Under the pieces are notes generated by a model. That model saw nothing but the letters and a program-made list of their open reading frames with translations, did not search any database and was not told the origin of the DNA. Shown piece by piece: positions 1-64,000 of a stretch of DNA of 64,000 nucleotides. Each line of letters starts with the position of its first letter. Position 1 is the first letter of the stretch. The translations under genes were made by a program, and so were the position numbers. Source of the DNA: Candidatus Poribacteria bacterium (GTDB lineage: Bacteria; Poribacteria; WGA-4E; PCPOR2b); NCBI GenBank assembly GCA_965218095.1, contig OZ244587.1:3680001-3744000 (forward strand), given 5' to 3'.

Positions 1-162
1 GGTCGCGCCCAACCGTCCGACCATCGCTGTATCCACAAACATCATCGTTGTATGCGACGCCATCGTGATGACGACAGGATACGCTAACAGCCAGACCTCA
101 CGATAGCCACCGGGGACGGTTGTGTCTTCCTTTTTGCTTGGAATTTCTCCGTATTGTTGCAA
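1..162 (-). CDS. MATE family efflux transporter, N-terminal part (runs off window)
   Basis: Manual translation from TTG at 162 after an AGGAG RBS: ...GYREVWLLAYPVVITMASHTTMMFVDTAMVGRLGAT, a typical MATE N-terminus. Confidence 0.8.
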   Translation of the reverse strand, partial: MQQYGEIPSKKEDTTVPGGYREVWLLAYPVVITMASHTTMMFVDTAMVGRLGAT

Positions 163-181
163 TCACATCTCCTTGATTGAA

Positions 182-751
182 TCACCTCTTATCGCACCGG
201 TTTCGACGAAATCTGCGTCTCACTTGTTTACCGCCTCCTAGCTTGCCTCCACTTTTTTCAAACAAGCGAATCCACCCTTCCCCTTTGGGTGTCAATTTGT
301 AGTAAGTGTGGTTGCGGTGTTTGATCCATTTGCTTTTGACAATATTCTTGCGATACTGGATTATCCGCTTTTCAACACGCTCCAAGCCACTCAATTCCCT
401 CAATTTCCGATGGCGTTTGTGTATCTCCTCAAGCGAGATGCCAAGTGTTTCTGAGACAATGATCGAATAGTCTAGCCCAAACTCTTGGTGGTGCTTTAGA
501 ATCAAGTAATCCGTTTCAGCCAGTTGATCGAACGTCGGATCTTTCTCTTCCGGATCAGATTGTTCCTCCGTTGTTTGGAGCTCCTGCCAAGCCACATCAA
601 GAAGCCGTTCAACCCGCAGGTGTTGGGCGGAAGCACAATTGGATCTGTGGACGGCAATTGTGCCATCTTCCTTAAAGTAACCGATGATGTTATCCCCAAC
701 CTGTGGTGAACAGCATTTGGCAAGTTTGTAGGTGAGTTCTTGAGGCATCAT
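182..751 (-). CDS. Fusion of a RelA/SpoT RIS (zinc-finger)-like domain and a DUF2250-like winged-helix domain
   Basis: N-term LAKCCSP.GDNIIGY...IAVHRSNC matches the RelA/SpoT C-terminal CC/RIS motif; C-term KHRNHTYYKLT.KG resembles DUF2250. Confidence 0.65.
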   Translation of the reverse strand: MMPQELTYKLAKCCSPQVGDNIIGYFKEDGTIAVHRSNCASAQHLRVERLLDVAWQELQTTEEQSDPEEKDPTFDQLAETDYLILKHHQEFGLDYSIIVSETLGISLEEIHKRHRKLRELSGLERVEKRIIQYRKNIVKSKWIKHRNHTYYKLTPKGEGWIRLFEKSGGKLGGGKQVRRRFRRNRCDKR

Positions 752-910
752 TTTTCATCACATTTCACTGCCGGTAACGTTCAATCGCAAAAAAGAAACC
801 CTTTTGGGGTAAAGCAAGCGCCAATTGATTCATGGTATCATGTTCCTTGATGCAATTGTGAATTGTGTCGTGCGTCCTATCTGTGCAGGAAACCCTTTAC
901 GTTTCACGTT

Positions 911-1990
911 TCATGTCTTAATCGCGCCACAGTAGGCACAGGCAGGAAGTTGCGCAGTGCCGACGAATGTCTCTGTTTCAGGCTCCAGATAGCTCTCATG
1001 ATTGGTAACGCAGTTGGGGTTGTCACAGGGGCGTCGATCAAACACAATCTCCCTTGTGGGCGGCTGCGTTAAAACCAACTGTTCAAGCCCCAACAAACTC
1101 GCGACCAACGCCATCCGAATGGGGACGCCGTTCGCCGATTGTTCAAAATACGCCGCACGCGCATCTTCATCTAGTTCATAAGCTAACTCGTTGACACGTG
1201 GTAGTGGATGCATGATCATCGCGTCAGGTTTAGCATCCTCCATCACCGTAGCGTTCACCAGATAGCTTCCTCGCGCCGCTTCCGGATCGACTTCCGGCGG
1301 CAAACGTTCCTCCTGAAGCCGATTCACATAGATGACATCGAGTTCACCGATTACGTCGCCAAGTTGATTCACTTCGATCGGTTCTTGACCATACAGGTGT
1401 TTCAATCGAACAAGGGTCCATTTGGGCATCTGAAAACCATCAGGTGCAATATGAACTAATTTGCCGCCAAACCGTGCGACGCCGAGCGCAAGCGAATGGG
1501 CAGACCGACTGTATCGCAGGTCGCCGCAGATACCGACTGTTATGCCCTCTACCCGCCCTTTCCGCTGGATGATCGTGTAGAGATCTGTGAGCGTCTGTGT
1601 GGGGTGGCTATGGCTGCCATCGCCACCGTTGATAACGGGAACTTTGGAGTAGCGAGCCATGACACGCGCTGCGCCTGCCCAACCGTGACGGAGGACAATG
1701 AGATCTGCGTAGTTGGTGACCATGCGGGCGGTGTCGGCAATGGTTTCGCCCTTTGCCACAGAAGCCGCGTGGGGGTCTGCGAAGCCGAGGGCGCGTCCAT
1801 CAAGCCGTCCCATCGCACTTTCAAATGAAAGGCGTGTCCGCGTGCTCGGTTCGTAAAACAGCGTTGCTAACAGTTTGCCTTTGCAGAAACCTGACCATGT
1901 GGCAAGCTGCGTCCGCATCTGATCTGCGAGCCGAAAAACCTGTTCGATTTCAAAGTTTGATAAATCATCAAGTGTTATGAGATGTCTCAT
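911..1990 (-). CDS. pyrB: Aspartate carbamoyltransferase with fused C-terminal PyrI-type zinc-binding domain
   Basis: FYEPSTRTRLSFE, HPTQTLTDL and MHPLPR motifs; tail CDNPNCVTNHE...CAYCG. Confidence 0.95.
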   Translation of the reverse strand: MRHLITLDDLSNFEIEQVFRLADQMRTQLATWSGFCKGKLLATLFYEPSTRTRLSFESAMGRLDGRALGFADPHAASVAKGETIADTARMVTNYADLIVLRHGWAGAARVMARYSKVPVINGGDGSHSHPTQTLTDLYTIIQRKGRVEGITVGICGDLRYSRSAHSLALGVARFGGKLVHIAPDGFQMPKWTLVRLKHLYGQEPIEVNQLGDVIGELDVIYVNRLQEERLPPEVDPEAARGSYLVNATVMEDAKPDAMIMHPLPRVNELAYELDEDARAAYFEQSANGVPIRMALVASLLGLEQLVLTQPPTREIVFDRRPCDNPNCVTNHESYLEPETETFVGTAQLPACAYCGAIKT

Positions 1991-2039
1991 AGGCAGTCCT
2001 CACTGATGATATTGAATCGGTTTATAGGTTAGTAGAATA

Positions 2040-2087
2040 ACTCAAGTTGCCAGGTATTGAAAATCCATCGGTTTTCCGTTAAAGTTG
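2040..2087 (+). mobile_element. Degenerate left-end remnant of the IS982-family element
   Basis: actcaagttgc...ttgaaaatccatcggttttccgttaaagt closely matches the left end of the element at 8161. Confidence 0.7.
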
Positions 2088-2101
2088 AAGTGTTCTATCT
2101 T

Positions 2102-2229
2102 TCGCTCCAGAAGAGCGATATGTCTATAGAACGCCAATGCAGCCAATCCCCGCGCTCCAGAGGAGCGATATGTGTATAGCAAGGCATGTCTAACCCAAAT
2201 CTCTAAAGCCCCAGCGGGGCGACAGGTGT
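2102..2229. repeat. REP-like palindromic cluster (three units)
   Basis: cgctccagaagagcg, cgctccagaggagcg (both followed by atatgt.tatag) and gccccagcggggcg. Confidence 0.7.
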
Positions 2230-2278
2230 AATGCAGGGATGTGCCAGAATCGATTATAGTGCATCCCTGAAATATGGG

Positions 2279-3171
2279 TTACTGTTGCTTAACGTACTGC
2301 AAAGGGTATTTATTGAGGGACTTGATAATCTCCTTGTTTAGGTCATCGCTTGTCCATGAAAATCCGAATCTCCGGGCAACATCATCAGCTCTCCAATGCC
2401 AGACATAACCAATTTCCCCTATTTTAGGGGGAATACGTATTACAAACCCATTACCCTCATTATATTCTACAACGTCTGTAAATTTACGTCCACATACCTT
2501 GATTCTGAAGGAATCGTCTCGCATCCTTATAAGAATATCCCTAATTTCTTCTTCGCCGAACCGATTAAACTGTTTATCAAACCTTTCGCTGGATATCGGA
2601 TTATCGTTATAAAATATTGAAACAGTTTCATCCTCGTACATCTTCCGAATTTTCTTAATCAAACTACGTTGAATTGTATTTGCAACTTGTATATCATAAT
2701 CTACGCCAGCAGCATATTTGGATTCAGAAATTCTATAGAGTTTAGGGCGGGCATCCTCACCATTTTCTTTCCACCAGCTATTAGAGGTTTCGTTGGAACC
2801 AGCATATAGTGCATGTGTTCTGATTACCTCATACAATCTAGCATTGATACGATGTTTCTGGTTATCCCAATCCTTATGGTTGACGCAAAATCTCTCGCCT
2901 TCAAATCCATCATATCCCTCGTAGCTGACCGATACAATATCGCCCACCTCAACCCATCTTAGTTGTTCTTGAGGTATGCCATCTATATATTCTGACCATT
3001 TAGCGTTAACATCTAGTTTGACATTACATTTGAATCCGTATTCATTTGTGCTGTCAATCCCTTCTAACTCAATGGTGTGCACTTTGTGTATACTTGGATA
3101 CTTTTCATCTCTCTCATTATCATGAATAATGTATACAACAGTCCCGGTAATGATAATGTTATTATTTTTAT
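2279..3171 (-). pseudogene. 3' part of an AT-rich secreted hypothetical gene interrupted by the IS pair
   Basis: The ORF's apparent start MHTP comes from the IS end; the frame joins the 5' part at 5394-5594 once the insertion is removed. Confidence 0.85.
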
Positions 3172-4280
3172 GAGGGGTGTGCATAGTAGTTCATTGGAAA
3201 ACAGCCGCCATATGAGAGATATTGCGAGCAGGTAACTTCCATATGGCATTGGCAATCATAGCCACTTGCACTGATAACACCCCGATAGCTAAACAACAGC
3301 GTACATTGAAAAACCCCTTGACCGGTAACTGCTTCTGTTGAGGAGTGGTGCCTATCACTTTAGCAATCAAGTCAAACAACGGTTCAACCGAACTGCGACG
3401 TTTGCTTAAACAGAGACGCTGCTTGGGTTGGTTGATAAATCGATGATACGCCTTGGCAAACCGTCCCTTTGTCCATCTAAGTGCCGGGGTAATCAAAGCG
3501 ACTTGTGCCTTCGCCCAACGACGGATACGGTCTGCTTGGGTATAGGCATCATCGGCAGTGAGTGTCTGCGGTGAAAGTTGTGTCAGAATCTCAGACGCTT
3601 TAGCATCTATCGCCCAACTTTCGGAGACCGACGCACGGTGCACAGTTATCAGTGTTGGGAACGCACCTTGTGTGCAGATAATGTGAAGTCCGTAGCCATA
3701 GACCCAGCCATGATAACCACTCTTGCTCCACGTGGCATCGGTGTCGAGGTTGCGTAGATGTTTAGGTACTTTTCCTGCTTTGCGGTCAGTTTGATGCCAG
3801 ACGGGTCCTCGTGCCTTAAATAAACTTTTGTCGGCTACCAGATGAGCCAAGTTGAATTGTTGGGACAAGTCAGTGGCATACTGACCGATAAACAATACAA
3901 ATGCCTCTATCACTTCATATAATGCCTTATAGCGACGTGCAATCGTGGTTCGATGAGGGGGCTGTTGCCACCCCAGCATTTGTAACACTTCTGGGTGATT
4001 GATTAGCCACCGCCATTGCGTTTTGAAGCCATAGATGCCGTGAAACTGCATCAACATGAAGAAAATGATAAACGAGGTGGTTGAATATGTCAATGGTTTT
4101 GCGTGTGTGACACCTGGTTTGTCAATACGGTGTTGCATAAACTGCTCAAAGAGTTGCATAATAAGAGTGACATAATCAGCCAACATTGGTCTTTGTACCA
4201 TATTGGGGCTCCTTTTGCTATGATAACAATAGGAAACCCTTTTGGCTTGATTATGTCAACTATATTTATGCACACCCCTC
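3172..4280 (-). mobile_element. IS element A (DDE transposase, IS4/IS5/IS982-like superfamily, family uncertain), copy 1, 1109 bp
   Basis: Terminal IRs GAGGGGTGTGCATA / TATGCACACCCCTC; same-length copy at 10981-12089. Confidence 0.95.
3191..4201 (-). CDS. DDE transposase of IS element A
   Basis: ADKS...DTDATWSKSGYHGWVYGYGLH...ADDAY...RSSVEPLF. Confidence 0.9.
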   Translation of the reverse strand: MVQRPMLADYVTLIMQLFEQFMQHRIDKPGVTHAKPLTYSTTSFIIFFMLMQFHGIYGFKTQWRWLINHPEVLQMLGWQQPPHRTTIARRYKALYEVIEAFVLFIGQYATDLSQQFNLAHLVADKSLFKARGPVWHQTDRKAGKVPKHLRNLDTDATWSKSGYHGWVYGYGLHIICTQGAFPTLITVHRASVSESWAIDAKASEILTQLSPQTLTADDAYTQADRIRRWAKAQVALITPALRWTKGRFAKAYHRFINQPKQRLCLSKRRSSVEPLFDLIAKVIGTTPQQKQLPVKGFFNVRCCLAIGVLSVQVAMIANAIWKLPARNISHMAAVFQ

Positions 4281-4288
4281 ACTTAACT

Positions 4289-5393
4289 GAGGGGTGCTCA
4301 TAAGTAGACTTGAGTCAGGATAACGGTTATAATCTAATCTAACGTGCAAGAAAGAGAGGATTATAACATGGGTTATCCTGACAGTACGTATTATATCACA
4401 TTTTTGTTTGAACAACTTGACCATTTCAACGCTTCCAGCCATGCACCGCCACCTGAGAGCCATGGACGTCCGAAATCGTATACAGACGACTGCTTGATTG
4501 TCCTTTTTGCCATCTTAACGCTCAAAGGCCTCCATCGCTTTAAGGCACAACACAGATGGCTCAAGCTACACCCGCAGTGGCTGTGTCGTCTTAAACTGGC
4601 ATGTGTTCCGTCTCGGGCAACCCTTTGCCGACGCTACAAACAACTCGCTTGCCAGCTAGAGGCGTTCATCGGGTATCTCGGTGATGTGGGAATGACTTTG
4701 ATACCTGACTCACCTCCAGAGGTGGTTTACCAAGACAAAAGTCTGTTTAAGGCAAAAGGAAGCGTCTGGCATCAGAAGGATAGAAATGCCAATCGCATCC
4801 CAACTGGCATCCGTGCCATTGACACAGACGCTAGTTGGTCAAAGAGTCACTATCACGGTTGGGTTTACGGCTATGGGCTTCATCTGACCGTCTCTATAGA
4901 GGGATTGCCTCGTATGAGTGCCATTGACACCGCGTGTGTGAGTGAAAAAGCCGTCCTTGACCGACAACTCGACACACTGCTTGAACAGAACATCGGGTAT
5001 TTAGTCGCTGATGCCGGCTATACCGACTTGAAACGTACCCAACACTTGGCGAACCAGGGACTGTTGCTAATCACTCCCGTCAGAGGCGCAAAGAGTCAGC
5101 GGGCACGGCGTTATGTTGAAGCGGTGAATCAATCGGCGCAGTTGCAGACCTATCAACACAAGCGCAAGGTTGCTATTGAACCTATCTTTGGATTGTTGAG
5201 CCAATTACTATCGACCCATACCAATCATAAGCAATTGCCGGTGAGTCGAAAAGCGAATGTCTCTACCTTTTTGATGCTGGGGGTGGTTTTACTGCAACTG
5301 GCTATGTTAGTCAATTCTATTTGGGGAAGACCCCTGAGAAATGTAACACATCTGATTACACTCTTTCGATAAGGGGACTTATGCACACCCCTC
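4289..5393 (+). mobile_element. IS element B (diverged relative of element A), 1105 bp
   Basis: IRs GAGGGGTGCTCATAAGT / ACTTATGCACACCCCTC enclosing a homologous transposase. Confidence 0.9.
4368..5372 (+). CDS. DDE transposase of IS element B
   Basis: DTDASWSKSHYHGWVYGYGLH, ADAGY, IEPIF; ATG at 4368 follows AGAGGA. Confidence 0.9.
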   Translation: MGYPDSTYYITFLFEQLDHFNASSHAPPPESHGRPKSYTDDCLIVLFAILTLKGLHRFKAQHRWLKLHPQWLCRLKLACVPSRATLCRRYKQLACQLEAFIGYLGDVGMTLIPDSPPEVVYQDKSLFKAKGSVWHQKDRNANRIPTGIRAIDTDASWSKSHYHGWVYGYGLHLTVSIEGLPRMSAIDTACVSEKAVLDRQLDTLLEQNIGYLVADAGYTDLKRTQHLANQGLLLITPVRGAKSQRARRYVEAVNQSAQLQTYQHKRKVAIEPIFGLLSQLLSTHTNHKQLPVSRKANVSTFLMLGVVLLQLAMLVNSIWGRPLRNVTHLITLFR

Positions 5394-5594
5394 ATTTTTA
5401 TGGAATGATTTATATTTTTCATATAAATCATTCCAATCTTTATCATTCCATAAGGGTGCCCGATGTCCCAAAAATGGCTCCCATTTTCGAGAGTACTCCT
5501 CTGCTGACATAGCTACTGTCCCTATTAGGGCAGAGTACGCTGAAGGTACTAAACAGATGATAGTTAACACCAAGAATATCAACAAGGATCTCAT
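5394..5594 (-). pseudogene. 5' part (signal peptide) of the IS-interrupted hypothetical gene
   Basis: MRSLLIFLVLTIICLVPSAYSA signal peptide; reads ...SFHK into the IS end. Confidence 0.85.
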
Positions 5595-5664
5595 TATTTC
5601 AATCCCATTCCTTATACGCAGGGTGGCCTGTAGGAGGCTGTTCCTTCAGTTATTTCAATACCCT

Positions 5665-6588
5665 TTACGTTTCCAGACTGCCCATCAATTCTGCGATTGA
5701 ACACATCCCATGCCGCTCGAGATATTCTTCGATACCATCAACTACATCCAAGGAGGCGCGTGGATTGATGAAATTTGCCGTCCCGACTGCAACGGCGGCT
5801 GCTCCCGCGATGCAAAACTCAATAGCGTCATCGCTGGTCATGATGCCGCCCATGCCGATAATTGGAATGCTGACAGCATTGTAGACCTGCCAGACCATAC
5901 GCAGTGCGATTGGCTTAATTGCGGGTCCCGACAGTCCTCCCGTAACGTTGGCGAGCTGCGGACGATGGGTGTTGATGTCAATTGCCATTCCAAGAGCGGT
6001 ATTGATTACGGAAAGCCCATCGGCACCGGCACCCTCTGCAGCGCGGGCAATAACGGTAATATCTGTGACATTTGGTGAGAGTTTGACAAGGAGCGGTAGA
6101 GTTGTCTTCTCCCTAACGCCTTTAACGAGTTCATCAGTCAACTTTGGGTTAACACCAAAACTCATCCCACCACAATGCAGGTTTGGGCAGGAGATGTTGA
6201 GTTCGATTGCCGCAACCCCATCGGCAGCGTCCAACTTCTCCGTGACCTCCAAATATTCTTCCACCTGCTCGCCGCAGATGTTCACAATTACGGGTACATC
6301 AAAGTTGCGGAGGTAAGGCAGCTTTTTATCGATGAACCCATCCACGCCAACGTTTTGCAACCCGATTGCGTTGAGCATCCCCGACGGCGTCTCAAAGATT
6401 CGTGGCATCGAATTTCCCGCCCACGGCACACTTGTGATACCTTTGACAACGATCGCGCCAAGCTGATTCAGGTCAATGAAGTCCACGTACTCGCTGCCGT
6501 AGCCAAAAGTCCCCGATGCCGTCATGACAGGGTTTTTCATCTGGATACCGGCGACCTCAACTTCAAGCGAAGGGTGAATGCCACTCAT
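5665..6588 (-). CDS. pyrD: Dihydroorotate dehydrogenase, type 1B catalytic subunit
   Basis: [38 protein letters not shown]. Confidence 0.95.
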
Positions 6589-6598
6589 TTTTTCTTCC

Positions 6599-6940
6599 TC
6601 ACTCCGTATACAACGCGTCCGTTTTTGCCGCCATAATGAAGTCGTTCCGATGCAGCCCTCTGATTTTGTGCGTCCACCATGTGACAGTCACTCTACCCCA
6701 TTCGGTCAAGAGCGCGGGATGGTGGCCTTCCTCTTCCGCCAACTCTCCCACACGATTTGTGAATGCCAATGCCTGTGCAAAACCATCAAACCGGAAAAGA
6801 CGTTCCAGCCGCTTGATCTCATCACGCTCAATCAGTTCCCAGTCGGAAACTTGCGGGTGATATTCCGCAATCTCTGTGTCAGTAACCTTCGGTGCGTCCC
6901 GACGACAGGCAACGCATTTCATTACTGTTAATGCTTCCAT
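6599..6940 (-). CDS. phhB: Pterin-4a-carbinolamine dehydratase
   Basis: EGHHP...[18 protein letters not shown]. Confidence 0.9.
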
Positions 6941-6982
6941 TGTTGATCTCCTTCAAAGCATATACGTTTTGCGCATTACGTT

Positions 6983-7837
6983 TTACCAAACAATATCTCC
7001 AGCATTAAACACGGGCCCCTCCGTACAAACCCGCTGATACTCAAATCCACCTCCCGGTGTGTGCACCTTGCAGACGCAACCGAGACAGACCCCCATCGCA
7101 CACCCCATCCGATTCTCCATCGCCAATTGCGTGGGGATGCGATAATCCAGCGCAATCTTCGTCACGGCGCGCAGCATGCCGGTGGGACCACAGGCGTAGA
7201 TAACCGGATTGTGCAGTTCGTAAGTCCCGCTTCGCGGAATTCTCGGTGAAACCGGGACCCGTAGCTGTTCCAGAATTTGCGTGAGAACCTCTGTAACAAA
7301 TCCGTGATGCCCAACGCTGCCGTCATCGGTGGCAATGTACGTTTCAACGCCGATTTCCTTCAAATCGCTCACACTCAACAAGCGTGCACGATTCATCGAT
7401 CCGACTAAGCCGAGTGTGCGTACGCCTGCATGTCGTAACGCAGTGGCAAGTAGCATCAGCGATGCAATTCCTGCCCCACCGCCAACGATAATTGCGGGAT
7501 CTAGATCTGATGAAATGTCGAAGGTATTACCAAGTGGCCCAAGCACACGAAGCTGATCGCCGGTCTGTAGATGCGACAGCACCGCTGTCCCTTCTCCGAT
7601 GATCTGATAGAGCATAGTGATCTGATCATCGTCAACAGTGTAGACTGTGAATGGGCGACGCAAGAGCAGTCCATTTCCTTGTGAAATCAGAAGGTGGATG
7701 AACTGACCGGGCAGTGCGCTTGCGGCAATCTCTGGGCACGTGCAACGCAACAGATAGTGCCCCTGGGCAACCTGTTCGTTGGAGATGATTTGTGTGAAAA
7801 GGTCGAACTTCGTAGGGGAGGAGATATAAATTTGCAT
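6983..7837 (-). CDS. pyrK: Dihydroorotate dehydrogenase electron transfer subunit
   Basis: LRRPF, GPLGN, ACGP, MGCAMGVCLGC...VCTEGPVF [2Fe-2S] motif; same cluster as pyrD. Confidence 0.92.
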   Translation of the reverse strand: MQIYISSPTKFDLFTQIISNEQVAQGHYLLRCTCPEIAASALPGQFIHLLISQGNGLLLRRPFTVYTVDDDQITMLYQIIGEGTAVLSHLQTGDQLRVLGPLGNTFDISSDLDPAIIVGGGAGIASLMLLATALRHAGVRTLGLVGSMNRARLLSVSDLKEIGVETYIATDDGSVGHHGFVTEVLTQILEQLRVPVSPRIPRSGTYELHNPVIYACGPTGMLRAVTKIALDYRIPTQLAMENRMGCAMGVCLGCVCKVHTPGGGFEYQRVCTEGPVFNAGDIVW

Positions 7838-7994
7838 ACGCTATTATTCTGTAGAAGTAGCCAACGCGCTACCGCCAGGCCTGTGTATTCATCGACCAGG
7901 AAGCGCATTTATGTTACCTCTACTGCTAACGGCATAAAGGCAGTGTCTTCCAGGGATTTGGAGGCATATAGCAAACGCGTCTGAATGTCTTCCT
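7838..7994 (-). pseudogene. Remnant DUF433 antitoxin C-terminus plus DUF5615 (PIN-like) toxin N-terminus
   Basis: KEDIQTRLLYASKSLEDTAFMPLAVEVT* directly followed by MRFLVDEYTGLAVARWL, which then degenerates. Confidence 0.65.
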
Positions 7995-8107
7995 TAGGAC
8001 TTATGCAACCGATGTACAGAACCTGCGATTTCACGGTATCCTGAATCCGAGACAAGGTGCACAGGAGGTTGAGGGCATAATCAGACGGTTCAATTGCGTA
8101 AGTCCTG
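7995..8107. mobile_element. MITE-like element with AGGACTTA(C/T)GCA inverted ends
   Basis: taggacttatgca ... tgcgtaagtcctg; abuts and truncates the DUF433 remnant. Confidence 0.75.
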
Positions 8108-8160
8108 TATGATTAACCTACGCCATTTACTAGCGTGAAAAGTTTCAACTGGTTCTACTA

Positions 8161-9062
8161 ACCCAAGTTGCTAGTAATTGAAAATCCATGGGTTTTCCGT
8201 TAAAGTAGAGGTAATCCAAACCATAATACCTCAAAGGAGAAACCCATGGACATACAAATTGCAACCATTTTCTATCTCTGTGACAAGCTCTTAGAAGCAC
8301 TCAACTCAAAACCACACCCACAAACGCAGATGTCTGATGCCGAAGTCATGACCACCGGCATCGTCGCTGCGTTGTTCTTCGGGGCAAACTTGCAAACCAC
8401 TTGTGACTTTCTAAAGACTCATGGCTATATACCCAAGATGCTTTCAAAAAGTCGATTAAACCGATGTTCACCACATTGTTCAAAATCTTGGGACGAAGCT
8501 ATGTGCAACTTAATCAACAGAAAATCTATGCACTGGATACCATACCAATTGCTGTTTGTTCCGCATTCGTCGGTCAAAAATCTACACCGATAAGGCATAT
8601 CGAGGCTATCAAGCGTCCAAACGTCGGTATTTCTATGGCTTGAAAGTTCATCTGCTAGTGACTGCGAGTCGACACCCTGTTGAATTTTTTGTGACCCCAG
8701 CCAGTACAGGGGACGTTGAAGGGTTACAGTGGTTTGACTTCGACTTGCCACCGGGCTATGGTGACAAAGCATACAATAATTATGAGATAGAAGATATTGT
8801 TACATCGGTCGGAGTCGAATTAAAGCCAGTACGCAAGAAGAATTCCAAGCGGCTGTATCCACCATGGGAGACCTACTTGGCTAATTACCATCGTAAGTCT
8901 GTTGAGATGGCTGGCAGTTTGATTAACAAACTGCTTCCACGTTCAATCCATGCAGTAACGCGACACGGATTTGAATTGAAAGTGGTCTTGTTTGTATTGG
9001 CTAGCAGTATCAATCAGCTCTGAGTTCACTCACATATTCGATGAATAGGTCGCAACTTGGGT
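8161..9062 (+). mobile_element. IS982-family element
   Basis: IRs ACCCAAGTTGC / GCAACTTGGGT; 8-bp direct repeat TTCTACTA at 8153-8160 and 9063-9070. Confidence 0.92.
8246..9023 (+). pseudogene. IS982-family transposase, frameshifted
   Basis: MSDAEVMT in one frame; RYFYGLKVH and GDKAY in another. Confidence 0.88.
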
Positions 9063-9549
9063 TTCTACTATAAAAACTGTTGATAATTTTACCCTGTTTT
9101 GGGGGGAAACGCAACCATTTTCCCTGAAACCCGGAACGGGTGTATGGAAATTCTTTAAAAACTGTAGCCGCCTTCTGCAGATTGGCGCAGAAGAGATTGA
9201 GTTACTCGCTCCAATGTGTGACGGAAGAGTTGTCCATTTTCCTTATGGCCGTCAAATCATTCTAAATTTTTCCAATCTGGTAGGTTGTTCCTCGAAGAGC
9301 TACCGTACCGTTGTCGTTGATAAGAAATAGAACGATCAGTCAGGAATATGGATGCTGATGGTTACTCAACCCAAAGGTGAGAAAACCAGTCTCCGTCAGT
9401 TTGGCCAATATGAGGTGATTTTCCAGGTATTTGCACAAGTTTACAATTCGGCCAAAGACTAGGATCGGAATCGCGTCATAAGTGCCACCGTCACGTCGAA
9501 GGCAACCACCTGAACCCCACTAGCCAATTGTTTACTCCTACCATTTACT

Positions 9550-10620
9550 TCAAGGAACGTCGACCTCAATTCGGCGGCCACTACGGTTGGATTCCAGGGC
9601 TGCATCAATAATGCGGGCAACCTGCAAAGCATCGCAGCCGGATGCAGGCGAGGAGCCCCTGCCTTGAGCGGCGCGAATAAAATCACGGATGAAATGTTCG
9701 CCAGAGACGCCACCATAGGCGAGAGATTCACCCAGGGTATAGTCGAATTCGCGCTGGGGAGCGCCTGCCCAGGTATCATGGGTCGTTTCAACGTTCAGAT
9801 GCGTAGCGGTTCCTGGCGAAGACCAGTAAATCCGACCGTCCTGGCCGTTGATACCGACATAAGTGTCATAACTGGGTTGATTAGGGTATTTTTCTCCGCT
9901 GAACGCCAACGTATACCCCACATGCAGAGAGCCAATAGCCCCAGACCGAAGGCGCAGAGAGAAGGTCGCAATATCTTCTACGTCAATATCCTCACCACTG
10001 CGTGTTGCAACTTCAGCTAAGACCGAAACAATCTCATCGTGAGTGATGTAGCGCATCATATCGATATAATGACAGCCCAACCAGGCAAGGATTCCGCTCC
10101 CAGCATATTCGTGACGAAATAACCAACCTCTGGGGTTGCGAAACTTCACCTGCGTGGTCAGCATCCGCATCTCGACCGACATCAGTGGCCCTAGCAACCC
10201 TTGACCCACAAGATCGCGCACCCCACGAATCAAAGGGTTGTACCGGTTTTGATAGCAAACGCCTAATTGCGTACCCATACGTTCTGCAGTTTCGACCACA
10301 CGCTGTACATCTGGAGCGGTCCTGCCAATCGGTTTCTCAGCCATCAGGTGTTTGCCTGATTCCAGCACCCGCGCAAAAATATCTGGCTTCAAGTCAGTCC
10401 GCAGAGTCGCAATCACGAAGAAAATATCGTCCCGTGCTAGAATTTCATCCAGATTCGTGGTCATACCTTCAATCTTTTGTACCTCGGATTGCTGGGCAGC
10501 AGCCAGGGCTGTTTCGTTCTCGCCCCAGATGACAATACTTTCTACTTCCGGCAATTCCTGTAATGTTCCCAGATGTCCGTCAAAATGAGGATTCCCGGTG
10601 CCTAGCAAAGCTGCTTTCAT
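9550..10620 (-). CDS. Gfo/Idh/MocA family oxidoreductase
   Basis: GKHLMAEKP, GCHYID. Confidence 0.88.
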   Translation of the reverse strand: MKAALLGTGNPHFDGHLGTLQELPEVESIVIWGENETALAAAQQSEVQKIEGMTTNLDEILARDDIFFVIATLRTDLKPDIFARVLESGKHLMAEKPIGRTAPDVQRVVETAERMGTQLGVCYQNRYNPLIRGVRDLVGQGLLGPLMSVEMRMLTTQVKFRNPRGWLFRHEYAGSGILAWLGCHYIDMMRYITHDEIVSVLAEVATRSGEDIDVEDIATFSLRLRSGAIGSLHVGYTLAFSGEKYPNQPSYDTYVGINGQDGRIYWSSPGTATHLNVETTHDTWAGAPQREFDYTLGESLAYGGVSGEHFIRDFIRAAQGRGSSPASGCDALQVARIIDAALESNRSGRRIEVDVP

Positions 10621-10980
10621 TTCTGCTTCCCTTCCATTCTTCCAATTTTTGTATTAGGTTCTGTTGACATTTCAAGGGAGCCATATAAGAGTGGAGACAA
10701 AGCTGAGAAATCCAAAATAACGGACAGCTAGCTTCTCAAACCGAGAGAAGATACGACGATACCATTTTATCTTGTTAATGAAACATTCAACCCGATGTCT
10801 CTCTTTGTATTAAGTGTTTGTCATACGTTCTTTGGTCAACACGATGACTTTTTGGCGGTATCACCGCAATCGCTCCATTCGCCTCAATAACCGCGATAAA
10901 AGCGTCCGAATCGTACCCCTTGTCTCCAATCACATATTCACTGTTATATCCGATTATCAACCCTTCCGCCTCAGTTATGT

Positions 10981-12089
10981 GAGGGGTGTGCATAGTAGTT
11001 CATTGGAAAACAGCCGCCATATGAGAGATATTGCGAGCAGGTAACTTCCATATGGCATTGGCAATCATAGCCACTTGCACTGATAACACCCCGATAGCTA
11101 AACAACAGCGTACATTGAAAAACCCCTTGACCGGTAACTGCTTCTGTTGAGGAGTGGTGCCTATCACTTTAGCAATCAAGTCAAACAACGGTTCAACCGA
11201 ACTGCGACGTTTGCTTAAACAGAGACGCTGCTTGGGTTGGTTGATAAATCGATGATACGCCTTGGCAAACCGTCCCTTTGTCCATCTAAGTGCCGGGGTA
11301 ATCAAAGCGACTTGTGCCTTCGCCCAACGACGGATACGGTCTGCTTGGGTATAGGCATCATCGGCAGTGAGTGTCTGCGGTGAAAGTTGTGTCAGAATCT
11401 CAGACGCTTTAGCATCTATCGCCCAACTTTCGGAGACCGACGCACGGTGCACAGTTATCAGTGTTGGGAACGCACCTTGTGTGCAGATAATGTGAAGTCC
11501 GTAGCCATAGACCCAGCCATGATAACCACTCTTGCTCCACGTGGCATCGGTGTCGAGGTTGCGTAGATGTTTAGGTACTTTTCCTGCTTTGCGGTCAGTT
11601 TGATGCCAGACGGGTCCTCGTGCCTTAAATAAACTTTTGTCGGCTACCAGATGAGCCAAGTTGAATTGTTGGGACAAGTCAGTGGCATACTGACCGATAA
11701 ACAATACAAATGCCTCTATCACTTCATATAATGCCTTATAGCGACGTGCAATCGTGGTTCGATGAGGGGGCTGTTGCCACCCCAGCATTTGTAACACTTC
11801 TGGGTGATTGATTAGCCACCGCCATTGCGTTTTGAAGCCATAGATGCCGTGAAACTGCATCAACATGAAGAAAATGATAAACGAGGTGGTTGAATATGTC
11901 AATGGTTTTGCGTGTGTGACACCTGGTTTGTCAATACGGTGTTGCATAAACTGCTCAAAGAGTTGCATAATAAGAGTGACATAATCAGCCAACATTGGTC
12001 TTTGTACCATATTGGGGCTCCTTTTGCTATGATAACAATAGGAAACCCTTTTGGCTTGATTATGTCAACTATATTTATGCACACCCCTC
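10981..12089 (-). mobile_element. IS element A, copy 2 (nested in IS5)
   Basis: Same IRs and length as 3172-4280; direct repeat AGTTATGT at 10973-10980 and 12090-12097. Confidence 0.95.
11000..12010 (-). CDS. DDE transposase of IS element A (copy 2)
   Basis: Translation identical to 3191-4201. Confidence 0.9.
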   Translation of the reverse strand: MVQRPMLADYVTLIMQLFEQFMQHRIDKPGVTHAKPLTYSTTSFIIFFMLMQFHGIYGFKTQWRWLINHPEVLQMLGWQQPPHRTTIARRYKALYEVIEAFVLFIGQYATDLSQQFNLAHLVADKSLFKARGPVWHQTDRKAGKVPKHLRNLDTDATWSKSGYHGWVYGYGLHIICTQGAFPTLITVHRASVSESWAIDAKASEILTQLSPQTLTADDAYTQADRIRRWAKAQVALITPALRWTKGRFAKAYHRFINQPKQRLCLSKRRSSVEPLFDLIAKVIGTTPQQKQLPVKGFFNVRCCLAIGVLSVQVAMIANAIWKLPARNISHMAAVFQ

Positions 12090-12859
12090 AGTTATGTCAT
12101 GTCTCTGACCGGGGGTCAGATGAATTCTTAGGGGATTGCCTAGTCCGTCAACGGTGATGTGATTTTTTGTACTGAAACCGCCCCGAGACCGACCTAATGC
12201 TTGGTTTTCAGTGCCACCCTTTTTTTTAAGGCACCCGCCGCAGACGGGTGAGCGCGGCAGATGGTACTGTCCACAATAAGCGACTCGATATCGGGGTCAG
12301 AGGCAAAGTGGGGGTGCATCTGTGTGAAGATACCTTTGTCGCACCATCGAGCAAACCGCTTGTAGCGGGTGTTCCATTTGCCATAGGTGTCTGGTAGAAG
12401 TCTCCATTGAGCCCCACTACGAGTCACCCACAGAACCGCTTCGACGAAGCGGCGTGTAGCAGCTTCGTCGCCAACATAGATGGTGGGACAGCTTAGAAGA
12501 AACCGGTATATCTTATTCCATTGTTCATCAGGTAAGGTTATTGGCGTCATTCTTCTATTATGCCACAACCTTATACTCAAATGTCAACAGAACCTAGTTA
12601 GTCAACATGATCGACACACACGCCGCTCGGCGTGGATTGGCAAATCTACGCTACAACCGATGGATTTGGCAATCCATCGCGAGCGGTGGGTGTCTACTAT
12701 CTTTTTGACCACTACTACACATTCTTCCAATTTTTCGCACTTTTCGCAAAAACTATAGTGGTCACCAAGATGGGGAATCTCCTACGTCCCTTTCACGCTC
12801 CCTTAGATCAGAACAGCAAAGGCTGAGGCTTGATGGGAAAAATCAAGCCCAATCCAATA

Positions 12860-14008
12860 TCAGACCGGATATCTAATCTCCAACTTCTTAAATTCATCCT
12901 TGAGCTCGAAGGCTTTGCCCTCTTCCTGAATGCGCTCGCGGTCGAAGTTGTTCGCCGCTTCAACGAAGAAGTTGGTTACGACATCTTTGGCTTTGTAGTG
13001 TTTTTGGATTTGACCCAACCCATACACCGCGTCAATGTAAGCCTGCCATGACTCCAAATCGCTGTAGCCATAGCCCTTCCCGACGCGATCTCCGTCAAAA
13101 TAGATTGTGCCTAACTCAAGCATGGAATCCAGAGCCAGTTGAGGAGTCATCTGCTCCCGGAGCGCGGGAAATTGGGAATAGGTAATCTGGGCAGCCGCAC
13201 GGGGATTCGCTCGTGTGAATTCAAAAGCCATGCAGTTTGCCTTGAAGAAGCGTTTCCAGATGTCGATACGAGCTTCGTCTTGCAAGTCTTCACGCCGAAT
13301 GGCGTATCCGTTGGAGGGATGATTTGAGAAATCCTTCCCCACAAGGAACTTCAGTTTTAAGCCCAAAGCCAGCCATTGTGCTGCCAGACCACGCCATGCC
13401 AATCCGGCATCCGCCCGTCCTAGCGCGACCGCCTGTCCCCACTGGGGCCCCGCGTTAAGATAGGTGACGCGTTCCGGATCGATTCCTGCTTCGACCAGGA
13501 TGGGGTCTACAATGACACGCCACCCTTCGGAACCCAGCGCGATGGTCTTTCCCTCCAAATCCTGGACACTGGTGATTGGACTATCTACGGGCAAGGCGAA
13601 GTCAAAGACTTGCTTCATTACCATCTCCCAGACCAAAATGACCGGGATACCGGCATCAATACTCGACAGCAAGACCCCTGGCGATGGAAAGCCTATATCT
13701 GCCTGCTTTTCACCCACTAGCTTCGTCACTGCGAGAGCCTCCGTTGGACCGGGCTGTAGCTCGACCTCCAGGTTCACCTCCTTGAAATGCCCCATTTTTT
13801 CAGCCACCCAGAGATTGAAATCGTCCATGACTTCCAGGGTCCCTCGGGGCGATACCCAGATTACCTTGTCTGATCCTGCTGCCCGAAGTGGGGTTGCAGA
13901 CATACAAAGAGACGTGCCAAGGGCTGCTGTATACCCAAGGAATTGACGACGGGTCAACGGTCGCTTGATAAACGCGGTGTTCCGTTTTTTCAGTTTCTGA
14001 GCCTCCAT
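12860..14008 (-). CDS. ABC transporter substrate-binding protein, NMT1/THI5/SsuA-like, Tat signal
   Basis: TRRQFL twin-arginine motif; SPITSVQDLEGKTI; adjacent permease and ATPase. Confidence 0.85.
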   Translation of the reverse strand: MEAQKLKKRNTAFIKRPLTRRQFLGYTAALGTSLCMSATPLRAAGSDKVIWVSPRGTLEVMDDFNLWVAEKMGHFKEVNLEVELQPGPTEALAVTKLVGEKQADIGFPSPGVLLSSIDAGIPVILVWEMVMKQVFDFALPVDSPITSVQDLEGKTIALGSEGWRVIVDPILVEAGIDPERVTYLNAGPQWGQAVALGRADAGLAWRGLAAQWLALGLKLKFLVGKDFSNHPSNGYAIRREDLQDEARIDIWKRFFKANCMAFEFTRANPRAAAQITYSQFPALREQMTPQLALDSMLELGTIYFDGDRVGKGYGYSDLESWQAYIDAVYGLGQIQKHYKAKDVVTNFFVEAANNFDRERIQEEGKAFELKDEFKKLEIRYPV

Positions 14009-14026
14009 TTACAACCTCCTCTCGTG

Positions 14027-14200
14027 ATGTGTGCTATCACTAAATGCGTGAGAAAATCCGTTCCATTTGGCGTATCGAGAAGACGACCCGGGATTTGAGT
14101 TCAAAGGTCAAGAGTTCAATGAACCCATGAACTTCTGAACTTTTACGAGGTGAATTTTCCAGTTCCGATGCGGGTTCTTTGGGAATGTGATAGTACACAT
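14027..14200. mobile_element. MITE-like element with GTGCTATCAC ends containing GAGTTCA-type repeats
   Basis: atgtgtgctatcac ... gtgatagtacacat (13/14 IR); internal gagttcaaaggtcaagagttcaa...tgaacttctgaact. Confidence 0.65.
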
Positions 14201-14225
14201 CCCAATATACAATCTTCAATCTTAT

Positions 14226-15044
14226 TCACGCTTCCCAATTCGCCCACTTTTTCCCCACGAGGAAAAAAATGACGTACAGGCTAATGCCGATAACGGCAAT
14301 GATGATGATCACGGCAAAGAAGTTTGCCATGCGGGCTAAAGACGAATAGTAAACGAGACGGTTGCCTAAGCCGGAACCACCCCCGACCATCTCTGCCCCG
14401 ATCGCCGTCAATAAGCCAAAAATTCCGCCCACCATAAGCCCCACGATGATCATAGGGAGCGCCAGCGGAAAGCGGACTTTGTAGAAAATTTGGAGGGTTG
14501 TTGCGCCATAGGATTGTGCCAGTGCAATTTTTGGCCTGTCTGTCCGCCGGAAGCCTGTGGCGGAATTTATCATCACCATCGGACCGACAGCCAGAGCGAC
14601 AGCGATGACGCGGGGAGTTTGCCCAAACCCGAACTTTAAGATTAGTAGGGGAACCAGCGCCAGCATCGGTGTCGTCACCAGTATAAGAATATAGGGTGTC
14701 ACAATCTTCTCCACAAGCGGGAATTGGGTAATAACCGCTGCCAGCAGGATGCCGATGATCGCACCGATGGCATAGCCGACTCCCAGTTCCTGTAAAGTCA
14801 CCCACAGATGAGGCGCCAGCAATGGGAAGGTCCGAACCAGCGCCCCAAAAATCTCGCTCGGTGGGGGAAAAACGTAGGAAGGAATGTGGAAAGCCCGCAC
14901 CCCGAGCTCAACAGCGGTGATAACGAGAACAGCTAAACCGATAATAATGACTATCTGCGTACCGGCAAAGTTCACTGAGGTCAAGGCTGACCAGTCAATG
15001 GAGCGATTCTCATCTGGTTTTTCATGACGGGGCTGTTCGACCAT
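14226..15044 (-). CDS. ABC transporter permease, SsuC/TauC type
   Basis: FPPPSEI, AQSYGAT, IGAEM...GLG; start refined to 15044. Confidence 0.9.
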   Translation of the reverse strand: MVEQPRHEKPDENRSIDWSALTSVNFAGTQIVIIIGLAVLVITAVELGVRAFHIPSYVFPPPSEIFGALVRTFPLLAPHLWVTLQELGVGYAIGAIIGILLAAVITQFPLVEKIVTPYILILVTTPMLALVPLLILKFGFGQTPRVIAVALAVGPMVMINSATGFRRTDRPKIALAQSYGATTLQIFYKVRFPLALPMIIVGLMVGGIFGLLTAIGAEMVGGGSGLGNRLVYYSSLARMANFFAVIIIIAVIGISLYVIFFLVGKKWANWEA

Positions 15045-15831
15045 CCAACCCTCCTGCTCCCCTCTGAACATCTTGGTAAATGGTCTGCTTAATCTCACCG
15101 ACGAGATCAAAAAAGTGGCGTTCTGTGGTAATGGACAACGTCCGTGGGCGCGGCAGATCGATATTGTAAATCTGTGAGTTACGCCCCGGCCGATGCGTCA
15201 TAACAAATACTCGGTCCGATAGATACACCGCTTCAGGAATCTGATGAGTCACAAAGACAATCGTCTTGCGGGACTTCTCCCAGATTTCCAGGAGCATTAG
15301 GTTCATCTCATCGCGGGTAAAGGCATCGAGCGCCCCAAAAGGCTCATCCATGAGCAGCACTTTCGGGTCATAAGCCAGCGCCCGGACGATAGAAGCGCGC
15401 TGTTGCATGCCGCCGGACAGCTCTCGAGGGTGGTGACGTTCAAACCCCCGCAGGGCGGTCAATCCGAGTAATTCGTCAATGCGAGCTCGATACCGTTTGG
15501 GGTCTTCACCCATGATTTCAAACGGAAAGTGAATGTTTTGCAACAGATTCCGCCAGGGTAACAGATTGGCTTCCTGGAACACCATGCCGACCTCTCGCCG
15601 AGGTGCCTGAACTTCCCGTCCGTAAATGGTAATGCCCCCTGAAGTCAGGGGCCAGAGGGCAGCCATCGCCCATAGCATCGTGCTTTTGCCACAGCCACTG
15701 GGTCCAACGATAGTTACGAATTGCCCTTCATCAACCGTCATGTTGAACCCATCCAGGGCATGCACTGCCCCTCGCGCGCCGTTGAAAGTTTTTGCTGCCT
15801 TCTCAACTACAATGACAGGTTGGTTGCTCAT
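15022..15831 (-). CDS. ABC transporter ATP-binding protein, SsuB/TauB type
   Basis: GPSGCGKST, LSGGMQQR, LMDEPFGALD. Confidence 0.93.
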   Translation of the reverse strand: MSNQPVIVVEKAAKTFNGARGAVHALDGFNMTVDEGQFVTIVGPSGCGKSTMLWAMAALWPLTSGGITIYGREVQAPRREVGMVFQEANLLPWRNLLQNIHFPFEIMGEDPKRYRARIDELLGLTALRGFERHHPRELSGGMQQRASIVRALAYDPKVLLMDEPFGALDAFTRDEMNLMLLEIWEKSRKTIVFVTHQIPEAVYLSDRVFVMTHRPGRNSQIYNIDLPRPRTLSITTERHFFDLVGEIKQTIYQDVQRGAGGLDGRTAPS

Positions 15832-15918
15832 GAGGCTTTATTCTAGGCTATAAAATGATCTTCACAGGTCAAATTGTCTAAAATCGCAATGTGGTGATGT
15901 CCCGTTCGCAGGGCGGCG

Positions 15919-16290
15919 TCAGAGTTCAAGCGGTTCGGGCGTACGGAGGATGAACGTCTTCTTGACGTATTTTGGGACATGCCACGTCGTTTTCAGTCCG
16001 AACGGCAGGTGGACAAAATCACTAGCCCGCAGGGTGTACCGTTGACCTCCTTCTTCCGCAATGGTCACTTCGCCCTCAAGTACCACCACAAACTCGTCCC
16101 ATATGTAGTCCCAACTGAACTTGCCCGCCGTACAATCCCAAACACCCTGCGTTACCTTGAGGTCGGACGATTGGGCGGCGATCCAGATTCTGGCAGCGGG
16201 TTCGCCCTCCAGAATCTGCTCGCTGGGAATTGGGAAATCAGCAAGCTGGACTGACGATCCCTCGTTCACTTTGGCTGATAGTATATTCAT
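15919..16290 (-). CDS. Cupin domain protein (DUF861/EutQ-like)
   Basis: GVWDCTAGKF...DEFVVVLEGEVTI; ATG at 16290 after AAAGGA. Confidence 0.85.
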   Translation of the reverse strand: MNILSAKVNEGSSVQLADFPIPSEQILEGEPAARIWIAAQSSDLKVTQGVWDCTAGKFSWDYIWDEFVVVLEGEVTIAEEGGQRYTLRASDFVHLPFGLKTTWHVPKYVKKTFILRTPEPLEL

Positions 16291-16317
16291 TATTGATTCC
16301 TTTCTCTGTTTTCTCCT

Positions 16318-16426
16318 GTCCCGGCCAGGTCCACGGCTCTGGTGAACCTCCGGAACTTCGCTAGAAGATTTCCGGTCGATGATGTCACTCCGCTGTCGAT
16401 CGTCGCTGGTAAGACGATCTCGGGGC
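16318..16426 (-). promoter_or_regulatory. Candidate structured 5' leader (riboswitch-like multi-stem junction)
   Basis: Three hairpins closed by a short stem, between a TTGCAT-17-TAGACT promoter-like site and the cupin RBS. Confidence 0.45.
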
Positions 16427-17021
16427 TTATGTTTCAATCACGGATTGTCAATTTTAATAGTCTAGCATAACTGAGATAAAGATGCAACTGAGAATCTTTG
16501 TAAATTTCTGTCGAATTATAGGAATTTTTGTCGTATAATTATATAGTGAACTCATAATGATGCCATCGCCCCTTTTTTAACGACGGTATTTGACCTATCC
16601 CCATCAAGTCGTGAGGTGTCGAATTGGTCTGTGTCGAGCAGATGTATCACCGACGCCTAAAAAAGTTGTTGATAGAATCCATTTTTTGACCATTGACTCT
16701 ACCAGTTGTAGACTTCGATCCGTGGAGTTGATTGCGTCGTGTTCTAAGTTGATTCAATTGAATGCGAGTATGCAAAACATAGAGGATATAGTTGAATATC
16801 TTGTAGAAGGAGAGTTTTGGCTTTGGGCCTTTTGCTCGTTAAATATGGCAAGATATAGCGGTTAAAATCCTTACGGGAAACCTGCTTGGGAATAATGTTG
16901 TATCTCGGTTACTTTTGATCTTCGTGTTCCATATAAGAAGCCTCCTCAAGAATGGAAGCACTAGCGAGTGATCGTATGTTAAGCTCCCCAAAAAGATTCA
17001 AACGTATTCCAGGAGAACCCA

Positions 17022-18022
17022 GTGGCTAACCCAGTTTTTCGGATTGTCCTGATCGGTACCGATTTCAGAGGAAGCGACAAAATCCTCCCTCACGTGAGGC
17101 GAAAGATCCAGAAGCACGGCGGAGAGTTGGTCGTAATCGACAATGCGACGACTGAAGCGGAAGTCATCGCGGCGAGCCGTGACGCCGACGGATTGCTCTA
17201 CAGGTGTGGTGTGCTGCCCAGCCGACGCATCCTTGAGGCGCTGCCCAGGTGCAAGATCATTGCGAGCATACGTGTCGGTTTCCCCGCCGATTGTGACACC
17301 GCGACGGACAACGGCATCATCATCACCAATGTACCGGACGTGTCTACCAACACCGTCGCCGATCATGCGATGGCACATCTGTTGGCGAGCCATCGCGGGT
17401 TGGTCATGCTCGACAGAAAGCTGCGCAACGGCGTCCCATGGAAAGCGGCGAAGGGATACGAGTACACCTTGCCTCAATTGAGCAAGACCACGCTGGGGCT
17501 GATTGGGTTTGGCAGAATTGGACAGTCCGTCGCAAAACGAGCCAAAGCGTTTGGGATGAAAGTCATCGCTTATTCGCGCAGCCTTGATGCGGCATCAGTC
17601 GCTAAACACGGCGTCGAAACGGTGGGGATGGATGATCTGTTGCGGCACAGCGATATCGTGTCATTCCGTTGACGGATGAGACGCGCGGTCTCATCGGGGA
17701 GCGCGAATTCAAACTGATGAAGCCAACCGTTATCTTGATTAACACAACACGCGGGGACGTAGTAGACCGAGAGGCGTTACTTCATGCGCTTCGTGAAAAA
17801 TGGATTCTCGCGGGGTCGTTTGATGCGCCGCCAGGCGAGCCCCTGGATCCCGATGACTTTCTGTTGTCAATGGACAACGTGATCGTGTCGCCCCACTCCG
17901 GGGGTGGCTTTGATCGATTGCAGTTCGACTCTATGCACAGTGCGCTCACCGGTGTCCTAGAGGTCATGCGGGGGCGGTTGCCACGAATTGAATCCGTCAT
18001 GAATCCCGAGGTGTTAGATTAA
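17022..18022 (+). pseudogene. D-isomer-specific 2-hydroxyacid dehydrogenase, frameshifted near 17665
   Basis: GLIGFGRIG in the first ORF; the usual SLHxPLTDETR motif is split between two frames. Confidence 0.85.
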
Positions 18023-18067
18023 CCCGTGAAATTTCTATGCGTGGTTTGAATTTAGAATTGGTATAGC

Positions 18068-18926
18068 ATGCCTAAAATCCGATTGAATTTCTTCGTGAGC
18101 CTTTGGAACTATCTATACCACAATGCCCCCAAAAGCCTTGACGCAATTTTGCGCGAGATTGCGACCAACGGTTTCGGCATCGAGCTCTGGCCCGCTATCT
18201 ACTCGTTTGCCCCCTACAGACCTGCATACCACCCGAGTTTTCCGAAAAAGGACAACTGGTCGGAGATGGATGATCTGTTCAAAGCGGAGCACAAGGAGTG
18301 GCTTCGGGACGCATTGGGCAGAATGCGTTCGTGTTGGCATAGCCGCGCTTTTGACGATGACCCTAAGTGTTATGCCGCGTTCGATGCCTACAAAGAGAAA
18401 ATCGATACCGTCGCCTACCTTGGCAGCGAAGCCATCTTGGTTCACTACATCGGCGAAGATCTGACAACTCAGGAGTTCACCGGCAGGCGCCCAGATTTTG
18501 TCCGAAGTGTCTTCGACTACGCCGAAAGCAGGGATGTGAAAATCGCTCTAGAAACCTGTGATTTTGTATCACTGAAGTAGGCAGTTGATGCGTTTGAAAA
18601 CTTAGGTGTCTGTCTGGACCCCGCCTGCATTCGAGACTGGTCTGCATACAGTTTGCAGGATTTTGTCGAAGCCACCAGAGATTGCATCTGTTCCTTCATC
18701 TTTATGACTCAAGGGAAGGTGAGAGCCACCTGACTCCGGGGACGGGGGACATTCCCAGGGAAAACTAGTTGTACATGCTTGAAGTCTTGGGTGCGGCGAA
18801 CTTTCAGGTCCCAGCGGTATTGGAGATTCGGCCTCCAAAGGAGAAGGCCGGACAGACACCCATCAAAGCAGCCATTGAAGCACGCGAGTTCTTCGATGGT
18901 TTGCAATGTTCAACGAAAAGAGATTG
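18068..18926 (+). pseudogene. Sugar-phosphate isomerase/epimerase (TIM-barrel) family, decayed
   Basis: IALET, TAG at 18578, in-frame GVCLDP, then a frameshift to LHLYD...HLTPGTGDI, a second TAG, and AVLEIRP. Confidence 0.75.
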
Positions 18927-19040
18927 AATATTGCCAAGATTGAAAATTGAATAACGAAAACAACAATTAAGCCCGCAATCTTTAGGCAAAAGTCAATCTT
19001 CAATAATCAATAGCCAATGAAACAAGGGAGGATTAGACCC

Positions 19041-19565
19041 ATGTGGAAAACCTTCAAAGTCAAAGTAGAACCGCTCACCCCCGAAGCCTTCGCGCCATTC
19101 GGGGAGGTGATCGAGTCGTTTGAGGAAGCCAAACCAGAGATAGCAAAAGGAGGGCTCAGGACGAATGCGTATACCGTAACCGCAGCCCTTTCCGATATGC
19201 CTTCGGATCCCGAGTCTCAGAAGACGCCGCTCTCCGAGGGGCTCCAGCGGGCGCACTTCGCCTTTCACACCGACGCGGGTCAGGCGTTCTATCCAAGCCG
19301 TCACTGTCCGACGGTGTTTTTGGTCGGGCCCGTTAAAGAGACCTTGGAGGCGGAAGACGTGCGTGCCTTCCATACGGATGGGAGCCTGGGCATCTGTTTG
19401 GGCCTCAAGGTCTGGCATACTATGCCCATCTGTGTGGAGGGTGTTGACGTCTACCAAACAGTCCGCGGCGATCAGGACTATCACGCCCACTCGGTCGAGG
19501 TCGATTTCGATCTAGAGCAGGGGTTGGCGATTGAACCGGATTTGGCGAATTTTAACCGTCAATGA
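19041..19565 (+). CDS. Ureidoglycolate lyase-like cupin
   Basis: EPLTPEAFAPFGEVI, H..AGQAF.P, VWHTMP. Confidence 0.75.
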   Translation: MWKTFKVKVEPLTPEAFAPFGEVIESFEEAKPEIAKGGLRTNAYTVTAALSDMPSDPESQKTPLSEGLQRAHFAFHTDAGQAFYPSRHCPTVFLVGPVKETLEAEDVRAFHTDGSLGICLGLKVWHTMPICVEGVDVYQTVRGDQDYHAHSVEVDFDLEQGLAIEPDLANFNRQ

Positions 19566-19607
19566 GGGGTAATCTCCATTGCGTTGACTCAGTTGAAGGA
19601 TGAAAAT

Positions 19608-19773
19608 TTGTAGTTAGGTCTCTAGCGTAGCGAGATCGCGTGTAGCGGGACGATTCATCACCGTCGAGACGCGCAATGACCCCTATGGATCGGGATGTAA
19701 GTTGCTCCCAATGAAGCATCGAGGACTAAGAAGTTTGAATCCCGCATAGCGGGGCAATTGCGCTACTACAAAC
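19608..19773. repeat. REP-like element with TTTGTAGT ... ACTACAAA ends
   Basis: Shares the gcgcaatga and attgcgctactacaaa segments with the element inside 38630-38748. Confidence 0.55.
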
Positions 19774-19798
19774 TAGGTGTAACTTTTACGGAGGCAAC

Positions 19799-21037
19799 AT
19801 GGATAAAATCAGACTTGGATTGGTCGGCTGCGGCGGGATGGGGACGCGGCATCTCTACGGTTTGCGGGAGTTGACGCAGAGTCCCTTCTGCAACGTTGAA
19901 CTGTGCGCCCTGTGTGACATTCGCCGCGATAATGCCGAGCTGGCTGCCGCGGAAGCGGAGAAGCTGCTGAACGTCCGTCCGGCGATCTTCACCGATCTGG
20001 AGGAGATGACGCGCAAGACGCCCGACCTTGCCGCCGTAGACGTGGTGACGGATCCGTCAGTACATCACGACGTCGTGTGTCAGGCGCTAGAACTTGGGCT
20101 GGATGTGATGGTGGAAAAGCCAATGGCAATCACCGTAAGGGCGTGCCAGAAGATGCTCGAAGCGGCGGAACGGAACGGGCGTAGGCTGTCGGTGGCGGAG
20201 AACTTTCGTCGCGATCCGTCCGCCCGCCTGGTCCGCCATCTCCTGGAGACGGGCGCAATAGGGACGCCCTACATGGCGTTGTTCCATTCGCTGAGTCCGG
20301 GGGATGGGATCTTCATCACGCCCTGGCGCCATCTCAAGGAAAGAGGTGGGGCTATCCTCGACATGGCAGTTCACTTTACCCATATGATCCGGTATCAACT
20401 CGGCGATATAGCGGAAGTTTACGGGGATGTGAGGCTGGTAGAGCCGGTGAGGAAAAAGCCGAAAAGCATCGGCGACACCTACACGTTCTACCAGAACCGA
20501 TTCCGGGCGATGGAGGGTGAAGTGCCGGCGACGGCAGAAGACACTTCGCTGGCAATGTTCAGGATGGAGAGCGGGGTGACTGTGAACTGGCTGGTTGGTC
20601 TAGGCGGACACGACGGTTGCGGCGGTGAACTTATCCTGGGTGATCAAGGAAGCATCAATGGCTTTGGGACTCGAGGCGGCAGAATCAGTATGAAGCGAGC
20701 GAGCCAAGAAGAGATGAGCCACGAAAATATCCTAGCAGTCGAAGATGAGTTTGCCCTGGAGCCCCTGGCGGAGCATCTGTTTCCATCCGGAGTTTCCGTC
20801 GCGGACCCTGCCGTGGATTGGAAGCTGATTGCCCTTGAATATTACGAATTGGCTGAAGCTATCCTCAATGGACGTGAGATAGAAGTCGATGCCGTCTGCG
20901 GATTGAAAGATGTGGCGGCGCTCTACGCAATATTTGAGTCATCCAGAGCTGGTTGGGCGGTGAAGATGAGTGAGGTGGAGACCTGCCAGGTTTACGATTA
21001 TCAGGCAGAAATCGACGAAGCACTGAGGATTAGATGA
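19799..21037 (+). CDS. Gfo/Idh/MocA family oxidoreductase
   Basis: GLVGCGGMG, VMVEKPMA, DMAVH. Confidence 0.9.
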   Translation: MDKIRLGLVGCGGMGTRHLYGLRELTQSPFCNVELCALCDIRRDNAELAAAEAEKLLNVRPAIFTDLEEMTRKTPDLAAVDVVTDPSVHHDVVCQALELGLDVMVEKPMAITVRACQKMLEAAERNGRRLSVAENFRRDPSARLVRHLLETGAIGTPYMALFHSLSPGDGIFITPWRHLKERGGAILDMAVHFTHMIRYQLGDIAEVYGDVRLVEPVRKKPKSIGDTYTFYQNRFRAMEGEVPATAEDTSLAMFRMESGVTVNWLVGLGGHDGCGGELILGDQGSINGFGTRGGRISMKRASQEEMSHENILAVEDEFALEPLAEHLFPSGVSVADPAVDWKLIALEYYELAEAILNGREIEVDAVCGLKDVAALYAIFESSRAGWAVKMSEVETCQVYDYQAEIDEALRIR

Positions 21038-21052
21038 TAAGGGAGGTTTTTT

Positions 21053-21925
21053 ATGGAATATCGTAAATTCGGAAAAATTGGCATCAAGTTAAGCATAATG
21101 GGGCTCGGAGGGCTGCTGGCGCATTATGAGGGTGTCTGCGGCCATCCACCGCCAGACGAGAAGCGACGAATCTACCTGCGGGCAGCCGAATTGGGAATTA
21201 ACCTGTTTGACATGGGCTACGGGGACGAAATCCATATCCCGGAGGAATTGAAGGGACCCGGGGAGAATCGTCACTTTTCCCTGAAAGTCGGTGCGCCACG
21301 CGCAGAAGATCTGGAAGGATTGGTCGAGAAGCATCTCAGGAATATTAGCAGAGATACAATTGATATCCTTCGTGTGCATCACTACGCCTACGTTCAAGAC
21401 AACCAGTTGGCTGAACGAATTGTTGACCTCAGACGGGTGGGAAAGGTGCGATCGCTCTGTCTAATCCGCCACTTCCGGGCAGATCAGGAAGCGTACACTG
21501 AACGCGGACCGGAGCCGGAAGCCGACGCAGACCTGGTCATCTACAACTACGTTTGTCGCTGGCAGGCGCCGGGCATCGAACTTTCTGCTCAGGCTGGAAA
21601 GGGCGTGCTAATTATGAAGGCGCTCGGCAGTCAGTGGCTCAGTTGGGAAGATAAAACACGGACGGACTGGACGCAGGCAACAAAGGAGACCATCGTGAAG
21701 CTCTCACCGCGAGGCGAGGGCATCCGCAGCGATTTGGATCTTGCTCATCCGATTATGGCCGGTCCCTGGCGTGAACTAGCTGACCCCGGAGAGGACATTC
21801 CACGGACGGCGCGGGCGCTACGATGGGTATTGGAAAACAAGGGTGTGAACAGTGTCCTGGTGGCTGTCGCCAGCGTCAAAGAACTGGAGGAGACCCTTGG
21901 TATTAGATCGTGCAAAGGAAAATGA
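21053..21925 (+). CDS. Aldo/keto reductase family protein
   Basis: MEYRKFGK...GINLFD..YG...IDILRVH. Confidence 0.8.
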   Translation: MEYRKFGKIGIKLSIMGLGGLLAHYEGVCGHPPPDEKRRIYLRAAELGINLFDMGYGDEIHIPEELKGPGENRHFSLKVGAPRAEDLEGLVEKHLRNISRDTIDILRVHHYAYVQDNQLAERIVDLRRVGKVRSLCLIRHFRADQEAYTERGPEPEADADLVIYNYVCRWQAPGIELSAQAGKGVLIMKALGSQWLSWEDKTRTDWTQATKETIVKLSPRGEGIRSDLDLAHPIMAGPWRELADPGEDIPRTARALRWVLENKGVNSVLVAVASVKELEETLGIRSCKGK

Positions 21926-21945
21926 CAAAGGCTGGGAGAGAAACG

Positions 21946-23142
21946 ATGAAGGTTAATCTACAACAATTGCTGGACGACGGTTTTATTATTTTACGGGAGG
22001 TTATCTCCCCAGAGCAGTTGGACGAAGTGCGGGCCAGTTTTGAAGTCCTTGTTGAGCGGCAGAAGGCAATCTGGGCGCGGGAGGGCAATCCCAGTGTGTG
22101 GGAAACCGGCGCGCAGCCACGGCTGGTACATTTTGAGAATCTTATTGACGAAGGCACCGCCAACACAGTCGAGGTGTGGCTGCACGAAAACACGTTGGGC
22201 GTCAGTCGCCAACTGTTAAGTGTGCCGGAAGAAGCATCGGTTGCAGGGATGATGTTGATGTGTAGTCCGCAACGCGACCACGGGCCTGCCCATTGGCACC
22301 GCGATGTCCATCCCATTGACATGGCGCCAATAGGCAGCTTGCAAGCAGATTTGTTAGAGAATGGGCCCAAGTATATACAGTGGAACATCCCGCTCTACGA
22401 CGATGACGTACTGTGGGTCGTGCCGGGCAGCCACCGCCGTCTCAACACGGAAGCAGAGAATTGTCAACTGCTTGAAAATCAGCGCGTCCCGTTGCCGGGC
22501 AGTATCCCAGTTGAACTAAACGGCGGCGATGGCGTTGTGTATTCCAACTACCTCTTGCACTGGGGCAGCAACTACAGTACTAAACTGCGCCGCACAATTC
22601 ATGGCGGTCACACGATTTTCCCGTACTATCCTGACTTGAGTTTCGCTCAGTTTCTGCCACCATCGGCGCGGGAGACCTTCGAGACGTGGACGCAACGAAG
22701 TGCAGGTATGCAGGATCTCACCGAAGCGGCGTTGCGGGCAATTATCAACAGAAACGCCGGCGCCTACCGTGAAACGGTCGAAGCGCTCCAGCCTAGCGCC
22801 GGCGAGGCAAGCAAGATGGTACTGGCGATTTATCTTTGCAAGGCAGCCTACCACATTGATATCTTGAAAAACTCCGACTTTGAGCAACTGCCTCCGGAGG
22901 TTCGCAGACGCGCCGCCAATCCCCACTCCATTAGCATCAATTGGGGGCCACAGTTCGCCAATCGCTTCTCGAAGGCAGAGGCTGACCTCTTGTGGCAGCG
23001 GTTCGAAACACTCGACGCAAAACTCCAGGCAGATAAAGAGCATTTCGTTCCCGGTTTTCAGTCGGGACCGATGCGATACTTTTTCAACGAGATGCCCGCC
23101 GATTTTGGGGTCGAAGACTTTATTGCCAGTTGGAGAGCATAA
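21946..23142 (+). CDS. Phytanoyl-CoA dioxygenase (PhyH) family protein
   Basis: DGFIILREV, WHRD, VVPGSH, LLHWG. Confidence 0.85.
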   Translation: MKVNLQQLLDDGFIILREVISPEQLDEVRASFEVLVERQKAIWAREGNPSVWETGAQPRLVHFENLIDEGTANTVEVWLHENTLGVSRQLLSVPEEASVAGMMLMCSPQRDHGPAHWHRDVHPIDMAPIGSLQADLLENGPKYIQWNIPLYDDDVLWVVPGSHRRLNTEAENCQLLENQRVPLPGSIPVELNGGDGVVYSNYLLHWGSNYSTKLRRTIHGGHTIFPYYPDLSFAQFLPPSARETFETWTQRSAGMQDLTEAALRAIINRNAGAYRETVEALQPSAGEASKMVLAIYLCKAAYHIDILKNSDFEQLPPEVRRRAANPHSISINWGPQFANRFSKAEADLLWQRFETLDAKLQADKEHFVPGFQSGPMRYFFNEMPADFGVEDFIASWRA

Positions 23143-23176
23143 ACAGTTGATCGAGAAAAGGATTGATAGAACGCGC

Positions 23177-23598
23177 TCAAAACCGATAACGCAAAGCGTC
23201 GAAACGAAAATCAAACAGTCCTTTGCTTTTACCATCAGAGGGCACATCTGAAGTCATAACCAATCGCGGGACTGACCAGGCGATTCGGTGTGATTCAATA
23301 TTTAACAAGGCATAGCGTTCATGACGAGATGCATATAATACGAAACCATCGTAAATGCCGAATCCCAGACCTAAGATGAGCCCAATTCCCGTCCCCTGTC
23401 TCAGGTTTTTGCCCAACCCGGGTCGTCTTGCTGTAGAGATACCCCTGTGGCGACAAGGGTGCCCGCAGTCCCACCGTAGACGATGTATGTCGTAACTGTT
23501 TTCATCCCTGCCGATTCTGCATCTGTTGTTGAAATGAAAGCAAGTATCAGCATGGACAGAGTGATCAAACAAGCTGTTTTGAAAAAAAATGATTGCAT
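23177..23598 (-). pseudogene. Small secreted/membrane hypothetical protein with a frameshift in an A-run (possible sequencing error)
   Basis: Signal peptide and GGTAGTLVATG in one frame; NLRQGTGIGLILGLGFG in the next; one extra A near 23408 joins them. Confidence 0.55.
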
Positions 23599-23622
23599 AA
23601 TATATCCACCTTTTCTTGCGTT

Positions 23623-24372
23623 TCACGGGAACAAAATTCGACCTCCGCTGGCAATAACGGTCGCTCCTGTCATATAGCTAGATTCTTCGCTCAGGAGAAA
23701 GGCAATTACGTTTGCTATCTCTTTGGGTTCACCCAAACGCCCCAACGGTGTGGTTGACCGCAAATGTTCCTGCATTTCCAGTGAAACCTCGTGAATCATA
23801 TCCGTATCAATTGCGCCGGGGGCAACCGAGTTAATCCGAATGTTGTATCGGGCTAAAGGTTCACAAGAAGACTTTGTTAAGGAGATCACGCCTGCTTTTG
23901 CGGCTGAATAGGCAAGCTGATTGGGACGCACAGCCAACGCCGCAATTGATGAGACATTGACGATGCGTCCGAACTTCCGTTGGATCATCGCGTCCTTAAC
24001 CACCCAGATGACGTTGAAAGGGCCGGTCAAGTTAATCGCTATGATTCGATCCCAGTGTTCAGGTGCCAGTTCATCAAAGTTCATATTGCCGACATCGCCA
24101 GCGTTGTTCACCAATAGATCGATGCCCCCGAATTCTCTTGTCACTTTCGCTGTCATCTCCTTGACCGCAGCCCGGTCCGCGATGTCAGCTTGAACAGCGA
24201 TTGCGCGTCGCCCAAGCCTACGCACTTCCTCGCAAACTGATTCCGCTGATTTCTTCGATCGAACATAATGCACCGCAACATCTGCGCCTTCGCCAGCGAG
24301 CTTCATCGCCGTTGCTCTCCCGATTCCGCGGCTGGCGCCTGTCACCAACGCGACCCTTTCTTCAAATTTCAT
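23623..24372 (-). CDS. SDR family oxidoreductase (FabG-like)
   Basis: TGASRGIG, NNAG, YSAAK. Confidence 0.92.
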   Translation of the reverse strand: MKFEERVALVTGASRGIGRATAMKLAGEGADVAVHYVRSKKSAESVCEEVRRLGRRAIAVQADIADRAAVKEMTAKVTREFGGIDLLVNNAGDVGNMNFDELAPEHWDRIIAINLTGPFNVIWVVKDAMIQRKFGRIVNVSSIAALAVRPNQLAYSAAKAGVISLTKSSCEPLARYNIRINSVAPGAIDTDMIHEVSLEMQEHLRSTTPLGRLGEPKEIANVIAFLLSEESSYMTGATVIASGGRILFP

Positions 24373-24480
24373 ACGTCAGTCTCCCCGTGCGTGAAACGTG
24401 ATGCGTAAATGAATCACTGAACCAATGGACGCTTTCATTCTTCCGTCGGTCTTTGATTAAGAGTCCAAGACTTTCCTTCC

Positions 24481-25644
24481 TCATTGCCTTATACCTTCAA
24501 TCGCAGCTTTGACCCACTGAAGATTACGTTTGGGCATAATTCCATAGTTGTAGAACGATACGGCGCGGACACCGAGATCTGCTGCGGCTTTGACGTTCGT
24601 TGCAAGCGTTTTCGCATCTGGGCTTGCTGGAGGATATGCGCAGACGCCTACCCAGACCCGATCCGCCTGCCCATTCATCAGGGCTGTGGCGTTTCGGACG
24701 GATTCCTCAACGGACGCCTGTGAGGGAGTATAGCACAAGATCTCGTGCCAGTTAACAACCTCCCGTATCTGTTCAGTATTGAGGCCCGAATATCGACGAC
24801 TGCCCATCGCCATTGATGCGATCTGGGCTTTGGACACGGTTTTAATCTCCGAAATGAGCGAACTGACGACGGATTCGCGCATTTTGAGATACTCTCGTGT
24901 TTCGGGGACCTTATCACAGAATTCGCCGAACCCGATCTGGATCGATTGTCCCGACTCAAAACTGGCTGCGAGCTCAGCGCGCACGCCGTTTGCAAGGGCA
25001 GTGACATCAATACCCCCATCCCGCCCACGCTTGCAGCAACTCTCACAGAAACATAGTCCAAGCAGAAATCGATCAATTTCTCCAAACGGAATGCCAATCT
25101 TCTCGTGTCCGTGGTGATGGCGCCCACCTTGATAGTCACACGACTCCAACTCAACTGTGGCAAAATTGTAGTTTGTCGTCAAGTCCTCCACGAGGGCGCG
25201 CATGTACTCACGCACGTCTTCATTGGCGGGGCAGAGGGCGTTCCAACATGGATTGCCAAACACATCGCGCTGTGCCACTGCCGGGTGATTCCGTCCAATC
25301 TGCGAATTATGGAGGCACACCGTCCATGACGAAAGTTTTATGCCGTGTCGGTCGCAGCCATCGGAGATTTGCCGTAACGGGTTTGTCCTTTCCGCGAGCG
25401 GCGACACGGGCGGCTTGATTCGGGTATCTGTGTATAGCGATCGATCCGGTTGAAAATAGATCGCTGCCTGCGAACTATAAAAATTGTTCTCCAGTTGATG
25501 CACGCGCAGGTGGTCGACGCTATGATAACACGTCGCCACACTAAGCGTGTTCAAGCCAATCTCGTTCTTGAGGGTCGAGATGATAGAATCAACGCCTTCA
25601 TCAATGACATCCCACACGTAAGACCAGATGCTTAGGATTTCCAT
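24481..25644 (-). CDS. Hypothetical TIM-barrel / glycoside-hydrolase-like protein
   Basis: W..CLHN, LCPAN.DVREY, LCFC.SC, FYNYG motifs; start refined to 25644. Confidence 0.55.
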   Translation of the reverse strand: MEILSIWSYVWDVIDEGVDSIISTLKNEIGLNTLSVATCYHSVDHLRVHQLENNFYSSQAAIYFQPDRSLYTDTRIKPPVSPLAERTNPLRQISDGCDRHGIKLSSWTVCLHNSQIGRNHPAVAQRDVFGNPCWNALCPANEDVREYMRALVEDLTTNYNFATVELESCDYQGGRHHHGHEKIGIPFGEIDRFLLGLCFCESCCKRGRDGGIDVTALANGVRAELAASFESGQSIQIGFGEFCDKVPETREYLKMRESVVSSLISEIKTVSKAQIASMAMGSRRYSGLNTEQIREVVNWHEILCYTPSQASVEESVRNATALMNGQADRVWVGVCAYPPASPDAKTLATNVKAAADLGVRAVSFYNYGIMPKRNLQWVKAAIEGIRQ

Positions 25645-25703
25645 CTTTTTTCTCCGTGGTAAAACGTGATGCGTAATGCGTAAAACGTAATAATCCCATA
25701 AAC

Positions 25704-28070
25704 CTATTTCATGGGAAAGATCTCTAGCTGTCCCTTCGCCGTGGGTGTGAAGACCACACACGGTATAATCATTTCCTGCATGGAGATGCCGCCGTGGGCG
25801 TAACGTGACGGCTCGTGAGGCGAGACATTGCTTGAGGGCAAGATCTGCGTCCGTCCAGTTGCAAAACCATAACGCAGCGTATCGCCCGTGGGCTGTAAAC
25901 CGATCTGATTCGCACTGAAAAAGACGAAGTGTTCTAAATCTGCACGCTCCGCGAAGCTCGATAAGCCAACATAGCGTCGATGGCTCTCTGAAATGGCGGA
26001 TATTTGAAAGGCATCTTCCGAAAGTGTTCGATGGTCTGTTGCTTCAATGAAACCGTGATCAGAGAGTAGAAAGATAAGAGAGTCGCTCGGAATTCGATCA
26101 AGGTAAGGCTGAACCAGAAGATCAAAGTTGACCTTAATCTCTTCACAAATCGTGGAAAGGTTTTGCGTCGCGTGATGAAGTTTCTGATCAATGAACGTCA
26201 AATTGAAGATCTTGACCGGGACATCATCGGCTTCAATGAGATCGAGAATCTGTGCCTGATTGTCTCCCCCGTCACTTGCCCATCGCACGCCATTAATCCC
26301 ACGCTTCTGGAAAGCAGGTATCAACCTCTTCCACCAATCGTTGTCTGCATCCCCGTTTGGAAATTCCCCTGTAAGAATCGCGTATTTGTTATACGATGTT
26401 GTCGAGGGCAAAATTGAAACCAACGGGAGAACACCTTCGAGTGCAAACTTTCCCTGAAACGCACCCAACACCTTCGGTTTGATTGCCTCCCAAGTATCCC
26501 ATCTCATTCCATCAAGGATGAAAATGTAAGCTGATTGTGACGTTTTCTGGAGATATTGCTGATAGCGAGGCAGAAAAAGCAGATCTAAAAAATCAGCTGT
26601 CAGCAACGGCTTATCTCTATCCGAGGAGGGCCAGGCAGGGTAGGAGGCTGCAATGCGTTGGGCGAATTCCATGTTATATCCATCCATCAACCGCTTAACA
26701 CGATCTAACACCTGGCCAATGACAGGATTGGGCAACAGTTCGCACTGAAAGTTAAGTTGCTCAAGTTTATCCGCCATGAAATCGAGCTTCGAGAGGTAAG
26801 CCGGATACACCTTTTTTCGCCAAACCTCCAGGCCCTGATTCTGTGCGCCCCTCCGATGGCCTCCAGCCAGCCAGCTTCTGTTTTCTGCACTTGCGATTAA
26901 CTGATTCAACGCAACGAGATCGCCAAATGCCCGGAATGTATCTTTAATGCACAGGTAACTCGTGGTATCACCTCGAAACAGGTGCCTGCGCTGAATGTTT
27001 TCAATAATGTCGCGAATGTCAACTGCATCCAACGATTCAGGAGAATGACAGAGATGTGTGGCAAGCAGACGCAGGGCTTCACGCATCGGCACACAAAAGA
27101 GGGTTTCCTTCTTTGTATATTCTGCTGTCTTGCTGAGATTAGCAGCATCGATCCCAACCCACCTCTCAAAGAGTTCAAGCCGCTGTCGATCTTGGGTCAG
27201 CCAGATCTCTGTCTGTTTAATCTGGTCGATGACACGCTCCGAATCGCTTCGGATGAGTTGATGACAGCCTTTCCAAATCTCATCCGGTGGGGTGGTGCCG
27301 TACTTTTTCCAAATCGTCTCCCCGAAAATCTCAGGAAGGAAGAGATCGTAATGTTTATTATGCTGTGCCAATGAGTACGAGGTCCAGAGAAAGTGCACAA
27401 AATCCGCATCGCCTGCGAGCTTGTCCATGAGCGGGAGCGCCGCCCGAACCTTGAGATTAAGTGACTGAGACAATTTCGGATACTTTTCTCCCCACGCGAT
27501 CAGATCCGGATCTCTCTCCATCCGCTGCCATGTGTTGATGGCTTCATGCACGGACAGATTGGCTTGCAAATCGATCTCAAGTCGAGTGGAGAGCAGGAGA
27601 TTCGTCCCTTCGGAAGGCGTCATAAAGCGAGGATAGTTCAGGCGGTATTCCTGAAGCCGTTCAAAAAGCGTCCAGAAATCCTCGCCGTTCAATTGGTTGA
27701 CGGCGTTGGTCCAATTATACCCCGGTTGGGCAAACTCAAGAATTGATTGTGGCGTCATCTTGACGGGTTGACTCCGAACGATATAGTCAAGAATATGGAG
27801 ATTGACTTCATCGGGTTGGCGGGAAACAATACATGTGCAAAACGCCTCTCGATTGTCTTTGTATTGCTCCAATCTCTGCCGCACCTGCAGATCGCTCTCA
27901 AAAAAGATAACCTCGTATCTCCGATTAGAGAGTTTCAGAGAATGAAGGTCTGGGAAAATACACGAGGCATCCCGGATGAAAATCCAATAGCTCGGCAGAG
28001 AAATCTGGTTGGTCAGATAATTTTCAATCCATGAGAGGTCAACCCAATTCTCTGATTGTTCAGTTGGCAT
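25704..28070 (-). CDS. PglZ-domain (alkaline phosphatase superfamily) protein, BREX/Pgl-like
   Basis: ILDGMRWD, LPSTT, DQKLH, LSDHGF, YAHGGISMQEMIIP. Confidence 0.85.
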   Translation of the reverse strand: MPTEQSENWVDLSWIENYLTNQISLPSYWIFIRDASCIFPDLHSLKLSNRRYEVIFFESDLQVRQRLEQYKDNREAFCTCIVSRQPDEVNLHILDYIVRSQPVKMTPQSILEFAQPGYNWTNAVNQLNGEDFWTLFERLQEYRLNYPRFMTPSEGTNLLLSTRLEIDLQANLSVHEAINTWQRMERDPDLIAWGEKYPKLSQSLNLKVRAALPLMDKLAGDADFVHFLWTSYSLAQHNKHYDLFLPEIFGETIWKKYGTTPPDEIWKGCHQLIRSDSERVIDQIKQTEIWLTQDRQRLELFERWVGIDAANLSKTAEYTKKETLFCVPMREALRLLATHLCHSPESLDAVDIRDIIENIQRRHLFRGDTTSYLCIKDTFRAFGDLVALNQLIASAENRSWLAGGHRRGAQNQGLEVWRKKVYPAYLSKLDFMADKLEQLNFQCELLPNPVIGQVLDRVKRLMDGYNMEFAQRIAASYPAWPSSDRDKPLLTADFLDLLFLPRYQQYLQKTSQSAYIFILDGMRWDTWEAIKPKVLGAFQGKFALEGVLPLVSILPSTTSYNKYAILTGEFPNGDADNDWWKRLIPAFQKRGINGVRWASDGGDNQAQILDLIEADDVPVKIFNLTFIDQKLHHATQNLSTICEEIKVNFDLLVQPYLDRIPSDSLIFLLSDHGFIEATDHRTLSEDAFQISAISESHRRYVGLSSFAERADLEHFVFFSANQIGLQPTGDTLRYGFATGRTQILPSSNVSPHEPSRYAHGGISMQEMIIPCVVFTPTAKGQLEIFPMK

Positions 28071-28072
28071 GA

Positions 28073-28279
28073 TTATTCAACGGTGACTTTCTGTAATTTG
28101 GCTTCCGACTTTTTTTCTTCCCTTTCAATGGCAGCACCGACAACGGATCGCACGGCTAATAGCACTTCACGACATGCGGTGCCGAGGTGTCTTGACGCCT
28201 CCGATACCGCCATGCTGTCTATCACTTCGCCGAAGCCTGAGCAACAGATTTTCGCTTGATTTTGATTTTCGTTATTCAT
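28073..28279 (-). CDS. Small hypothetical protein
   Basis: GGAGGA RBS; 68 aa; ends 2 nt before the PglZ gene start. Confidence 0.7.
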   Translation of the reverse strand: MNNENQNQAKICCSGFGEVIDSMAVSEASRHLGTACREVLLAVRSVVGAAIEREEKKSEAKLQKVTVE

Positions 28280-28313
28280 TTTGTCCTCCAATGATGGCAT
28301 TCCCCCATTTCAG

Positions 28314-28368
28314 TATCCGAATTCGTGAGAATTCGGGGCTGAATCCCGAACTCTCACGAGTTCGCTAC
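28314..28368. repeat. REP-like paired palindrome
   Basis: ccgaattcgtgagaattcggg ... cccgaactctcacgagttcg. Confidence 0.6.
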
Positions 28369-28413
28369 AGATGGACTTTCTGAGAAGCTCTTTTGATTGA
28401 AGAATCGCAATTA

Positions 28414-29652
28414 TCAATCGTCAATCGTCAATTTTTTGACTTTGTCGCCTTTTTTAATCTCGCCGAATCCTTCAATGACTCGAACTCTCGAAAGGCGATT
28501 ATTTGAAACTTCGACAACTTCGACGACACCCACCGGCTTGGCAACGGTTCCAAGGATGTCACCGGTATCCGGATCAATCAGCGGTTCATCCTTGTAAACC
28601 TTTAACTGCTGACGCACAGCCACGCCTTTGGCGGAGCCGATATTGATATAGGTCTTTTCGCGGTCTTCCGGATCGACGTAAATGATTGTCCCCTGAATTG
28701 TGCCAACTTGCGGGACAGATTCACCAGACTTGCTGCCGTCATTCTGTGCAACGGCATCAGAGGCAATCGCCTCGGGACCGATGTTTTCACGTAATGCCAA
28801 CACCACCTTGTCCAGAGCCTCGTTCGTCGTAATACCAAACAGTGTTTTATCATACTCTGCGCTGCCAAATTCTATCTTGTTCAGAGCGGCGGGTTTAACG
28901 ATTGGGCGGAACTTTTTTTCTGAGCGTGGCATCTGCCCAAATTGAAATTCTGTTCCTTGTTCAGTCACGATCGCTTCTAAGGCAGCAACCTTTGCTCCAC
29001 CAAACTGGTGCTGCCGTCTCGCAGAAATCTTGGGGTTGTCAATCTCAACGCCCGATGTGCCGTAAAATCGCATATCAAGATGAACGCTAGCGATATAAAG
29101 AGAGCCAATTAACTGTATACCACTAACGTAACTGGCTGATCCACTTCGCTGCTGTCTACCTCCCCTTAGCAGACGTGAGGCATGGGCTTTCACACGTTCC
29201 TGGTTGAATTTCCGTATATCGCCCACGATAAGTGCATCAACATTAAGCGCCTTCGCTAGCTCACCTCGTTTTTTCGCGTCCGATTGAATAATTTTCTTGG
29301 ATAACCCCATGTATGCCATCGCATCCATCAATTCATCCTGGGTAACGGGTTCGTAGACGTCGGTTTGTTTGAGTTTTCGGTTGAGTAACTCCCGAAATCC
29401 CTCCTTGAGATGCCACTTCGTATGGTCTTTGCGTCCGCCGAAAATTTTGTTGAAGGGTCCCGTTGGAAGACAACCACAGCCTGTGGGGGAATCGAAACGG
29501 CTGTGATCTTCAAAATATAAGACCGCCACTCGCTTTGAGGTGGCAAAGCTGTTTGGTGCAAGCGTAATTAGCAGACACAGAACAATCATAACGGTTAGGT
29601 GCTTACCCGGCAGTGTGGAAATTTGATATAGATGCAGGTACTGAATTTTCAT
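28414..29652 (-). CDS. Secreted CsgG/FlgT-like protein with C-terminal beta domain
   Basis: RVAVLYFED, LNVDALIVGDI, YINIG...GV...LIDPDTGDILG...IKKGDKV. Confidence 0.65.
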   Translation of the reverse strand: MKIQYLHLYQISTLPGKHLTVMIVLCLLITLAPNSFATSKRVAVLYFEDHSRFDSPTGCGCLPTGPFNKIFGGRKDHTKWHLKEGFRELLNRKLKQTDVYEPVTQDELMDAMAYMGLSKKIIQSDAKKRGELAKALNVDALIVGDIRKFNQERVKAHASRLLRGGRQQRSGSASYVSGIQLIGSLYIASVHLDMRFYGTSGVEIDNPKISARRQHQFGGAKVAALEAIVTEQGTEFQFGQMPRSEKKFRPIVKPAALNKIEFGSAEYDKTLFGITTNEALDKVVLALRENIGPEAIASDAVAQNDGSKSGESVPQVGTIQGTIIYVDPEDREKTYINIGSAKGVAVRQQLKVYKDEPLIDPDTGDILGTVAKPVGVVEVVEVSNNRLSRVRVIEGFGEIKKGDKVKKLTIDD

Positions 29653-30076
29653 GATAAGGACACATCCTTGTTTGGATTTTTACTTCCTGTATGCTCCATG
29701 TCAAACAAGCGAAGTGGGCTGTTTCTTGTGTGCTCCAAGGTTTTTTCCAAGCGGAACCTTTTCCGCTCGCCGCCCCCTCTTGGTTTCCCCCGCCCCCCAA
29801 CTCCCCAACTTTGAGGGGCAAGGGGGAAGATACAGAGAGGGGTGGCGACACCGACATCATAACCCTATACGAACTTATGAAATGAACCACTAAGATGTTG
29901 AAAGCAGCATAGCATGTTGCATATTTTACTTGGTTGCGAAATTTCTGTCAAGATGATTTAGGTTGCGTCGATGGGGGTCAAGCGCCGATGTGTGTAACCG
30001 ATGTTCCACGCGATAGGTGAAAAACGACCCAAGATCAACGCTTTCGCACGAATTCACGCCGGCGGCTCCAAAACGC

Positions 30077-30114
30077 AAAAGGCCCGGTGGGAAACATTCC
30101 CACCGGGCCTTTTT
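30077..30114. terminator. Bidirectional intrinsic terminator
   Basis: aaaaggcccggtgggaa-aca-ttcccaccgggcctttt perfect stem with A/T tracts on both sides. Confidence 0.85.
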
Positions 30115-30420
30115 GGCACCTGTTTTCCGTAAAATCCCCTTCAATCGGGGAGGGGTGCTGCAAGGGTAGCATCCGGAAGCCTTGCTACGACTGGCTTTGA
30201 GACCCCCCATTTACGAGGGAGCCGCCGTGATCACCCCATACCTCTCGTAAAAATTGTTAAAAAACGCCGCAAACTCGCGCCACAAGTCGCTTTGGAGCCC
30301 AATCTATCAGGGCAGTACGAGGGGCAGCAATTGACGAAAAATCACGCAACCCCTTTCCACGTCTGGCTTAGAAGGAATTTTTCCCCTATTTTTCGCCGTG
30401 TCCCCGGCCGCCTCGTAAAT
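30077..30420 (-). ncRNA. Candidate unclassified structured non-coding RNA (~345 nt)
   Basis: Many helices whose irregular pairs are G-U only on the minus strand; flanked by a promoter-like site and a terminator; no credible ORF. Confidence 0.5.
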
Positions 30421-30422
30421 CG

Positions 30423-30452
30423 GATATAAACAAAATTTACTGGTTTTGTCAA
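30423..30452 (-). promoter_or_regulatory. Sigma70-like promoter facing the candidate ncRNA
   Basis: TTGACA followed after 17-18 nt by an imperfect -10 (TTATAT/TATATC). Confidence 0.45.
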
Positions 30453-30473
30453 CCCTAAAATTCCGTTCTCCCT

Positions 30474-30502
30474 TTGACAGCAAACTGAATTTCTGCTATA
30501 AT
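30474..30502 (+). promoter_or_regulatory. Sigma70 promoter upstream of the potassium channel gene
   Basis: Perfect TTGACA-17-TATAAT with extended TG. Confidence 0.85.
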
Positions 30503-30632
30503 CATTAGTAAAGTTTATATTCCTGTAGGTGATTCGAGTTTTTCAATGGATGAGAATCCCTTCATCCTTGAGGGACGAGCCGTTTTCTTATTTGTTGCGA
30601 ATACTGTAGAGACTTGAGAGGGGGCAATACCT

Positions 30633-31724
30633 TTGTTATTGAAATTCTGGTTTCGCCGTTTACGCCGCACAACCCGTAATCGACATATCCGGCGCATTAT
30701 GGGAGTCGCCCTCATCGTTATGGTGTGTATTGTTCTCAATTCAATATGCTTCTACTTCTTTGAAAGACAAGAGAACAAAGAACTGACGCTCTGGGATTGC
30801 TTCTGGCTCAGTTTTACCACCATTACGACTGTTGGCTATGGTGACTACTCCGCATCAACTGTTGGTGGGCGAATGGCAACGATGATCCTGCTGTACGGGG
30901 TGGGGTTGGCTTCGTTTCCCTATGTAGTGACTCAAATTGTGGACACCACTGTCGAAAGGCACAACGACCGCCGTTATGGAAGTATTGATTGCCGCGACCT
31001 TGTCCAAGAGCACATCATCATCGTGAATTTTCCCTCTGAGCGAAAGGTTGTTGCAATCATAGAACAGCTTTCATCAGATCCGGTGACATCCCATCGACCG
31101 ATCGTGCTCCTCACAGATAATATCGAAGAGTTGCCTTTCAACCGTCCTAACGTCCATTTTGTGCGTGGCGCTCCCCTGAAAGAAGAATCGTGGGAAAGGG
31201 CGAACATTGAAAAGGCTTATGCGGCATTAATCCTCGCGCCAAAAATCGAAGAGAACGTCGCAGATGCAATCACAGCCTCGACTGTGTCACTCGTCGAGAC
31301 ACTGCATCCAGAGATCAGGACGATTGCGGAATGTAGTAGTGTCGAACACCTGGGTGTATTCCGGTCTTTCAACTGTGATGCGGTGATTCCCACGAATAAT
31401 ATCGCCGCCAAGGTATTAGCGCAAGAAGTCCGCGATCACGGACTTTCCCATGCAGTCGCAGAGTTGTTGACTGAATCGGAGGGAAGTGAACTGTATAGTG
31501 AAACCATTGATATTGAAGGGATCAATTTTGGTGAACTGCAATCCCGGCTTCTGGAGTTGAAGGCCGAAGTCATTTTGGTAGGCATCATCAGAGACAAGCG
31601 GCATCAGATTAACCCGCCACCAGATCTCCAAATTCAGCAGACGGATCGGCTGATTCTGATTGGCAATCGTCGCAGCGACTGGGAGTCGATCCATGAGAGG
31701 TTGTTAAACAGGCGTGCTACGTAA
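30633..31724 (+). CDS. Potassium channel with RCK (TrkA-like) domains, MthK-like
   Basis: TTVGYGD selectivity filter; C-terminal INPP...DRLILIG. Confidence 0.9.
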   Translation: MLLKFWFRRLRRTTRNRHIRRIMGVALIVMVCIVLNSICFYFFERQENKELTLWDCFWLSFTTITTVGYGDYSASTVGGRMATMILLYGVGLASFPYVVTQIVDTTVERHNDRRYGSIDCRDLVQEHIIIVNFPSERKVVAIIEQLSSDPVTSHRPIVLLTDNIEELPFNRPNVHFVRGAPLKEESWERANIEKAYAALILAPKIEENVADAITASTVSLVETLHPEIRTIAECSSVEHLGVFRSFNCDAVIPTNNIAAKVLAQEVRDHGLSHAVAELLTESEGSELYSETIDIEGINFGELQSRLLELKAEVILVGIIRDKRHQINPPPDLQIQQTDRLILIGNRRSDWESIHERLLNRRAT

Positions 31725-31753
31725 GCCACAAACAGCGAATGGTGAACGTTTGT

Positions 31754-32437
31754 TTATGCCTTCCTTTCTTTGATTTGGATGCCTGAGGTGGCGCCAATAA
31801 TGACCTTATCGGCTCGATTGACAAAAAGTCCGTTTGCAACGATACCGGGGATATTATTGATGGTTGGCTTCGTCTGTGCCGGGTCGGGAATGCTATCAAA
31901 AAAGCAGTCGAGAATATAGTTCCCGTTATCGCTGACAAAGGGCACATCACCGACGAGGCGCAGAGTTGATTGTCGGCAGATTCGATTAAGCGCTAGTTGA
32001 GTTGCCTGCCATCCAAAGGGAACAATCTCCACAGGCAGGGGGAAATTTGAGCCTAGGACTTCAACCAATTTACTTTCATCAGCGATGATGATCAGGTGTT
32101 TGGAGGCGTGGGCGGTGATCTTTTCCCGTACCAATGCTCCGCCCCTGCCTTTGATGAGGTCGAGGTCAGGATTGACTTCATCGGCGCCGTCGATAGTTAG
32201 ATCAACCATGGGATGCTCACCTAGCGTTGAGAGTTGTATGCCTTGCTCTGCTGCGATTTTTTCCGTCTGTTTCGAGGTTGGAATGCCGATGATATCGAGT
32301 CCGCTCCGTGCCATTTCGCCGAGCTTTAGCAGCGCATAATAGGTCGTTGAACCTGTACCAAGTCCGACGATCATTCCGGATTGCACTTCCTCGACAGCGT
32401 GCTCTGCAGCGAGTTGTTTCAGTTTTTCCTGATCCAT
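31754..32437 (-). CDS. rpiA: Ribose-5-phosphate isomerase A
   Basis: GLGTGST, DGADEV, IKGRGGAL.REKI. Confidence 0.96.
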   Translation of the reverse strand: MDQEKLKQLAAEHAVEEVQSGMIVGLGTGSTTYYALLKLGEMARSGLDIIGIPTSKQTEKIAAEQGIQLSTLGEHPMVDLTIDGADEVNPDLDLIKGRGGALVREKITAHASKHLIIIADESKLVEVLGSNFPLPVEIVPFGWQATQLALNRICRQSTLRLVGDVPFVSDNGNYILDCFFDSIPDPAQTKPTINNIPGIVANGLFVNRADKVIIGATSGIQIKERKA

Positions 32438-32694
32438 GTTTTCTCCTGAGAAACGGAATGTAGACGTTATCTTGCTCTCAAGGTAGCCTGAAGCAAGTCT
32501 TCCATCCAGAAGCGATTGGAGGGGTGTTGGGAGGACGTCAATCGTAACCCCACGGCTTCATAGAATACAAGTTTCGGTGCCGCCGAACTCCTATTGCCTA
32601 GTTTAGCACAGAACGAAGCTGGTTTCAAGTGTGAAATTTGCCGTTGATTTCTCAATTGAACTTTGGCGTCGGCTTACCTTCGAGGAGCAGCACG

Positions 32695-33885
32695 ATGAAT
32701 TTTTCAAGATCGACAATATCTTCCTTTACAATTCCGCCAACGGTTATCACCGGCGTTGGCGCATCGGAGCAGGTTGGCGAACAAGCCCAACGATTGGGAG
32801 CGCGTAAAGCGTTGGTTGTCACCGATCCGGAGATCGCCAAACTCGGTTACGCGGATGAGATTGCGCAGCGGCTTAACATCGCGGGGATTGATACTTCGCT
32901 TTTCACAGGGGTGACGCCGGATCCAACGCTAGAGAATGTAAACGATGGCTTGCAACAGTACCACGACGGTGCGTGTGAGCTTATCGTCAGCATCGGCGGC
33001 GGTAGCGCAATCGACTGCGGGAAGGGAATCGCCGTGAAATTGACGAATGATGGGGAACTTTCGGATTACATGGGGGTTGACAACATCCCCAATCCGGGTG
33101 CGTTACTGATCGCGATTCCCACCACCGCAGGCACGGGTAGTGAGTGTACGAAAGTCACCGTAATCACCGATACCGAGCACAACGTGAAGATGATGCTCAG
33201 TAGTCCGTATTTGCTGGCACAGGTCGCACTCATTGATCCACTGCTGTCGTTGACAACACCACCACGCCTGACTGCCGCGGTTGGCGTTGACGCTTTGACC
33301 CACGCCATTGAAGCTTACATCTCCAAACGCGCTCAGCCGATTACCGATGCGTTGGCGCTGCGAGCCATCCGCATGATGTCCGGTTCGTTGCGTCAAGCGT
33401 GGGCAGATGGCGAGAACATTGAGGCGCGGACACAGATGATGCTTGGGGCATCCATCGCCGGGATGGCATTCAGCAATTCTTCCGTCGCATTGGTGCACGG
33501 GATGTCCCGTCCAATTGGGGCTTACTTCCACATTCATCACGGGTTATCAAACGCTGTTTTGTTGCTTGATATTATGGAGTTTAGCGTCGTCGGATCGCCT
33601 GCCCGCTTCGCCGACATTGCAAGTGCGATGGGGGAACCGATCGAAGGCTTATCGGCAATGCGCCAGGCAGATCGCGCGGTTACTGCGGTTGAACGATTGA
33701 TTAACGATATTCAGATGCCGCGCCTGGGGGAGATCGGTATTGATCGGGACAAATTTGAAGCAGTTGTTGAACAGATGGCATCGGATGCTATTGCCAGCGG
33801 GAGCCCCGCCAACAATCCACGTCAGGCAACGCATGAAGAAATTATCGCGTTGTACCGGAAGTGCTTCGCGGAACGTGAAACGTGA
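32695..33885 (+). CDS. Iron-containing alcohol dehydrogenase
   Basis: GGGSAIDCGK, PTTAGTGSE, DALTHAIE, HHGLSN. Confidence 0.93.
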   Translation: MNFSRSTISSFTIPPTVITGVGASEQVGEQAQRLGARKALVVTDPEIAKLGYADEIAQRLNIAGIDTSLFTGVTPDPTLENVNDGLQQYHDGACELIVSIGGGSAIDCGKGIAVKLTNDGELSDYMGVDNIPNPGALLIAIPTTAGTGSECTKVTVITDTEHNVKMMLSSPYLLAQVALIDPLLSLTTPPRLTAAVGVDALTHAIEAYISKRAQPITDALALRAIRMMSGSLRQAWADGENIEARTQMMLGASIAGMAFSNSSVALVHGMSRPIGAYFHIHHGLSNAVLLLDIMEFSVVGSPARFADIASAMGEPIEGLSAMRQADRAVTAVERLINDIQMPRLGEIGIDRDKFEAVVEQMASDAIASGSPANNPRQATHEEIIALYRKCFAERET

Positions 33886-34073
33886 TGTGTAAAGCGTATG
33901 AAAACTGCAGATCAGGAACCTGGGAGGCGTTGGTTAAGTCGCGCGCGAAATTAGTGCTGTTACAGAGAATCAAACCAAGCGGCAAACAGGAGTCATCGCT
34001 GCCCTTGCACTTGTCAATTTGTACGTTTCCGAATTCGATACAGTTGCAAAGGTGAAGGCAGATCTAAGAAGGC

Positions 34074-34400
34074 GTGTTCCTCGTGGATGCCCGTGATCGC
34101 TTTCACCCACACATTGCGGTACATGAGCTAGAAGCATGGATTTTTGCGGACGATCAAGCGTTGTTTAACTGGCTTGGACACCGCGTCGGACCGTTTCCAA
34201 ACACGGAGGCCATCAACATACAAAATCCACCAGCCAAACAACTCAGGGATTTGACACGTCATTATGCTCGTCATAAAGTCGCCCAAAAGCGACTCATGTC
34301 ACAAAGGCTATTTGCACAAATTGATGTCGAAAAGGTCTATTCAAAATGTCCACATTTCAAGGGCTTTGTCGATAACCTACAACAAACAGCCAGGAGGTAA
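34074..34400 (+). pseudogene. C-terminal fragment of a DUF4276-like protein
   Basis: HELEAWIFAD...EAIN...PAKQL...CPHF; N-terminal half absent. Confidence 0.65.
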
Positions 34401-34402
34401 CT

Positions 34403-36031
34403 ATGGCATTTCCATCACACGGCATTACCCATCGTCCAACCGTGACTGGCACGCGCGGCATGGTTTCCAGTGCACACCCTCTCGCAAGTTTGGCGGGTGC
34501 GCGCATCTTACTTCAGGGCGGCAGCGCTTTTGATGCGGTGGTTGCTGTCGCGTCCACCCTCAACGTTGCCGAACCGTATATGTCAGGCATCGCGGGCTGC
34601 GGTTACATGTTGATTTATAACGCAAAAGAAGAGGCGATCCACGTCCTCGACTACATGGGGACAAGTCCATACCAGGCGACGCTCGACGCTTTTTCAGAGC
34701 CGGGGTCAAGTGGGGTCGGCATCCGATCAGGCATGGTACCCGGCGCTTGCGGCGGTTGGATGGCGCTCCTCGACCGATATGGGAGCATGGATCGCGCGGA
34801 TATTTTTACGCCCGCAATCGAACTTGCGGAGAATGGCTACGCGGTAACAGCTAAAAACGCTCAGTTCATGGAAGGTGCGGCGTCCCGCTTCTCGCCAACG
34901 GGGGCGAAGATCATCATGTCCCGCGGACGAACGCCGCGCCCGGGCGAAATCTTAGTTCAGAAAGAACTTGCCCAGACCTTCCGAAAAGTGGTTGAAGGCG
35001 GCGCGGAGGTCTTTTATCGCGGTGAAATCGCGCAGGAGGTAGATCGGTTTTTCCACGAAAACGACGGCTTAATCACGGCGAAAGACCTTGAGGATTTTCA
35101 GGTGGAATGGCACACGCCTATCTCGACGACCTTCAAGGGGTATGAGATCTTCTGTCCGCCGCCGCCGTGTTCAGGATTTCAGTATCTAGAGACATTCAAT
35201 ATCTTAGAAAATGATCCCCTCGGCGATATCGGGCATAACTCGGCGCAATATCTCCACCTGCTGATCGAAGCGATTAAACTTGCAAGTGCAGACCGTGCGG
35301 AGTATACATGCGCATCAAATCCGCCAATCACCGGACTGCTCTCCAAAGGCTACGCCGCCGCCCAACGCAAACGAATCGGCTACTGTGCGGCGGTGGGCGG
35401 CGGGGAGCGTTACACGAAAGATAAGTTGCTTGGCGAGGTGCTCCCGGGCGATCCAAGCGAATGGATCAACGAATGCACAACTCACTTCGATGTCGTTGAC
35501 GGTGAGGGCAACGCTGTTGCGGTAACACAGAGTCTCGGATCGGGATTTGGTTCTGGGGTAGCTCTCGGCGAGACCGGGATGTTCCTCAATAACTTCATGA
35601 ACTGGTTTGATCTCTTGCCAGAAAGCCCAAACGTGATTGCTCCGCACAAAAAGATCGAGATGTGCATGTCCCCCTGCCAGGTTTGGAAAGATGGCAATCT
35701 ATTCGCGGTGATCGGGACGCCGGGAAGTCACGGCATTTTGCAAACAACCGCGCAGATGGTTTTGAACCTCATCGAGCACGGCATGAATATCCAGGCTGCG
35801 ATTGAGGCGCCGCGTGTTCGAGTTGACCGTCCCGGACCCGACGTTAGCATGGAAGGACGCATTCCCGCCGAGGTTAGGAACGAGCTTACTGCGCGGGGTC
35901 ACGATGTCCATGTAATGCCCGACTGGACGGCTGGGGTGGGGGGCGGTCAAGGCATTGCCGTCGATCAAGGGGAAGGTTCCCTCATGGGCGGCGCCGATCC
36001 GCGTCGTGACGGATACTCGATCGGCATCTGA
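34403..36031 (+). CDS. ggt: Gamma-glutamyltransferase
   Basis: EPYMSGIAG, TTHFDVVD (Thr nucleophile), GTPG, GGADPRRDG. Confidence 0.93.
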   Translation: MAFPSHGITHRPTVTGTRGMVSSAHPLASLAGARILLQGGSAFDAVVAVASTLNVAEPYMSGIAGCGYMLIYNAKEEAIHVLDYMGTSPYQATLDAFSEPGSSGVGIRSGMVPGACGGWMALLDRYGSMDRADIFTPAIELAENGYAVTAKNAQFMEGAASRFSPTGAKIIMSRGRTPRPGEILVQKELAQTFRKVVEGGAEVFYRGEIAQEVDRFFHENDGLITAKDLEDFQVEWHTPISTTFKGYEIFCPPPPCSGFQYLETFNILENDPLGDIGHNSAQYLHLLIEAIKLASADRAEYTCASNPPITGLLSKGYAAAQRKRIGYCAAVGGGERYTKDKLLGEVLPGDPSEWINECTTHFDVVDGEGNAVAVTQSLGSGFGSGVALGETGMFLNNFMNWFDLLPESPNVIAPHKKIEMCMSPCQVWKDGNLFAVIGTPGSHGILQTTAQMVLNLIEHGMNIQAAIEAPRVRVDRPGPDVSMEGRIPAEVRNELTARGHDVHVMPDWTAGVGGGQGIAVDQGEGSLMGGADPRRDGYSIGI

Positions 36032-36067
36032 ATCCGGGGCTTCGCAATGGAGATGAGTTCAGGAATT

Positions 36068-36796
36068 GTGCGCCACGCAACGTAGGAATGCCAGTTGAAC
36101 TGGCTAGGACTACGGGGATGTCTTATACGTACTTGACTTAGGTATGTCCGGGTTAGGAAACGAAGAGCTGAAACACCGAAAGGCGGTGCCAAACATAGCA
36201 TATCGAGAAAAGGTGATTGAGGCGAAAATCGTTCAACGCTAGACGATCATCAACGTAAGATGGTCATGGTTAAGGCTTGATTACTTAAATCCTAGTCCTC
36301 AAGGCGGTAGAACTCACGGTAGCGTGGGAACGGTTGAAACGCTATCCCAGAAAATGATGAGGGATTGAACCCCTCTCTTATCACTCCGCTTTTCTGGCTT
36401 GCCCGTGATGAGTGGGATAAAAGGGACGAACGAGAAACCTAACCCCATCAGTTTTTTTTGAATCAACGAAAGCGTGGGATTGCCTAAGTTGGTTTTTTTT
36501 AGACTGATATGGTAACAGAGGCGTCGTGGCACCCAAAGTTTGGTCTGTAATGGACAAAGCAGTTGGTTTAATCCAACCTTTCCTGAAGGAATAAACCCAA
36601 GATAACGCGGGCGAACCCCCTCAGGAGAAGGGGGAAGGACGCTAGTCCAAACAAGGTAAAATAAGTCGGCGATGAACTGCCGAGCAGTTCGCTTGAGCCC
36701 AAAAGAGCCACTTTGTTTCGGAGTGAGAGCCATGTGCTCAGAAATGTAGCTCGCACGGTTCGGTGGGGAGGCAACGGTACCCCTCATCACCTCCAT
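36068..36796 (+). ncRNA. ORF-less group II intron
   Basis: 5' GTGCG; domain V GAGCCATGTGCTCAGAAATGTAGCTCGCACGGTTC (36727-36761); domain VI ending near ...CCAT; short domain IV without an RT ORF; EBS2/IBS2 complementarity. Confidence 0.88.
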
Positions 36797-36932
36797 TCAT
36801 AATCATAATTATGAGTGGAGTTATAAGGGATCACGTGCTTTACCCAATCATTGGTTCACTGCACTTCCGAACTCCTGAACTCGTAAACCCTCTTCGCAGA
36901 TTGGGAGGATAGGGCCGCACGGAGATACTCCG

Positions 36933-37445
36933 ATGAACAAGACGATAATTGGTGTCATGGGTGGCGGACAAGCCAGTGAACAGGATATGGAGGTCGCTTA
37001 TCGATTGGGCGGTCTCATTGCAAAGGAAGGTTGGGTGCTCTTAAATGGTGGGCGTCAGGCAGGCATCATGGAAGCATCGGCAAAAGGCGCTAAAGATCAG
37101 GGTGGATTGACGGTTGGCATTTTGCCTGATAAAAATCCCGGCAGCGCTTCACGGTATATCGACATTCAAATTCTCACGGGCATGGGCGATGCGAGAAACT
37201 GTATCAATGTTCTGTCCAGCGACGTCGTAATCGCTTGTCCTGGGAAAGCAGGAACGCTTTCAGAGATTGCCCTGGCATTGAGGAGCCGTCGGAAGGTGAT
37301 TCTGCTGAATTTTGATGTCGGTAAGGCATTCGATACATATCTGAAAGAAAGCCTGCTTTTCAAGGTCAAGAGCCCTGAAGAGGCAATAGCTAAAGTCAAA
37401 CAAGTGCTGCGATCCGAGGTCAACACGACGCTCCGAAATTCTTGA
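36933..37445 (+). CDS. LOG/TIGR00725 family protein
   Basis: NGG..GIMEASAKGA, TGMGDARN, GTLSEIALA. Confidence 0.88.
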   Translation: MNKTIIGVMGGGQASEQDMEVAYRLGGLIAKEGWVLLNGGRQAGIMEASAKGAKDQGGLTVGILPDKNPGSASRYIDIQILTGMGDARNCINVLSSDVVIACPGKAGTLSEIALALRSRRKVILLNFDVGKAFDTYLKESLLFKVKSPEEAIAKVKQVLRSEVNTTLRNS

Positions 37446-37451
37446 GTGTCT

Positions 37452-37512
37452 GTTACGCATCACGTTTTACGCAATACGCAATACGCATTACGTTGTGCGT
37501 TTTACGCATCAT
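37452..37512. repeat. Heptameric short tandem repeat tract (TTACGCA/TCACGTT family)
   Basis: ttacgca tcacgtt ttacgca atacgca atacgca ttacgtt; related tracts near 899, 6959, 24389, 25661, 33871, 44493, 49233. Confidence 0.75.
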
Positions 37513-37519
37513 CAACAAA

Positions 37520-38620
37520 ATGTCCAAAGGAAACATTACACTCGAAGCGGTTACAAAGCGTTTCGGCGATACCGTTGCTGTTGACAGCGTGTCGCTCCAG
37601 ATCCAAAGTGGTGAATTCTTTTCACTGCTGGGACCGAGCGGATGTGGGAAGACAACCACGCTGCGGATGGTCGGTGGTTTTGAATATCCAACTTCAGGAG
37701 AGATCTACGTTAGCGATCAACCGATGGGACGGACGCCACCTTTCCACCGCGATGTCAATACTGTATTCCAGAGTTATGCTCTGTTTCCTCATAAAACGGT
37801 CGCCCAAAATATCGCCTTTGGGCTTCAGATGAAAAAGCTTCCGAAAAAAGAGATCGCTGATCAGGTCGATCAATTTTTGGACATGGTTCGCTTATCGGGG
37901 TATGGACACCGGAAACCCAACGCACTATCCGGTGGTGAGAAGCAGCGCGTCGCGCTCGCCCGTGCGCTAATCAACCACCCATCGATCTTATTGCTCGACG
38001 AGCCCCTCGCGGCGCTTGACCTGAAGCTGCGGAAACAGATGCAGCTTGAACTTAAAGCCCTGCAACGTGAGGTTGGGATCACCTTTGTCTATGTCACGCA
38101 TGATCAGGGTGAAGCGTTGGCATTGTCGGATCGGATTGCTGTCATGAACATCGGAAAAATCCTTCAGGTCGGCACGCCTGCTGAAATCTACGACCAGCCA
38201 AACAACCGTTTCGTGGCAGACTTCATCGGAACATCGAATTTCTTCGTGGGAACGTTAGTCAAGGTCGGCGGTGAGTGGGCGGAAGTTCAATCAGACCTCG
38301 ATCCACAGGTCCGATTCGTCGGACGGTATAACGGAGCCCCCGATTTCATCGTGGGCGATGCTATCACCGTTGCGATTCGCCCGGAGCGGATTATGCTTAC
38401 TGGCAAGTTTGATGGAGAAGATGTCAACCAGATCAACGGGCGCATCCAGGATGAAATGTACCTTGGCACGACGATCCAATATACCGTCCTGGCCTTTGAT
38501 CACATTCCCGTAATTGTTCACCAACAGAACAGAGGACTGGGAAACACGGATCGGATACAGCGTGGCGATGTGGTTTACATGAAATGGCTCCCCGAAAATG
38601 CAACCGTCTTGAGAGGTTGA
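37520..38620 (+). CDS. potA: Polyamine-type ABC transporter ATP-binding protein
   Basis: GPSGCGKTT, NTVFQSYALFPH, LDLKLRKQMQLELK, C-terminal TOBE-like domain. Confidence 0.82.
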   Translation: MSKGNITLEAVTKRFGDTVAVDSVSLQIQSGEFFSLLGPSGCGKTTTLRMVGGFEYPTSGEIYVSDQPMGRTPPFHRDVNTVFQSYALFPHKTVAQNIAFGLQMKKLPKKEIADQVDQFLDMVRLSGYGHRKPNALSGGEKQRVALARALINHPSILLLDEPLAALDLKLRKQMQLELKALQREVGITFVYVTHDQGEALALSDRIAVMNIGKILQVGTPAEIYDQPNNRFVADFIGTSNFFVGTLVKVGGEWAEVQSDLDPQVRFVGRYNGAPDFIVGDAITVAIRPERIMLTGKFDGEDVNQINGRIQDEMYLGTTIQYTVLAFDHIPVIVHQQNRGLGNTDRIQRGDVVYMKWLPENATVLRG

Positions 38621-38629
38621 ACCATATTA

Positions 38630-38748
38630 TAAGTAATTTTCAAAAAGAAAGTAATGGTTTGTAGTGAGGCGATTTATCGCCGGCCCAAACGCGCAATGAA
38701 TTGCGCTACTACAAACGGAATGTATAGTTTAATACTGAAAATTACTTA
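38630..38748. mobile_element. MITE-like element with TAAGTAATTTTCA ends enclosing a REP-like pair
   Basis: Perfect 13-bp IR; internal gtttgtagt...actacaaac. Confidence 0.65.
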
Positions 38749-38861
38749 ACCTTTGGCTGCTAGTTTTAAAATGCCAAGCCAAGCATGACGGGCATAAAGC
38801 CCTAAACTACGATTCATCCTCTCGTAGCGTAGCTCCTTGTGGGCGTTGAGTTTGGTACGAA

Positions 38862-38971
38862 CTAGTGCAGCGTGGCGGAAGTCCTTTACCAGTTAGAAAC
38901 CGAGTTTTTGCCAAAAACTCGGTTTCTCCTCACTGACCAACCGGTTAATGATTTCTGCCGACGTGTCCTAG
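38862..38971. mobile_element. MITE-like element with CTAG-bounded imperfect ends and an internal palindrome
   Basis: ctagtgcagcgtggcggaagt ... atttctgccgacgtgtcctag; 16-bp arm agaaaccgagtttttg-c-caaaaactcggtttct. Confidence 0.6.
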
Positions 38972-39790
38972 GTTCTGTTGACATTTGAGTATAAGGTTGT
39001 GGCATAATAGAAGAATGATGCCAATAACCTTACCCGATGACCAATGGAAAAAGATATACTCGTTTCTTCTAACTTGTCCCACCATCTATGTTGGCAACGA
39101 AGCGACAACACGCCGCTTTATCGAAGCGGTTCTCTAGGCGACCCGTAGCGGTGCTCAATGGCGGATTCTGCCAGACACCTATGGTAAATCGAACACCCTC
39201 TATAAGCGTTTTGCTCGGTGGTGCGACAAAGGGGGCTTCACACAGATCCACCACCACTTCGCCGCCGACCCCGATATCGAGTCGCTTATTGTGGACAGTA
39301 CAATCATTCGAGCGCACCCGTGTGCGGCGGGCGCCTTAAAAAAAAGGGTGGCACTGAAAACCAAGCGTTAGGCTGCTCTCGCGGGGGATTCAGTACAAAA
39401 ATTCACATCACAGTTGACGGCCTGGGTAATCCCCTAAGAATACATCTGACGCCCGGTCAAAGAAACGACATAGCGGAAGCAGAAGGGTTGATACTTGGAT
39501 ATAAAAGTGAGTATGTGATTGGAGACAAGGGATATGACTCCGACAATTTTATCGCGGTTATTGAGGCGAATGGAGCGATTGCGGTGATACCGCCCAAAAG
39601 TCATCGTGTGGATCAAAGAGATTACAACAAACATCTGTACAAAGAGAGACATCGGGTTGAATGTTTCATTAACAAGATAAAATGGTATCGCCGCATCTTC
39701 TCTCGGTTCGAGAAGTTATCTATCTGTTATTTTGGATTTCTCAGCTTTGTCTCCACTCTTATATGGCTCCCTTGAAATGTCAACAGAACC
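38971..39790 (+). mobile_element. IS5-family element, second diverged copy; orfA has a premature TAG
   Basis: Same 16-bp IRs and TA flanks as 10657-12594; EAVL* versus EAVLW in the other copy. Confidence 0.92.
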
Positions 39791-39805
39791 TAGCACCATT
39801 GGTTA

Positions 39806-41719
39806 TTAGGGAAAAAAGTGATATAACGGGGTATCGGTCAGAATCCCTAAAATGCCCCAGATGTTACCCACGATATAGTCTCCTAACGCAACGCCCAAAA
39901 AGAAAGGAACTGCACGGCGATAGGATCCAAGTCCACCATAACGCAGGAGCACCGCCTTGATTATCCAGGCGACGAAGATACAGGACCACAGATTGAACAT
40001 CCCCCAACTATCCGCCGTTACATAGCCGAGTGGGTGGAGGGGCCACCACAGGAAGCGCGTGCGCAAAAACATCAGCAGGGCAGTCAACCCAAGTCCAACT
40101 CCCATAAACCCCAGCGCTGGGGCATCGGGCTCCCGGGAATAGTTCAGCCAATTTTCAAGCTGGCTGTATGTCATACGCCCATACCACAATGAATGCGGGT
40201 GGTAGTGTCCAGATTCATGGCCATACCGGTAGAAGTGATCCAACAATAGCCAAAAGGTCATAATCGATCCGATCAACGTTGCAAGCAGAATGGCAATCGC
40301 CGTATGACGTGGGTTGATATGCCGCCTTTCCGACATTTTGAAGGCTTCCAATTGCTCCGGCATCGGATTGACCCAATAGGCGCGATTGAAAAACATGTAC
40401 ATCGAAAAGACGGCGAGGGTACTCGCACCAAGACGGTATGTGCCAAACCCGGTAACAATCATGCTGTGTGGATCGATGCCCGGACGATAACCGTGTCCGT
40501 GTACCAAAAACCCCAATTCTGCACGTAGGCGGGTGATCATTATCGCTAATAAAAAGTAAATCCCGAAAAAAATTGGAATTACCCACAAGGACATCCCAAC
40601 TCTGTAGGAAAACCCCATCAAGAGGGCCATACCAACCAGAGTGCCTGCGGCCGCAAGGCGATATGGCATCGGCTCGCGGGTGTCATCCAGTTGCGATGCG
40701 GATGTGGGAGATGTGAATAAATGACGCACTATCCCTATGAAATGAAATCTGCCGATCCAGAGGGCAAATCCCAACAGCCCGATATATACGCCGAAGCCCT
40801 GTTCAGCAGCATAAGGGAAGCGTGGAAGACTTCGCCAGCCCATCATATCACCGACCATCAGTTCAATCTTGTACAGCCAGTAAAACGCCCAGCATGAAAA
40901 CAGGAGATCTAGCGGTATCATAAAGCTGATGCCAATCACGAAAGGGTAGAAAGAGAGCCGGATTCCCCCACCTATCCCCATCCGTTTGACCGGGATGTAC
41001 GGAACAGCAGGAGCGATGGAATTGAGGAGGTTGACGGTACTTATCAGTGCGGCGACACCGAAGCCAAACCACATCAGTCTATTTTTGAAGAAACGCAGCC
41101 GGGAATTGGTCATCTCTAGCGGGAGCTGCGTGAGGGGGTAACTCAACCGCTCATGGTCGGTCCACTGAAGCCGCAATAGCGTGTTAATGCACAGCATCAC
41201 AACCATCAACACGAATATGAATGCGCTCCATGCGACGGCAGGAATGAGCCACGCCTTCAAATGACGCCCAGTGTATAGGCTTGAATCCCCTTCATAGTAA
41301 CCGATGAGGGTTTTTTCGTCTTGAACGGTAAGCCACTCTGGAAGGTGCTTCCAAAACAGTTCACGCCAGTCGTTTTCGGGGGTGGCAAACCGAAACGCAT
41401 AACTCATGATCGGCACTAAGATTTGCATCATATCCCACGAACAGAGACAGGAGACAATACACAACATGAAATAGATGGTTAGCAGTTCCTGCTGAGAAAT
41501 ACCAAGGATCGGGGAGATTTTGCGGAGTATATATCCAATCAAAAGGAGCCAAAAGACAATGAAAATGACATTCGACTGTGGGTGGATGATTGTTGGGTAG
41601 TTCGGGCGAACCACTTCAAGCTCGATGAGCCACCAGATATTGATCGGAATGAGCACAAGGGCAATCAGGAAGGATTTGAGCGTTAAACCGCTTTGAACGG
41701 TGACAGGCGTGTTTTGCAT
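39806..41719 (-). CDS. Polytopic membrane protein, DUF6785/DUF6784-like (putative transporter)
   Basis: QWTDHERLSYPL, WWPLHPLGY, RYGG...PFFLG; many TM segments. Confidence 0.72.
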   Translation of the reverse strand: MQNTPVTVQSGLTLKSFLIALVLIPINIWWLIELEVVRPNYPTIIHPQSNVIFIVFWLLLIGYILRKISPILGISQQELLTIYFMLCIVSCLCSWDMMQILVPIMSYAFRFATPENDWRELFWKHLPEWLTVQDEKTLIGYYEGDSSLYTGRHLKAWLIPAVAWSAFIFVLMVVMLCINTLLRLQWTDHERLSYPLTQLPLEMTNSRLRFFKNRLMWFGFGVAALISTVNLLNSIAPAVPYIPVKRMGIGGGIRLSFYPFVIGISFMIPLDLLFSCWAFYWLYKIELMVGDMMGWRSLPRFPYAAEQGFGVYIGLLGFALWIGRFHFIGIVRHLFTSPTSASQLDDTREPMPYRLAAAGTLVGMALLMGFSYRVGMSLWVIPIFFGIYFLLAIMITRLRAELGFLVHGHGYRPGIDPHSMIVTGFGTYRLGASTLAVFSMYMFFNRAYWVNPMPEQLEAFKMSERRHINPRHTAIAILLATLIGSIMTFWLLLDHFYRYGHESGHYHPHSLWYGRMTYSQLENWLNYSREPDAPALGFMGVGLGLTALLMFLRTRFLWWPLHPLGYVTADSWGMFNLWSCIFVAWIIKAVLLRYGGLGSYRRAVPFFLGVALGDYIVGNIWGILGILTDTPLYHFFP

Positions 41720-41873
41720 TAGCGTGGATGCAACGATTCAGGTACGCACTTGCCTGCGTGGAGCGTGCAAGCAGGTTCTTTAAGGAGTGTGGCGCACAAC
41801 CAATGAACTCATTGACCTATTTCCTCAATTTCCTCGATTCTCTCGTTCGCCTATTCACCTGTTCGGACAGGCG

Positions 41874-43046
41874 CTAAGCACGGTTGCCGCCGTAGGTGGA
41901 AGACAGGGACGTGTTTTCTGTGAAGCGCGCCTCTCGCAACGGCGTGATGTCCACCGTACTGGCGGCGCCGTCTACAATGAGTTCCGCCATACATAACCCG
42001 ATGGCTGGCGAGATCTTAAAAGAGTGGCCACTGCCTCCCACAGCAAGGTAGAGGCCCTCGACATCGGGACTTTTGTCCAAGATCATGTTCCAGTCAGGGG
42101 TAACGGTGTACAAACCACTCCACCCCTTCACGAACATCGCTTGCTCCATTGCCGGCAATCGGTGACTCAGGCGGCGGGCGATGTCCTCAACGAAGTTACG
42201 TGAAACATCGCGTGAGTAATGGTTGGGGTCCGCCAACTCGTTCTCCTTGGGGTGACCAACGCCGGCGAGAAGCATCCCGCGCCGCTCAGGGCGCCAGTAG
42301 GTACGGTCTACCATGTTGGAAACCGCGCGTTGCATGGGTGGCATATCCACGGGTATACGGGCGACAACCTCTGATTCCCGCGTGACTTCCAGAGGAAGGT
42401 CTAACCCCACCCAACGTCCCACCGCTTTCGCCCAGGGCCCGGCGGCATTGACGACGACGGACGTACTAATCTCACCCCAATCTGTGACTATGGCGGAAAC
42501 GCGACCATTACTCAGCTTGATGTCGCGGGCTGGCGTCTGGAGGTAGACTTGCGCGCCATTGGCTTTGGCTTTGGCGGCGAAGGCACTTGCCATACTGTGG
42601 GGGTCTGCATAACCGGAGTCTGGCTCGAAAGCCACACAGCCGATGCCTTCGATGTTTAAGCCCGGTAACTCCTCGGCGGCGTCCGCCACTGAAATCTCCC
42701 AGGTCCGCACACCCAACTGCTTCAGCCGTGCCATGTTGCCATTGAAAATGTCGGCAGCCTCCGGTGGAACCAAGAAAAACCAGCCAACGTTGTAAAAGAC
42801 CTCTGCCCCATCAAACATTTCGGGAAAGTGCTGGAAGATCTCGACACTCTTCTTAACAAGATGGATACCGACTTCGTTGGAGTAATGCTGACGCACAATG
42901 GCCGCCGAATCACCCGTGGAGCCGGAACAAAGCAACCCCTTCTCTAGGAGCACCACGTTTCGCAGCCCTTTAGCGGTCAGATGATACAGAAGGCTCGTAC
43001 CGATGGCGCCTCCTCCGATGATGACTGCATCAGCCGTCTTAAGCAT
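41874..43046 (-). CDS. FAD-dependent oxidoreductase (DAO/sarcosine oxidase-like)
   Basis: IIGGGAIG, VNAAGPW, GGSGHSFK. Confidence 0.9.
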   Translation of the reverse strand: MLKTADAVIIGGGAIGTSLLYHLTAKGLRNVVLLEKGLLCSGSTGDSAAIVRQHYSNEVGIHLVKKSVEIFQHFPEMFDGAEVFYNVGWFFLVPPEAADIFNGNMARLKQLGVRTWEISVADAAEELPGLNIEGIGCVAFEPDSGYADPHSMASAFAAKAKANGAQVYLQTPARDIKLSNGRVSAIVTDWGEISTSVVVNAAGPWAKAVGRWVGLDLPLEVTRESEVVARIPVDMPPMQRAVSNMVDRTYWRPERRGMLLAGVGHPKENELADPNHYSRDVSRNFVEDIARRLSHRLPAMEQAMFVKGWSGLYTVTPDWNMILDKSPDVEGLYLAVGGSGHSFKISPAIGLCMAELIVDGAASTVDITPLREARFTENTSLSSTYGGNRA

Positions 43047-43124
43047 TGATGTTTCTCCTTTAGCCCCCCGGCCCCCAATTCCCCGATGGATCGGGGAAGG
43101 CTTCGGGAGTTTGTGTGATCCTCC

Positions 43125-43199
43125 CATACGTATCAAGTTAACGAGTAAGACATGGTAGATCGGAGCAGGCTCCGCGAAGAAAGGCTTTGATACGTATGG
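43125..43199. repeat. Short element with 13-bp inverted ends
   Basis: ccatacgtatcaa ... ttgatacgtatgg. Confidence 0.55.
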
Positions 43200-43461
43200 A
43201 CAGACATAGATAGCGATTATATCACCGAAATTTATCGGGTGTCAACAACGAAAAAAGGGGAAGGAAAGGTTTTCTTCCATTCCTTGTAAGCGGGGAAGCA
43301 AGGGAGTCCGATGGGATCGGACGAGCACGGGGAAAGATAAATCCTCGCCTCCTCGCCTCCTCACATATTGCTCCTCACATATTGCTCTGAATCCCGATCC
43401 TATCGGGGCTCACCCCCTCACACACTTGCGTCCATGTGTGGCCTACATCCTCGAACTCACG

Positions 43462-44319
43462 TTAGTGTACGGTTACACCAACCTCCCGTGCCATGTGCCG
43501 GATATATTGCTGACCTGAAATGGTGTCTTCGTATGGAAAGTGCTCCACATACAGCGTAACATCGTGTGCTAACTCATCCAGCCGTCTAAGGATTGTCGCA
43601 TAGTCCATAACACCTGTTCCCGGAACCGCTTCGTCTAAGTGAACCACTGATAAATGCTCTCCTCCGTTCCGCGTCACTGCCGACATCGCCAGATCTTTCG
43701 CGTGGAGTGCGGTTATCTTATCACCCAACTCATCGAAAATCTGATTTACCAGTTCCGTGGTTCTGTAGAACATGTGGGGCCATGTCAGATTCACGCAATC
43801 CATCAGCACCTTCAGTCGCGGTGAGGGGACTGCCTCAAAAAGCTCCTTGTACCGCTCCACTGAACAGAGCGGACCCATAATATGGGGGTGTGCGGCAACG
43901 TCCATCTTTTCCTGTTCCGCTTCCTGGACCAATTCCTCTACGGCAGCAATGGTTCGGCGCCAAGTCTCCTTAGACCAAACTTGGGGCGCCCCATAGGTCG
44001 TATCACCATAGGTAGAAAATCCGACGCAGTGTGCACCCAAGATGCAGGCGTGGCGCAGTTGACGGCGATAGTGTTCGAGGGCGGACTGGTAATCCTCCAC
44101 CTTCGCCGCGCCAAACCCCTTGCGGAAGCCACTAAACTCACCCCGCCGGATGCCGTGCGAGTCGAGGAACTTCCTTACCTCCTCAACATCCGCATCGCTC
44201 CAGTCGGCTGGCGTGCTCATAGAGACGGTTTTCACTTCCATTATCCCGACTTTCTGGAGAAACGCCGCCCGCTCTTCTGCTGTCTTTCCCGGGTGTATTC
44301 CCGGACTCATCAGAATCAT
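43462..44319 (-). CDS. Sugar-phosphate isomerase/epimerase (TIM-barrel) family protein
   Basis: MDCVNL, LHAKD, PGTGVMDY, VEH; AGGAGG RBS before ATG 44319. Confidence 0.85.
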   Translation of the reverse strand: MILMSPGIHPGKTAEERAAFLQKVGIMEVKTVSMSTPADWSDADVEEVRKFLDSHGIRRGEFSGFRKGFGAAKVEDYQSALEHYRRQLRHACILGAHCVGFSTYGDTTYGAPQVWSKETWRRTIAAVEELVQEAEQEKMDVAAHPHIMGPLCSVERYKELFEAVPSPRLKVLMDCVNLTWPHMFYRTTELVNQIFDELGDKITALHAKDLAMSAVTRNGGEHLSVVHLDEAVPGTGVMDYATILRRLDELAHDVTLYVEHFPYEDTISGQQYIRHMAREVGVTVH

Positions 44320-44606
44320 CTGAACCTCCTGATCCGTTAAGGTTTGTGGAGTGCCCCGATGCAATTTACCCCGCGTAGTTTGAGCGTAGCGAAATCCCGA
44401 TCCATCGGGGCAAGTAGACCGAGAATCGGGAGATAAACCAGGATGATATGCTATCACTAAATATGTGAGAATCCGCACTATGATAGCATCTGCATGAAAC
44501 GTGATGCGTGGGAAGTGACGAGTGAGGCGTAATTTACCCATCATTTATCACTTTTCACTCATCACTCCTTATGCAGTAAGGATATACTGGGAATCGACTG
44601 CTAAAG

Positions 44607-45677
44607 TTATGGTGCAGTCCGGAATGTAATAATTATTTCGTTTCTAAGCCCAACCATATCACGGATTGATATCCTTATTCTGTATGTTTTTCCGGGTTTT
44701 AGCGATATTGATGGCGTGGCATGAACTGTATTAACTTTTATATCGACGAATTTTCCTTCTACGTGTTGCCATGGTGTGTCGAGTGGTGTGCCTACCCACC
44801 TCTGTTTTGTAACGGCGGTTTCTTCTTGCCATTTTCTTAACTCTTCAGGGGTAAGTTCGTCAAGGATTATGACATTACTGTTTCTTACTAAGTTCCAACC
44901 TAGGCCACCGTGCCCGTCGTCAGATATGATGGCATTACTGTTTCTTACTAAGCCCCAACCTAGGCCACCGTGCCCGTCGCCAGATAGGATTGCGCTGCCT
45001 ACAATAGGCTCATTAAATAATATGACAATTTTTTCTGTGTTAGGATCTACGTCTGTTCTGCCTTTTAGGTGTACACGTCTTGCTGGTGCGCCGGTGTCGC
45101 TTGGTTTGTAGACATCGGGATATGCTCCTAAGCTTGAATCCCGTGGTGGCAACACTGTACTGTTGAGTATTAGTGGTGGATCGTAGTCGGGTGCGGTTAC
45201 ATAGTAAGGCCCTACGATTTGACCATTTACGATCGTGTAGCCGTTTTCATCACTGTAAACTAGGGGTTCGTATTCTTTATCTAGTGCTGTCCATGTAACG
45301 AGAAAGTAAATAGGATCGTCCGACACTGAAGTTATCTCTGATATTGGGCGGCCGGCTATCTAAGTCCTTTTATCTCCCCATCGTGCATTTGGAACTGCAC
45401 GTATTTCGTGTTCAGATAAAGTGTTTCTTATGTGGACGTTTGCTACGCCATCATAATAGTTTGAACGGTTAAACCAGATTCCGAAGGATTGGTTGTGTGC
45501 AATTTTGCCGGGTTCTGGTATTATTGTGAATGGTCTTACTTCGTGAGTTATTGCGAGGTTGTATTGCATCCAATTAGACATTGGATCTTCTGGCGTAAGA
45601 ATAGTTTCTTGTCCGCAACTGATAAAGATGATACTTAGTAATGTTAGCAGTAGCATGATACAGTAAGTTCTAATCAT
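44607..45677 (-). pseudogene. AT-rich lipoprotein gene with an in-frame TAG at 45360
   Basis: Lipobox FISC; the two listed ORFs are in the same frame, 11 codons apart; 60-bp internal duplication (GHGGLGW.LVRNSN twice). Confidence 0.7.
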
Positions 45678-45925
45678 AAGTTCCTCCTTAATAGTGTTCA
45701 GTTGTTTTCGTTTTAACCGTTCTCCAATAATGCTGCGTCAATTTTAACAAGCAAGTCATCCAAATCGTCTATATTTTCGTTATCGTCTACTTGCCACGGC
45801 AGCCGTCCCGGCATACTTTTTGTGTTCGGGTCTACTTCCACTGCCTCAAACTCTTCATCAATAGATCTTCTCAACCATTTAGTGATAGCACAGGAAAATG
45901 AACCATCCCAAGTTATTTCTGGAAA

Positions 45926-47491
45926 TTATTTCAAAATGACCATCCGCCGGGTCGCCTGGAAATCACCCGCCGTGAGCGTGTAGAAATAGAGCCCACTCGA
46001 AACAGCATGTCTTGGTTGATTCTTGCCGTCCCAATACGCGGCGTTTTCCCTGCTGATATAGCTGCCCACCCCTTGCATCCCTAAGTCCAACTGACGGACA
46101 AGCTGCCCCTGGACATCATAGATGCGAATGGTCACTGGTGCATCGGCGGCTAACTTATACGGTAGCCACGTCTCCGGATTGAACGGATTGGGGAAGTTTT
46201 GAAGCAGCGCCGTCCGCTTGACCTGCCCCAATGTTGTCGCTGTGAATAAAGACAGTTCGACGGGAAGGCCGAAATTGAATATGGAGTGATAGATATATGC
46301 TGAGCCTTTAGCAGTTGCTTGGCCTTCATCTTTCAGATAAGCCCCGACGATGGCGTAGTCGCCGCTGATAGAGACGGAATTTCCGAACTGGTCACCTGCC
46401 GCTGCGTCGCTGGCGGTTTGCTTTGCCCTCTCATTCCAGGACGAGCCACTGCGTAAAAAGGAATAGGCCGAGCCTGACTCGTTTCCCACATCATCGTCCT
46501 GATGAGCCCCGACGATGGCGAAGTTCCCGCTGATGGAGACGGAAATTCCGAACTGGTCACCTGCCGCTGCGTCGCTGGCAGTGAGTTTTGCCTGTTCAGC
46601 CCAGGTGTCCCTGCTGCGCACGAAGATATACGCCGCGCCTGAATCGGTGCCAGCATCATCGTCCTGATGAGCTCCGACGATGGCGGTGTCCCCGCTGATG
46701 GAAACAGAAATTCCGAATTCGTCACCTGCCGCTGCGTCGCTGGCAGTGAGTTTTGCCTGTTCAGCCCAAGTGTCCCTGCTGCGCACGAAAATATACGCCG
46801 CGCCTGAATCGGCGCCAGCATCATCGTCCCGATAAGCCCCGACAATGGCGATGTCTCCGCTAATGGCGACGGAAAATCCGAACTCGTCAAATGCCGCTTT
46901 GTCGTTGGCAGTGAGTTTTGCCTGCTCTATCCATTTCGTCCTACTGTGCACGAAGATATACGCCGCGCCTGAATCGTCTCTGACATCATCGTGACCCCAA
47001 GCTCCGATGATGGCGGTGTCCCCGCTGATGGCGACGGAACTTCCGAACTGTTCACCGTTCAGTGCATCGCCTGCGGTGAGTTTTGCCTGCTCTATCCATT
47101 TCGTCCCACTGTGCACGAAGATATACGCCGCGCCTGAACGGAAACCGGCAGCGTTGTCCCGATGAGCCCCAACGATGGCGATGTCCCCACTGATGGCGAC
47201 GGAAAATCCGAACTCGCTATTTGCCGCTGCGTCACTGGCGGTTAGTTTTGCCTGTCGAGCCCACGCCTGCCTCCTGCGCACAAAGATATGCGCCGCGCCT
47301 GAGTGAGTTCCTGCATCATCGTCCTGATGAGCCCCGACAATGGCGGTGTCCCCACTGATGGAAACCGATCGTCCAAACCGGTCCTTTGCTGCCACGTCAC
47401 CGGCGGCGAGCTTGACTTCAGCAGCGTGGCTCACGGTTAGCTGTCCAACGCCTAAAACCAGAATGACGAAGATCGTTTGTAACGTTTTCAT
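45926..47491 (-). CDS. Secreted FG-GAP repeat (7-blade) protein with T9SS-type-A/FlgD-like C-terminal domain
   Basis: Seven FG.SV.ISG...IVGA repeats; NFPNPFNPETW...SGLYFY...RRMVILK. Confidence 0.9.
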   Translation of the reverse strand: MKTLQTIFVILVLGVGQLTVSHAAEVKLAAGDVAAKDRFGRSVSISGDTAIVGAHQDDDAGTHSGAAHIFVRRRQAWARQAKLTASDAAANSEFGFSVAISGDIAIVGAHRDNAAGFRSGAAYIFVHSGTKWIEQAKLTAGDALNGEQFGSSVAISGDTAIIGAWGHDDVRDDSGAAYIFVHSRTKWIEQAKLTANDKAAFDEFGFSVAISGDIAIVGAYRDDDAGADSGAAYIFVRSRDTWAEQAKLTASDAAAGDEFGISVSISGDTAIVGAHQDDDAGTDSGAAYIFVRSRDTWAEQAKLTASDAAAGDQFGISVSISGNFAIVGAHQDDDVGNESGSAYSFLRSGSSWNERAKQTASDAAAGDQFGNSVSISGDYAIVGAYLKDEGQATAKGSAYIYHSIFNFGLPVELSLFTATTLGQVKRTALLQNFPNPFNPETWLPYKLAADAPVTIRIYDVQGQLVRQLDLGMQGVGSYISRENAAYWDGKNQPRHAVSSGLYFYTLTAGDFQATRRMVILK

Positions 47492-47565
47492 GAGAAACTC
47501 CTCTCAATGTGACTATTCAAGTTTGGTTTGGTCGCTTCTGCGACTGTTCTGACAAGAGCGCCCCA

Positions 47566-49221
47566 TCATTTTGACAACCGTTGTGTCCGTGCGCCGATCC
47601 CCTCGGTGATGACAAGAAGCTGATTCGCCTCAACATCCGTCACTGTTTGCTCCAAGCCACTTGGCCAGATGATTTTCACTTGCTCTGCTTTAGTTTCGGC
47701 GCCCAACCCAAAAATGACACGGAAGTCATGTCCCGAAAGATAGCTGGAGCCAGCTTGTACTTCTTTAATCTGAGCATGGGAACCACTCACAACTTTGATA
47801 CGTGCACCAATTCCATCTCGGTTACTTTGGATGCCGGCGGTTTTTATCATCAGCCAATTGTTTCCATTACCCCCTTCGTTGCGAAGCAAAACCCCTTCTT
47901 GATTCAAATTCACCACAAAAATGTCAGTATCACCATCATTGTCGTAATCGCCAAAAGCTGCGCCTCGACTCACCCGTTTCATCGAAAAATACGCGCCGGC
48001 TCCCTCGGAGACATCAAGAAAGGACGACTTTCCCCTGTTTTGGAAAAGTTGATCGGTTTGCGCATATTCGAGGGTATCTGAGCTCGATTCGACGGTCGAA
48101 TAGACATGCCCGTTAGCGACAAAAAGATCCAGATTACCATCATTGTTAGCGTCGAAAAACTTGGTCCCAAAGCCTAGTTTCAGGAAACTGGGCGCCCCTA
48201 AATGCGCGATATATGTGACGTCAGTCAAGATGCCGTCTGAGTTGTTGCGGTACAATGTGTTGGTTTCGCGGGAAAAGTTTGTCACAAAGATGTCCAGAAA
48301 ACCGTCCTTGTTATAGTCACCAAAATCGACCCCCATTCCGCCTTCGGCGGCCCCATTCTCGTTATACGCGACCCCCACAACGGAGCCAATCTCCATAAAA
48401 GTCCCATCCCCTATATTGCGGTAGAGGAAATTCGGCGTCGTGTCGTTGGCGACATAGATATCGATACGCCCATCATTATCGTAGTCCCCGCAGACGATGC
48501 CGAGCCCTTTCCCACTCTCATTGTGAACGCCCGCACACTGGGTGACATCGGCAAACGTGCCATCTCCATTGTTTCTGAAAAGAGTATCTGAGAGACCGTC
48601 ATAGACTCGTGGATTGCTGTAAACCCGCTGACCACTCGCATCATACCATTCACCATCTTTGGCAACCTCGTAATTGAGGTAATTGACGACGTAAAGATCC
48701 AAATTCCCATCGTGGTCATAATCCACAAAGGCGCAACTCGAACTCCATTTGTCGCCATCATCAACTCCAGCACCCTCAGTCACATCCGTAAAAGTACCAT
48801 CGCCATTGTTACGGTACAATACATTTGCCCCGAAATTGGTCACGTACAAATCTTGGGCGCCATCGCTGTCATAATCGGCGGCGCCGCATCCCATTCCATA
48901 GCCGGTGTGCCCCACGCCCGCCTCGGCGGTGACATCGGTAAAACGCCTGTTCCCATCGTTCCGATAGAGCACATTCGTGGGGGGCACATCGGTCACAAAG
49001 CCTGGCAACGGGGCGCTGTTGACAATGTAAAGGTCTAAATCTCCGTCATTATCATAATCGAGGAAAACTGCGCCGGAACCCATGGTTTCCAGATAATATA
49101 ACCGCCCGCTTTCGCCATTGATGTGCTTGAACGTAATGCCCGATTCCCTGGTGACATCAACAAACTGAACGGTGATTTGCGCCTGAGAGGAAACTGCGAG
49201 GGTGTTGAGAATGATGATCAT
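47566..49221 (-). CDS. CRTAC1 family (VCBS/FG-GAP plus ASPIC/UnbV) protein
   Basis: Repeated DYDNDG.LD.YV.N and LYRNNGDGTF; SNRDGIGAR...FGLG...WPSG; start uncertain. Confidence 0.9.
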   Translation of the reverse strand: MIIILNTLAVSSQAQITVQFVDVTRESGITFKHINGESGRLYYLETMGSGAVFLDYDNDGDLDLYIVNSAPLPGFVTDVPPTNVLYRNDGNRRFTDVTAEAGVGHTGYGMGCGAADYDSDGAQDLYVTNFGANVLYRNNGDGTFTDVTEGAGVDDGDKWSSSCAFVDYDHDGNLDLYVVNYLNYEVAKDGEWYDASGQRVYSNPRVYDGLSDTLFRNNGDGTFADVTQCAGVHNESGKGLGIVCGDYDNDGRIDIYVANDTTPNFLYRNIGDGTFMEIGSVVGVAYNENGAAEGGMGVDFGDYNKDGFLDIFVTNFSRETNTLYRNNSDGILTDVTYIAHLGAPSFLKLGFGTKFFDANNDGNLDLFVANGHVYSTVESSSDTLEYAQTDQLFQNRGKSSFLDVSEGAGAYFSMKRVSRGAAFGDYDNDGDTDIFVVNLNQEGVLLRNEGGNGNNWLMIKTAGIQSNRDGIGARIKVVSGSHAQIKEVQAGSSYLSGHDFRVIFGLGAETKAEQVKIIWPSGLEQTVTDVEANQLLVITEGIGARTQRLSK

Positions 49222-49312
49222 CCAGCATACGATAAAACGTGATACGTGATACGTGAATGAACCCTTGAACTCCCCGGCGGATCGGGGGCTATGAACTCTT
49301 GAACCCATTTTC

Positions 49313-50518
49313 TTACTTCGATCCTCCCTCTCCGTCCATCTTCCTGTTATTCTCCCCATTCCCCGGTTTCGCCTGGAGCTGCCGAGCCGTTCTGAATGCG
49401 TAAGCGGCTTTTTCCGCCTCTCCTAACCTTTCATACACTTTTCCAAGATTTTGGTGGAATTTAGAGTTCTCCCCATCGAGCCGAATCGCCGTTAAAAATG
49501 AGTTCATCGCTTCGAGATACTTTCCCTGGAGAGAATAGCTCATCCCGAGGTTGTTATGAGTGTTCGCCTCATTGGGAGCGAGACGGACAGCAGCTTCACA
49601 CGCTTGCTGCATTTTGTCAAAGTGGTTGAGCCTCATATAGCATGCCGCAAGCGTATTGTAAACCGCTCTGTTGTTCGGGATCAGTTCAATGGATTTTTCC
49701 AAAGGCTTGAGGGCTTTCTCAAACTTGCCATATCGTAGATGGACAAGTCCAAGCTGATACCAGAGTTCAGCAGGGTTTTTAGGGGTCTTTCGAAGAGCGG
49801 TTTCAAGCTGTGACACGCGATTTGCATAAGGTTTGAGTGCTTCATATTTCTTGATCTGCTCAACGCCTTTTTTGATATTTCCTCCTCGGATGTAGGCGTT
49901 GCCTAGACTGTAGTACGCAGAGATGTGGTCTGGATTCAACTGGATCGCCTGTTCAAAGAACTGAATCGCAGCGTCAAACTTGTTCTGCTTCAGATAGACC
50001 AGCCCGAGATCGTAATGCGGATGATAGGAGTTATCCTGCGCTTTGGGATCAAGTTCAATGGCTCGGCGCAGCGCCTGTGTCGCCTTTTGATACTCATTTC
50101 GTTTGAAATAGGCGATCCCGAGCATCTGGTGTCCAGGTGCATTATTGGGAGCTAACTTGATAACGATTTGGAATGCTTCAATTGCTTCTGTTGTTTTGGC
50201 GAGATCGACTAAATAAACCGACCCAAGCGCATAGTACGCTTCCTCACGACTCGGGTCGATTTGGATGGCCTTTTTGAGCGCTTCCACAGCGGCCAGGTAA
50301 TTCTCACTTTCGATCAGATCCAACCCGCGGTTATAATATTCTACGAACTCAGGTAAGAATTCAGCCCCAATGGGATTGGTCTGGGATTCTCGGTGCTGTG
50401 CTCGTCCGATCATGCCGGACACCGGAGAATTCAGAGCAACTTCTTTTTTCCCCTGGGCTTCACAGACTGCTATCAGGACGAAAGCGAAACAGAAGAAAGC
50501 GAGGCACTTTGTCGTCAT
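49313..50518 (-). CDS. Secreted tetratricopeptide repeat protein
   Basis: Signal peptide and many TPR motifs (AYYALG, AIQLNP). Confidence 0.9.
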   Translation of the reverse strand: MTTKCLAFFCFAFVLIAVCEAQGKKEVALNSPVSGMIGRAQHRESQTNPIGAEFLPEFVEYYNRGLDLIESENYLAAVEALKKAIQIDPSREEAYYALGSVYLVDLAKTTEAIEAFQIVIKLAPNNAPGHQMLGIAYFKRNEYQKATQALRRAIELDPKAQDNSYHPHYDLGLVYLKQNKFDAAIQFFEQAIQLNPDHISAYYSLGNAYIRGGNIKKGVEQIKKYEALKPYANRVSQLETALRKTPKNPAELWYQLGLVHLRYGKFEKALKPLEKSIELIPNNRAVYNTLAACYMRLNHFDKMQQACEAAVRLAPNEANTHNNLGMSYSLQGKYLEAMNSFLTAIRLDGENSKFHQNLGKVYERLGEAEKAAYAFRTARQLQAKPGNGENNRKMDGEGGSK

Positions 50519-50630
50519 ACAGTTTGTTTCCGTTAAAGAATAAGCTGAGATTTCTCAGAACTGAGGTAACCCGCAGCCCGGGGTACAGGCAAGCAACTCG
50601 GTTTGTACGGGTGCGCTATCACATTAATTC

Positions 50631-51063
50631 TTGGACATGTTTGTGAATCAACGTGTGGCAAAAGAAAATCCCCGTACGAAGCAGGGGTTATCTTGGAAAA
50701 CGAGACCTTTTCCCCATAAAGTCCACCTCAGAAATCTGACATTTCGCCGTGTAGCAGATTTCTCGATTCTGTCCAAAAGCGAAAAAGCACCGACAACGTG
50801 AATTTTTGCCGATGCTCATTTCTCGTTTCAATCCTTAGCGAATTCTGAATAGACGATACTACAGCACAATTACAAAAAATTGGAAACAAAAAATGCCCGG
50901 TAACTTATCCGGTCGTTTTTCGGCATTTTCGCCGGCGAACAAAAACACTTTACCAGTCGCAGAGCCAACTCACCTCTTGAGACTGAAAGAAAAGCGGGTC
51001 CGATAACGAATTCGAGTGTCCATCCGAAAAGTTGTGCCACACCTCAATTACAAACGTGTCCAA
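50631..51063. mobile_element. MITE-like element with ~29-bp imperfect IRs
   Basis: ttggacatgtttgtgaatcaacgtgtggca ... tgccacacctcaattacaaacgtgtccaa; no internal ORF in the track. Confidence 0.6.
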
Positions 51064-51122
51064 ATTTAGATGTAATAGCTCACTCGTTTGATGCCATTTG
51101 TTTGCTTGTTTGGTCACACCAA

Positions 51123-53456
51123 CTATTTCAGAAGAATCATCTTTTTCGATGTCTGAAAATCACCCGTTCTCAGGTGGTAGAAATAGAGCCCGCTACTTAC
51201 CAATTCACCGGTGTCACTCCGTCCGTCCCAATAAGCTGCTTTATCCTTTGTGCGATACAAACCCGCAGGTTGAGTCCCTAATACCAACCTGCGAATACGA
51301 CGTCCATCAACGTTGTAGATTGCGATCTCTATGTTTGCATCAGCAGCAAGGTCGTAGGGCATCCACGTCTCCGGGTTGAACGGATTCGGATAGTTTGGTA
51401 ACAGCTCTGTTTCGGTGACGATTGGATTTGCATTTACCAGCCATGCACAGAGAAAGTCGATAGCAATCCCGGCGCCACGTGGGAGATCGACCATAACTTC
51501 CAACTCGGCAAGCGCATGATGAATCTGTTTGTGGTTCGCTGCAGGTAGACGCATCGCTTCCCCCACATTGAATGAAGACGGTGCAGCTACCGCGATGCTT
51601 TCATCGAAATGGGAGCCAACGATTACGAGATCGAACACATTCACCACACCATCGCCGTTGACATCACCGCTCTGATTGTCGCCACGCTGTCCAAATTGTA
51701 ATCCGACAAGCACAAGATCGAAGATATTGACAACGCCGTCTGCATTGATATCTCCAATCAACTGATCTAGATCGTTTGTCAGATTGAGAGCGATGAATCG
51801 TGGGTGAGGAATTCCAGTGACAAGAACTTCGACGCCGGTGCCATCAAGGTTCGCCCGCTGGATTTCCCCTGTGTTAAAGTCAGTCCAGTAGATTTTGCCC
51901 TCGACCCCATCCACCGCGATGCCCTCTGGACTACTTACCCCCGTGGTGACGAGATCTTCGACATGACTCCCATCGAGGTTCGCCCGCTGGATTTTCTCCG
52001 TACCAGAGTCGGTCCAGTAGATTTTGCCCCCGACCCCATCGACGACAATGCCGAGTGGAGAAAACAACTCCGTGGTGACGAGATCTTCGACATGACTCCC
52101 ATCGAGGTTCGCCCGCTGGATTTTCTCCGTACCAGAGTCGGTCCAATAGATTTTGCCCCCGACTCCATCCACGGCAATGTCTCGTGGAACATCCAACTCC
52201 GTGGTGACGAGATCTTCGACATGACTCCCATTGAGGTTCGCCCGCTGGATTTTGGCAGTGCTAGAGTCGGTCCAGTAGATTTTGCCCCCGACTCCATCCA
52301 CGGCAATGCCGAGTGGAAAAATTAACCCCGTGGTGACGAGATCTTCGACGTGACTCCCATCGAAGTTCGCCCGCTGGATTTTGGCAGTGCTAGAGTCGGT
52401 CCAATAGATTTTGCCCCCGACTCCATCCACGGCAATGCCTTGTGGAAAAATTAATCCCGTGGTGACGAGATCTTCGACGTGACTCCCATCGAGGTTCGCC
52501 CGCTGGATTTTGGCAGTGCTAGAATCGGTCCAGTAGATTTTGCCCCCGACTCCATCCACGGCAATGCCTTGTGGAAAAATTAATCCCGTGGTGACGAGAT
52601 CTTCGACATGACTCCCATCGAGATTTGCCCGCTGAATTCTGTCGGTGATAAAATCGGTCCAGTAGATTTTGCCCCCAACTCCATCCACGGCAATACCGAA
52701 TGGATGACTCACCTCCGCGGTGACAAGATCTTCGACGTGACTCCCATTGAGATTCGCCCGCTGGATTTTGTCGGTGATAAAATCGGTCCAGTAGATTTTG
52801 CCCCCGACCCCATCCACGACAATGCTAAGTGGAGAAAACACCCCCGTGGTGACGAGATCTTCGACGCCAGTGCCATCAAGGTTCGCCCGCTGGATTTTGG
52901 CAGTGCTAGAGTCGGTCCAGTAGATTTTGCCCCCGACTCCATCCACGGCAATGCCGCGTGGACTCCCCAATCCATCATTGCGAGTGATGATAACCTCGAC
53001 GTGACTCCCATTGAGGTTCGCCCGCTGGATTTTGGCAGTGCTAGAGTCGGTCCAGTAGATTTTGCCCCCGACTCCATCCACGGCAATGCCGCGTGGACTC
53101 CCCAATCCATCATTGCGAGTGATGATAACCTCGACGTGACTCCCATTGAGGTCCGCACGTTGGATTGTACTCAAGTCAAGGTCCGTCCAGTAGATTTTGC
53201 TCCTACTCTCATCAACAGCCATATAACTAGGAGCTCGGACCCGGAGGAGTGTTTCTATGTTTTCGCCACTTGTCTCTGCATGGTCGATACCCTGGTCATG
53301 TGTCCAGTACATCTTCGCTGCCTGTGCGTGTCCCACTGAGTTGTTCAACAGCAGCAGAAAAAAGGCGGTTAGCACAATGAGTCTTAGGTTCCGATTCCTA
53401 CAACTGCAACATTTTCTTGACCAATACACGATTATCGGAAAATGTGACCGTTTCAT
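51123..53456 (-). CDS. Secreted LDL-receptor class B (YWTD) repeat protein with dockerin-like and T9SS-type-A/FlgD-like C-terminal domains
   Basis: 11 KIYWTD repeats plus one degenerate; GDINADGVVNIFDL-type motif twice; NYPNPFNPETW...KKMILLK. Confidence 0.92.
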   Translation of the reverse strand: MKRSHFPIIVYWSRKCCSCRNRNLRLIVLTAFFLLLLNNSVGHAQAAKMYWTHDQGIDHAETSGENIETLLRVRAPSYMAVDESRSKIYWTDLDLSTIQRADLNGSHVEVIITRNDGLGSPRGIAVDGVGGKIYWTDSSTAKIQRANLNGSHVEVIITRNDGLGSPRGIAVDGVGGKIYWTDSSTAKIQRANLDGTGVEDLVTTGVFSPLSIVVDGVGGKIYWTDFITDKIQRANLNGSHVEDLVTAEVSHPFGIAVDGVGGKIYWTDFITDRIQRANLDGSHVEDLVTTGLIFPQGIAVDGVGGKIYWTDSSTAKIQRANLDGSHVEDLVTTGLIFPQGIAVDGVGGKIYWTDSSTAKIQRANFDGSHVEDLVTTGLIFPLGIAVDGVGGKIYWTDSSTAKIQRANLNGSHVEDLVTTELDVPRDIAVDGVGGKIYWTDSGTEKIQRANLDGSHVEDLVTTELFSPLGIVVDGVGGKIYWTDSGTEKIQRANLDGSHVEDLVTTGVSSPEGIAVDGVEGKIYWTDFNTGEIQRANLDGTGVEVLVTGIPHPRFIALNLTNDLDQLIGDINADGVVNIFDLVLVGLQFGQRGDNQSGDVNGDGVVNVFDLVIVGSHFDESIAVAAPSSFNVGEAMRLPAANHKQIHHALAELEVMVDLPRGAGIAIDFLCAWLVNANPIVTETELLPNYPNPFNPETWMPYDLAADANIEIAIYNVDGRRIRRLVLGTQPAGLYRTKDKAAYWDGRSDTGELVSSGLYFYHLRTGDFQTSKKMILLK

Positions 53457-53605
53457 GAATCAAAATCGTTACCAATCGGTTTTGTATACCCGGGCATCGA
53501 TTGCGTTTTTTGAAACGCAATCTGTTCAGTTCGTGCTGGAATGGAAGCCAAAAGCTCAATTTGTGACCATGCAAGGTATAGCCAAAAAACACTCAATGTA
53601 AGTAT

Positions 53606-53756
53606 ACCCAAGTTGCTACCTATCGAAAAAGAATCGAAGCTGATGTAGCAAACCGTCATATAACAGCGAATAGAAAAAGGATTGGACAAAAAACTCGATA
53701 AATCCCGTGATTCGTTGTCATATTTTCAACCTTCTGTTGAGGGTAGCAACTTGAGT
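53606..53756. mobile_element. IS982-type MITE
   Basis: acccaagttgctacc ... ggtagcaacttgagt; same terminus as the IS982 at 8161. Confidence 0.75.
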
Positions 53757-53767
53757 TAAATAGCAGT

Positions 53768-53894
53768 GACTTCAGGGAAAACCAGCAAAAGAAAAGCCTC
53801 CTGATGCCGAAGAGTGTGTCTATCCAATCAGGAGCATCGGGAGGCGAATGATATATCTCTAAGAATGTCGTCCCTGCGGATTAAAGGATCATCC
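53768..53894 (-). terminator. Conserved 3' element / long-stem terminator after LamG gene 1
   Basis: Minus strand gcctcccgatgc...gcatcaggaggc-ttttctttt; homologous copies at 55045 and 57303. Confidence 0.7.
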
Positions 53895-54713
53895 TCAGGG
53901 ACTTTGTTTTAGATTTCCCCATGTCGTAGCAAGCTTTCCTTGGGGGTCAACGCCAAGAAACACATCTATACCAAGCATAATCTCATTGATATCTTGCTCG
54001 GTGAAGGTTCCTCTCCAAATCATGACCTCGTCGATGGTGCCTTGGAACGGCTCTGCAAACTGATCAAAACCACCAATAGTGATAGGGCCGGCGGACCCTT
54101 TGGCCTTTAATGCCCCGTCGCCTGCAGTCCATTTCATTTTTTGTAGTTTCCCATTTATATAGAATTTTAACGCGCCAGCCTTCCCAAAAGTATTGGTGAC
54201 AGCAACATGCATCCACTTCTCCAAAACTACACCTGTACCGCCTAGCGATCGCGCACGGTGCTGATCCCCGTTGTCACTCCAATAGAATTGGAGGTCCCTA
54301 CCACCATTCGGACTCCATAGAGTCATTGCGTAATTTATGGCATTTCCCTGGCGATTAAAGATAATCCCGCGATTAGCTCCAGGTCTTGCAGCATCGACAT
54401 TAACCCAGGCCATGAGCGTGATTTCTGCCTCACCCTCAAAGGCAAAGACTGGGTCCTTTTTGGTCCGGACCATACCCTCAGGCCCCGGGTTATGGAGAAA
54501 ATACACGGCTTTTCCAATTTGCCCATCGACTCGCTTCCAATTTCCAACTAACTCGCCGTTAGCTTCGGTGTCAGACTTGTCCTTCACCACCTTTCCTACG
54601 TCTTCGTCGAAGGGAAAATACAGGAGCAGCTCCAATTCACCACGAATTTTCCCCTGGACCAGGGACGGTAGAAGGAGCAAAAGGACACCTATTATAAGCA
54701 CCAATGCTTTCAT
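53895..54713 (-). CDS. Secreted LamG (concanavalin A-like) domain protein
   Basis: YFPFDE, KWMHVAVT, FYING, FQGTIDEV; ends VDPQGKLATTWGNLK. Confidence 0.9.
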   Translation of the reverse strand: MKALVLIIGVLLLLLPSLVQGKIRGELELLLYFPFDEDVGKVVKDKSDTEANGELVGNWKRVDGQIGKAVYFLHNPGPEGMVRTKKDPVFAFEGEAEITLMAWVNVDAARPGANRGIIFNRQGNAINYAMTLWSPNGGRDLQFYWSDNGDQHRARSLGGTGVVLEKWMHVAVTNTFGKAGALKFYINGKLQKMKWTAGDGALKAKGSAGPITIGGFDQFAEPFQGTIDEVMIWRGTFTEQDINEIMLGIDVFLGVDPQGKLATTWGNLKQSP

Positions 54714-55044
54714 TTTCGTTTCTCCTTTCAGGCAACCAATTATTAAGAAACTATTTCAAGGCCGTAGTGATCAAGAAGATGGTAGACACCAGGGCATGTT
54801 GACATATTCGAAAGAATTCACTTATTATCTCACTCTGCTCAATCGGGGCCCCCGATGGATCGGGACCAACAGGAGCATCAATAATTTGTCAACACGCCCT
54901 AATCATTCTTAATGGTTGCCAACCCCGTCTAACCGCCCTTCGTAAGGGAGTTAGAGGAGATTGGCAATACAAAATTCCGTGTCGCTATGTCAATTATCCT
55001 GTTGACCATGACACAAATTAAAAAAACACTAAATGTACGACACC

Positions 55045-55195
55045 GACTTCAGCAAAAACCTGCAAAAGAAAAACCTCCCCGATAAAATCGGGATTTTCAA
55101 TCTGATGCCAGTAGGAAAGTGTTCCCCTATTCAATTAGGAACATCAAAAGGTGAATTAGGTATTGCTAAAGATGTCGTCATTGCGGCTTAACGGA
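55045..55195 (-). terminator. Conserved 3' element after LamG gene 2, with a 24-nt insertion
   Basis: Aligns with 53768-53894 apart from cccgataaaatcgggattttcaat. Confidence 0.65.
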
Positions 55196-56092
55196 TCATC
55201 GACGACCGCGTTTTAGGGCACCCCATGACGTAGCAAGCTTCCCTTGGGGGTCAACGGAAAGGAACTCAATTGTCGGCGCCTGCGCAATCTCTTTGAGTTC
55301 ATCCGTCGTGAAGATCCCTCTCCAGATCGAGACATCGTCGATCCTGCCGCGGAAGTCTCTGGCGCCTGGCCGCCACCCACGCGCGGCAATATGGACAGGG
55401 CCGTCGCTTTCGAAAGCCTTAAACTTCCCGTTGCCATGACTAAACGCCACTGGAAGTTCTTCCCCATTCAGATAGACTTTCTGCGTTTCAGGATCTCCGG
55501 GGGTATTGGTGCCAGCAACATGGTGCCACTCTCTTAAAGGTACGCCATCTACTGGCTCTCTCGATGTAACACGATGCCAGTCTGCATCCGCCGCGTCTCG
55601 ATAAAACAAAGCGACGTCGCCGGCCTTATCACCCACCTCTGCCCGCTGCTCAATTCGAAAACCATAATTAGCCTGGGTTCCTTGCCCGTCAGGCCAATTA
55701 TAGACAATCGCATTATCATGATTATCCCACTGGTCCCCATAGATCCAAGCCATGATGGTGATTGGGTCATTTGAGGGAAAAGCCAGACGCTCGTTCTCTC
55801 GACTAGAGACATGATCCCCTTCACGCACCAACTTGTCATCATCTTTATTTATTCCATCATGGTTGAACCGCAAGGATTTTCCAAATTTCCCTTCGACCCA
55901 CTCAGGTGATCCGATTATCTTGCCGTCTGCTTCGGTTTCAGACTTATCTTCCACCGTCCTGCCGCTGCCTTCGTCAAAAGGGTAATACAGGACTAGTTCC
56001 AATCCAGGTCGAATTTTCCCCTGGACCAGGGAGGGTGGTAAAACAAGCAGAAGAACACCGACTATAAGCAGGACGGATATTCTTATTTTCAT
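55196..56092 (-). CDS. Secreted LamG domain protein
   Basis: YYPFDEG, EWHHVAGT, VYLNG, FRGRIDDV; ends VDPQGKLATSWGALK. Confidence 0.9.
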   Translation of the reverse strand: MKIRISVLLIVGVLLLVLPPSLVQGKIRPGLELVLYYPFDEGSGRTVEDKSETEADGKIIGSPEWVEGKFGKSLRFNHDGINKDDDKLVREGDHVSSRENERLAFPSNDPITIMAWIYGDQWDNHDNAIVYNWPDGQGTQANYGFRIEQRAEVGDKAGDVALFYRDAADADWHRVTSREPVDGVPLREWHHVAGTNTPGDPETQKVYLNGEELPVAFSHGNGKFKAFESDGPVHIAARGWRPGARDFRGRIDDVSIWRGIFTTDELKEIAQAPTIEFLSVDPQGKLATSWGALKRGRR

Positions 56093-56237
56093 TTTTGCTC
56101 CTCCTTATCGGGTAACTATATCAGGTAACTATCCAAAATTTTGAACACTTTCCTACTGTACGTATATCCCATATTCCGCACCCCATGAATACTGGAAATG
56201 CCGGAAACCCCAAAAACAGGCGCGGAATGTAAAATAT

Positions 56238-56266
56238 ATTATAACTTTTTTTTTTTTCTTTGTCAA
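56238..56266 (-). promoter_or_regulatory. Sigma70 promoter for LamG gene 2 with a 12-nt homopolymer in the spacer
   Basis: TTGACA-17-TATAAT on the minus strand; T12 at 56246-56257. Confidence 0.8.
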
Positions 56267-56282
56267 CAAAACTTAATCTCTA

Positions 56283-56311
56283 TTGACAAAATTCACCGGG
56301 GGTGTTAATAT
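56283..56311 (+). promoter_or_regulatory. Sigma70-like promoter, duplicate of the one at 58073
   Basis: TTGACA-17-TAATAT with extended TG. Confidence 0.6.
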
Positions 56312-56403
56312 CACTAAACTCCGTTTCTGAATAAAAATGCAGCATTAGAGCGGAAGGAAAAGATTATGCTTGATTATCAATCAGAATTGGTATCGAACTC
56401 ACG

Positions 56404-57285
56404 TTAGTGTACGGTTACACCAACTTCCCGTGCCACATGCCGGATATATTGCTGACCTGAAATGGTGTCTTCGTATGGAAAGTGCTCCACATACAGCGTA
56501 ACATCGTGTGCTAACTCATCCAGCCGTCTAAGGATTGTCGCATAGTCCATAACACCGGATTCAAAACGATGATCCGTTTCCCTTGCTCCCGGAACCGCTT
56601 CGTCTACGTGAACCACTGATAAATACCCGCTTTCGTTCTGCTTCACCGCGGACATCGCCAGATCTTTCGCGTGGAGTGCGGTGATTTTATCACCCAACTC
56701 ATCGAAGATTTGATTCACCAACTCCGTTGTTCTATAGAACAGGTGGGGCCATGTCAGGTTTACGCAATCCATCAGCGCTTTCAGTCGGGGTGAGGGGACC
56801 GCCTCAAAAAGCTCTTTATACCGCTCCACAGAACAGAGCGGACTCATAATATGGGGGTGCGCAGCAACGTCCATATTCGCCGCTTCTGCCTCCTTGACCA
56901 AATCCTCTGCAGCAGCGAGACATCGCCCCCATGCTTCCTCAGACCACATTTGGGGCGTGCATCTGTACGTTAATCCGACATTAAATCCGACGCAGTGCGC
57001 GCCTAAGATCCGAGCGTGGCGCAGTTGACGGCGATAGTGTTCGATGGCTGACTGATATTCGTCTTCATCCGCTGCGCCAAACCCGCTGTGGAAGCCACTA
57101 AACTCACCCCGCCGGATGCCATGATCGTCGAGGAACTTCCTTGCCTCCTCAACATCCGCATCGCTCCAGTCGGCGGGTGTACTCATGGAGACAGTTTTCA
57201 CCTCCATGATTCCGACTTTGCGGAGAAACGCCGCCCGCTCTTCTGCTGTCTTTCCCGGGTGTATTCCCGGACTCATCAAAATCAT
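56404..57285 (-). CDS. Sugar-phosphate isomerase/epimerase family protein, close paralog of 43462-44319
   Basis: Near-identical termini; insertion ARETDHRFES replacing T. Confidence 0.85.
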   Translation of the reverse strand: MILMSPGIHPGKTAEERAAFLRKVGIMEVKTVSMSTPADWSDADVEEARKFLDDHGIRRGEFSGFHSGFGAADEDEYQSAIEHYRRQLRHARILGAHCVGFNVGLTYRCTPQMWSEEAWGRCLAAAEDLVKEAEAANMDVAAHPHIMSPLCSVERYKELFEAVPSPRLKALMDCVNLTWPHLFYRTTELVNQIFDELGDKITALHAKDLAMSAVKQNESGYLSVVHVDEAVPGARETDHRFESGVMDYATILRRLDELAHDVTLYVEHFPYEDTISGQQYIRHVAREVGVTVH

Positions 57286-57302
57286 TTGAACCTCCCCATC
57301 CG

Positions 57303-57417
57303 TAAAAGAAAAGCCCCCTGATGCCGATAGGAACGTGTGTCTATTCAATCGTGAGTATCAAGAGGCAAATGATGTATCTCTACAATGTGGTCATTGCAGA
57401 TTCAGGAACTATTCTCC
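57303..57417 (-). terminator. Conserved 3' element after the LamG remnant
   Basis: Aligns with the copies at 53768 and 55045. Confidence 0.65.
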
Positions 57418-57880
57418 TCACCGATTTCGTTTTATGGCGCCCCATTTTGTAGCGAGCTTTTTATGAGGCTCGACGCCGAGGAACTGGTCTCCAGGCGCCT
57501 GCATAATCGTTTGGATTTCCTCCTCCGTGAAGGCAACCTTCCAGATCATGACCTCGTCGATGGCGCCCTGGAATGGTTCGCTAAACATCCCGTATCCGCC
57601 AATCGTGATGGGACCGTTGGCGGGCATGGGTGCTTTTGTTCCGTCGCCTTTAGACCAGCCCTTCGCTTCATGACTTTTATTAATGCCTCCATCTCGGCTC
57701 GATTTTTGATCTTTCCCACTCAGATAGACTTTCATCGCTTCAGGATTCCCCAAAGTATTGGTGGCGGCAATATGGGTCCACTTATCTATCGGTACGGAGT
57801 CCCATATCCCTGTGACACGATGAAAATTGTTATCTTCCTTGTCACGATAAAATTGTTATCTTCCTTGTCACGATAAAAGA
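57418..57880 (-). pseudogene. 5'-truncated LamG domain gene
   Basis: FQGAIDEV...VEPHKKLATKWGAIK; upstream part disrupted by short tandem duplications; no signal peptide. Confidence 0.8.
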
Positions 57881-58072
57881 AAGATGGATCCACAGTCTTC
57901 AGACGAAGTGCGTAATTCGCCTTGTTTGCGTTAGGGCTATTATAGATAATTCCACATCAGATTATATCATAACACATCTCTCGTTTTTCTTCAAGACCAA
58001 AATCTCGTTTTTCTTCAAGACCAAAATTTTTTTCTCGTGGGGAATTTGTATATGTCAATCAGAACTTTTTTA

Positions 58073-58101
58073 TTGACAAGATTTTCCGGGAGTGTTAATA
58101 T
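58073..58101 (+). promoter_or_regulatory. Sigma70-like promoter for the ThDP enzyme gene
   Basis: TTGACA-17-TAATAT with extended TG, ~60 nt before the ATG. Confidence 0.7.
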
Positions 58102-58160
58102 CAGAAAAATACCAAATTTTGCAAGTTCCTGCTTCTACATAAAAAGGAGAGAAAGTTTCT

Positions 58161-59858
58161 ATGAAGGTAACAGGCTCACATCTCATTGCCCGGGCCTTGA
58201 GGGCAGAAGGAATAGAGAAGGTATTTGCACTGGCAGGCGACCACACCCTTCCTCTGATGGACTTTATGGCGGGGGAGGGGTTCCAGTTTATTGATACCCG
58301 GCACGAGCAGGCTGCGGTGGACATGGGTACTGCATGGGGGCGTATTACTGGCGTTCCCGGGGTGTGTATGTTCACAACGCCGGGACATGCGAATGCCATT
58401 CCGGGGCTCACACTAGCGAGGCACATGGAGTCGCCGCTGATTAACATCGCGGGTTGCGCGGAACAGAACCGGCTGGGGCAGGGCGCCTCGCAGGAAATTG
58501 ACCAGATCGGAATGGCAAAACCCGTCACCAAAGGGGCGTGGTTCATCTCCGATCCGTACCGCATTCCGGAGTTTTTTGCCCGGGCCTTCCGCACGGCCTT
58601 AACAGGTAGGCGCGGCCCCGCTCACCTGACTATCCCCCTGGACGTCCAGATAGCTGAGGTCGATGAGAGCAAGGTACGTTTCTACCCGCCCGAGGAATAC
58701 CGCCGCACGGGTCAGGTCCTGGGCGATCCGGAGCGTGTCAGAGAAGCAATCGAGTTGCTCCAGAGCGCCAAGCGTCCCATTGTGGTAGCGGGAAACGGTG
58801 CCTACTCGGTGAATCGAGAGGACTTGCAGCGTTTCTTAGAGGTGACTCATCTTCCGTTGTTCACTGAGATGGCGGCTCGTGGCATCGTTCCCGATACCCA
58901 CCCGTATTGCTTTGGATTGGCGGATGGGCGGGCAAATCCTGTCGCACGCGCTTTTTTGAAGGACGCAGACACGGTGCTGTTTCTGGGCAAGAAGCTGGAC
59001 GCCACCATCTCCTTCGGCGGACCTCCAACGCTAGATCCGGAGACGCGTATCATCCAGGTGGAACCTGCATCGGATCAGATTGGTCTCTCGCGGGGTGTGG
59101 CTGTCGCCATTTTAGGCGATGTCGGATCCGTAGTAAAGCAGTTGGCTCAAGAAGCGGAGGGGTATCAATGGGGAGAATTACCCATGCGCCGTGAGTTGGA
59201 ATCAGCTTGCAGTGCCCAGGAGCAAAATCTAGAAAGTATGGCTGCGGCGTCTACCTCTTTACACGCGATGTCCGTGCACAAGATTTTGCGCCCTCTCCTA
59301 AACGACAACTCTTGCGTGATTTTTGAGGGAAGCGACTTCTCCTTCTATGGAGTGCCCTATTACCCCAACACCCTCCCGAACCGCTGGTTCACCAATGGTA
59401 CGCTTGGAATGATCGGTTGGGGCGTCCCCTTTGGGTTGGGGGTTAAGGTTGCTCTCCCCCAATCGAAAGTGGTCGTCCTTACTGGAGATGGCGCTTTCGG
59501 GTTCAGCGGTATGGAGCTAGACACAGCCGTGAGGCACAATCTGCCTGTAGTTATCGTGGTGGGAAACGACAGCGTCTGGGGGATGGACTACCACCAGCAG
59601 GTGCAGCTCTACGGAAAAGCCGTGGCGACTGAGCTCCTCCCCTCACGTTATGATAAGATAGCGGAGGCACTGGGCGCCCATGGGGAATATGTGGAGGAGG
59701 CGCATCAACTGCCGGGCGCCCTAGAGCGTGCTCTTGCCGCGGAGGTGCCAGCGTTGGTGAATGTGCGCACCGAACCTTCCCCTAGCCCGCTGACAGAATA
59801 CATCATGGAACGGAAAAGAGCCGACGCTGGAAATAGCAATTCTCGGCGCCTAACTTGA
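58161..59858 (+). CDS. Thiamine pyrophosphate-binding enzyme (acetolactate synthase / 2-hydroxyacyl-CoA lyase-like)
   Basis: TRHEQAA, GDGAFG...GND motif. Confidence 0.9.
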   Translation: MKVTGSHLIARALRAEGIEKVFALAGDHTLPLMDFMAGEGFQFIDTRHEQAAVDMGTAWGRITGVPGVCMFTTPGHANAIPGLTLARHMESPLINIAGCAEQNRLGQGASQEIDQIGMAKPVTKGAWFISDPYRIPEFFARAFRTALTGRRGPAHLTIPLDVQIAEVDESKVRFYPPEEYRRTGQVLGDPERVREAIELLQSAKRPIVVAGNGAYSVNREDLQRFLEVTHLPLFTEMAARGIVPDTHPYCFGLADGRANPVARAFLKDADTVLFLGKKLDATISFGGPPTLDPETRIIQVEPASDQIGLSRGVAVAILGDVGSVVKQLAQEAEGYQWGELPMRRELESACSAQEQNLESMAAASTSLHAMSVHKILRPLLNDNSCVIFEGSDFSFYGVPYYPNTLPNRWFTNGTLGMIGWGVPFGLGVKVALPQSKVVVLTGDGAFGFSGMELDTAVRHNLPVVIVVGNDSVWGMDYHQQVQLYGKAVATELLPSRYDKIAEALGAHGEYVEEAHQLPGALERALAAEVPALVNVRTEPSPSPLTEYIMERKRADAGNSNSRRLT

Positions 59859-59868
59859 CTTTAAGGTA

Positions 59869-60170
59869 GTATGCCGCGCAAGCGGTGAGTAGAAGCACCA
59901 GTATAACGGGTCAGGATTGTTAGAATATCCTGTATGCACCTGTGTTAAGCTTATAGCGATAGATTGAGAGTCCGAAAGGACAAGCTGAACTTAGCAGTGC
60001 GTCATGCAAGGTGATCAGCGTAAAACGGTGAGCACGGGTGGATTTCCACAAGCCCAAGTCCTAACGGATTCAGTCAAGTCGGTAGCGTATGGATCCTCCT
60101 GGAATCGGACCAGAAGTGAGGTGATAGCTCACTTCTGGCTTATGGCACGCAACACCAGAGAGTACATTTT
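59869..60170 (+). ncRNA. Group II intron 5' remnant (domain I only)
   Basis: GTATG start; cc.agtcct...cggtagcgt...ccagaa...ttctggctt landmarks collinear with the intron at 36068; no domain V found. Confidence 0.7.
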
Positions 60171-60171
60171 G

Positions 60172-61047
60172 TCAATCTTCATTGACCACCCAGAACGGCT
60201 GCGTCCATGCACGGCGATCGCCGACGCCCCAACATTCAAAGCGGACGTAGGTTGCGTCATCCGGGACATGGACCTCAAGCACATGAGCGTCGACCATGGC
60301 AAAGCCTCGTCCGTTATCACACAGTACGGCGATGCGATGGGCGTTATATGTCTCAATGCGGACATGCAGACCGTCCACTTTGATGTGGTCAATCATGACG
60401 CCGGTTGAAGCATAAAACCTCCCCTGGCGTAGCGCCTCCAGGATGCCCTCGCGCGTACGCGCCTTCACATAGGCCATAACCCAGCCGTGCCCGGCGTCGA
60501 CGGGGCGGTGGTAGTCGTCGCTGGCAAAGCCCCAGAGCCGGCGAGCTTGACTGAGCAGGATGTCCCACTTGTCGGTGGCGTAGGCGCTACCTGCTGCACG
60601 CAAACCGTTGGCGTTGAAGATCTCCAGTCCCAAGTAGCCCCTCCATCGCTGCATCAACTCAAGGCTGCAATTGTCAAACTCCCGACCAGTATTGGGATGA
60701 TTCACAATCGCGAATCCAGCGCCAGCGTTGATTTCGTCAATGACCTTCTGCCTATCTTCGTACGGCTCAATCCGGTGGTTGGCGCCAACATGTAGGATAT
60801 GTGGTCCACCCTTGGATACCTCATTACCGGGGATAAGGATTATCCCGTGGTGGTTCCAATCGCTGATGTCGTTGAAGCTATAGAACTTGTCATGTTCAGT
60901 TAAACCGAGGAATCCGTAGCCGAGCCGTGCGTAGTGACTGATTAAGTCGAAGGGCCTATCCGCGGGTAGTGGGTGTGCGTGCAGATTGCCGCGCAGCCAT
61001 AAGCCGTCCGTCAGGTCATGGTAGGGATGATCAAGGAATTTGGGCAT
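60172..61047 (-). CDS. PHP-domain (CehA/McbA-like) metallohydrolase
   Basis: GNLHAH, TEHD, NHP, SDDYH, GRFYASTG. Confidence 0.85.
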   Translation of the reverse strand: MPKFLDHPYHDLTDGLWLRGNLHAHPLPADRPFDLISHYARLGYGFLGLTEHDKFYSFNDISDWNHHGIILIPGNEVSKGGPHILHVGANHRIEPYEDRQKVIDEINAGAGFAIVNHPNTGREFDNCSLELMQRWRGYLGLEIFNANGLRAAGSAYATDKWDILLSQARRLWGFASDDYHRPVDAGHGWVMAYVKARTREGILEALRQGRFYASTGVMIDHIKVDGLHVRIETYNAHRIAVLCDNGRGFAMVDAHVLEVHVPDDATYVRFECWGVGDRRAWTQPFWVVNED

Positions 61048-61097
61048 TGGTTGCCTCCTGGAATGATACCGGTTTCAGGTTCTTTTCAGCCGGCATG

Positions 61098-62282
61098 TTA
61101 CCGCAGTTTGCCAGCGTATCTGGGAACCTTCAATTGCATCTCCGGACGGTGCAGGTTGTACAGATCGATCGGTTCGTAGGGATGCTTCAGCGCGACCGCT
61201 TCGTTGAATTCGACACCCAATCCCGGACGGTCAGGGATTTCGATCCAGCCATCTTCGACGACCATCGGATTTGTGCAAACGTCGAAGCGCCAGGGTTCGG
61301 GTGGAAAGTGCTCCAACGTCAGGAAGTTTGGGACGCACGCAGCGAGCTGAACGGCGGCGGCGTAGGACACTTCCCCGTTAGGGTTGTGCGGAGCGAATGC
61401 CGCATAGTGCGAATCAGCGATGGCGGCAATCTTCCTCGCCTCAAGCACCCCGCCGCAGTGCGACATATCCGGCTGAACGATGTCGGCACCGCCGCGCTCA
61501 AGCAGTTGCTGAAAGCTAAAGATGGTGAACAATCGCTCGCCCGTGGCGACCGGTATGTCAATCTTGCTCCGCACGTATGCCATTGCATCAAGGTTTTCGT
61601 GGGGAACGGGTTCTTCAAAGAAACTGATGTTGTACGGTTCGATGCCTTTGGCCGCCCGGACCGCGTTGGCGGCGGTGTTGAATATCCCGTTGCAGTCGAT
61701 GTACAGATCGATATCCGGCCCAACCGCCTGGCGAACCGCTGCCACTGCGTCAATGCCCGTATTCAGGATGTTGTTATCTAGCCGATAGAAATCGATACCG
61801 GGGCGTCCGCCCCAGGGATTGAATTTCAACCCCTTGACCCCGAGTTTCATCATCTCCTTCGCTGCCTGCTCAAACTCGTCGGGACTCATGCCCTGACGAT
61901 ACCATGCGTTGGCGTACAACTTAATCCGATCGCGTGTGCGACCTCCGAGCAGTTCGTATACCGGTACCCCAAGCGCCTTGCCTTTGATGTCCCACAACGC
62001 GGTTTCGACTCCACTGATTGCGCTAGTCAGCACCTCTCCGCCGGCGTAGAACGCCCGTCGGTACATCTCTTGAAAGTGCTTTTCGATGGCGAAAGGGTCT
62101 TTTCCGATGATGTAGCGAACCAACTCCACCACCGCCGCTTCGACCGTCTTTGACTTCCCTTCGAGGGTGGCCTCGCCGACGCCGTGGATGCCTTCATCTG
62201 TCTCGAGTTTCACTATGAGCCAGTTGCGAAAGCTTCCACCGACTAAGAAGGTTTTGACTTGTGTCACACGCATGCGTTTCAT
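61098..62282 (-). CDS. Mandelate racemase/enolase superfamily enzyme, galactonate dehydratase-like
   Basis: GVGEATLEG, ALWDIKGK, EEP, ATGER, QPD, APHNP. Confidence 0.9.
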   Translation of the reverse strand: MKRMRVTQVKTFLVGGSFRNWLIVKLETDEGIHGVGEATLEGKSKTVEAAVVELVRYIIGKDPFAIEKHFQEMYRRAFYAGGEVLTSAISGVETALWDIKGKALGVPVYELLGGRTRDRIKLYANAWYRQGMSPDEFEQAAKEMMKLGVKGLKFNPWGGRPGIDFYRLDNNILNTGIDAVAAVRQAVGPDIDLYIDCNGIFNTAANAVRAAKGIEPYNISFFEEPVPHENLDAMAYVRSKIDIPVATGERLFTIFSFQQLLERGGADIVQPDMSHCGGVLEARKIAAIADSHYAAFAPHNPNGEVSYAAAVQLAACVPNFLTLEHFPPEPWRFDVCTNPMVVEDGWIEIPDRPGLGVEFNEAVALKHPYEPIDLYNLHRPEMQLKVPRYAGKLR

Positions 62283-62330
62283 CTGAGTGAACTCCTTTCA
62301 AACGTTGTCCGGTAAATGCACCGCCAGATT

Positions 62331-62567
62331 TCAGGCTCGTTCACGTCTGACCTCCGCTAGCGCCTCCAACAGATCCCGTTCCACTTCGCCCTCCAGAACA
62401 TGAGCAAAGGCGGTGTGAAATTGTGCTGTGATGTGTTCCCATTCTTCTTCCCAGGAAACCGAGTCGTTTTCAAGCACTTTACGGAGTTGTTCCCGTTCAA
62501 CCTTCGGAAGTTTTTCAATCAATGGCAAGATCTTTTCGAGCGTAACTGGTTCAGTGATTTGGATCAT
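62331..62567 (-). CDS. Small hypothetical protein, antitoxin-like
   Basis: GGAGG RBS; 78 aa, acidic and helical, ending ALAEVRRERA. Confidence 0.55.
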   Translation of the reverse strand: MIQITEPVTLEKILPLIEKLPKVEREQLRKVLENDSVSWEEEWEHITAQFHTAFAHVLEGEVERDLLEALAEVRRERA

Positions 62568-62662
62568 TGGATTGCCTCCGTTTCTGTCATTAAAGATACT
62601 CTGCAAACTCGGTACAACACAAAGTTGTCATGATTTCAGCATCGAGATGACATTATCTATTG

Positions 62663-63498
62663 TCACTCAAGTTCCAGCAACTCAAGCGAGTTGCGGTGGA
62701 TAATGCCCTCAATCACACCGTCCGGAATGCGAGGCAGCTTCGTACCTTCGAGTGGATCGTTCAGCCGACGCATCTTTTCCATGCCCTCCTCCGGCGTCCA
62801 TAACGGAAAATCAGAACCGAAAAGTAGTTTGTCTGTCACGCCCCACTCGGCCATGCCAATCAACGCCTCCCACCCCTGCCATGGCCGCACCCACACGCCG
62901 GAGACATCGGCATAGACATTTGGATGCTTGCGCAAGACGACGGCGCAATCACGCTGCCAAGGATGCGCCATGTGCGCCATGATGAACTTGAGGTTCGGGA
63001 ATGCCTGAGCAATTTCGTCAACCAACAGAGGCAAGCTGTACTTGAGGGGCGCTCTGGGGTTCGGGTGTGTCCCTAGATGGGACAAAATTGGCAGCCCCAT
63101 CCGTTGCGCCTTTTCGTATAGTGGAAAGATGGTGGGATCGGTGGGATCATACCTGCCTAGCATCGGGTAGATCTTGATCCCCGCAGCCCAAGGTCGGACA
63201 CGCACCGGTCAATCTCTTCCAGATGGTTGTCTTCCATCGGATCTATTGCCACGAAGCCAATCAATTTATCCGGCGCGTACTTGACCCATTCAGCGGTGAA
63301 ATCGTTGGGACTCCGTACCCCGGTGGAGACACCTCGCACTCCGAAGACGATCGCCTTATCGACAGCCTTCATGTGCGCCAGGTACGTTTCGGGCGACAGC
63401 GGCTGCATCGGCGGATAGCCTGCCCGTTCATCTGCACGACGGGCGACTTCGCTGATGTGCTCCGGCTGAAGACAATGCGTGTGTACATCAACAATCAT
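62663..63498 (-). pseudogene. Amidohydrolase_2 family protein, frameshift in a G-run near 63180 (possible sequencing error)
   Basis: VDVHTH in one frame; GLRG|IKIYP junction; AHMAHPW and LLFGSDFP in the next frame. Confidence 0.85.
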
Positions 63499-64000
63499 GT
63501 AGTTCTCCTTTTATCATCTGATCTTGACTCCAGTTTGCGGCACAATACGAAGTTTCCTCCCCCCGGTCAATGATGTTCTATTTGCTCATGTTTAAGCTCC
63601 TCACCCGCTCGGTGCGGGCAGCCGTGGATGTTTGTCGGAAAACCTTCGGTGGGTTGGATACCTTGGTAAATTCAGCGGGGGTTATTCACTTTGCTCCACT
63701 GACCAAAACTATGTCAATCCCCGGCCATATAAGTGAAAACTCGCATGCCTCGTCTCTTATGCAACAGGGGTGCCTCCAATTGGCTCGAAGCATGATCGGG
63801 AAGAATTGCAGTTCTCCGGGGAAACAAATCGATCATCCGGGCCAACCATCGTCATCGTACAGTTACACCAGTAGTTTGAGAACGGGTTGGTTTCGACAAG
63901 ATTTTGCAAGTTTCCACCGGGGGTGTAAAGCGCCTTGGTGCATAGGTTTTGACATATCGATCGATTCAAGAGAGACGAGCCTTTTTCTGCTAACATGTTC

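Follow-up and report, generated by a model that had tools for sequence, protein, structure and literature searches.

A probably stranded and inactive group II intron without an ORF, putatively of the LtrA-like (IIA) lineage, within an octamer repeat of a Candidatus Poribacteria genome

Results

The DNA analyzed here, referred to as the window, is a stretch of 64,000 nt spanning positions 3,680,001-3,744,000 (forward strand) of contig OZ244587.1 in the Candidatus Poribacteria bacterium assembly GCA_965218095.1. The genome (G000) is a single contig of 6.35 Mb with an estimated completeness of 93.9%; coordinates refer to the window unless they are preceded by G000. A gamma-glutamyltranspeptidase gene (ggt, 34403-36031, + strand; PF01019, E 1.2e-129) lies upstream of the element under study, and a gene of the SLOG cluster 4 family (36933-37445, + strand; PF18306, E 9.4e-54) lies downstream. 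Between them, a group II intron devoid of an open-reading frame (ORF) occupies positions 36068-36848 of the + strand, in the same orientation as both neighboring genes. The preliminary description of this DNA had recognized an ORF-less group II intron 36 nt past the ggt stop codon, as is borne out here, and had put its length at about 730 nt, which the present boundaries correct to 781 nt.

Identification of the intron relies on its Rfam match, its ends, an alignment of relatives and a consensus fold. The cmscan search with group II models proposed in the preliminary description returned a match to RF00029 (group II domains V/VI) at 36725-36848 (+ strand) that covers the full model and scores 42.3 bits against a gathering score of 40. 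This is the sole above-threshold Rfam match in the 64-kb window and the lowest-scoring of the 23 above-threshold RF00029 matches in the genome; a permissive Rfam scan of 35950-37000 (E up to 10, including models of domains I-IV) otherwise gave two chance-level matches only. The intron begins with the canonical 5' pentamer at 36068 and ends at 36848, with a bulged branch-site A at 36842, six bases before the intron end. In the cmscan alignment, domain V (36727-36761) keeps the catalytic triad and the GNRA loop, and carries an A.C mismatch (36732/36756) and one extra bulged base relative to its relatives; domain VI (36764-36846) contains a long distal hairpin. The + strand within the intron holds no ORF beyond frames of 32 and 49 aa, and no Pfam family matches a 160-aa frame on the - strand. 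Chance similarity was rejected as an explanation on the grounds of the over-threshold RF00029 match, the 5' pentamer and a fold backed by covariation: positions 36068-36848 are a genuine group II intron.

A BLAST comparison with 41 related genomes yielded some match in nine, the window's own genome included. An alignable ORF-less intron, 66% identical over positions 48-717, is present in G038, a genome of another family in the same order, and two alignable ORF-less introns are present in G006. The relative in G001 carries an insert of about 2 kb in domain IV that constitutes a 612-aa ORF, and its RNA is alignable with that of the window intron. The encoded protein scores 285.7 bits on a group II RT/maturase model and matches LtrA of Lactococcus (5g2x) over its full length (residues 25-594, E 2.3e-137), with TeI4h and class C proteins matching far worse. 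Because this nearest ORF-bearing relative encodes an LtrA-like protein, the window intron, itself ORF-less and classified by way of the G001 protein, would belong to the mitochondrial-like lineage, structural class IIA.

Further relatives were collected through a search for a pattern of two conserved blocks, which identified six loci in species genomes (four of them Candidatus Poribacteria) and 21 in metagenomes. Seven of these 27 loci were taken to be ORF-less because domain V follows only 260-290 nt past the pattern. Locus L051 (a Xenorhabdus record) and a third G006 locus (L054) were left out, their available DNA containing no domain V/VI match. The alignment comprises eight ORF-less members, namely the window copy and seven relatives (including G038, m056, m067 and m069), and its RNAalifold consensus fold contains 199 pairs, 116 of which show at least one compensatory double change. 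In the window copy, 166 of the 199 consensus pairs (~83%) are standard. Domain VI is extended throughout the lineage, most markedly in the window copy and m056, and the relatives found elsewhere are inserted at unrelated sites, outside octamer repeats of the kind described below.

The same alignment clarifies the origin of domain IV, which the preliminary description had rightly seen as cut down to a short hairpin. In the window copy this remnant (36672-36690, + strand) consists of a relic start codon (36672-36674) and a hairpin (36674-36690). Members m067 and m069 retain a ribosome-binding site, a start codon and the first ORF codons as in G001, and the hairpin just past the relic start codon is found in all eight members, with covarying pairs (alignment columns 783-801). 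Judged from this comparison, the ORF is lost by internal deletion and domain IV is a relic of the ORF start. PMC2882425 describes DIVa as the key region bound by the intron-encoded protein in IIA introns, so the DIVa-like hairpin kept in domain IV is read as a putative retained protein-binding site.

Against this conserved framework, the window copy appears eroded. It has the highest number of non-canonical consensus pairs among the eight members (24 of 199, with nine more gapped), as compared with 21 in m056, 16 in G038 and four to eight in the other five. A.C or C.A combinations, as left by single transitions without compensation, account for ten of the 24 broken pairs, and one of the ten falls in domain V. 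The RF00029 score, lowest among the above-threshold matches of the genome, points the same way. Part of the excess of broken pairs may stem from the alignment or from lineage-specific structure, given that five closer relatives dominate the alignment and that the window copy and G038 are outliers to them. Private substitutions are also most numerous in the window copy (56, versus four to 34 in the other members), which being a phylogenetic outlier makes them a weak measure of decay. On the other side, the catalytic core is not obviously destroyed, with the domain V triad, the GNRA loop, the branch-site A, the 5' end and some 83% of the consensus pairs all kept.

Remnants of the same LtrA-like lineage also occur elsewhere in the genome. 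A second fragment lies in the window itself at approximately 59870-60150 (G000 3739873-3740149); only domain I is left of it, its 5' end is degenerate, and domain V/VI does not follow. Additional relics were noted at G000 1766218-1767773, 5249210-5249721 and 1738878-1739153 (- strand), and none of these fragments sits in an octamer repeat.

Recognition of the insertion site by the intron RNA was analyzed by locating the exon-binding sequences (EBS) in the alignment and scoring them against the intron-binding sequences (IBS) of the flanking exons. EBS2 (36310-36316) falls in a domain I internal loop that the consensus fold leaves unpaired, and pairs at seven of seven positions with IBS2, exon positions -14 to -8 (36054-36060). 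It stands at alignment offset 10, where two relatives pair with their own exons at seven and six of seven positions. Next to the splice junction, the relatives use a 7-nt stretch, delta plus EBS1, that pairs with the last six bases of the 5' exon and the first base of the 3' exon; this pairing with their own exons is complete in three of the seven relatives, reaches six of seven in three and five of seven in one, and the stretch begins at offset 12 in four, 13 in two and 8 in one. The homologous stretch of the window copy (delta, 36367; EBS1, 36368-36373), located at offset 12 in the EBS1 hairpin of domain I, pairs with its own flank at five of seven positions. These are delta with the first 3'-exon base (delta prime, 36849), as in the relatives, and four of the six EBS1 positions with IBS1 (36062-36067, exon -6 to -1); the two misses, at exon positions -3 and -4, are C.A mismatches. 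The same RNA stretch pairs at all seven positions with the consensus of two adjacent repeat units.

Sliding-window scoring of EBS/IBS pairs with wobble allowed has a high background, non-cognate comparisons averaging 5.2 of 7 and reaching a maximum of 7, so that the common alignment offsets, rather than the scores alone, carry the argument. On this basis the elements of IIA-type recognition (EBS2-IBS2, EBS1-IBS1 and a delta directly 5' of EBS1) are all found. The preliminary description had named GAACTCA at 36310-36316 as EBS2, with a perfect match to 36054-36060, and the loop at 36365-36373 as that of EBS1, with a flank at 36062-36067 that is only partly complementary. Each of these assignments holds: the former occupies an offset homologous to that of the relatives, the latter is the homologous EBS1 hairpin, and the alignment and consensus fold leave both elements where they had been placed, a full structure model that moved them having been named as a possible refutation.

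The intron interrupts a palindromic repeat element (36055-36882) whose flanking arms (36055-36067 and 36870-36882) form a 13-nt inverted repeat, 92% complementary, with the 5' arm ending exactly at the splice site. Removal of the intron restores a site with three octamer units in one direction followed by about four in the other, at 8-nt spacing, the further units of the element lying between 36849 and 36890. IBS2 falls in the first unit. IBS1 lies within a degenerate second unit, which is split by the intron and departs from the unit consensus at precisely the two mismatched positions. The insertion point lies within the palindrome, where its 5' arm ends, and a terminator scan of the + strand beside the insertion found no terminator-like site. 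The kinship with attC- or terminator-targeting classes that the preliminary description had evoked does not apply, given the probable LtrA-like/IIA lineage and a site read by EBS2, EBS1 and delta. An intron of class C or of another attC- or terminator-targeting kind was accordingly rejected, on the complete EBS2-IBS2 pairing, the lineage and the insertion within a palindrome.

Counts of the octamer unit establish that the family is real and clade-specific. Tandem unit pairs number 140 in the genome, as against about three expected by our arithmetic for random sequence of genome size, and three-unit arrays number 36, as against none for a reversed control pattern. Arrays are present in 18 of the 41 related genomes (G000, all 16 sampled genomes of one genus, and G001) and absent from the other 23, which include G038 and G006, the hosts of the closest relatives of the intron. 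The same units occur near 14097 and at 49261-49307, as stated in the preliminary description, which had assigned the flanks to a dispersed repeat family. For the 14-position target read from the intron RNA, the genome contains one perfect site, 22 sites with one mismatch and 82 with two, where chance would give about 0.05, 2 and 39 by our arithmetic, and the listed sites with zero or one mismatch lie nearly all within octamer arrays. Because the target is enriched and its sites lie nearly all in octamer arrays, the recognition sequences do read a dispersed repeat, and base-pairing logic thus supports the notion that the intron is aimed at this family. Many arrays are immediately preceded by a conserved stretch of some 25 nt (window ~14060-14150 and at least eight other G000 sites) and may thus be components of a longer repetitive unit, for instance a MITE, a small RNA gene or a terminator module.

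The genome contains a single copy of the window intron, and the 23 near-cognate sites with zero or one mismatch are empty. At E 1e-20 or better, the other 28 family genomes contain no close copy, and among 176 genomes of the phylum only the 66% identical G038 intron was retrieved at E 1e-15 or better. These 28 genomes also lack a match to the downstream SLOG protein (E 1e-30 or better) and so provide no uninterrupted spacer for comparison. The tabulation of all genomic copies against EBS1 and EBS2 that the preliminary description had suggested thus found no second copy to tabulate.

A cognate protein gene was sought likewise, the window having already been described as lacking a reverse transcriptase (RT) gene. 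The absence extends to the whole genome as far as a cognate gene is concerned: a search with the G001 protein recovered only one RT locus, at 41% identity, and a TIGR04416 profile search found no further group II RT in the genome. This sole group II RT (G000 598.7-600.5 kb) is split across two frames; its C-terminal part is TeI4h-like (6me0, E 2.5e-57, versus E 7.5e-12 for LtrA), and its N-terminal part matches TeI4h and LtrA about equally. The cognate RT-encoding intron whose search had been advised is consequently not found in this genome, where the frameshifted TeI4h-like gene is the only group II RT. G038 and G006 are also without a full-length LtrA-like gene. The related genome G017 has four full-length LtrA-like genes, together with five examined ORF-less copies of about 805 nt that have common short flanks; no empty target site for these copies was found there with up to two mismatches. 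Among the five copies (L033, L039, L043, L046 and L048), the common sequence extends over about 14 nt on the 5' side and at least 16 nt on the 3' side.

The 23 above-threshold group II domain V/VI matches of the genome contrast with its one group II RT gene. Most of these matches represent another ORF-less family of about 720-800 nt (for example G000 2598356-2599120, 267583-268385 and 4703363-4704109), with some longer or composite copies, and remnants of an ORF similar to the sole RT occur at G000 1599059-1599547 and 403210-403299. Among introns of both lineages (the main G000 family; L049, L053, L067 and L069), many lie immediately downstream of a strong ribosome-binding site and a start codon with a few further codons, an arrangement that resembles the homing of Thermosynechococcus introns into the ORF start of sibling introns (twintrons) reported in PMC2882425. 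Metagenome copy L056 is inserted within domain I of a sibling intron. At G000 4703363-4704109 and 3601485-3602927, open frames of 292 and 356 aa cross the ligated exon junction of two main-family introns on the strand opposite the intron, and at G000 267583-268385 one same-strand frame of 150 aa crosses the exon junction.

Contigs from four sponge metatranscriptome runs were compared with positions 35500-37500. Some RNA-library contigs are identical to segments of the intron, which they cover about as deeply as the neighboring genes are covered, and the intron stretch was found in sponge metatranscriptome and DNA runs alike. One contig bridges the 5' exon-intron junction, and positions 36840-36906 are uncovered. 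The exon-exon joint was absent among the contigs of the RNA runs, which drop rare forms and cannot show absence. The region may be transcribed, DNA carry-over being possible. A short contig holding domain V/VI of a different, related intron, with loose ends at window positions 36752 and 36784, is covered at depths of 83 and 109 in two of these four runs, far above the value of about 3 at the intron locus.

Discussion

We consider it probable that the element is a stranded and presumably inactive ORF-less derivative of the LtrA-like/IIA lineage, lodged inside an octamer repeat. An intron of this lineage would have lost its RT/maturase ORF, leaving the relic start codon and the DIVa-like hairpin in domain IV, and would have entered the locus by reverse splicing into DNA. 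Choice of the site would have relied on two adjacent repeat units to which EBS2, EBS1 and delta could pair, with the protein supplied in trans by an ORF-bearing relative, and the intron would have been tolerated because no gene is interrupted. What is left would now be a relic with neither a cognate protein gene nor a second copy. With two IBS1 pairs out of six gone as well, and transitions left uncompensated in many helices, it is probably immobile and at best a poor splicer. A helper gene may exist in other strains or on unassembled DNA, the latter being conceivable because the genome is estimated to be 93.9% complete.

The preliminary description had gone further, proposing a non-autonomous retroelement that exploits intergenic repeats as many safe landing sites. 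The aim at repeats is supported, in that the RNA reads the consensus of the two-unit repeat. The use of many such sites is not, in light of the single genomic copy, the 23 empty near-cognate sites, relatives inserted at unrelated sites, the lack of a helper gene and the erosion of the copy. A version of this proposal in which the element is active, and a helper in trans, encoded by another strain, on a plasmid or on unassembled DNA, mobilizes it into octamer repeats as harmless landing sites, would account for EBS2, EBS1 and delta matching a repeat with 23 sites at zero or one mismatch, for the covarying DIVa-like hairpin, the expected protein-binding site, and for the presence of the core motifs. 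The four full-length LtrA-like genes and five copies with common flanks in G017 constitute a workable system of this type in a related genome, and the confinement of the repeat to the clade holding the window genome would fit retargeting to a local repeat. We nevertheless regard present activity as unlikely: there is one copy, with the other near-cognate sites unoccupied, no LtrA-like gene in the genome and no close copy among the 176 genomes of the phylum; the intron mismatches its own IBS1 at two positions and has the most broken pairs of the eight members, the domain V mismatch included; and the other relics of the LtrA-like lineage in this genome lie outside the repeat.

Immobility and splicing need not go together, and a resident intron might still be spliced from the ggt 3' region, by itself, with a host factor or, if the frameshift is an assembly error, with the chloroplast-like RT. 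We hold this to be doubtful, if a little less so than present mobility. In vivo, a IIA intron as a rule depends on the maturase it encodes itself, and maturases tend to be specific to one lineage; this counts against such splicing, as do the loss of two central IBS1-EBS1 pairs and the lack of selection for splicing at an intergenic site. The core elements are in place, the EBS2 pairing is perfect and delta pairs with delta prime; furthermore, the 23 above-threshold domain V/VI matches alongside one RT raise the question of a shared splicing factor. The RNA libraries can be read both ways, with contigs over intron segments at a depth like that of the neighboring genes and no ligated-exon joint in four runs, as judged from contigs that drop rare forms. 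The remaining alternative, that a single insertion fell within a repeat by coincidence and that EBS1 fits the consensus by chance, seems very improbable. In its favor, beyond the five pairs formed with its own flank, the consensus adds only positions -3 and -4, for which we estimate a chance of about 1 in 8 to 1 in 16, the sliding-score background is high (non-cognate mean 5.2 of 7), and the relatives lie outside such repeats. Yet the 14-position target is enriched about tenfold or more at zero or one mismatch, at sites within the repeat family, and the repeat unit never varies at position -3, where it has the very base that EBS1 expects, which points to exon decay rather than chance.

Placed beside the other introns of the genome, the stranded relic that we favor at this locus also admits a broader and more speculative scenario, to which we give little weight as a whole. 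An ORF-less LtrA-like branch would persist across Poribacteria families as a SINE-like parasite, with selection acting on the DIVa-like hairpin and, in the clade that has the octamer repeat, with EBS2, EBS1 and delta retuned to two neighboring units of it; in this genome, which has no intact group II RT, either an unrecognized factor, of the host or free-standing, would splice the 23 cores, or loss of the drivers would have driven the whole intron population extinct. The locus alone is ordinary. The wider pattern, with 23 cores and one broken RT here and working sets in a related genus, may deserve a survey.

Comparison with known group II introns

The closest documented parallel is provided by the ORF-less introns of Thermosynechococcus. 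Mohr, Ghanem and Lambowitz (2010; PMC2882425) describe 17 such introns that derive from one deletion and keep ORF remnants, are mobilized by driver proteins of sibling introns, and include families residing within an insertion element or where the ORF of another intron begins, as well as copies with poor IBS matches in intergenic DNA. As far as that account of TeI3 of T. elongatus extends, the window intron resembles it in the deletion of the ORF within domain IV with retention of ORF-end remnants and the DIVa region, in its putative reliance on a protein in trans, in having repeated DNA as a home, as some of those families do, and in being an intergenic copy with a poor IBS match. Both the internal ORF deletion and a retained, putatively protein-binding part of domain IV, which characterize TeI3-like elements, are found here. 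A same-lineage helper gene is missing from the genome, where the frameshifted TeI4h-like RT at 41% identity is the only one, and so are further copies, the count being one in this genome, none in the 28 family genomes and one distant relative in the 176 genomes of the phylum. T. elongatus, by that account, combines 17 ORF-less copies with intact driver genes, unlike the window genome with its one copy and no cognate driver. TeI3 and TeI4 are moreover chloroplast-like/IIB, and the insertion-element target of T. elongatus differs from a short octamer repeat array.

The lineage itself is probably that of Ll.LtrB of Lactococcus lactis, whose LtrA protein (5g2x) is matched over its full length by the protein of the nearest ORF-bearing relative. 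Both introns read their site by EBS2, EBS1 and an adjacent delta and have a hairpin at the ORF start in domain IV. Unlike Ll.LtrB, the window intron has no ORF and a much extended domain VI, and resides in a sponge symbiont.

Residence in repeated or structured DNA has precedents in other lineages. RmInt1 is inserted in ISRm2011-2, and class C introns are found at terminators or attC sites, recognizing a hairpin and a very short IBS1 without an EBS2. The window intron differs from class C in using full IIA-type pairing and in sitting within the repeat, where the 5' arm ends, rather than past a terminator. A table in PMC1525189 associates two of the nine group II introns of Pseudomonas putida KT2440 with REP elements, and the window intron shares with these an insertion in dispersed, non-coding, hairpin-forming repeats that would do little harm.

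ORF-less introns are treated as a routine category in PMC8919778, and a literature search judged by titles and abstract openings found no publication linking Poribacteria with group II introns. The element is of a known and documented kind, found here in a lineage (putatively IIA), a phylum and a type of repeat that differ from those of the Thermosynechococcus and Pseudomonas introns. It extends the set of repeat-reading ORF-less group II introns to an LtrA-like (IIA) case and to the Poribacteria, a little-studied group of sponge symbionts, and it illustrates how such an element would look once its helper is gone.
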